Of a stretch of 27,490 bases of DNA, positions 1 through 27,490 are shown in pieces. Both the position numbers and the translations under genes were made by a program. The notes under the pieces are model-generated. The model saw nothing but the letters and a program-made list of their open reading frames with translations, did no database searches and had not been told where the DNA came from. This stretch comes from a virus. The stretch is taken from positions 1 to 27,490 of the IMG/VR virus record IMGVR_UViG_3300025159_000682. One strand, written 5' to 3'. How positions within the stretch are numbered: position 1 is the first letter of the stretch; each line of letters opens with the position of its first letter.

Positions 1-5
1 CCGGG

Positions 6-608
6 GTGGCTGAGGCGTGCCTCGATCCGATCATCAGCACCGAGCTGGATTCGCTGTCCGAGCTCGACACCCAGATCGGGATCACGGGCACGCCGGATGC
101 AACAGTGTTTTGGCGTGGAGACAACACATGGGCAGCGCCTGTTGGTGGCGGCGACCCCTGGACTCGTGCAGCCATAGCAACCGATATTACTACCACGTCA
201 AACACAGTATATTCAGCGGCATCTGCGCTCAATTTTACAGCGGCTGTTACTACAAACTATCGCGTCCGTTGCCTCCTCTTGACGAGCGCAGTCGTAAGTA
301 CGACTGGAGTACAGATCCAGATTCAAGGACCAGCGAGTCCGACAGAGATTTCGTGGACAAGAGAATATAACAACGCCTCGAATACTGCCCTCACAACAAA
401 CCACAGTAATGCGTTTCACACTTCGTCTACTGATGATGGTGCAGCAGGTTCGGCCGCAACGGCTAATCTTCGAACAGTCCACCAGCTCAACATGATCCTC
501 TTCAATGGAGCAAACTCTGGTACAGTAGCCTGGGCCGTTCAGAGTGAGGTATCTGGTTCAGGTGTTACCCTTCATGCTGGCTCATGGTGTGAGCGGATGA
601 CGTTTTGA
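6..608 (+). CDS. Tail fibre / receptor-binding protein, C-terminal part (5'-truncated by the window edge)
   Basis: Frame is open to the window start. Contains the fibre-type linker GTPDATVFWRGDNTWAAP, then a Ser/Thr/Ala-rich beta-sandwich-like head ending NGANSGTVAWAVQSE...AGSW. Lies directly upstream of the ejection genes. Confidence 0.65.
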   Translation: MAEACLDPIISTELDSLSELDTQIGITGTPDATVFWRGDNTWAAPVGGGDPWTRAAIATDITTTSNTVYSAASALNFTAAVTTNYRVRCLLLTSAVVSTTGVQIQIQGPASPTEISWTREYNNASNTALTTNHSNAFHTSSTDDGAAGSAATANLRTVHQLNMILFNGANSGTVAWAVQSEVSGSGVTLHAGSWCERMTF

Positions 609-1015
609 TGGAATATGAAATCAGCATCATCCCGCCGATTGCTTTGAGCAAGCACGAGCTAACACTTTTGCAACGAGCTTTGGCAACGGATTTTACAGGT
701 ACCGACGTAGCGAAACTAATGCACTTAGCCGTTGATAACAAGGTGCAAATCTGGCGCTTTCGTGCACAGGACGCGCACGGTATACTTGTGACGATGATAA
801 ACGAACTGGCGTATGGCACTGAGTTGTACGTCTGGTTGCTGGCGGGCCGCAATATGGTAATCTATTGGCAGGTCCTCATCGAGACCCTCGACAAGTTTGC
901 TCGCGCTATGGGCTGCCGTCTCATTCGTAGTCAAAGCATCCCTGGCGTAGCTCGGTTCTTACAAGCCCACGGTTTCTCCCCTGCATACATCGTTTTGATA
1001 AGGGAGGTCAAGTAA
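608..1015 (+). CDS. GNAT-fold virion assembly protein (positional and motif analogue of P22 gp14 / T7 gp13), 135 aa
   Basis: ATG608 overlaps the upstream TGA (TGATG). Motifs LVTMI..LAYGTELYVWLLAG and FARAMGCRLIRSQSIPGVARFLQAHGF fit the phage GNAT-like family found between tail and ejection genes. Confidence 0.65.
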   Translation: MEYEISIIPPIALSKHELTLLQRALATDFTGTDVAKLMHLAVDNKVQIWRFRAQDAHGILVTMINELAYGTELYVWLLAGRNMVIYWQVLIETLDKFARAMGCRLIRSQSIPGVARFLQAHGFSPAYIVLIREVK

Positions 1016-1917
1016 TGGGAGGTGGGTCAACTCGAACGCAAGCTACTTCTTCGGAGATCCCTCCGGAGTTCAGGCCATACTTTGAGCGGCTCTTTGGAAG
1101 ATCAGAACAGGCAAGCCTTGGCGCGCCTGCAGGTCCTCCACCTGGACCCATCCTTGCACCCGTAAACCCGATTCAGGAGGAGTCCCTTCAAGGCTTCGAG
1201 TCGGTTGCGAGGGGGACACCAGACTTTTCAGGTCCATTGTACCAACAGGGCCTTGCTACGCTGGGTGGGGCCTACCTCTCGCCAGAGAGTAATCCGTTTC
1301 TGGCCTCCACAATCCAGGCGGGAATTCGGCCAATTTTTGAGAACCTCCAGGCAAATATCCTACCTGGTCTTGAGAGCCGCGCCATTCAGCAAGGCGCCTT
1401 TGGCGGTGCAAGGCCCGGACTAGCCGCGGGTCAAGCGGTGGCGGGGGCATCGCAGGGTGCGTTCGATATTGCCTCGCGCATCGCGAATGAGAACTATCAG
1501 CGCGAGCGGGGACTTCAGCTTCAAGCACCGCAACTCCTTGAATCCGGGTTGCGTTTCTCGCAGCTCCAGCCCCAACTTTTGGGGCAGGTCGGCGACATTC
1601 GGCGTCAGTTGGCTCAAGAGCAGATTGATGCTGAAAGACAAGCGTTTCGCGAAGCACAAGCGGCACCGTTTGAACCGCTATTTCCTCTTGCAACTATTCT
1701 TCAAGGAGGAAATCTCGGGACGGTCGGCAGAACCACTTCGACTGGCGGTCCTTCTGGAGTGGCGCAGGGCATTACCGGTGCTCTCGGTGGTGCGGCGCTC
1801 GGTGCTGGTGTTGCGGACGTAGGTGGGTTTGGGGGTGAGTCAAGCTTTGGCATAAACAACGCGATGCTCTCGGCAATCATCGGTGCGCTGCTTGGGGGCG
1901 CAGGAGGGACTCTGTAG
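1015..1917 (+). CDS. Small ejection (DNA pilot) protein, P22 gp7-like position
   Basis: TAATG coupling. N-terminus MGGGSTRTQ..IPPEFRPYF, Gln/Ala/Gly-rich helical body, C-terminal hydrophobic glycine-zipper (GALGGAALGAG...AIIGALLGGAGG). Confidence 0.7.
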   Translation: MGGGSTRTQATSSEIPPEFRPYFERLFGRSEQASLGAPAGPPPGPILAPVNPIQEESLQGFESVARGTPDFSGPLYQQGLATLGGAYLSPESNPFLASTIQAGIRPIFENLQANILPGLESRAIQQGAFGGARPGLAAGQAVAGASQGAFDIASRIANENYQRERGLQLQAPQLLESGLRFSQLQPQLLGQVGDIRRQLAQEQIDAERQAFREAQAAPFEPLFPLATILQGGNLGTVGRTTSTGGPSGVAQGITGALGGAALGAGVADVGGFGGESSFGINNAMLSAIIGALLGGAGGTL

Positions 1918-3498
1918 ATGTCGGTTGGACAGATTCTTTCTGGCTCATCGCCCTTCCATTTTCTGCGTCCTGAAGAACGTGAGGAGCATCTTCGCGCAAG
2001 GAACAGGGGCGACGTGGTGCGGGTAGCACAGTTGGAGAAAACTGCCTACGAACGATTCGCTAATTCCCAACGCCAAGCGCTTGCCGACGTAGCTCTGCCC
2101 TCTCGTCCAACAGCGAAGGCTGGAGGGCTTCAGCAGCAACAGATTGATCTAGGCGTCTTGGCTGACCCAAACCAGCTAAGCCAGTTCTATAGTACAGTTG
2201 GGCAAGGAGCCGGCTCAGCCCTGAGTACAATTCTGAGCGGACTTGGCAGAACTCAGACAGGACAAGCCATTGGACAAGGGCTGAGCCGAATCGGAAACGC
2301 TGCGTACCCATCGTTAGAGCGGGCATATGCAGCCGTAGGAAATATCAATAGAGAAGATATCGGGAGGGCGCTTATGGGAGCGTCGTCGTTGTTGGCGGAG
2401 ATTGGAGTAAGTCCCCAGCTTGCAGAGGCTCCTGCAGAGGCTCAAAGTCTGATGCCGCCTCCTGCACCTAGACCTGTTCGGGGGGGCGCGGCCATAGCGA
2501 AGCCGGCTGAGCCGAAAGCCATTCCAGAGGCTCTCTCGCCAACAAGCCGTGCGGCGTTGATGGAGGTGTCTGAGCCAGTTGATCCTGCTGCAATCGCCGC
2601 CGCACAAGGCCGCTCCCCTGCTCAGCAACGCATCATGGACATTCTCGAGCAGCTTACAGGCGCTCGCGGAGGCATCGAACCTCCCGAAAAGGCCAACTTC
2701 TCCGAACGCCTTGCGAGGTTCCTCTCGGCCGCGGCCCTTGGGGCGCAACGAGGCTTGCAGAATGAAGAGGGCGCGACTGCGGCGGTACTTAGCGGCGCTG
2801 GCGGATTTGGTCTTGGAGCCGTGTCGGAGTTGAAACGAGAAGAGCGGCTTCAAGCAGAAAAGTTCAAATCAGCTCAAGAGGAATCGAAGTTCAAGGCGCT
2901 TCAACTCGAAATGCTGGGCGCGACGAATTTGGCCCAGCTTGATGCGAGGGATAGAGCGCTTGTACTGCAGGCTGAGGCAAACGCCATTCGTGCCTATTCA
3001 GCACGAAACGCGGCGATGACGGGTGATGCAAGGCGGCAGGCTTACCAAAGCACAACCATCTTGAATGCTTACAAAACTGAGTTGGAGCGATTTCGCGTCA
3101 ACGATCGCCTCCTCGGCGTGAACGCTTCTGCTGATTCCAAGGCCGCTGCCCGAGCAGCGTCTTTCCAAGCTGCTCCGGAGGTGATGAAGCCGGCAATTCT
3201 CGTTACGATGTTGGTGGAGCAAGGGAATTTGCCAGAACTTCGTCAAGCGGCACTGAATCGCGCGCTCAACGGAGATTCGGCAAAGGGAATCAGCCCTGGC
3301 ATCGACCCAACCGGGGAAACGTATCGGAATCGTCTCGTGCTGCTACGCCAGCAAGGTGCTTTTGAAGAGGCGCGTGCTTTTGAAAAAGAGATCATTGCAG
3401 ATGAAATTGCACGCATGGTGCTTGAAAATCCTAACTTGGCCGAGAACGTGTTTAGGATATACCAACAGGAGCAGCTACAATCCTTGGGTAATAGATGA
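1918..3498 (+). CDS. Middle ejection / internal virion protein, 526 aa
   Basis: Ala/Gln/Glu-rich and apparently helical, with a Pro-rich linker and a short Gly-rich hydrophobic patch. Abuts both neighbours in the ejection cluster. Confidence 0.6.
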   Translation: MSVGQILSGSSPFHFLRPEEREEHLRARNRGDVVRVAQLEKTAYERFANSQRQALADVALPSRPTAKAGGLQQQQIDLGVLADPNQLSQFYSTVGQGAGSALSTILSGLGRTQTGQAIGQGLSRIGNAAYPSLERAYAAVGNINREDIGRALMGASSLLAEIGVSPQLAEAPAEAQSLMPPPAPRPVRGGAAIAKPAEPKAIPEALSPTSRAALMEVSEPVDPAAIAAAQGRSPAQQRIMDILEQLTGARGGIEPPEKANFSERLARFLSAAALGAQRGLQNEEGATAAVLSGAGGFGLGAVSELKREERLQAEKFKSAQEESKFKALQLEMLGATNLAQLDARDRALVLQAEANAIRAYSARNAAMTGDARRQAYQSTTILNAYKTELERFRVNDRLLGVNASADSKAAARAASFQAAPEVMKPAILVTMLVEQGNLPELRQAALNRALNGDSAKGISPGIDPTGETYRNRLVLLRQQGAFEEARAFEKEIIADEIARMVLENPNLAENVFRIYQQEQLQSLGNR

Positions 3499-6400
3499 CT
3501 AAGATCGACATTCCTTTTGACGAGGAAGAACGCTCTCGGCGCCCTCGGTATTCGGCCCTGCCTGAGCTTGAGGCGCTGGGCCAAGCTGCGTATGCCTCTC
3601 CGCCTCGACCGACTTTGGCGGACCAGCTCAGTTTCTCCGAAGGTGCCTTCAAATCATTCATTTACGGCCTTGGCCCTTCCCTTCTCCATATCGACCCATC
3701 ACCTGAGCTTGCTCGTTTTCAGGCCGAACACCCGATTGCCGCGCTCACGTCGGAGGTGGCCGGCACGCTTTTGCCCTATTCAATTCCGTTTCTTGGTCAA
3801 GGTGCGGTGGGGCTCAAGCTTGCATCGAAGCTTCCACTTCTAGGGCGCGTTGTAAAGACGGCCGAGGGGTTAGCGACGGCCGCGCCGGGCCGATCGGTGG
3901 CGTTGAGGGAAATGGCCCGATTCGCACCCCTTGAGGCGGCCCGTGTGGGCGCGACGGCCGCCCTAAACCCCGACAAGACCACCGAGGCGCTTACATCGGC
4001 CATCCTCAACGAGGTGCTCATTGGCGGCATCTCGGGCGGCTTGGCGTCGATTGCAGGGGGTGCGCCGTTCCGGGGACCTGAGATTAGGGGCGAGGCCAAG
4101 ATCCAGGAGAAGTTCCCCGATTGGAACAGGCTTGCCCCGAACCAATTGAAGCTGGCAAAGATCGGTGAATACTTTGTCAAGCATCCGCAGAAGGAACTCG
4201 GCGATTATTACCCTGTACTAAAGGAGGCGGCGGGGGAACTGCGCGATGAAGTGCTCGTTCAAGCGCCACGACCTCGTGTAGAGGCGATGGTCAAACGGCT
4301 CGCGGATGTAGATATTGCGCGAGGCAGCAATAATGCCAAGCGGGCGAACTCGATTTTTGGCGCCGAAGGGAAGCTGAGTCGAGGAATTCACATCCGTAAA
4401 CTCGTCGTTGGCAGTGGTGAGGGAAACTTCAATAAGCAAACTACTCTCGATGAGGTAATGGCACAGGTGGGAGGGTTGACGGACGATCAGCTCAGTCACA
4501 TGCAATTTCCTCGCCATGTCGAAACTCTTACCGAGGGTGGACGAGATAAATTCCTAACGGACTTGGCCGAGATGGGGTTGCAACCTATTAGTCGTGCAGC
4601 CGAAGGCCGTACTGGTGCGGCCATCGGTAATACGGCTTGGATAGCTAAAGAAGCAGATGGTCTCTACGTCGTCGTCAAGCGTGTCGCTAAGCGGCCAAGG
4701 CGCGAGAAGGCGGGAGATCGCTACCTCTTCTTCAAGACTGACAACCCCAAGATGTTTTTTCCTAATCAGGGTGGGCAGCTTGAAAAGACGATGGAAACGT
4801 ACTTCGCCACCGCGCGGGCTATCTCTAAGACGCCGGTCGAGCACCAAACCCCGTTGACAAACTATGCTGATCGTGTGATGAATGTGTTTACGAGAAACAC
4901 TGATTTGCGAGGTGTTCCCGGCGAGCTCAGGTCCGAAGTGGTCGCGCGTGCCTTGGTGAGGGTTCATCCGAGGCTAGAACCCGCCGGAACCGCCATCAAG
5001 GAATTTTCCAAAGTCACGTCGCGGTGGGTTGCTGATGCAAAGAAATTTGTCGCGCCTGGGCTTCATCGGTACTCTGCACACCCACTGGCGCAGCGAACGC
5101 ACCTCTTTGCGCAGGCCCTGTTCAATCGGGCGGGGGCCTTGGCGGAGCAGGAGATTTACGGTCACGAAGTTTTTTCTAAGACTGGAAACCTCTTTTCGAG
5201 TTTGTTTAGGCCGCCGAAACGGGCCGGATCTATCGACGACATGATCGAGAAAGTTTGGGAAAAGGGACCTAAGGCCGTTGAACAAATCAACGAAGCACAT
5301 GTTGCTCAGATGCCCGTTGGAGAAATGGTCGAAGAAGGGTTCGACCCAACAGTGGTCAGTCTTTACAAAAAACTTGGCCCACTTGACGAGAAGATGACGC
5401 AGTACATTGAGGCAACGGATCTTTACGTTGAGGGCGTGACTCCACTTCGACCATTGCCCTTTCATTACCATATTTCTCGTACTTGGAGAGGGTCGAATCG
5501 GTTGCCGGTTTATGCTGAGGGTGATAAGGGTCGTGTTGTGGGGTATGGCTCTGGTTATTCACGAAACCAGGCTTTGCAAGAGGCCGAATCCGTAAAGCGC
5601 ATGGCTGAGAAGCTCGAGCCAGGTAAAAAGTTCGAGTACGATACATCTGGACAGTCAATATTCCAGGTGGGCCATGAGGACGATTTGAAGCACGCCATCA
5701 AGATCAATCCTGGCGACCCACATACACAGGCTTGGTATAAGGCGAGGCGCTTGGCCGTTAGGGAACCTCTTCGGTTCAACGAGCGGACGGGTGCTCTTGG
5801 CTTCACTACGCGATTGACGAAAGATGAGTTCAAGAAGGCCCTTTACGGCAACGTTCATGAAACCTATCGCTACATGGCACAGCGATTGGTGCAAGGTAAA
5901 GCCTTCGACGACTTGTCGATTCTGAAGAAGGAAGCGCCCCTACTGTACAATGACCTAAGTGAATCCATCATGTCCTATGGCGGAGTCAAGGGCCCCTTTG
6001 CTAAGAAGGTTGATGACGCGATCGACAGCCGACTTGAGCCAGTCTTGGGGGGCAATTCCGCGTCGGAGATTGCGCGCAGGATGAATAGGGCAATGTTCGA
6101 TTGGACACTTGGGTTTGGTGATTTAGGCTTTGTCGCGCTGAACGCTGCATCGCCGATTCAAACGGTGTTGCCCGAGATTGCGTGGGTTCTTTCAGCCCCG
6201 CCGGAGCGTCTGGCTCAATACTATGCGACTGGCATGGTTATTGGGAGGGATGGAATGCCACGCAGCGTCGGTTATGTTGAGCCTCTTCGTATTCTCTGGC
6301 GCGCAATCAAGTCTATGGCGAGTCCAGATGAAGATTTGCGCGAAGCCTTCAACAAGGCAGTGAAGTTTCGCGTCATTGATAAGAAGTTCATCGAGGAGTT

Positions 6401-7604
6401 TGCTGGGGCGGCGTCGGAGAGAGCTCTTCGTATCAAAGATGCCTTTTCAGGAAAGACTGGGTTCACCAAATACCTTACTAACCTCATAGAATTTCTCCCG
6501 GCCAAGAGCGAAGAGCTGTCAAGAGGGGTTGCCTTTACATCAGGTTATCATGTTGGGCGAGATTTCTTTGGGCTAAAGGGCGATGCGCTGTTTGAATTTG
6601 CCTCGAACCTTACGAATAGAACGATGTATCTGTATACGACTGCGGATCGTCCGCGGGTCTTGACTGGCGCTGTAGGAACAGCGTTTGGGTTGTTCAAGAA
6701 TTGGCCCATGCACTATCTGGCCAATCTTGGAGTCTATGGTGGCGACGCCATGCGGGGAAACATGGCCCCGCTGCTGTGGGCCGGAATCGGGACTGGCATG
6801 GTGGCGGGGGCGGCCGGCGTACCACTCTATGGTGTAGCCGATGCCTTCTCGCGTTTGGCCAGTGATAAGTCGTTGATGCAGAATCTTTACGACGCTTTTG
6901 GCTACGGCGATGAACCAAATGCCTTCGTAGATGCGCTATACTATGGCGCGCCATCACTTTTGGGTGTAACGTTGCAGGGGCGCGCGGCAGCACCTGGATC
7001 TGCAATGGTCAGGGATCTTTCGCTGTTGTCAGACTTTGTCATGGCAGACCGCTTGCAAGCAGCGTATGAGTTGGCACCCGCCGCTTACGATGCGTGGTTT
7101 ACGACAGGCCGACATCCAGTGAACTCACAGAGCGTTAGGGATCTGTTCGTTCGTGCATTCGCGCCCCGCACGATTATAAAGGCTCTTTCGTTTACAGAGG
7201 ATAACGCCTATCGGAGCTTGCATACTGGGAATAGGCTGATCTCTAACACGACGCTCCCTGAGTATCTCGCTCATGTTTTCGGCTTTACGCCCATTGAGTT
7301 CGACAAATACCAGGATATATCGAACGAACTCTGGACTGACCAAAATAAGAGGCGCGAGGTTGTACAGACTTATGGCGCGGCCCTAGCTGAAGCGTGGAAC
7401 ACACGAGATGCTCGTCTTGGCCAGGATATTATACGAAGGGCGATGCTACAAGCAGCACCGATTTCATCTGTCATGCGCTCAGCTAAGGCTCGGGTGGCTA
7501 AACAAAACGAGGATCTTATCGAACGGCAGTTCTCCACTTATCCGAGGGCGCAACTTCAGAAGAGCTTGCTCGGTCCCGGGGCCTTAATTTCAAGGCAGCC
7601 TTAG
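3495..7604 (+). CDS. Large ejection / internal virion protein, 1369 aa
   Basis: ATGA overlap. Size and last position in the virion module match large podovirus ejection proteins. Hydrophobic Gly-rich segments near the N- and C-termini. No transglycosylase or RNA polymerase motif recognised. Confidence 0.7.
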   Translation: MTKIDIPFDEEERSRRPRYSALPELEALGQAAYASPPRPTLADQLSFSEGAFKSFIYGLGPSLLHIDPSPELARFQAEHPIAALTSEVAGTLLPYSIPFLGQGAVGLKLASKLPLLGRVVKTAEGLATAAPGRSVALREMARFAPLEAARVGATAALNPDKTTEALTSAILNEVLIGGISGGLASIAGGAPFRGPEIRGEAKIQEKFPDWNRLAPNQLKLAKIGEYFVKHPQKELGDYYPVLKEAAGELRDEVLVQAPRPRVEAMVKRLADVDIARGSNNAKRANSIFGAEGKLSRGIHIRKLVVGSGEGNFNKQTTLDEVMAQVGGLTDDQLSHMQFPRHVETLTEGGRDKFLTDLAEMGLQPISRAAEGRTGAAIGNTAWIAKEADGLYVVVKRVAKRPRREKAGDRYLFFKTDNPKMFFPNQGGQLEKTMETYFATARAISKTPVEHQTPLTNYADRVMNVFTRNTDLRGVPGELRSEVVARALVRVHPRLEPAGTAIKEFSKVTSRWVADAKKFVAPGLHRYSAHPLAQRTHLFAQALFNRAGALAEQEIYGHEVFSKTGNLFSSLFRPPKRAGSIDDMIEKVWEKGPKAVEQINEAHVAQMPVGEMVEEGFDPTVVSLYKKLGPLDEKMTQYIEATDLYVEGVTPLRPLPFHYHISRTWRGSNRLPVYAEGDKGRVVGYGSGYSRNQALQEAESVKRMAEKLEPGKKFEYDTSGQSIFQVGHEDDLKHAIKINPGDPHTQAWYKARRLAVREPLRFNERTGALGFTTRLTKDEFKKALYGNVHETYRYMAQRLVQGKAFDDLSILKKEAPLLYNDLSESIMSYGGVKGPFAKKVDDAIDSRLEPVLGGNSASEIARRMNRAMFDWTLGFGDLGFVALNAASPIQTVLPEIAWVLSAPPERLAQYYATGMVIGRDGMPRSVGYVEPLRILWRAIKSMASPDEDLREAFNKAVKFRVIDKKFIEEFAGAASERALRIKDAFSGKTGFTKYLTNLIEFLPAKSEELSRGVAFTSGYHVGRDFFGLKGDALFEFASNLTNRTMYLYTTADRPRVLTGAVGTAFGLFKNWPMHYLANLGVYGGDAMRGNMAPLLWAGIGTGMVAGAAGVPLYGVADAFSRLASDKSLMQNLYDAFGYGDEPNAFVDALYYGAPSLLGVTLQGRAAAPGSAMVRDLSLLSDFVMADRLQAAYELAPAAYDAWFTTGRHPVNSQSVRDLFVRAFAPRTIIKALSFTEDNAYRSLHTGNRLISNTTLPEYLAHVFGFTPIEFDKYQDISNELWTDQNKRREVVQTYGAALAEAWNTRDARLGQDIIRRAMLQAAPISSVMRSAKARVAKQNEDLIERQFSTYPRAQLQKSLLGPGALISRQP

Positions 7605-7647
7605 GTGTGGCTGGTTCGCCGGGAACCGTCAAGACAGGAGGCTGAAC

Positions 7648-7734
7648 GTGGGACACAAAGGCAAGGGTAAGGGCAAGGATAAGCCAATGCCGAAGGGCGG
7701 TAAAGGCAAGGGCGGCAAAGGTTACGGCCGCTAA
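7648..7734 (+). CDS. 28-aa Lys/Gly-rich basic micropeptide MGHKGKGKGKDKPMPKGGKGKGGKGYGR (not in the ORF track)
   Basis: Perfect AGGAGG at 7636-7641, 6 nt before GTG7648. TAA at 7732-7734. 11 Gly and 9 Lys in 28 residues. Confidence 0.7.
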   Translation: MGHKGKGKGKDKPMPKGGKGKGGKGYGR

Positions 7735-7816
7735 ACCCGTCATCCTTCAATAACGAAGGAGATCAGCTCAAAGACAAGCCAGAATTTGGGATAGGCCGAT
7801 TGTAATCCTTGAACCT

Positions 7817-7851
7817 GATCGGGAGTGAAGGACCTTACTTCACTCCCGATC
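7817..7851. terminator. Perfect 14-bp hairpin at the convergence of the late and replication arms (probable bidirectional terminator or processing site)
   Basis: GATCGGGAGTGAAG-gacctta-CTTCACTCCCGATC. No clear U tract on either strand. Confidence 0.55.
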
Positions 7852-9070
7852 TCGTTATAGTGATGGGGGTGTAAAACATAAAAGGCTCATCCCCTTCGCG
7901 AACGATCCACTGCATTTTTACGAGGCTGTCGAGCAACAGTTGGACAACGTGGAGGGGTACATCAGCAGCGAGCTCTTGTCGCAAGCGGTGCTCTGGCACA
8001 GGTTTAGCCGTTATGCGATATAGGGACTCGACAAGGCTGCGACCCAGCTTGAGCTGGTCATAGAACTCGTTCGCACCGATACTTGAGACTGCGTGTTGCA
8101 TAAAGGATTCAGCCTCAAGGAGGACGGCCTTGGCGATTTTGACCTCCTCTAACGTTATGATCCTCTCATCGCTTCGGGCCGCAGCAAAAATCATACAAAG
8201 TTTGCTAAAATGAGCCATTCGCCGCTCGCAATAGTAAAGCAACCGCGGGTCCTTAGGAGCTGGCGGAAGTCCATCCTCTTTCCATCGCTCTAGTGCATCG
8301 GCCGCGTCTGCCTCCCATTCGTACTCGCCAGTTATGTGAAGCATGGCTTCGAAGTCGTGGATTAGTTGCTTACGGACGTTTTCGTTGAAGTTGGTCTTGG
8401 GCGCGCGATCGACGCCACGCTTCTTGAGTTCGGTAGGTACTACGATACGCTCCTCGCTATAAACCATGACCAGGCGTGAAGGGAACCCACCTTCAAGGGT
8501 TTGATCTGAGAATCTTTCCTTGAGCTGCTTTGGAGTCATTCCGCCTGCCATGACGAGGCAGGGGTTCTCTAGGTGGTTCTCACCTGAGGTTTTGGTCGAG
8601 TAATCGCGGACAATGGGGTTGTCGTAGAGGTCAGCTAAAAACGACATAAACTGCTCGTCGTTTTTCTTCAAAAATACGGCCATCTCATCAATCAACGCAA
8701 CGAGGGCCATATGACGTTCGGAGGTGCCATTCATGTTGACGATTTGCACCGAGCCTTCGAGCTTTTCATAGAAGGCTTCTTTAGTTACGTCGGTGGGAGT
8801 CAACTTGAGTACGGACGCCTTCGATGCAGGAACAAGAATTTGATCCCGCACAATCTTCAACGCCGTGGACTTACCACTGGCCGGTGGGCCTATAAGCAGC
8901 ACGTAGAGATTTGGGTATTGCGTTTGGCCCTCCACGTCCATATAAGCCCGGCGCTGGAGAGCACCGCTTACGGCACAAATTCCTGCCCATAGGCGAAAGA
9001 TTCGTGGGCTCTTGACACCTTCAGTAAATTGAAGGTATGTCGAGATCCAGTCCTCGAGAATACGGCTCAA
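7835..9070 (-). CDS. DUF3987-like / MCM-type AAA+ putative replicative helicase, 411 aa
   Basis: Likely TTG start at 9070 with GAGGAG 7 nt upstream. Walker A GPPASGKS, Walker B LIDEM, SF6/SF3-like LADLYD and GGFPSRL motifs, probable C-terminal winged helix. Confidence 0.7.
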   Translation of the reverse strand: MSRILEDWISTYLQFTEGVKSPRIFRLWAGICAVSGALQRRAYMDVEGQTQYPNLYVLLIGPPASGKSTALKIVRDQILVPASKASVLKLTPTDVTKEAFYEKLEGSVQIVNMNGTSERHMALVALIDEMAVFLKKNDEQFMSFLADLYDNPIVRDYSTKTSGENHLENPCLVMAGGMTPKQLKERFSDQTLEGGFPSRLVMVYSEERIVVPTELKKRGVDRAPKTNFNENVRKQLIHDFEAMLHITGEYEWEADAADALERWKEDGLPPAPKDPRLLYYCERRMAHFSKLCMIFAAARSDERIITLEEVKIAKAVLLEAESFMQHAVSSIGANEFYDQLKLGRSLVESLYRITAKPVPEHRLRQELAADVPLHVVQLLLDSLVKMQWIVREGDEPFMFYTPITITRSGVK

Positions 9071-9081
9071 CTTGCAACTCC

Positions 9082-10569
9082 TCAGATCGCGATGTCGAGA
9101 ATGCTTACCTCTTTGCGGCGCACAAGCGCAGCGTTTGGGGAGCCACGAGGAGCCATATCGTCCTTGCACCAGGTATAGCCAACTTTGATCTCTACGGGAA
9201 CGCGAAGTGCTCGACCGTGGATAAAGATGGGGTTGTTCATAAGAGCAAGAACGCAATCGTGAACTTCATCATCGTTCTCATCGAACTGATAAACGAAGGA
9301 GTCATGGACCTGGTTGAGAACCTGAATACGGCCTTCGTGCAGATCCAGTTCTTGCCAAACCTTCATCAACCCAAGATCTAGGTTATCTACAATAATGGAC
9401 TGTGGGGTGTATGCAACCGCCTCGCGCAAAGTTGCATCGTCATGAAGACGGCCGAAGAAATAGCGCTGCCGACCATAGGAGGTGGTGAGTTTTCCGCTTG
9501 CTTGAATCAGCTCCTGCACGTTGTGATGATAGCGACGGATGCCAGAGAAGACTTCAAAATAGCCGCTCTGAAACTCCTCAGCAATGTCCTTCTCTATTTT
9601 GAGGTGTTTTGCGATCGTGAAGGGTGTGGCAACGTAGTTACTAGCATGTCCACCACGCTTGGCAAGATCTCGTCGAGAGAAATGGCGGTAAAATATCTGT
9701 TCCGCCAGCGCCTTATCCCTTTTGTCATCACCAGTCCATACCACATCCTTCCAGACGAGTCTCGCAGTGAAAGTATGCAAATCCCCGGATTCGCAAGCGG
9801 CGATGTAAGCTTCATCACGAGCCAGATACGCGACTGCGCGGGATTCTGCTTGAGCCAAGTCAATCTCAGCCAGTTTCTTACCTGGGTCAGCAACGAACAT
9901 CCTCCTCATCTTATTAGTAATGTTTTGAAAGTTGGTGCCTGTGCCGAAGGCGTTTTTATTCGACGCCCACCGACCCGTTTCAGTCATCTTCGGGCGGTAG
10001 CCGCAGCGCATTCGCCCGTCAGAATCTACACCAAGTTTGAGGATACCGATGAGCTTGGCTATGTCACGCAGCTTGAGAATGCAATTGATGAAGGGTTCAG
10101 TGTAAAAATAGATCTCGCGCAACTTCTCAAGCGCCTCTCGATCGGTCGTTTGACGCCTTTCGCCCTTGACGTTTTTGTATTGAATTGGGAGCTGCATGAA
10201 ATCGTAAAAAAACGACATCAATTGCTTTGGTGACGCCTGGTTGAGCCCGCTTCCCCAAAGAGCCTCTGCAAGGCGTTGAAGGATTGAATCGACCCTGGTA
10301 AATTGTTTGTCTAGGTTGTAGAGATTCTCAGCACGCGCGGCCTGATCAATCAAAAAGCCCCGCGCCATCATCGCTAGCGCGGGGCCTTGCATAGCAAAGT
10401 CGAAGCGGTAAGTACGTTCTGTTATAGGCATCAACTGCTGGTCAAGAATGCCATTTATCTCGGCAGTGAGACAACAGTCGAGGCCACAATAGATCCAATC
10501 TTGCTCCTCAGGATTGAACTTCGATGTCTCCCCCGGCGCCAGTGATCCAGTGTTGATTACCTTCGCCAT
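9082..10569 (-). CDS. polA: Family A DNA polymerase, 495 aa, carrying only the ExoIII part of the 3'-5' exonuclease
   Basis: TETGRWAS, motif A DLAQAESR, motif B RDLAKRGGHASNYV, motif C QVHDS. N-terminal WIYCGLDCCLT matches ExoIII (YxxxD). ATG10569 follows a GGGGG RBS. Confidence 0.95.
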   Translation of the reverse strand: MAKVINTGSLAPGETSKFNPEEQDWIYCGLDCCLTAEINGILDQQLMPITERTYRFDFAMQGPALAMMARGFLIDQAARAENLYNLDKQFTRVDSILQRLAEALWGSGLNQASPKQLMSFFYDFMQLPIQYKNVKGERRQTTDREALEKLREIYFYTEPFINCILKLRDIAKLIGILKLGVDSDGRMRCGYRPKMTETGRWASNKNAFGTGTNFQNITNKMRRMFVADPGKKLAEIDLAQAESRAVAYLARDEAYIAACESGDLHTFTARLVWKDVVWTGDDKRDKALAEQIFYRHFSRRDLAKRGGHASNYVATPFTIAKHLKIEKDIAEEFQSGYFEVFSGIRRYHHNVQELIQASGKLTTSYGRQRYFFGRLHDDATLREAVAYTPQSIIVDNLDLGLMKVWQELDLHEGRIQVLNQVHDSFVYQFDENDDEVHDCVLALMNNPIFIHGRALRVPVEIKVGYTWCKDDMAPRGSPNAALVRRKEVSILDIAI

Positions 10570-10891
10570 TGTTAGGCCCCCGTTTGATAATGTAGCGGAA
10601 CTCGACAGGGATCTTAGCAAAAGGAGCCATCTTGAGTAGATAACTCGTAGATGGTCCAATGCCGTGATCTGCGTAAACGACCAAACGCTCGCACCTACGC
10701 ATCACAAGATGTTCGGCATAAGATAGTGCCGTTGGCGCGAGCTTTTGAACGTGCTCATACATAAGGTCGCCGTTGATTGGGACTTCCCCGCGCAGAAAGG
10801 AGTCCCGAAGCACTTTGAGCCTGTATCGTCGCATCAAGCTCTGGTGTGCGGCGGGCGGGCACGAAACGTAGACGACAGGATGGTTAGTCAT
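10508..10891 (-). CDS. Small phage protein of nucleoside-2-deoxyribosyltransferase-like (DUF4406/DUF7768-type) family, 127 aa
   Basis: Pattern VVYVSCP...RDSFLRGEVP...MY...RRCERLVVYADHGIGPS...IPVEFRYI. ATG10891 overlaps the UDG stop; the 3' end overlaps polA by 62 nt. Confidence 0.6.
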   Translation of the reverse strand: MTNHPVVYVSCPPAAHQSLMRRYRLKVLRDSFLRGEVPINGDLMYEHVQKLAPTALSYAEHLVMRRCERLVVYADHGIGPSTSYLLKMAPFAKIPVEFRYIIKRGPNNGEGNQHWITGAGGDIEVQS

Positions 10892-11972
10892 CTTTATCTT
10901 CCATCTTACGTCCACGAGATCGCTCAAGCTTCCAGGCCACCTCGTCGGTGTAGACACTGCCCATGAAATGAAGGTCTTTTGGGAGTTCGGGCTGGATAGC
11001 GTGGTGTTTGATCTGCGTGTCCTCGCGGAAGTTACGTGGAGACATTTTGAAAACTGTGCGAAGCCAAATAGTGTCGTAGACACCACCCTGCATCAGCTTC
11101 GGCACGTCTGACTCAACTATGTGCTTGCACCAGAGGTAAGCAGCCTTCTCTTCCTCGAAGGTCGGCCAATAGTTGTAATTCGGCTTAGTCGTATCATGAA
11201 AAGGTACAACGATGCCGATGGACTTATTCACGGCGAAGCCGATACAGCGCAAGATTCTTGGCCGTCTAGTCTCAATGTCAACGCTAAGGAGTTGGCAATG
11301 TGGCATGTAAGTGGCCTCGAACGTGTACAGGTCTTCGATCGTGGGTGCTATCCACAACTCCCGCTCAGGCCGCCGAATTCCATCGAAGGTTGCGTGGCGT
11401 TTAGCCTTCAATAAGTCCGCGAGGACTGATGTGCGAACTTCATAATTGCGGAGGACGTGTGCGGGATGGAAGGTTGGAACGATTTTAGCGGGCACCAAGG
11501 TAGCGAAGTTGACATATCCTCTGGCCTTAGTAATTTTGGGGATGGTCAAGGTCAGAGCCCACAAGGCCGTATTGCCCATAGGTACAATGACACGAGGCTT
11601 GAACGCCTCCAGCTCGGCCCGAAGTCGATCGAGGCTGTAACAATATTCGGGCCTGACGTATTTGCCAGGCTCTACAGGCGGTAAAGGATAGTCGGCAGGA
11701 AGATCGGATTTACTACAACAGATGTTCCCAACCTTGTTATCTGGCAACTTGAAGTTGAAAACATTCGCAATGAGGGACTCTGACCGAAGAATACCTGCGT
11801 GGTGGAGGAGAGAATTGAACTCTTGACCAGATGAACCAACCAATGGTCGCCCCTGCTCAACCTCATCAATACCTGGAGCTTCGGCAACAAAGGCCATTTC
11901 GTTCGAGACGATTGGGAATTCAGATGGGACGATTGGATCATCTGTTGGTTTTGGCAAGTGCTCATGTGTCAC
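10884..11972 (-). CDS. Family-4-like uracil-DNA glycosylase fused to the N-terminal part (ExoI + ExoII) of a DnaQ-like 3'-5' exonuclease, about 362 aa
   Basis: UDG motifs AEAPG..E..GRPLVG.SG, ANV, PMGNTAL, PTFHPAHVLR. Then SVDIET (ExoI), QGGVYD (ExoII) and EDT....H...PELPKDL. Probable GTG start at 11972. Confidence 0.9.
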   Translation of the reverse strand: MTHEHLPKPTDDPIVPSEFPIVSNEMAFVAEAPGIDEVEQGRPLVGSSGQEFNSLLHHAGILRSESLIANVFNFKLPDNKVGNICCSKSDLPADYPLPPVEPGKYVRPEYCYSLDRLRAELEAFKPRVIVPMGNTALWALTLTIPKITKARGYVNFATLVPAKIVPTFHPAHVLRNYEVRTSVLADLLKAKRHATFDGIRRPERELWIAPTIEDLYTFEATYMPHCQLLSVDIETRRPRILRCIGFAVNKSIGIVVPFHDTTKPNYNYWPTFEEEKAAYLWCKHIVESDVPKLMQGGVYDTIWLRTVFKMSPRNFREDTQIKHHAIQPELPKDLHFMGSVYTDEVAWKLERSRGRKMEDKDD

Positions 11973-13338
11973 GATCGTCACCCTTTTCAAGCTTGTTCAA
12001 CCAAGCTGAGTGGGCCGCCTGCAATGACAGCTCCACACACTCGGGGTTGATATCGGCGCCAAGGATTCGACCAGCACCGCACTGAATACCGGCGACAAGC
12101 GCAGATCCGGCCCCACAGGTGGGGTCGAACAATGCCGTAGACTTATCTATGAGCATCGAGAAGAACTTCGCGAGCATACCAGCTGGTTTTTCAGACAAAT
12201 GGCGCGATTTGGTCTTCTCTAGGGGCCAGGTTACAACGTTTGGTACGGCCCTTACAATCTTGCGGTCGCCCTTGGTGATGAGCAGCGCAGTTTCATAGAC
12301 TTGGCGCGGGCCTCTTTGTGGGTCTGGCAAAATGCCGCGGAGATCAGACTTGAACCAGATCAAAGGAAATGGGTTTACTGTAAGGCCAACTCCCTCAAAT
12401 GCCTCCACCGTCTCAGTGTAGTATTTCATTGAGAACCAAAACATGATGTGAGCATCTGGTTGCAATAGCTTGTCTTGATTCTCAACTAGCGTGGAAAGGA
12501 GCTTGAAATAGACCTCGGGAGTGTCTTCGTACTTTACGGACTCCCAATTGTCTGCCGAACCCTGTTCAGATTCGTTGTGGTAGATGCCGTAAGGGAAATC
12601 ACAGTGTAAAAAGTTGAATCTGTACCCGCCAAATTCCTCACACACCTTCTCGAAACTTTTCTCGATGACCGGAACATGCTGCTGAAATTTTCTCTGGATG
12701 GTCGAACCGGCAGTGATGGCGTTGTCGAAGATTTGATCCATCTCATCTGATTCGAGATCAGTCGCGTGGTCGTCTGGCATCGCGGCCATCATCTTTTGTA
12801 CATCTGCGTCGATTGCGCGGGCTCGGCGCCGCTCAAGAATGTTGTATGCGGCGGAGAAAGTCTCACACCTTTCTAGCTCAATGTCGCCGCGTCGGATAGC
12901 CTCCATGATTTCGAGTCTCTTCACTACGGGTGCGCGTGAGAGGCCGATAGCCTCAGCACACTTATCAATCGTGAATGAAGGATCGAGACCCTTTCGGAAC
13001 TGAAAATACTCATCAACTGCGCCGGCCTCTTCCTGCCATGTAAGGTCGCTGCGCTTGATGTTTTCTTCGAGCTCAATAAGCCTAAGATCGCCTGGCTCCA
13101 TCTCGTCGGAGAACTGACATGGAACGAGCACATCCTCGGTGTAAATCTTTCGTAATGCAAGAAGCCGTCTGTGGCCCGCAACGAGGACATACTCGCGTGT
13201 GATGACGAGAGGATGGATTAGGCCAAGACGGCGAATAGAATCAGCAAGGGAATCTATGTCACGAAAGTTTTTTCTCTGCCTGCCCTCCGATACTACGATC
13301 CGACCCAGCGCAACCTGGTGAAATTCTCCGCTTGTCAA
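11962..13338 (-). CDS. ParB/Srx N-terminal domain + HTH + beta-class N6A/N4C DNA methyltransferase fusion, 458 aa
   Basis: TTG13338 with GAGGAG. ParB motifs GLIHPL and VAGHRRL; HTH TIDKCAEAIGLSRAPVVKRL; motif IV DFPY precedes motif I FDPTCGAGS; H..EKP motif. Confidence 0.88.
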   Translation of the reverse strand: MTSGEFHQVALGRIVVSEGRQRKNFRDIDSLADSIRRLGLIHPLVITREYVLVAGHRRLLALRKIYTEDVLVPCQFSDEMEPGDLRLIELEENIKRSDLTWQEEAGAVDEYFQFRKGLDPSFTIDKCAEAIGLSRAPVVKRLEIMEAIRRGDIELERCETFSAAYNILERRRARAIDADVQKMMAAMPDDHATDLESDEMDQIFDNAITAGSTIQRKFQQHVPVIEKSFEKVCEEFGGYRFNFLHCDFPYGIYHNESEQGSADNWESVKYEDTPEVYFKLLSTLVENQDKLLQPDAHIMFWFSMKYYTETVEAFEGVGLTVNPFPLIWFKSDLRGILPDPQRGPRQVYETALLITKGDRKIVRAVPNVVTWPLEKTKSRHLSEKPAGMLAKFFSMLIDKSTALFDPTCGAGSALVAGIQCGAGRILGADINPECVELSLQAAHSAWLNKLEKGDDRDT

Positions 13339-13528
13339 GACCTGCTCCTCTCGTGTAGCTGTACACAACCAGTTCGTCGCTGATGGCAGTTAGGCGCTGG
13401 CGAGCCTTGTGCCACTCGTCGCGCGTATAAAACTCGGACGTTTCTAGTAGCTCGCCTGGAAGTTTCCAAGTTACTACCCAAGAACCGGCTTCAGTTCTCT
13501 CAACGGCAATGAAGGCGATACGTTCCAT
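13259..13528 (-). CDS. Hypothetical protein, about 89 aa
   Basis: GAGGA RBS before ATG13528 and it fills the gap after a terminator, but it overlaps the methyltransferase start by 80 nt. Confidence 0.4.
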   Translation of the reverse strand: MERIAFIAVERTEAGSWVVTWKLPGELLETSEFYTRDEWHKARQRLTAISDELVVYSYTRGAGLDKRRISPGCAGSDRSIGGQAEKKLS

Positions 13529-13539
13529 TTGTTTCCTCA

Positions 13540-13585
13540 CAAAGCAGGGGGGCCGAGGACAACGGCAAAACCTCGACCCCCCTGC
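13540..13585 (-). terminator. Intrinsic terminator after the SSB gene
   Basis: 15-bp stem GCAGGGGGGTCGAGG / CCTCGGCCCCCCTGC. Its single imperfection is a G-U pair only on the - strand. Followed by TTTGT. Confidence 0.7.
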
Positions 13586-13618
13586 CGGGGCACCAGATTA
13601 GACTTAGATTATCTAACC

Positions 13619-14065
13619 CTATGCCACCTTGGAAAAGCCCTGAATCCGGGCCAGGTTCACGCTCGGGTCGCGCTGAGCAGGTTCGTGGCCGACATAGACG
13701 TTGACCATCGAGCCGACCGCTTCACTGAGCGCCTGCTTGAACGTCCGCCCCTCGAGGCTGATTCCGCACGCCGCGAGAAAGTCCTTGACGTAGTTGAGCG
13801 CATCCTGATCCTTGACCCAGAAGCTGTGCGTCAGCTTGAGCCCTTTGATCTCCTTGACCTTGGCAAACTCGCGCAGAGCTTCCGCATCCACGTCAGTACC
13901 CGCGGAGACGATGCCGAAGACCACTTCGATACCCTTGGTCTTCTTCTTCGAGGAGGTAACCTCCTTGAAGCTCTTCATCTGCGCAGTATACGTTCCGATG
14001 GGTTGCGTGACGCGCTGCACGGAGGTTACATCGGTGTTCAGGAGATCTGCAAAGTTGGCACTCAT
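13619..14065 (-). CDS. Single-stranded DNA-binding protein (DUF669-like OB fold), 148 aa
   Basis: P.GTY.A..., FWV...AL..VKDFL.ACG, G..V.V.V.HE pattern. Lies directly after the Sak4-like ATPase, with an AAGGA RBS. Confidence 0.6.
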   Translation of the reverse strand: MSANFADLLNTDVTSVQRVTQPIGTYTAQMKSFKEVTSSKKKTKGIEVVFGIVSAGTDVDAEALREFAKVKEIKGLKLTHSFWVKDQDALNYVKDFLAACGISLEGRTFKQALSEAVGSMVNVYVGHEPAQRDPSVNLARIQGFSKVA

Positions 14066-14095
14066 GGCTGTTTCCTTACTTGGGTTTGTGTTAGG

Positions 14096-14980
14096 TTACT
14101 TGTTTCCTTCGCCTCTAGCAGCTTTTCGAGCTAGGGTGAAGTAGGTTGCGAGTCCGCCCTTACCGCCGTTGAGCTGGATCTCGCGAGGAATGATGAGGGG
14201 CGAGGGGTTCTTGAGTTCGATCTCTTCGTCCGAGGTAGTCTCAATGACGTGAAGCTGACCGCGCGTTCGGCAACGCAGCACTGCATTGAAGTATCGACCT
14301 ACCTTTGGTGGGAGCTTGTTGCCAAGGGCGCTTGGATAAGCCTTCGCATCACCTGCATCGACGGATTGAATCTTCACTTCGCCCCTAGAGTTGGTCACCT
14401 CAATTTGCTTCTTCGGCGCGATGTGAGCAATATGAGCAGTCATCAAGACGTTGCATTTGACAGAATTCGAGAACAACAACTCGAGCGTCTTTTCCTGCAT
14501 CTCCATTGCCGGGCCATAGAATCCCCAATCGGACTCGAGCAACGCCTCATTAGCGGCCTTGACGTAGTGAAGGCAAGCCACTCCCATCATCGTCAGCGAG
14601 TCGCAGACGAAGAGGGTGTTCGCTTCCCAACTCATGATCGAGCCATAGGATTTGCCATCAGAGACCCAATTGTCGAGAAGCCTCATTCCTCTAGCATAGG
14701 CCGCATTTGGATCGTTCTTTGCGATCATGGGGATGGGAGGGCCGTTGGAGATGGGCTTCATCTTGTCGGTCAGTGTCTCAAAAATGATCCTATCACGCTT
14801 GTCGGGGTCGAGATATCCGTGGAGGATGTCTAGCCCGTTGTCCCAATCCTGAATGAACACGCGCTCAACAACGTTTTCATTGAGCAACGCAGCGATTGTG
14901 CCAGTTTTGCCAGAGCCGGAGTCGCCGACGAGTAGGATCTTTGCAATGTCCGCGGCGTGGTGGTCGCTAAAGCTTGCCAT
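14096..14980 (-). CDS. AAA_24 / Sak4-like RecA-fold ATPase (recombinase), 294 aa
   Basis: ATG14980. Walker A GDSGSGKT, D.DNG, Walker B VCDSLT, NVLMTAH, P..LG..L..KV..YF motifs. Confidence 0.8.
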   Translation of the reverse strand: MASFSDHHAADIAKILLVGDSGSGKTGTIAALLNENVVERVFIQDWDNGLDILHGYLDPDKRDRIIFETLTDKMKPISNGPPIPMIAKNDPNAAYARGMRLLDNWVSDGKSYGSIMSWEANTLFVCDSLTMMGVACLHYVKAANEALLESDWGFYGPAMEMQEKTLELLFSNSVKCNVLMTAHIAHIAPKKQIEVTNSRGEVKIQSVDAGDAKAYPSALGNKLPPKVGRYFNAVLRCRTRGQLHVIETTSDEEIELKNPSPLIIPREIQLNGGKGGLATYFTLARKAARGEGNK

Positions 14981-14984
14981 TGTG

Positions 14985-15911
14985 CTACGCCTCTCTGCTG
15001 ATGAGTGGGTTCCACTCTCGTTTAGTGAAGTCTTGTGGCGAGCCAGTAAGCCACTGGTCGCGCGTGGAGGGGTCCTTCGAGCATATATCCCTAAAAGTGC
15101 ATCCTCCCCACTTGTCGCACGACTCAAGGTTCATAGGCCAAAAACCCTTCTCCGCATATTGTTCGGCCATCTTTAGCCACTCACCAGTGTTATCCATCCA
15201 CTCGTGAAGCTGGTTTGGCGTTCGAGTGATAAATAGCCTTACGAAGCGGTTGAAGTTGACCTTTAGCTCGATCCCGTCAATCATGGCTGTACGTGTTCCG
15301 CCGCCCGGCAGGATCGTAGAAGAGCCGAGGATATAGCCGTTGAGCTGGTTGTTGGGGCTGAATCGCTTAGTGAAGTTTTGATCAAGCCCACTCTTCGTGG
15401 ACTTTATGTCTGAGATGATGATGTCACCCTGAAACTTCACAACTCTATCAATGTGACCACACCAGAAATAGGGTGTTCCATCTGGAGATTCGAGTGGGAG
15501 GGCGAATCGAAACGATAGTTCTACTGCTGGCTCACCGTTGCTCAAGATAAGGGTCTCGGCAGGGTCATTGCGGAAGAGGTCTAAGTACCAAATAACCCCT
15601 CTGGCAAGGTTGAAGTGGTTATAAAGCGTATCTCCCGTAGCCCACTGACCCTTTGTGTTGAGGCAAAATCGAACGGTCTGTAGCATTGCGTCGTCGTAGT
15701 CGACTCCCTTTGCACGAAGCCTGTGATACTTCTCGATAGCCTTGTGCACGGCGATGCCAAAGTCTAGTTGAGCCTTTGCTCTCACCGCTACCCACTGGTC
15801 GAGAATCGTGTATTGGTACTTCCGCGGGCATTCCTGAAACAGCTTGAATGAGGTCGAGTCCCATGCGATCTGCAAACGTGGCAGCTTCTCAGAGAACATG
15901 GACTCATCCAT
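14985..15911 (-). CDS. PD-(D/E)XK exonuclease, Cas4/AddB-like, 308 aa
   Basis: ATG15911. CPRKYQY, FG.AVH, GHIDRV...ISDIKS, QL.GY, and C-terminal C.....GC.FRDIC. The four Cys are consistent with an Fe-S cluster. Confidence 0.85.
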   Translation of the reverse strand: MDESMFSEKLPRLQIAWDSTSFKLFQECPRKYQYTILDQWVAVRAKAQLDFGIAVHKAIEKYHRLRAKGVDYDDAMLQTVRFCLNTKGQWATGDTLYNHFNLARGVIWYLDLFRNDPAETLILSNGEPAVELSFRFALPLESPDGTPYFWCGHIDRVVKFQGDIIISDIKSTKSGLDQNFTKRFSPNNQLNGYILGSSTILPGGGTRTAMIDGIELKVNFNRFVRLFITRTPNQLHEWMDNTGEWLKMAEQYAEKGFWPMNLESCDKWGGCTFRDICSKDPSTRDQWLTGSPQDFTKREWNPLISREA

Positions 15912-16221
15912 TGTCGTCGCTCCCGAAGTATTCCTTCTTGAGGATCTCATCAAGACCCTCGACTTGAAGATCAAGAAAATCTTCCATAGAAGTGTCTTTC
16001 TTGATACCCTTGGATGTCTTGACCTTGCGGCCCTGGGTCTTGGCGGTACGGTCTTCCGCGGCGAAGCGGCCGCGTACTTGACGCATCTCTTCAATTAGGC
16101 GAGCTACCTCTGCGTCATTGAGGTCTACTGGGTCCTTAGCAAAGAGTTCATTGATCTTCGCTTTGGAGGCTGCCTCTATTTCTTCGAGGTTTCTAGGATC
16201 GGGGAGCTCTTCGCTTGCCAT
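15904..16221 (-). CDS. Hypothetical protein, 105 aa (helical N-terminus, Lys-rich linker, acidic tail)
   Basis: GGAG RBS, ordinary phage-like composition, 8-nt overlap with the nuclease start. Confidence 0.75.
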   Translation of the reverse strand: MASEELPDPRNLEEIEAASKAKINELFAKDPVDLNDAEVARLIEEMRQVRGRFAAEDRTAKTQGRKVKTSKGIKKDTSMEDFLDLQVEGLDEILKKEYFGSDDNG

Positions 16222-16427
16222 TGTTCTAGCTCCTTGATTTTTGCTTTGAGGGAGTCTCTACAGTACCATAACCGGGCCGAACTGTCAAGAGGTTTGACAA
16301 ATACGGCCCCGCTCAAGTCGAACTGTACTTCGTATCCTCCGCAGCCTCCGCACTCTGGGCATTCGAGGCCGCAGATTTCTCCGAATCCAGCGCAGCCACT
16401 GCAATCGACTGTATCAACATAGGACAT
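16176..16427 (-). CDS. Small protein with DnaJ-type zinc finger, about 83 aa
   Basis: CSGCAGFG...CPECGGCG is a double CxxCxGxG motif. Confidence 0.6.
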   Translation of the reverse strand: MSYVDTVDCSGCAGFGEICGLECPECGGCGGYEVQFDLSGAVFVKPLDSSARLWYCRDSLKAKIKELEQWQAKSSPILETSKK

Positions 16428-16579
16428 ACACAATGAGCCTCACATCGCCAACAGTCAAGGCAGATTGATAAGTTGGAACATTGATGACCGGCTTGACGAC
16501 CGGCACCACCGTCTCGCGAGCGACCTACCACTATGACTTTTGAACAGATCGGGTGTTTTGAACATCTTATCCGCCTCAC
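16313..16579 (-). CDS. Cys/His-rich hypothetical protein, 88 aa
   Basis: GTGA coupling to the RHH stop. Motifs CxxHxxC and CxxCxxCxxHCxC. Overlaps the next gene by 115 nt, so uncertain. Confidence 0.4.
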   Translation of the reverse strand: MRRIRCSKHPICSKVIVVGRSRDGGAGRQAGHQCSNLSICLDCWRCEAHCVCPMLIQSIAVAALDSEKSAASNAQSAEAAEDTKYSST

Positions 16580-16797
16580 CAGGATACGTCCGGCTTAGGC
16601 AAACCCTGAACAGGTGAGTCCAACCCATGATCTTGCTGAAGGTGACTTGCGGCAGTGCGCTGAAGTTGCTCAACGTGATGCCGAATCATTGCACGAAGGC
16701 CGCGGTTCAGACCAAGTGCGCTGTAAAACTCCTTAAGACGTTCGTAGTCGGAGTGGTAAATGCGCACGGTAATCTTGATAGTCTTCTCCTTACTCAT
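16576..16797 (-). CDS. Ribbon-helix-helix DNA-binding protein, 73 aa
   Basis: KITVRI strand followed by two amphipathic helices (SDYERLKEFY; LNRGLRAMIRHHVE). Confidence 0.65.
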   Translation of the reverse strand: MSKEKTIKITVRIYHSDYERLKEFYSALGLNRGLRAMIRHHVEQLQRTAASHLQQDHGLDSPVQGLPKPDVSW

Positions 16798-16800
16798 GGC

Positions 16801-16881
16801 TTATTTTCTACCCCCAAATAGTTGAACGAGCCACTCGTACAGAATAACCAACACGGTGAAGAAAATTACGTCGCCGATCAT
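16801..16881 (-). CDS. 26-aa membrane micropeptide MIGDVIFFTVLVILYEWLVQLFGGRK
   Basis: ATGA overlap with the upstream stop. One hydrophobic helix and a basic tail. Confidence 0.55.
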   Translation of the reverse strand: MIGDVIFFTVLVILYEWLVQLFGGRK

Positions 16882-17030
16882 GATCGCCACCACCTGCGCA
16901 CGATGCCGCCACAGCCGCGCAGGCAGAGTCCTCCCGGCCAACCATCGTGCCGGCCGACGACGCAGCGCGGGTCGCAGTAGCGGAGCCGGCCGAAGAGGTT
17001 CACCGCGGCGCCAAGCACGCGGCCGATCAT
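16878..17030 (-). CDS. 50-aa Cys/His micropeptide MIGRVLG...CDPRC..GRH....LCLRGC...WWRS
   Basis: ATGA overlaps at both ends. Confidence 0.55.
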   Translation of the reverse strand: MIGRVLGAAVNLFGRLRYCDPRCVVGRHDGWPGGLCLRGCGGIVRRWWRS

Positions 17031-17146
17031 GGCTGCACAAGAGCTGCGACGAGCGCAGCAATGGCAGACACCGTGCAGATCGTGATCCAGATCAAGAAGA
17101 ACCAGCTCCAATATGTCATGGTTTTTCCTTTCGCGGCGTCTGTCAT
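17027..17146 (-). CDS. Membrane micropeptide with two possible starts (39 aa from ATG17146; 30 aa from ATG17119)
   Basis: TGATG coupling at 17146 and AAAGGA RBS before 17119. Sequence MTDAAKGKT-MTYWSWFFLIWITICTVSAIAALVAALVQP. Confidence 0.6.
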   Translation of the reverse strand: MTDAAKGKTMTYWSWFFLIWITICTVSAIAALVAALVQP

Positions 17147-17391
17147 CAAGAATCCAGGTCGGCGATAGGCGGACTCTCCGCACGTCGCTCCATTACATCA
17201 GCGTACTCGCGCAGCATCCTTGCCACATCGGCACGCTCGCCGTTGGAGACGTGCGTCAAGAAGCCAGGCTCCCAGGTGAAAAGCATCACGCAGAAGCCGA
17301 CGCGCCCGCGCAGATCGGTCTCATTGACCCCAGCACCGATCCACGTAGTCATGCTCCACTTCGCAGTAGTCACGCTCCACTTCGCACTCAT
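17146..17391 (-). CDS. Hypothetical phage protein, 81 aa
   Basis: GGAG RBS and ATGA overlap. Motif GFCVMLF......HVSNGERADV..ML.E resembles a common small phage family (from memory). Confidence 0.65.
   Translation of the reverse strand: MSAKWSVTTAKWSMTTWIGAGVNETDLRGRVGFCVMLFTWEPGFLTHVSNGERADVARMLREYADVMERRAESPPIADLDS
17345..17386. repeat. 21-bp tandem duplication (1 mismatch) giving AKWSVTT-AKWSMTT
   Basis: GTAGTCATGCTCCACTTCGCA / GTAGTCACGCTCCACTTCGCA. Confidence 0.9.
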
Positions 17392-17564
17392 GGCTCCAGC
17401 CCCGCTTCGTAGCGGCGGTACTCGGCGACACGGAACTTCTCTGCGCCCAGCGCGCAGTGGATGCTGATGCGCTTCTCGTCTTCGGTGTTGCAACGAGAAG
17501 GGAAACACCGGCTCATCGGGTACCAATGCTCAAGACTGCCGTACTGCATCCTTTCTAGGCTCAT
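17388..17564 (-). CDS. 58-aa hypothetical protein MSLERMQYG...YEAGLEP (below the ORF-track cutoff)
   Basis: GAGGAG RBS; the stop overlaps the next ATG (ATGA). Confidence 0.55.
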   Translation of the reverse strand: MSLERMQYGSLEHWYPMSRCFPSRCNTEDEKRISIHCALGAEKFRVAEYRRYEAGLEP

Positions 17565-17570
17565 GCCTCA

Positions 17571-17855
17571 TCACTCCTCTAAGCCCGCAAGCTGCCGGCG
17601 CAGGCGAACTATTTGGTCCAGGCTCGGAACTGGGTTGCTCGCTGCGCTTCGATTCCCCACTCCATCCTCCACGACGGCAGTATAAATAGCGCCTGGTGTC
17701 CTTTGAATGGTCCACAAGGTAAGCCCATTAGGGACCTCAGGAGCACAGCCCACCTCTACGCCATCTTTCAACAAGCACACGCGAGCCACATCCGCATCGG
17801 CCGGAGCAATGGTCACACAAGTCAAGATAGATGCCAGCAAAACTGGCGCCATCAT
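17571..17855 (-). CDS. Putative exported small Ig/FN3-like protein with C-terminal helix, 94 aa
   Basis: Hydrophobic N-terminus ending A-D-A. YTAVVEDGVGNRSAASNP resembles an FN3/Ig terminal strand motif. Directly follows the endolysin. Confidence 0.5.
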   Translation of the reverse strand: MMAPVLLASILTCVTIAPADADVARVCLLKDGVEVGCAPEVPNGLTLWTIQRTPGAIYTAVVEDGVGNRSAASNPVPSLDQIVRLRRQLAGLEE

Positions 17856-17856
17856 G

Positions 17857-18216
17857 TCATTTCACTCCCTGATGTTCGACAGAAAAGTGTCGGCCATCAG
17901 GTCTGTTTATAAAATCTCCACCCCATCGACACAGCGGGTGTTGAGCCTTCCACCATTCCCCGAGTTTGACATAATCGTCGGAATTTTGCAACCACCTTTC
18001 ATCCTCGTACAGATCTAAATCAATTGCGAGCCTTAGAGTATGAAGGCTCTTGGCAATACCAACTCCTGCAGCAGCATTCGCATCAGCCTCCGCTTGGCTG
18101 CGGCCCACTTGATCTATGGCACACTCGTAACCGAATTCAAAGGCTTTCAGGACTAATCTTGCGGCCATGTTGCTAAACATCACCCGTTTCTGGCGCAGCG
18201 TTAGCGGCATCTTCAT
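17857..18216 (-). CDS. Endolysin, peptidase M15 family (Zn peptidoglycan peptidase)
   Basis: SLH...LAIDL and WGGDF....DG.HF motifs. Start is ATG18216 or ATG18210. Confidence 0.9.
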   Translation of the reverse strand: MKMPLTLRQKRVMFSNMAARLVLKAFEFGYECAIDQVGRSQAEADANAAAGVGIAKSLHTLRLAIDLDLYEDERWLQNSDDYVKLGEWWKAQHPLCRWGGDFINRPDGRHFSVEHQGVK

Positions 18217-18433
18217 CTCCCCTCACCTTCTTGATGATCCACACCTCATTCTTGTCGCGGGGCGAGATTCTCAACATGAGATCTTTGAACTCCGTGCGGG
18301 TCTGTCTCACAACGTAGAGTTTGCGCCGAAGTGCATCTCCATTGTTACACTTGACACGCTTTCCCCACTTTGCAGCAAGCGCCTCTTCGAGTAAGCGCTC
18401 AAGTTCCCTACTAGAGGCATTGATGTAGGGCAC
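18173..18433 (-). CDS. Basic hypothetical protein, 86 aa, probable paralogue of 21863-22186
   Basis: GTG18433 overlaps the upstream TAG (TAGTG). Motif LLEEALAAKWGKRV...DALRRKLYVVR. Confidence 0.65.
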   Translation of the reverse strand: MPYINASSRELERLLEEALAAKWGKRVKCNNGDALRRKLYVVRQTRTEFKDLMLRISPRDKNEVWIIKKVRGDEDAANAAPETGDV

Positions 18434-18915
18434 TAATTCAATTCTTTCGCGAGGATGTGGGCCGACAAAGAAGTGGCGGCGGTCGGGTGCACTACCCCGA
18501 AGATTTGGCCAGGCTGCAAGACAATCCCGGTGTTTGCCCATAGAGAGGAGGCGGGCCCGATGAGCAAATCGCTTACAGCAATGTCGGCCACTGGAATGTC
18601 GTAGCGCCCAATATAAAACGATGGATTTCCAAGCATCTGCACGTTCACTCCACCAATGCCAGCTCCGAATACCCCGTTTCCTCCTTCCCCTACACCTCCC
18701 CAATTGAAAACGTTAGCCTGGTTGGCCAAATCGGAATTTGCAAAAATGAGGCGCGGAGCGCCACTAGTTTCGTTTTGGAAGTTGAGAATATACACTGGGC
18801 GCTTTCGGGCCAAAATTCGTATAACTGAGCACCTAGCAGCGACGGCTGTATAGACTATTCTCGCTGCAGCAATGTGTCCCAAGGCAAACATGTGGTCAAA
18901 ACCTGACATTTTCAT
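18433..18915 (-). CDS. Hypothetical beta-rich protein, about 160 aa (possibly virion-associated)
   Basis: AAGGA RBS. Alternating hydrophobic strands, Gly-rich loop, C-terminal IVLQPGQIFGV...H..AKE. Confidence 0.6.
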   Translation of the reverse strand: MKMSGFDHMFALGHIAAARIVYTAVAARCSVIRILARKRPVYILNFQNETSGAPRLIFANSDLANQANVFNWGGVGEGGNGVFGAGIGGVNVQMLGNPSFYIGRYDIPVADIAVSDLLIGPASSLWANTGIVLQPGQIFGVVHPTAATSLSAHILAKELN

Positions 18916-18937
18916 TCTTCCTTATGGTTTGGTTACT

Positions 18938-20740
18938 TTACAAAGCGGTCCAGGTTGTACCGTCGCAGCGGCACAAGACCTCGAAAGCGCCTGTTGTGGT
19001 CGGATTGCAGTCGGTGGCGCTGTCACCGTCGCTGATGGAAAGAATCATCCCTTGATTACCTGACTCACAAGGCACGAGGGACAGATCCTCAAGAAGACCT
19101 CTGGGATAAACGGCGCCTTGATGCGCGACTCGAGATTGATTGCCTATGATTGTTTGCATCGCGAATGACTCGTTTGACCAGCAAAATCCGCTAAACCCGC
19201 CACCTGTGCCCGCATCCGCGACAGGCGTGCCACTGGTACTTGCGAGATCAAACAAGTTACCAGAAAAGATGTTGCGCATACCGTTGTTACCGGCAGCGTC
19301 TATTGGCGAGAGCGTAGCTGGATTGTCGAGCACGATTGGGCACAAAAATCCTCCACCCGTTTGCCCCTCAAAGTTTGCAGGTACCCAGCGGTGCCAGATA
19401 TTGTTGGCTATTACGTTGCCACTGTTGCAGTTGCCAGTACTGCCGTCTGGGTACTCACAAGTAACACCAGTGTTCGTGAAATTTATGCCCCGAGAGATGC
19501 AGTAGCTGCGATCGTCACAAGAGAATACGTTGTTGGCGATGTTAGCGAAGTTGTAGCCTTGTATTTCAATTTGCGTTCCACTACGGTCGCATGTTGCATC
19601 GCCGGTTCCGCTACCTGTGCAACAGTCAAATGGCTCATTGAGGGCCGTACAGCACATGTGGTTAGGGTTGGTAAGGATACAACCTCTCGCTGTCGTGCGG
19701 GCTCCGTTACCGATCCAGGTATTTCCGGTAAGCTGGAGGTATGCACCCGCCTCAAGATCTCTCTGCCCGCCGGCCATTGGCAGCAGCAAAACGCCCCAGA
19801 AATCTCCAGACAACCCTTTCATGGAGAAGGTGTTGTTGGTGGCGCGAACTCCATCGGCCAGATACTTTACGAACATTCCTTTAGTTGTGGGTCTAAGCGA
19901 AGGATCTTCCTCGGTTGGTGAAAAGATCATCGAACCAGAGACCCAACAGTCCTTGCAGAAATGAAACTCAAGACCTCTTCCAGATCCGGCCACCTTACAA
20001 TTGGTGAGCCAGACGCGGCGCGATGGGTAGTCTCCGCCATTGGTGACTCCCCTCCACTCATCACCGTTTACCCAAATGGCGCGGCAGATTTGGCCGTTGA
20101 TCTCTGAATAATCGCCGTGAAGATCGTCGCAGGTGATTTGACTAGTAATAATCTGAACATCTTCCGCCTCTTGAATCTTAAGGGTGGCGGTGAGGGCCTG
20201 ATCGTCACAGAGGTCTGTTGTTGGGTTGCACAGATCATGCATTGCTATAGTCATGTTGTGAAAGAGGATGTTGCTGGAAGGTACAGGCCCTCCAACAGCA
20301 TCATCATCCCGTCCGTAGACGCGAATCATAGACATTCTGAATGGCGTTGCGAAGTCCTTAGAATTGTAGCTCCACTCAAGTATCGTTCTGTCGTATCCTG
20401 CACCTGCGAAGAAGATATCTGATCGCTCAAAGATTTCAAAACATCCCTGATCTGTGCTCATCGTGCCTGGAGTACATGTGAAGGTGAAGGTGCCGGATGG
20501 AATCATCACGAGGCAGCCGTTAGTGCAGGTAGCGCTCGCAATCACCTCAGCCAAACCGCTCGTTGTTGAACTGGGATACTGGCTAGGAATGAGCGTTACG
20601 CGCTGGATGCTAGAGTTGTTGATGTATGACTCTAGCGTAACGCCAGAATCTAAGATGATGCGCTTGTCGTCTATGGTAATTTGTGCGCTGGCCAACTGCG
20701 CGAAGAGCGCAAAAATCCCAACCAACACTGCGATTCTCAT
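18938..20740 (-). CDS. Exported Cys-rich right-handed parallel beta-helix protein (pectate-lyase/tailspike-like), 600 aa
   Basis: ATG20740 with AAAGGA RBS. Sec-type signal MRIAVLVGIFALFAQLASA/Q. Beta-helix repeats (FAGAGYDRTIL, NILFHNMTI, NNTF, GNTW, NNVF, NNIW, GNLF). About 27 Cys by my count. Confidence 0.75.
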   Translation of the reverse strand: MRIAVLVGIFALFAQLASAQITIDDKRIILDSGVTLESYINNSSIQRVTLIPSQYPSSTTSGLAEVIASATCTNGCLVMIPSGTFTFTCTPGTMSTDQGCFEIFERSDIFFAGAGYDRTILEWSYNSKDFATPFRMSMIRVYGRDDDAVGGPVPSSNILFHNMTIAMHDLCNPTTDLCDDQALTATLKIQEAEDVQIITSQITCDDLHGDYSEINGQICRAIWVNGDEWRGVTNGGDYPSRRVWLTNCKVAGSGRGLEFHFCKDCWVSGSMIFSPTEEDPSLRPTTKGMFVKYLADGVRATNNTFSMKGLSGDFWGVLLLPMAGGQRDLEAGAYLQLTGNTWIGNGARTTARGCILTNPNHMCCTALNEPFDCCTGSGTGDATCDRSGTQIEIQGYNFANIANNVFSCDDRSYCISRGINFTNTGVTCEYPDGSTGNCNSGNVIANNIWHRWVPANFEGQTGGGFLCPIVLDNPATLSPIDAAGNNGMRNIFSGNLFDLASTSGTPVADAGTGGGFSGFCWSNESFAMQTIIGNQSRVAHQGAVYPRGLLEDLSLVPCESGNQGMILSISDGDSATDCNPTTTGAFEVLCRCDGTTWTAL

Positions 20741-20757
20741 GAAAAAGTTTCCTTTCT

Positions 20758-20973
20758 TTAGGGCTGAAATGGCTCGCCGGTGCAGCCACCACAACCGGCC
20801 GGGTAGGCCGTACACGAGTCTTGAGGGTTGCAGCAAACGTCACCGATGCTGTTGCGACAGCAACAAAGGGGTTGCTCGGGGTCACCAGGATTTCTGCTAG
20901 TAGCTGATATGATTATATAGGCCGAGATGATCCAAACGGAGATAAGAAGGCTGTAAAGTAGAGACGATTTCAT
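20758..20973 (-). CDS. 71-aa signal/anchor peptide with an 8-Cys C-terminal domain
   Basis: AGAGGG RBS. Hydrophobic residues 5-24, then CCC..CC..C..C..C. Ends 17 nt before the beta-helix ATG. Confidence 0.6.
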   Translation of the reverse strand: MKSSLLYSLLISVWIISAYIIISATSRNPGDPEQPLCCCRNSIGDVCCNPQDSCTAYPAGCGGCTGEPFQP

Positions 20974-21030
20974 CGGTGAATCCCTCTAAAAAATTTCGGC
21001 CGCCCGCTCATCCATTTGGGGCTGGACTTT

Positions 21031-21094
21031 TGAAGAAAAAGCTCGGCCACAGAGGGTGAGTGCCGCATCGTAAGATGCTCCTCTGTGGCCGAGC
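21031..21094 (-). terminator. Long hairpin with U tract (second of a tandem pair)
   Basis: Perfect 15-bp stem 21041-21055 / 21080-21094, apical GCATC-N4-GATGC hairpin, followed on the - strand by TTTTTCTTC. Confidence 0.75.
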
Positions 21095-21102
21095 AGTTTG
21101 GG

Positions 21103-21154
21103 AAAAAAGACCGTTTGGCTCCCGCGGGTTATCGAAGCCTTCGGGGGAACGGTC
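21103..21154 (-). terminator. Compound hairpin with U6 tract (first of a tandem pair)
   Basis: GACCGTT...AACGGTC closing stem with internal pairing, followed on the - strand by TTTTTT. Confidence 0.6.
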
Positions 21155-21199
21155 GGCTCCCCGCTCAATTCCTTCGGTCAGCTCCCCGCTCAATTCCTT
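21150..21199. repeat. 25-bp tandem direct repeat (1 mismatch) right after a stop codon
   Basis: CGGTCGGCTCCCCGCTCAATTCCTT / CGGTCAGCTCCCCGCTCAATTCCTT. Confidence 0.9.
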
Positions 21200-21692
21200 A
21201 GGCGACGGTGCTCTTCATGAAGTCCTTCGCGGCGGCATTCTTCGCCTTGACGATGGTCTCGGCGCGAGCGCGGAGGGACGGGTTCTTCTCGAGGATCTCG
21301 CGCGCGACGGATGCGAGGCGCTCGTTGTCAATGTCCTTGGTCTTGACACCTTGCTGGCGCAGCGCCTTCTTCGCCAGCATCTTGGCGAGGGTGATGGCTT
21401 GAGTCTCGATTGGATCGGCCGACTTGAACCCACCCACGCGAACCCCAAAGTCGTAGCTGATGACGTACTCGTCGAGCTCCTTTTGGAGAACCTGGGGATC
21501 GGCGTTGCCCTTCTCGATCGCCTCCTCGATGACCTTGCGGAAGTTGTTCGAGAGATTCTCGCGGTAGGTCTGGTTCAGCACGTCTGCGTCGTTCTGGCGC
21601 AGACGGTAGCCATCGTAGAAGGGAAGAGAGAATTTCAGAGACACTCCCTTGATAGTGAGCTCACCGACCGGGGCGTCCTGTTGGATTTCCAT
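21198..21692 (-). CDS. Hypothetical protein, 164 aa, with its own promoter and terminators
   Basis: AGGAG RBS, GC3-rich codons, Lys/Ala-rich C-terminal helices. Confidence 0.8.
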   Translation of the reverse strand: MEIQQDAPVGELTIKGVSLKFSLPFYDGYRLRQNDADVLNQTYRENLSNNFRKVIEEAIEKGNADPQVLQKELDEYVISYDFGVRVGGFKSADPIETQAITLAKMLAKKALRQQGVKTKDIDNERLASVAREILEKNPSLRARAETIVKAKNAAAKDFMKSTVA

Positions 21693-21751
21693 GACATAGG
21701 CTCCTTTTTGGGGTTGGGTATGGCGCGTTGCGCGCCGTGGGAACGGTTGAG

Positions 21752-21780
21752 ATCATTGCACGGCGGAAATGGAATTGCAA
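21752..21780 (-). promoter_or_regulatory. sigma70-type promoter
   Basis: TTGCAA (21780-21775), 17 nt, AATGAT (21757-21752), in an intergenic region upstream of 21692. Confidence 0.55.
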
Positions 21781-21829
21781 GCCCTCGGTATGGCAGGTTT
21801 TAGCGAAACACGCCATACAACAGGGTTGA

Positions 21830-21885
21830 TTCACTTGATTTCCTCTTCACTCGATTTCCTCTTCACTCGATTTCCTCTACACTCG
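21830..21885. repeat. 16-bp tandem repeat, 3 copies plus a partial copy, spanning a stop codon
   Basis: TTCACT(T/C)GATTTCCTC at 21830, 21846 and 21862, then TACACTCG. Confidence 0.9.
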
Positions 21886-22186
21886 TTGCACCGTGAGGCT
21901 TGTCGGCTTTATATACCTCGACAAACCAGATGTTGGGTTGCGCGCCTGTTGACGAAGTGAAGACGGTGATATAGTCGTAGGGCGATTTCCCACGCAAGGG
22001 GTCGCCGAACGGGCGAGTCTTCCGTGTTTGCTCGCGATCCCTCAGTCGCGCCGCATAAATACGCTGCCGAAACTGCTTCGCCTCCCTCTCTGAACTGAAG
22101 AAGACCCGAACGCCTTTAGGGCTCTCAAGCGCTCGATCAAGAATTGCCTTTGCATCAGCGAGCGACTCGGCCGGTGGTCTACCCAT
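21863..22186 (-). CDS. Basic hypothetical protein, 107 aa, possibly nucleic-acid binding
   Basis: 8-nt overlap with the upstream gene. Motif ILDRALESPKGVRV...AKQFRQRIYAAR. Confidence 0.75.
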   Translation of the reverse strand: MGRPPAESLADAKAILDRALESPKGVRVFFSSEREAKQFRQRIYAARLRDREQTRKTRPFGDPLRGKSPYDYITVFTSSTGAQPNIWFVEVYKADKPHGATSVEEIE

Positions 22187-22406
22187 TTTTCGATCCTCCC
22201 ACAGCTGCAGCTGCGTCTAGCGCCGAACGAAATCGGCTTGACCACTTGCGCTGGTCTGCTGGTTCAGCTCCGTACTCTTTGGCAAAAACCTCTCTCGACT
22301 CCTTGCCGCCTTCGCCGTGGAAGATCCCTTGACACCAGCAGTCACAATCTGGACCCTTAGCGTAGTGACAGGCATCGCCACAAACTCTGATCTTGGACTT
22401 GCTCAT
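22179..22406 (-). CDS. Small Cys/His metal-binding protein, 75 aa
   Basis: C...C..AKG..CDCWCQG.FHG motif; ATGA overlap with the helicase stop. Confidence 0.7.
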   Translation of the reverse strand: MSKSKIRVCGDACHYAKGPDCDCWCQGIFHGEGGKESREVFAKEYGAEPADQRKWSSRFRSALDAAAAVGGSKNG

Positions 22407-23884
22407 GAGATCCTCCCCGTCGTGTAGATGTACCGCAAATCTTTGCGGGCTCGCGTGATTGCGACGTAGCGTAGGTTGGATTCCTGTTGAATCTGCTCAG
22501 GGCTTGTGGCGTAGCGCGAGGGGATCAAGAACTCATCGAGGAAATGTACCGTATCCCACTCAAGGCCCTTAGCCTTATGAATCGAACTCAAGGTGACGCG
22601 ACCAACAGGGTTATCCTCGAAGAGACGCTCGATACCTTCGCAGATTTGCTCCACCTTAGCCGTCTGGGTCAAACCCCCAATCAAGGCTCGGATAGATTCG
22701 ACCTTATCCTCAAGCATGGTGAGTTGCTGCTCTTTGTCGCGCCCCCCACCGAGGTAGTTGGACTGGTTGACGTAGTAGATATCCAGGGCGTCGAGGACCA
22801 AATCCCGACTCGCCCCCTTCGGCACCTTGAGCTTCTTGATCAGCGTCGTGAGACCTTTTCCAATGTCGCGGCCCCTGACCTGAACGGCGATACCAGCACG
22901 GATGAATGAGAAGGCTGTACGAATCAAAGGGGCCACGTTGCGGCAGAGAATAGATGAACCGGCCGGCAAGTCCTTAGGGCTCCAGGATGCTTGCCTCTCA
23001 ACTGAGCCCTCGATCGCGTCCTTTGCCCAGCGGATGGCGGGGACGATGCGCTGCGCCTCACGAATCACTTCCTTGGAGCAACGAAAGCAAATCGTGAGAG
23101 GAAGCTCGTGTGCATCCCAGGTCGTCTTGATCTTGTCGATACTTGTGTAGTCGCCGCCCCTGAAGGCATAGATGGCTTGATGCCGGTCCCCTACGGCAAT
23201 GATCCGGCCCCCTACCATGTGGTACAGCGCTCCCCTATTCATGGCGCTCACGTCTTGAGCCTCGTCGACGAATACAGTGTCGAACGTGGGAAGGTACTCG
23301 GGAAAGAAGATTGCCGAAAGGTAGATCTGGTCGTCGAAGTCTATGAAGCCCGACTTCAATCCGACCTTCGTACTGAGACGAAGGAGGTCCCGAGCCACGT
23401 TGACATCTCCGTCACGAATGTAGAGGTTGTGCATTTCGGCGAGCTGGGTCCACTCCCCAACTTCGTCTGGGACCAGCGAAAGATCTGGGTAGTCGGGAAC
23501 GATGCCATAAGCCTTGGCGAGACCAACCAGCCGCACCACATCAGGATAGTCGTCGAACTCGAGCCTCATCGTGTCCTCGAGGAGCTTTCGGCACTTGTAA
23601 GCCTTCACGTCCAGCTTGCGAGGAATTCCCTTCATGCAGGCTCGATGACAAAAGGCATTGATTGTGCGAGACTCGCAGTTGAACGGAAGTTTGTCTCCGA
23701 GCGTTTTGGCAATGTCCTTGTTGAAGGCACAGGCCGCGATGGTTTCGAGGCTCGGTAGCTCGTTGGCAGTGACTACCATCGTAGAGGTTTTGCCTGTACC
23801 TGCCAAAGCATTCTGGACAAGCGACACGTTGGGGTGGGACTTGACGAATTGGACAATCTCGTTTTGCTCATCAGTGAGCTGCAT
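22403..23884 (-). CDS. UvrD/Rep-family SF1A DNA helicase, 493 aa
   Basis: ATG23884. ALAGTGKT, FVDEAQD, VGDRHQAIYAFRG, LTICFRCS, SIHKAKGLEWD, YVAITRAR. Confidence 0.95.
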   Translation of the reverse strand: MQLTDEQNEIVQFVKSHPNVSLVQNALAGTGKTSTMVVTANELPSLETIAACAFNKDIAKTLGDKLPFNCESRTINAFCHRACMKGIPRKLDVKAYKCRKLLEDTMRLEFDDYPDVVRLVGLAKAYGIVPDYPDLSLVPDEVGEWTQLAEMHNLYIRDGDVNVARDLLRLSTKVGLKSGFIDFDDQIYLSAIFFPEYLPTFDTVFVDEAQDVSAMNRGALYHMVGGRIIAVGDRHQAIYAFRGGDYTSIDKIKTTWDAHELPLTICFRCSKEVIREAQRIVPAIRWAKDAIEGSVERQASWSPKDLPAGSSILCRNVAPLIRTAFSFIRAGIAVQVRGRDIGKGLTTLIKKLKVPKGASRDLVLDALDIYYVNQSNYLGGGRDKEQQLTMLEDKVESIRALIGGLTQTAKVEQICEGIERLFEDNPVGRVTLSSIHKAKGLEWDTVHFLDEFLIPSRYATSPEQIQQESNLRYVAITRARKDLRYIYTTGRIS

Positions 23885-24095
23885 TTTGTTGCCTTTCTCT
23901 ACGCAGGAGGTTCCAAAATTTTCCGGAGCAGGCAGTTGAACAAAACTGGCTGCGTTCCGGGCGCTTGGTCCTGTATGATCGGCCGCACTCGAGGCATGGT
24001 CCAAAGGATCTGACGGGTTTTGTGTAGTACCATGGCCGGCTGGGGCCTGTAAAGAACTGCCGGCCTGGCCCGGTGTAGTACTTAGAAGTCGCCAT
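23871..24095 (-). CDS. Small zinc-finger protein, 74 aa
   Basis: GAGGTG RBS before ATG24095. CLECG...FCSTAC motif; N-terminal (Y/F)(Y/F)T(G/K)P repeats. Confidence 0.65.
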   Translation of the reverse strand: MATSKYYTGPGRQFFTGPSRPWYYTKPVRSFGPCLECGRSYRTKRPERSQFCSTACSGKFWNLLRRERQQNAAH

Positions 24096-24558
24096 GCGAC
24101 TCACCTCGTACCTTAGGGCGGACGGGATCGCAGGAGTAAATCGGCTTCTTCTTTGTCAAAGCAGTCACGGCCTTCGCTGCTTGTTCGAGCCTGATGACGT
24201 TCTCGGCCCTTTCCTCCTCGGTCAACTCCACCTCTCGATATTCGGTGATCTCGCACTTGAAGGCACCTTGAAGTTCATAGACTGCGGTGATGCCGTTCAG
24301 ATCCAGTGTACCTTCGAGGTTGACGCTGGGCGGCTCACCTTTCGCGATGAGGGGGCCAAAGATTCCCTTGCAGGTTCGGATGGCTTCGACCCGCTTGGCG
24401 TCGATGTCTGCGAACATGAAATGGCTGAAGTGGATCGTATTGGCCCAGTTGTCTACGTAGAAGCTGTCTACGTAGTCGAGGTCGAGCCCTTGTTCGACTA
24501 GGGAATCGACAATGGGGCCAATCTTTTTGATGTATTCGAGTCTTTCCTTGGGATTCAT
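24082..24558 (-). CDS. Hypothetical protein, 158 aa
   Basis: AAGGA RBS before ATG24558. C-terminal GAFKCEITEYREV...KPIYSC motif. Confidence 0.7.
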   Translation of the reverse strand: MNPKERLEYIKKIGPIVDSLVEQGLDLDYVDSFYVDNWANTIHFSHFMFADIDAKRVEAIRTCKGIFGPLIAKGEPPSVNLEGTLDLNGITAVYELQGAFKCEITEYREVELTEEERAENVIRLEQAAKAVTALTKKKPIYSCDPVRPKVRGESHGDF

Positions 24559-24635
24559 TTTTTGTTTCCTTCGTAGATGATGGCGATGATGGAAAGGATG
24601 GTGCAGAGTACGAGGGACGCAATAATACCCCTCAT
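24555..24635 (-). CDS. 26-aa membrane micropeptide MRGIIASLVLCTILSIIAIIYEGNKK
   Basis: GAGGA RBS, ATGA overlap with the next gene, one hydrophobic helix. Confidence 0.6.
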   Translation of the reverse strand: MRGIIASLVLCTILSIIAIIYEGNKK

Positions 24636-24707
24636 TCAAGGTCCTCTGCGGGCGACGTTTCTGTCGAAGCGGAGGTGCAGTTTTATGTGGTGTCCGTCAA
24701 TCATCAT
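24636..24707 (-). CDS. 23-aa micropeptide MMIDGHHIKLHLRFDRNVARRGP
   Basis: ATGA overlap upstream, AAGGA RBS, stop abuts the next ATG. Confidence 0.4.
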   Translation of the reverse strand: MMIDGHHIKLHLRFDRNVARRGP

Positions 24708-24922
24708 TTCTCGTTATCCTTTCTCTCGCTGTGAAACGAAAGGCCCGCCTTGTTCGCGGCCTTGAGGGCACGCGCGATGGCGCGCTGCTGGTGGTAAACC
24801 TCCCACCGCTCACGAAAGGTAGCGGTTGGGAAGGCGGCCAGAAACGCCCGAACCGCTGCGGCTGGCGACCAAGGGGCCGGGATGTGGCGGTAGATCCAGT
24901 TGGAGATTTCGCCTGGTGTCAT
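24704..24922 (-). CDS. Hypothetical protein, 72 aa
   Basis: Fits the gene chain; Ala-rich and helical. Confidence 0.6.
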   Translation of the reverse strand: MTPGEISNWIYRHIPAPWSPAAAVRAFLAAFPTATFRERWEVYHQQRAIARALKAANKAGLSFHSERKDNEK

Positions 24923-24931
24923 GGGGTAGTT

Positions 24932-25228
24932 TTACCTAAAACGGGGACTGTCTTCGTCGGTGCAGGAACACTCACGAAGAGGCATTTTGTGAACTACGCA
25001 GACACAATCCTGGTAGAAGAGGTGCTCGTGTCGATGAACCCAGCGAACCCAGCGAACCCAGCGAACCGATCCAGATTCGCTCTTTGAGAGGATCTTCTGG
25101 CCTCTATAAGTGGTGCCGATCGGGATAGAGCCTCCACAGAAGTCGCAGACGTGAGGCTTCCGCGCGGCCTTGGTGCGGAGAGGCCAGTAGTGGCACGCGA
25201 CGTGATCTGGTTCGTAGTTGTCGGTCAT
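24932..25228 (-). CDS. Zinc-finger protein, 98 aa
   Basis: GAGGAG RBS. ARKPHVCDFCG..I..G..Y motif plus C-terminal H..C and CxC. Confidence 0.7.
   Translation of the reverse strand: MTDNYEPDHVACHYWPLRTKAARKPHVCDFCGGSIPIGTTYRGQKILSKSESGSVRWVRWVRWVHRHEHLFYQDCVCVVHKMPLRECSCTDEDSPRFR
25036..25067. repeat. 9-bp tandem repeat x3.5 encoding VRW-VRW-VRW
   Basis: GAACCCAGC x3 plus GAACC. Confidence 0.9.
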
Positions 25229-25231
25229 GGT

Positions 25232-25477
25232 TCAGTTCTCCTCATACGCGACGAGTGAATTGAGTGGAAGGAATCGACCCCCGGCCGTCTCCACCATGTG
25301 ACCGATCCAGATGTTTTTGCCATCGACTCGGATGGGGCCGAAAGCAACAACGGTAGCGTCTTCCTGGGACGCGACAAGCGTCTCTGCGTTGATGGAGATG
25401 ATTCGAACGCGAGTCCCTTTGAGCGGCGGAGGCCATCCCATCGGAGTCCAATCGCGGAGGGTAGTCTTGATGATCAC
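25232..25477 (-). CDS. Hypothetical protein, 81 aa (beta-rich, possibly SH3-like)
   Basis: GTG25477 overlaps the upstream TGA; GAGGAG RBS. Confidence 0.65.
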   Translation of the reverse strand: MIIKTTLRDWTPMGWPPPLKGTRVRIISINAETLVASQEDATVVAFGPIRVDGKNIWIGHMVETAGGRFLPLNSLVAYEEN

Positions 25478-25680
25478 GACTTCTCCTCTTCTTCTTGAAG
25501 GGGGCGAACGTAGTTGGGCTGATCCTCGCCGGCCACTTGGCGAAGTGACCAAGCCTTAGCTTCGGCTTCAAGGCCAAGCAACTCGCGCACGAGCTCGGCG
25601 ATTCTTTGGAGCGCTTTTAGTTCGGCGTCTCTGGCCGCCTCGAGCTCGGCCTTGAGTTTGCGGATGGTCCTGGTGCTCAT
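25474..25680 (-). CDS. Coiled-coil hypothetical protein, 68 aa
   Basis: GAGGA RBS; heptad-like L/A pattern. Confidence 0.7.
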   Translation of the reverse strand: MSTRTIRKLKAELEAARDAELKALQRIAELVRELLGLEAEAKAWSLRQVAGEDQPNYVRPLQEEEEKS

Positions 25681-25768
25681 TCTACTTCCTCAGTTGTTTG
25701 CGTAGCCAGTTGATGATCGAGGGGCGCCACGTACCGGACTTGAGCAGCTTCTCGAGCGCCTTGATCTC

Positions 25769-25797
25769 ATTGTCGCTCATTCGACCACGTTTGTCAA
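25769..25797 (-). promoter_or_regulatory. sigma70-type promoter
   Basis: TTGACA (25797-25792), 17 nt, GACAAT (25774-25769). Confidence 0.6.
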
Positions 25798-25860
25798 CCC
25801 GCTGGAAAATTCCCCAGACCTTCAGCCTTCAGTCTGGGGCTGGATTCCAGGGTACCAGCT

Positions 25861-25896
25861 GAAACGGCCGGAGGTGGCGGTCCCTCCGGCCGTCTC
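25861..25896 (-). terminator. Hairpin terminator after the 83-aa gene
   Basis: ACGGCCGGAGG / CCTCCGGCCGT 11-bp stem (14 with G-U on the - strand), short U tract. Confidence 0.55.
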
Positions 25897-25913
25897 GGGA
25901 ATGGGAGAGCGGC

Positions 25914-26165
25914 TTAGTCTGTGGGCTGCTCGTTGACGAGCCTCTGGGCCTCTTCGCCACACTCTGTGGCGGCGCGGATGATGCGGATGGCAGATTTGTG
26001 AACCTCGTTGTCCGGGGTTTCAAGCATTTGCGCGAGCAAAAGTGAGAGGCTTGCGAGCGCCTCGGCCCTCGGGGCGGGGACTGTGATGGTTAGGTGGATG
26101 AGGGTCCAATGCGCGTTTTCTGGACTTCGCGCCACGCTGTCGATGGTAGAATTCGCGAGGATCAT
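25914..26165 (-). CDS. Early hypothetical protein, 83 aa
   Basis: Directly downstream of a near-consensus promoter; AAGGA RBS. Confidence 0.7.
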   Translation of the reverse strand: MILANSTIDSVARSPENAHWTLIHLTITVPAPRAEALASLSLLLAQMLETPDNEVHKSAIRIIRAATECGEEAQRLVNEQPTD

Positions 26166-26206
26166 GGGGGTTGCTTCCTTGTGGTTGGGGTGACCGAACC
26201 TGAGGG

Positions 26207-26235
26207 ATTGTACCGTATGGGGGGTGGCGTGTCAA
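26207..26235 (-). promoter_or_regulatory. Near-consensus sigma70 promoter
   Basis: TTGACA (26235-26230), 17 nt, TACAAT (26212-26207). Confidence 0.85.
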
Positions 26236-26259
26236 TGGGCTTGGGTGCGCTGAGGAGCT

Positions 26260-26289
26260 TAGGTTACCGACCGTAGGTTACCGACCGTA
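26260..26289. repeat. 14-bp perfect tandem repeat upstream of the promoter
   Basis: TAGGTTACCGACCG x2 plus TA, about 25 nt upstream of the -35 box. Confidence 0.85.
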
Positions 26290-26389
26290 CCGCCCTCCCG
26301 TCCGTCCGCTCGGCCGGGTGGCGGAGGGTTGGGTGGGTCGGAGGCCCCTTGCAAGATTCGGGCCGACGGGACGTTGCGGGGTTAGGGGC

Positions 26390-26426
26390 CTCGTGCGGCT
26401 CATTTCCCTCATTGGTCTCATTGCAC
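26390..26426 (+). repeat. 9-bp-period CTCATT array (left)
   Basis: CTCATT at 26399, 26408 and 26417; degenerate CTCGTG at 26390. Confidence 0.75.
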
Positions 26427-26560
26427 GGGTGGGGGCCCGTTTCGGGCGGGGGCCAAAACCCTCGGCGGCGTCTTCTTCTTATAGGGAAAAGGGGGGGGGA
26501 GATCCCCTAAGGGCGCCGCGCTAGCAACCCTCATGCCAACCCGGCACGGTGGACGGGGCG

Positions 26561-26612
26561 GATTAGTGCAATGAGGCGAATGAGGCAAATGAGGCAAATG
26601 AGATCGCTAATC
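26561..26612 (-). repeat. 9-bp-period AATGAG array (right), inverted relative to the left array
   Basis: AATGAG at 26570, 26579, 26588 and 26597. GTGCAATGAG (26566-26575) is the exact reverse complement of CTCATTGCAC (26417-26426). Confidence 0.85.
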
Positions 26613-26755
26613 CCGCGATATTGCGTTCCTAGCACGCACCATGCCGTCCCTTCGGTCTGGCTCCCCGCCGCGCGGCCACACAAGAGGCGCGAAACCCACG
26701 GCCCCTGCGGCCAAAAATCCCCCACAGGGCGCGAACCTTGGGGCAGCGTTTTGCC

Positions 26756-26795
26756 AAAAGAAACGGCCCGGCAGTGGGTGAGCCTGCCGGGCCGT
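26756..26795 (-). terminator. Intrinsic terminator after the first early gene
   Basis: 12-bp stem ACGGCCCGGCAG / CTGCCGGGCCGT, 9-nt loop, TTCTTTT. Confidence 0.85.
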
Positions 26796-26811
26796 CCGGG
26801 GGGCGCAACGC

Positions 26812-27258
26812 CTAGTCGGAGATCTTGTCGAACCCCACGTTGTGGAGTCGCACCATGTTCTCCGCCCACGCCTTGACGGCCGCCGGTTCGCCAAGCTTCT
26901 TCGCCTTGACGATGGCGTTCAGCCCGGCCCAGTCCTTGATCGTCGCGGGCTTCTTGATTTTCGCGAGCGCGGCGACGCGATCCCGCGCGGTCTTGAAGAC
27001 GGGCTCGACTCGAGCGCCGAACCCTCCGGCCGGGACGGTCCCCGCCATCAGCGCAGCATGGCGCCGCTTCGATCCTTCAAGAAGCTTCGCAGGGTCCGCA
27101 CCCGCATCGTCCACCGATTGCTTGAGCCCGTAGGCGACAAGGTACTCGGCGACTGCGGCGGGAATCGATTTCCCGCTGAGCGTCACCGAGCCTTTCACCT
27201 CGACCGTGGTATCGGGAATGTGGCCAGTTTTGAATCGTCGGAATTCAACCGTTGTCAT
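26812..27258 (-). CDS. First early gene, 148 aa, possibly an N4 gp2-like ssDNA-binding protein
   Basis: GAGGTG RBS, own promoter and terminator. YGLKQSVDDA motif and Lys/Ala-rich tail. The gp2 resemblance is from memory. Confidence 0.7.
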   Translation of the reverse strand: MTTVEFRRFKTGHIPDTTVEVKGSVTLSGKSIPAAVAEYLVAYGLKQSVDDAGADPAKLLEGSKRRHAALMAGTVPAGGFGARVEPVFKTARDRVAALAKIKKPATIKDWAGLNAIVKAKKLGEPAAVKAWAENMVRLHNVGFDKISD

Positions 27259-27270
27259 TGCAGCACCTCA

Positions 27271-27289
27271 TGCACCGTTGATTGGTGCA
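27271..27289. promoter_or_regulatory. Operator-like palindrome over the predicted +1 site
   Basis: TGCACC-gttgatt-GGTGCA; shares CACCAATCA with the terminal array. Confidence 0.45.
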
Positions 27290-27294
27290 GCGTC

Positions 27295-27323
27295 AGTTTG
27301 GCAAACGGCGCGCCCGGCGTCAA
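27295..27323 (-). promoter_or_regulatory. sigma70-type early promoter
   Basis: TTGACG (27323-27318), 17 nt, CAAACT (27300-27295). Confidence 0.6.
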
Positions 27324-27360
27324 GGGAAAAATTCCTACCCCAACCACCATGCGCCCCGAA

Positions 27361-27384
27361 CTGGATCGGCCCCACTGGATCGGC
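27361..27384. repeat. 10-bp direct repeat, 14-bp period
   Basis: CTGGATCGGC at 27361 and 27375. Confidence 0.8.
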
Positions 27385-27385
27385 T

Positions 27386-27461
27386 CTACACCAATTGGTG
27401 TAGCCTACACCAACCTGTGTCCCCTACACCAATCAGTGTAGCCTACACCAATCAGTGTAGC
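27386..27461. repeat. Four tandem 19-bp units, each an 18-bp (im)perfect palindrome CTACAC-N6-GTGTAG
   Basis: Units at 27386 (perfect palindrome CTACACCAATTGGTGTAG), 27405 (degenerate), 27424 and 27443 (identical to each other). Confidence 0.95.
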
Positions 27462-27490
27462 CCACCTCAACCGAATCCACCCCCACCCCC

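Follow-up and report, generated by a model that had tools for sequence, protein, structure and literature searches.

The window, a stretch of 27,490 nt from an uncultured soil/groundwater phage (IMG/VR record IMGVR_UViG_3300025159_000682), encodes the uracil-DNA glycosylase (UDG), 3′-5′ exonuclease and family A polymerase domains of a UDG-PolA on two genes, and the cut between them lies inside the proofreading active site. Motifs ExoI and ExoII are located on the product of gene A (chain A) and ExoIII on the product of gene B (chain B); neither chain carries a complete DEDD site, in line with the original prediction. The split is real and ancient. We consider it highly probable that it derives from the fission of an ancestral UDG-PolA into two chains which are reassembled in trans, and that the seam between the two genes has become a slot for cargo genes.

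Both genes and a small gene between them are encoded on the same strand (Table 1). The public protein cluster of gene A begins six codons downstream of TTG 11990. Gene A matched the Pfam UDG profile with an E value of 1.6e-16, and gene B matched DNA_pol_A (PF00476) with an E value of 5.6e-41. ATG 10569 is likely to be the start of gene B, because the 495-aa protein cluster starts there and homologues begin there as well. The middle gene begins with an ATG that overlaps the gene A stop (ATGACTAA) and ends with 62 nt shared with gene B, which is read in a frame different from that of gene A. The two genes matched adjacent stretches of one polymerase profile, phrog_17, gene A at positions 481-788 and gene B at positions 807-1237. 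Gene A ends in a stop codon at 10884-10886 and gene B has its own start at 10569 in a different frame, with another gene between them, all of which distinguishes the locus from a single-chain UDG-PolA. The coordinates originally given for DIET, YD, YCGLD and the stop of gene A matched exactly, and the ORF positions confirmed that ExoIII lies on a separate polA ORF in another frame with a third gene in between. Scanning of 8900-12200 for promoters and terminators yielded counts no higher than in shuffles.

Table 1. Positions of genes, domains and motifs of the divided polymerase in the window
Feature	Position	Strand	Remarks
Gene A, UDG and N-terminal two-thirds of the 3′-5′ exonuclease domain	10884-11990	minus	368 aa from TTG 11990
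Putative family-4 UDG domain, about residues 25-199	11394-11918	minus	motif A AEAPG, Asn76, motif B HPA; alignments to TM0511 and T. thermophilus UDG
ExoI motif DIET (D238, E240)	11268-11279	minus	D238, E240 invariant in 63 sequences
ExoII motif QGGVYD (D306)	11073-11090	minus	Q301, D306 invariant in 63 sequences; YD at 11073-11078
Disordered C-terminal tail of chain A and stop codon	10884-10922	minus	pLDDT 41-60 and tail alignment
Stop codon TAA of gene A	10884-10886	minus	
Middle (cargo) gene, putative DUF7768-type protein, nucleoside 2-deoxyribosyltransferase-like fold	10508-10891	minus	127 aa
Gene B, ExoIII-bearing helices and complete family A polymerase	9082-10569	minus	495 aa
N-terminal extension of chain B, residues 1-18	10516-10569	minus	consensus M-x-x-I-I-x-T-x-x-L; alignments
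Three C-terminal exonuclease-domain helices on chain B, residues 20-70	10360-10512	minus	helices 20-45, 48-59, 61-70
ExoIII motif YCGLD	10477-10491	minus	Y27, D31 invariant in 60 sequences

Within the UDG domain of chain A, residues E37, N76, H175 and P176 were invariant or nearly so among 63 homologues, and the fold matched TM0511 and the T. thermophilus UDG with a TM score (by target) of 0.75. Family-4 UDGs carry GE(A/G)PG as motif A and HP(S/A) as motif B, against AEAPG and HPA here; their uracil-stacking Phe (PFVG) is Leu in the window and Phe in the clade consensus. The full set of four 4Fe-4S cysteines of family-4 UDGs was absent, no N-terminal Cys pair being visible in alignments judged by eye, and only one Cys column of chain A reached consensus in the 63 sequences. 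Of the 173 positions of the Pfam exonuclease profile PF01612, chain A matched only 20-129, while the match of an unsplit relative extended to position 165. The AlphaFold model of chain A (pLDDT 91) showed the full five-strand sheet without the ExoIII helix, and Foldseek matched it to family-4 UDGs and, over 364 columns, to the UDG-PolA of phiLo (9QHS). The tail of chain A always ends with K-[KR]-[DE]-[DE] in relatives, followed directly by the stop. One relative's chain A (P0230, 661 aa) carries an apparent intein within ExoII.

Chain B is a family A polymerase, with residues D237, Q240, E242, R300, K304, Y312, H422 and D423 of motifs A (D..Q.E), B (R...K...[FYL]G..YG) and C (HD) invariant or nearly so in 60 sequences. 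Its best match among solved structures was M. smegmatis Pol I (E 1e-25). The AlphaFold model (pLDDT 93.6) opens with three helices, and residues 1-18 ahead of them are missing from unsplit relatives. The residue equivalent to F762 is His in chain B; a literature search retrieved no paper describing His at this position.

All DEDDy residues are invariant, i.e. D238, E240 and D306 in chain A (n=63) and Y27 and D31 in chain B (n=60), but they are distributed over two polypeptides, whereas the standard exonuclease domain of PolA has ExoI (DxE), ExoII ((N/Q)x2-3(F/Y)D) and ExoIII (Yx3D) on a single one. When both chains were modelled together, the complex reached an ipSAE of 0.86, the best control giving 0.00; of 80 solved complexes 58 attained this mark, of 110 mismatched pairs 2. 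Contact agreement between runs was at least 89% and partner pLDDT at least 84. The predicted interface comprises 216-228 confident contacts, and those with the lowest error join residues 28-42 of chain B to residues 236, 252-261, 299 and 325-331 of chain A. In the model the ExoIII helix packs on the sheet of chain A, against the strands bearing ExoI and ExoII, as had been expected of a helix completing the DnaQ fold; residues 1-8 of chain B also lie within the predicted interface, and the UDG domain is set against the polymerase. This result may reflect memory of single-chain PolA folds, because single-chain PolA structures have already been solved. Together with the split at a single alignment column and the invariant residues, the predicted interface supports the two-chain UDG-Exo/Exo-Pol enzyme originally proposed, with a site completed in trans. 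We infer that the chains assemble physically and are active in trans; most likely, proofreading would work only when both proteins dock. Constitutive assembly of the two chains is a simpler assumption than a regulatory switching-on of proofreading. The UDG domain may serve in excision or in processivity.

The search was extended to relatives by a profile scan of IMG/VR, an earlier scan with a single protein having given one locus, which was unsplit. All 73 loci containing both halves were cut at the same place, and both genes adjoin or stay near each other in every one of them. The cultured Caulobacter phage Kuura, in which gp29 corresponds to chain A and gp26 to chain B, and loci L007 and L008 are cut at the same alignment column as the window. 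Since the same cut is present in 73/73 related loci and in the isolate Kuura, the split is far beyond chance. Stand-alone A chains of 308-411 aa made up 147 of the 150 best representatives at 50% identity, polymerase-fused A chains none of them, and the best 120 matches of each half were split forms. In all, 661 representatives matched with E values up to 1e-30. P0150 (512 aa) and P0230 were considered as fused forms and rejected, neither matching the polymerase half. Unsplit single-chain relatives of 780-810 aa were found at about 30% identity. In a FastTree phylogeny all split forms fall on one side of a branch with a support of 100; with only three unsplit outgroups the tree is suggestive of a single origin but does not prove it. 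The survey of relatives suggested at the outset thus found the same breakpoint. The case had been treated as singular, but in a whole clade of environmental phages, the cultured Kuura among them, a polymerase split in this way is the rule.

The middle gene, passed over in the original prediction, proved to be one of many interchangeable inserts. The seam was without insert in 14 of the 73 loci, where stop and start overlap, and held one to seven varied cargo genes in the other 59; the distance between genes A and B ranges from -7 to 1801 nt, with up to seven unrelated genes inside. The cargo ORFs fall into 49 unrelated homology groups, which include HNH nucleases, but most cargo is non-nuclease. 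DUF7768 is the commonest family (14/59 cargo-bearing loci) and occurs in deep as well as nested branches of the tree; the related DUF1937 accounts for one other homology group (3 ORFs) and turned up in two additional contexts, and PRA-PH/MazG-like, YfbR-like and Pribosyltran proteins are further cargo connected with nucleotide metabolism. The middle gene of the window matched Pfam DUF7768 (PF24963) over profile positions 1-97 of 98 with an E value of 0.019 and 15.7 bits, below the cut-off of 26. Its assignment is based on a pairwise E value of 2e-9 to a bona fide DUF7768 cargo protein scoring 107 bits and on feature and structure matches in the ESM Atlas (TM 0.72-0.79). A word-based homologue search with the middle gene returned only its own cluster, and no paper describing DUF7768 was found in the literature searched. 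An SD-like 4-mer was present in the tail codons of chain A at 43 of 60 distinct junctions, compared with 14 of 45 gene B 3′ ends as control, and the SD ahead of the cargo gene in the window is weak (GGAAGA). A selective effect on these codons as such is indistinguishable from one on the K-[KR]-[DE]-[DE] peptide that they encode.

These data bear on several other explanations of the locus. The two chains might be uncoupled, chain A acting as an independent UDG to which an inactive exonuclease remnant is attached, and chain B as an exonuclease-less polymerase stabilised by three leftover helices. Each chain does fold confidently alone in silico, and CCPol, as summarised in PMC10201439, likewise retains only three exonuclease helices and partners with another protein. 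Invariance of ExoI and ExoII in A and of the ExoIII Y and D in B, in 60 or more sequences at 45-50% identity, would however be unexpected for dead remnants, and the proximity of both genes in all loci and the large predicted interface also make this improbable. Alternatively, the DUF7768 protein might be no passenger but a functional third component of the replicase which, for instance, joins the UDG domain in surveying bases or the nucleotide pool. Its frequency among the cargo, the recurrence of DUF1937, the presence of DUF7768 in deep and nested branches and the other cargo touching nucleotide metabolism would fit such a function, but the absence of cargo from 14 loci and its spread over 49 unrelated groups, HNH nucleases included, fit passengers, and we regard a third partner as unlikely. 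A related idea, which we put forward tentatively and with rather low confidence, is that the seam is an expression slot with the K-[KR]-[DE]-[DE] tail as ribosome-binding site, and that DUF7768/DUF1937 cargo (here 10508-10891) cooperates with the UDG domain in handling bases or nucleotide pools, e.g. in surveillance of uracil or modified bases at the fork.

A single polypeptide could also be restored by a self-splicing intron containing the middle ORF, by protein trans-splicing, by a programmed frameshift or by ribosomal bypass. Introns and inteins are frequent in phage polymerase genes, HNH endonuclease genes are among the seam cargo, and the apparent intein in one relative points in the same direction. 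Yet an Rfam scan of 9000-12100 with E values up to 10 gave only chance-level matches and no group I or group II intron, the gap varies widely in length and content, and the 14 gapless loci still consist of two ORFs. The extra residues at the junction, about 12 in A and 18 in B, are too short for intein halves; no Hint-type Pfam match was obtained with the window chains, and no Cys, Ser or Thr nucleophile follows the extension of chain B. Chain A moreover always stops at the same K-[KR]-[DE]-[DE], and a strain variant at 10885, which turns the stop TAA into TGA, retains it. Restoration is thus very improbable, in agreement with the lower rank that splicing or bypass had been given from the start. 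In favour of an artefact, be it faulty assembly or sequencing or a gene newly broken into a pseudogene in this one contig, it may be said that the window is a metagenomic fragment with a completeness of about 56%. Contigs of four runs from four studies nevertheless span the junction without indels, at least 11 runs contain half or more of the stretch, none of those listed being RNA, and the cut recurs in the genome of an isolate and in hundreds of diverged relatives. The artefact reading, to which we give practically no credence, is refuted as far as sequence data reach, and the split is natural, as had been supposed.

According to the fission reading, which we prefer, the ancestor would have been a single-chain UDG-exonuclease-polymerase that underwent one old gene fission. 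The cut would have fallen in a surface loop, with the last strand and helices bearing ExoI and ExoII on one side and the ExoIII helix on the other. Chain A would thereby have kept the UDG domain, the whole β-sheet of the DnaQ fold, ExoI and ExoII, while chain B would join to the polymerase the three C-terminal exonuclease helices that carry ExoIII and, ahead of these, a short and new extension at the N-terminus. Non-covalent docking of the ExoIII helix onto the sheet of chain A would rebuild the two-metal proofreading site and bring UDG domain and polymerase up against each other in the way of single-chain UDG-PolAs. The co-oriented genes A and B would be translationally coupled; the chain A tail would have a role in this coupling, the purine-rich final codons of gene A doubling as a ribosome-binding site for the next gene. 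The seam has turned into a slot that is sometimes empty but more often holds one to seven small genes with fast turnover, here the DUF7768 gene.

Single-chain UDG-PolAs are known from phages of the N4-like cluster 17 and SPO1/SP-10/SP-15 type (Czernecki et al. 2023, PMC10201439), and the phiLo polymerase (PDB 9QHS) is a solved example of such an enzyme. Such enzymes share with the window the domain order of UDG (of family 4, putatively so in the window), 3′-5′ exonuclease and polymerase, and their models place the UDG against the polymerase, as do the contacts predicted here; the window differs in having two genes and proteins, a cut between ExoII and ExoIII and, as in most relatives, foreign genes in the gap. 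Fission between exo and pol in S-SBP1-like, T7-like cyanophages was reported as the first split in PolAs (Czernecki et al. 2023, PMC10201439). There too two neighbouring genes specify a family A polymerase whose parts are predicted to come together as in its uninterrupted relative, but the cut, by the description in that paper, parts the exo domain from the pol domain and goes back to a recent frameshift of 1 nt, the two genes overlapping and having no cargo between them, whereas the cut described here is inside the exonuclease active site, old, widespread, in the UDG-PolA lineage and associated with a cargo slot. CCPol-MP of staphylococcal SCC elements, as summarised in PMC10201439, starts in the same way as chain B; its partner MP is an unrelated β-barrel and the exonuclease is lost, whereas chain A is the true missing exonuclease part with conserved catalytic residues. 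In LUZ24-like Pseudomonas phages (Bruynoghevirus) PolA is likewise fragmented, with the fragments set apart by many unrelated genes, LUZ24 gp25 being annotated as 'DNA polymerase exonuclease subunit' and gp34 as 'part II', along with gp36. LUZ24 was rejected as a split of the same kind, since gp25 (169 aa) is a complete exonuclease subunit with ExoI (DLE), ExoII (HNILDYD) and ExoIII (YCLQD) on one chain; it also lacks a UDG domain. The window thus departs from the S-SBP1/LUZ24 type, with its cut at the exo/pol border and a complete exonuclease subunit, in carrying ExoIII on the polymerase chain. Phage 'genes in pieces', such as nrdA-a/mobE/nrdA-b of Aeh1 and the split gp43 of T4-related phages, are divided by free-standing endonuclease genes. 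They resemble the present case in that an essential replication enzyme is encoded by two genes flanking mobile or foreign ORFs, HNH genes forming part of the cargo in the present clade, but here the split persists insert-free in 14 loci and the cargo is mostly non-nuclease. No paper describing a PolA cut between ExoII and ExoIII was found in the literature searched, and the split goes unmentioned in the paper on Kuura.

The annotation of chain A, which Kuura and many metagenome records list as 'hypothetical protein' or 'uracil-DNA glycosylase', is thereby corrected. The locus is a natural system in which the assembly of split family A polymerases can be tested; its defined cut point accepts new termini and is useful for the engineering of split polymerases. 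The seam is a hot spot of gain and loss of small phage genes beside the replicase, and if it is an expression slot, any gene landing there would be co-produced with the replicase. In the published view PolA splits are rare and located at the exo/pol border; a cut within the active site extends this view, indicating that the ligands of a two-metal proofreading site can persist on two separate proteins over long evolutionary time.

The window is a virus record from IMG/VR, 27,490 bases long and about 56% complete, with a replication module on its minus strand that includes genes A and B. Gene A encodes a UDG domain with the ExoI and ExoII motifs, gene B encodes ExoIII and the family A polymerase (PolA), and a middle gene lies between them. 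The two proteins covered adjoining stretches of the PHROG polymerase profile phrog_17 (positions 481-788 by A and 807-1237 by B), indicating that they are neighbouring parts of one ancestral protein. The ATG listed for gene B is most likely its start, because a 495-aa public cluster starts there and homologues begin there. On re-reading of the window, DIET, YD, YCGLD and the gene A stop were found exactly where the original prediction had placed them.

Features of the replication module in the window
Feature	Position	Strand	Remarks
Helicase	22403-24004	-
PD-(D/E)XK-type exonuclease	14985-16094	-
SSB-like gene	13619-14065	-
ParB-N domain + N6/N4 DNA methylase fusion	11962-13368	-	directly upstream of gene A, overlapping its start
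Gene A	10884-11990	-	Pfam UDG, E 1.6e-16
ExoI motif DIET	11268-11279	-	chain A
ExoII YD	11073-11078	-	chain A
Gene A stop	10884-10886	-	end of UDG-Exo ORF
Middle gene	10508-10891	-	127 codons; ATG overlaps A stop (ATGACTAA); 3' end overlaps B by 62 nt
Gene B	start ATG 10569	-	Pfam DNA_pol_A, E 5.6e-41
ExoIII motif YCGLD	10477-10491	-	chain B
DUF3987 primase/helicase-like gene	7835 to ~9100	-

The ParB-N/methylase fusion was also found upstream in the relatives L006 and L007 and in Mel-JY34 and ctMlz233, phages with an unsplit single-chain enzyme. A 1369-aa ORF on the plus strand (3495-7604), adjoined by a DNA-ejection-protein homologue (1015-1917), matched PHROG only faintly, the matched proteins being very large and uncharacterised; its product is probably an ejection protein or an internal virion protein, from a podovirus resembling the cultured Caulobacter phage Kuura.

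AlphaFold models of the single chains, with 60-63 homologues as input, were confident (pLDDT 91.2 for chain A and 93.6 for chain B). In the chain A model, the UDG domain and a linker are followed by the DnaQ fold, of which all five strands of the sheet and the first helices are present; ExoI is on strand 235-242, ExoII at 298-306 and a DT strand at 321-324, and the chain ends in a disordered tail of 12 residues. Chain B was modelled as an 18-residue extension, helices 20-45, 48-59 and 61-70 and then the polymerase, with ExoIII (Y27, D31) on the first helix. Chain A reached only position 129 of 173 in the Pfam exonuclease profile, compared with 165 for the unsplit enzyme of Microcystis phage Mel-JY34. 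Motif placement and this partial coverage bear out the claim that neither chain holds a complete DEDDy site.

Aligned homologues had 35-53% identity to the proteins of the window. D238 and E240 (ExoI), Q301 and D306 (ExoII) and D324 were invariant among 63 A chains, as were Y27 and D31 (ExoIII) among 60 B chains; UDG residues E37, N76, H175 and P176 in the former and polymerase motifs A, B and C in the latter were invariant or nearly so. Invariance of the catalytic residues at this level of identity indicates that a site shared by two proteins is under purifying selection, and contradicts a reading of the genes as dead remnants.

In the window, the family-4 UDG motif PFVG has Leu for its uracil-stacking Phe (GRPLVG, 11820-11837), and the motif GEAPG has Ala for its first Gly (AEAPG, 11873-11887), the clade consensus being F and G, respectively; the N-terminal Fe-S cysteine pair of family-4 UDGs was absent clade-wide. 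The position of Klenow Phe762 is taken as Phe, Tyr or Leu in the field. Its equivalent in chain B (residues 304-312, KRGGHASNY, 9634-9660) is His, judged by the helix spacing R-x3-K-x3-H-x3-Y; this His was invariant in the 60 split B chains and present in the three unsplit relatives, and a literature search found no description of a His762 PolA. P0230, the 661-aa A chain of a relative, has ExoII QNG followed by CVPGDTEVLT (about residues 297-310), a stretch resembling the beginning of an intein that interrupts ExoII. Some B chains of 786-824 aa (P0306, P0367 and an 819-aa gene beside P0049) matched DNA_pol_A in two pieces and probably also contain inserts.

In prediction of the complex, three controls gave an ipSAE of 0.00 at best and the A-B pair 0.86 (median of three runs), a mark attained in 58 of 80 solved complexes and in 2 of 110 mismatched pairs. 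Contact agreement between runs was at least 89% and partner pLDDT at least 84. The lowest-error contacts joined B 28-42, the ExoIII helix, to A 236, 252-261, 299 and 325-331, i.e. the ExoI strand and the one next to it, ExoII and the DT strand, so that in the model the ExoIII helix packs on the ExoI/ExoII strands. Further contacts were predicted from B residues 1-8 and polymerase loops 190-209 and 367-377, to A residues including 161, 183-187 and 207-217 on the UDG side. The high score may reflect memory of solved single-chain PolA folds; the model shows that A and B can be arranged like an uninterrupted enzyme, which is a fit of the chains and not proof of binding. The main inference of the original prediction, a two-chain UDG-Exo/Exo-Pol enzyme, is supported computationally.

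Assembly error, an intervening element and recoding were considered as alternative accounts of the split. At least 11 public runs, with no RNA run among those listed, contained 50% or more of the junction stretch, and contigs of four independent runs from four studies (soil, groundwater and sediment), compared with 9000-12100, had no insertions, deletions or joints across the junction, so that the split is not a product of misassembly. Two of the four metagenome assemblies had 10885 T>C, which converts TAA to TGA on the coding strand and thus retains the gene A stop; the same variant changes Asn3 to Asp in the overlapping middle gene. Splicing and ribosomal bypass had been considered less likely, and this held. 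No Rfam intron matched positions 9000-12100 of the window (E up to 10), relatives without cargo (ORFs between A and B) remain two ORFs, and inserts of seven genes are not introns. Kilobases of translated cargo make frameshifting or bypass impossible, and a single conserved stop terminates A in every lineage. For a split intein, residues at the seam between A and B are far too few and Hint features are absent.

The two-gene arrangement was found to be widespread. In Kuura, the nearest cultured relative (about 40% identity), two small ORFs separate the same pair of genes; chain A is annotated there as a 'hypothetical protein', and the split goes unmentioned in the Kuura paper. Among 1.84 billion representatives, searched exhaustively with HMMER, 661 proteins had E values up to 1e-30. 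Of the best 150, 147 were 308-411 aa long and ended at the end of chain A, and none of the three exceptions is a polymerase fusion. Word-based searches with the A and B halves were both consistent with split forms. A profile scan of IMG/VR found at least 571 relatives; both halves were present in 73 of the best 80 loci, and all 73 were split. An alignment that included unsplit relatives placed the cut of the window, of Kuura and of two metagenome loci at one column, the shared breakpoint for which a survey had been proposed. Single-chain forms (780-810 aa, about 30% identity) were Mel-JY34, ctMlz233 and one IMG/VR contig. In a FastTree of 58 sequences, every split form fell to the same side of a branch supported at 100, which fits one old fission, as judged by a quick tree method with only three outgroups.

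In the alignment, split enzymes gained about 8-12 residues at the A end and about 14-18 at the B start relative to unsplit ones. The B extension follows the clade-wide pattern M-x-x-I-I-x-T-x-x-L. The A tail almost always reads K-[KR]-[DE]-[DE] with the stop immediately after, and its codons (AAG AAG/AGG GAG/GAT GA-) form a Shine-Dalgarno (SD)-like run. Of 60 distinct junctions, 43 had an SD-like 4-mer in the final 18 nt of gene A, compared with 14 of 45 gene B ends, and an ATG lay -8 to +12 nt from the gene A stop in 53 of the 60; the run in the window, GGAAGA, is a weak SD. The gene following A may be translationally coupled to it, the SD signal being inseparable from selection on the tail peptide.

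The gap between the genes held no insert in 14 of the 73 loci (stop and start overlapping or at most 22 nt apart) and 1-7 ORFs in the other 59, with lengths up to 1.8 kb; six genes were found in one Logan contig. The 93 cargo ORFs of at least 60 aa formed 49 homology groups. DUF7768 was commonest (14 loci; representative E 5e-31), followed by KTSC-domain cargo (10 ORFs of about 107 aa with KTSC C-terminal, e.g. L055:8019-8342); DUF3102, HNH endonucleases (three groups), DUF1937, an FkbM methyltransferase, and PRA-PH/MazG-like and phosphoribosyltransferase domains were also common. Cargo state changed at least seven times on the tree; cargo was present on all the deep branches (Kuura, the window, L064 and L036), and forms lacking it were nested. 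The middle gene of the window matched Pfam DUF7768 over the full profile at E 0.019 (below the Pfam cut-off), a bona fide member at pairwise E 2e-9 and Atlas structures at TM 0.72-0.79, and by these matches is probably a diverged DUF7768 member. It enters gene B in another frame (10508-10569), which adds 20 residues at its C-terminus; this overlap is a few bases only in other loci that carry DUF7768. Most simply, it is a passenger; that its product is a working partner of the replicase is the less likely reading.

UDG-PolAs have been described as single chains (Czernecki et al. 2023, PMC10201439). Among solved structures, the nearest one to cover chain A is phiLo UDG-PolA (9QHS). The exo/pol gene fission of S-SBP1-like T7-like cyanophages was reported as the first split in PolAs; that cut divides the exo domain from the pol domain, arose from a 1-nt frameshift and has no insert (PMC10201439). 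The 169-aa LUZ24 'DNA polymerase exonuclease subunit', when translated, contained ExoI, ExoII and ExoIII, so that its active site is undivided, whereas that of the window is spread across A and B. Split polymerases have been reported in OM43 phages and a marine cyanophage lineage, with no cut location given. CCPol resembles chain B in starting with three exonuclease helices, but its partner is an unrelated protein. A literature search found no description of a PolA cut between ExoII and ExoIII. The case of the window is one member of a large, old two-gene UDG-PolA lineage, which differs from known split PolAs in cut position, in age and spread and in its cargo slot, and Kuura provides a cultured system for bench work on the predicted A-B binding and trans-assembled proofreading.
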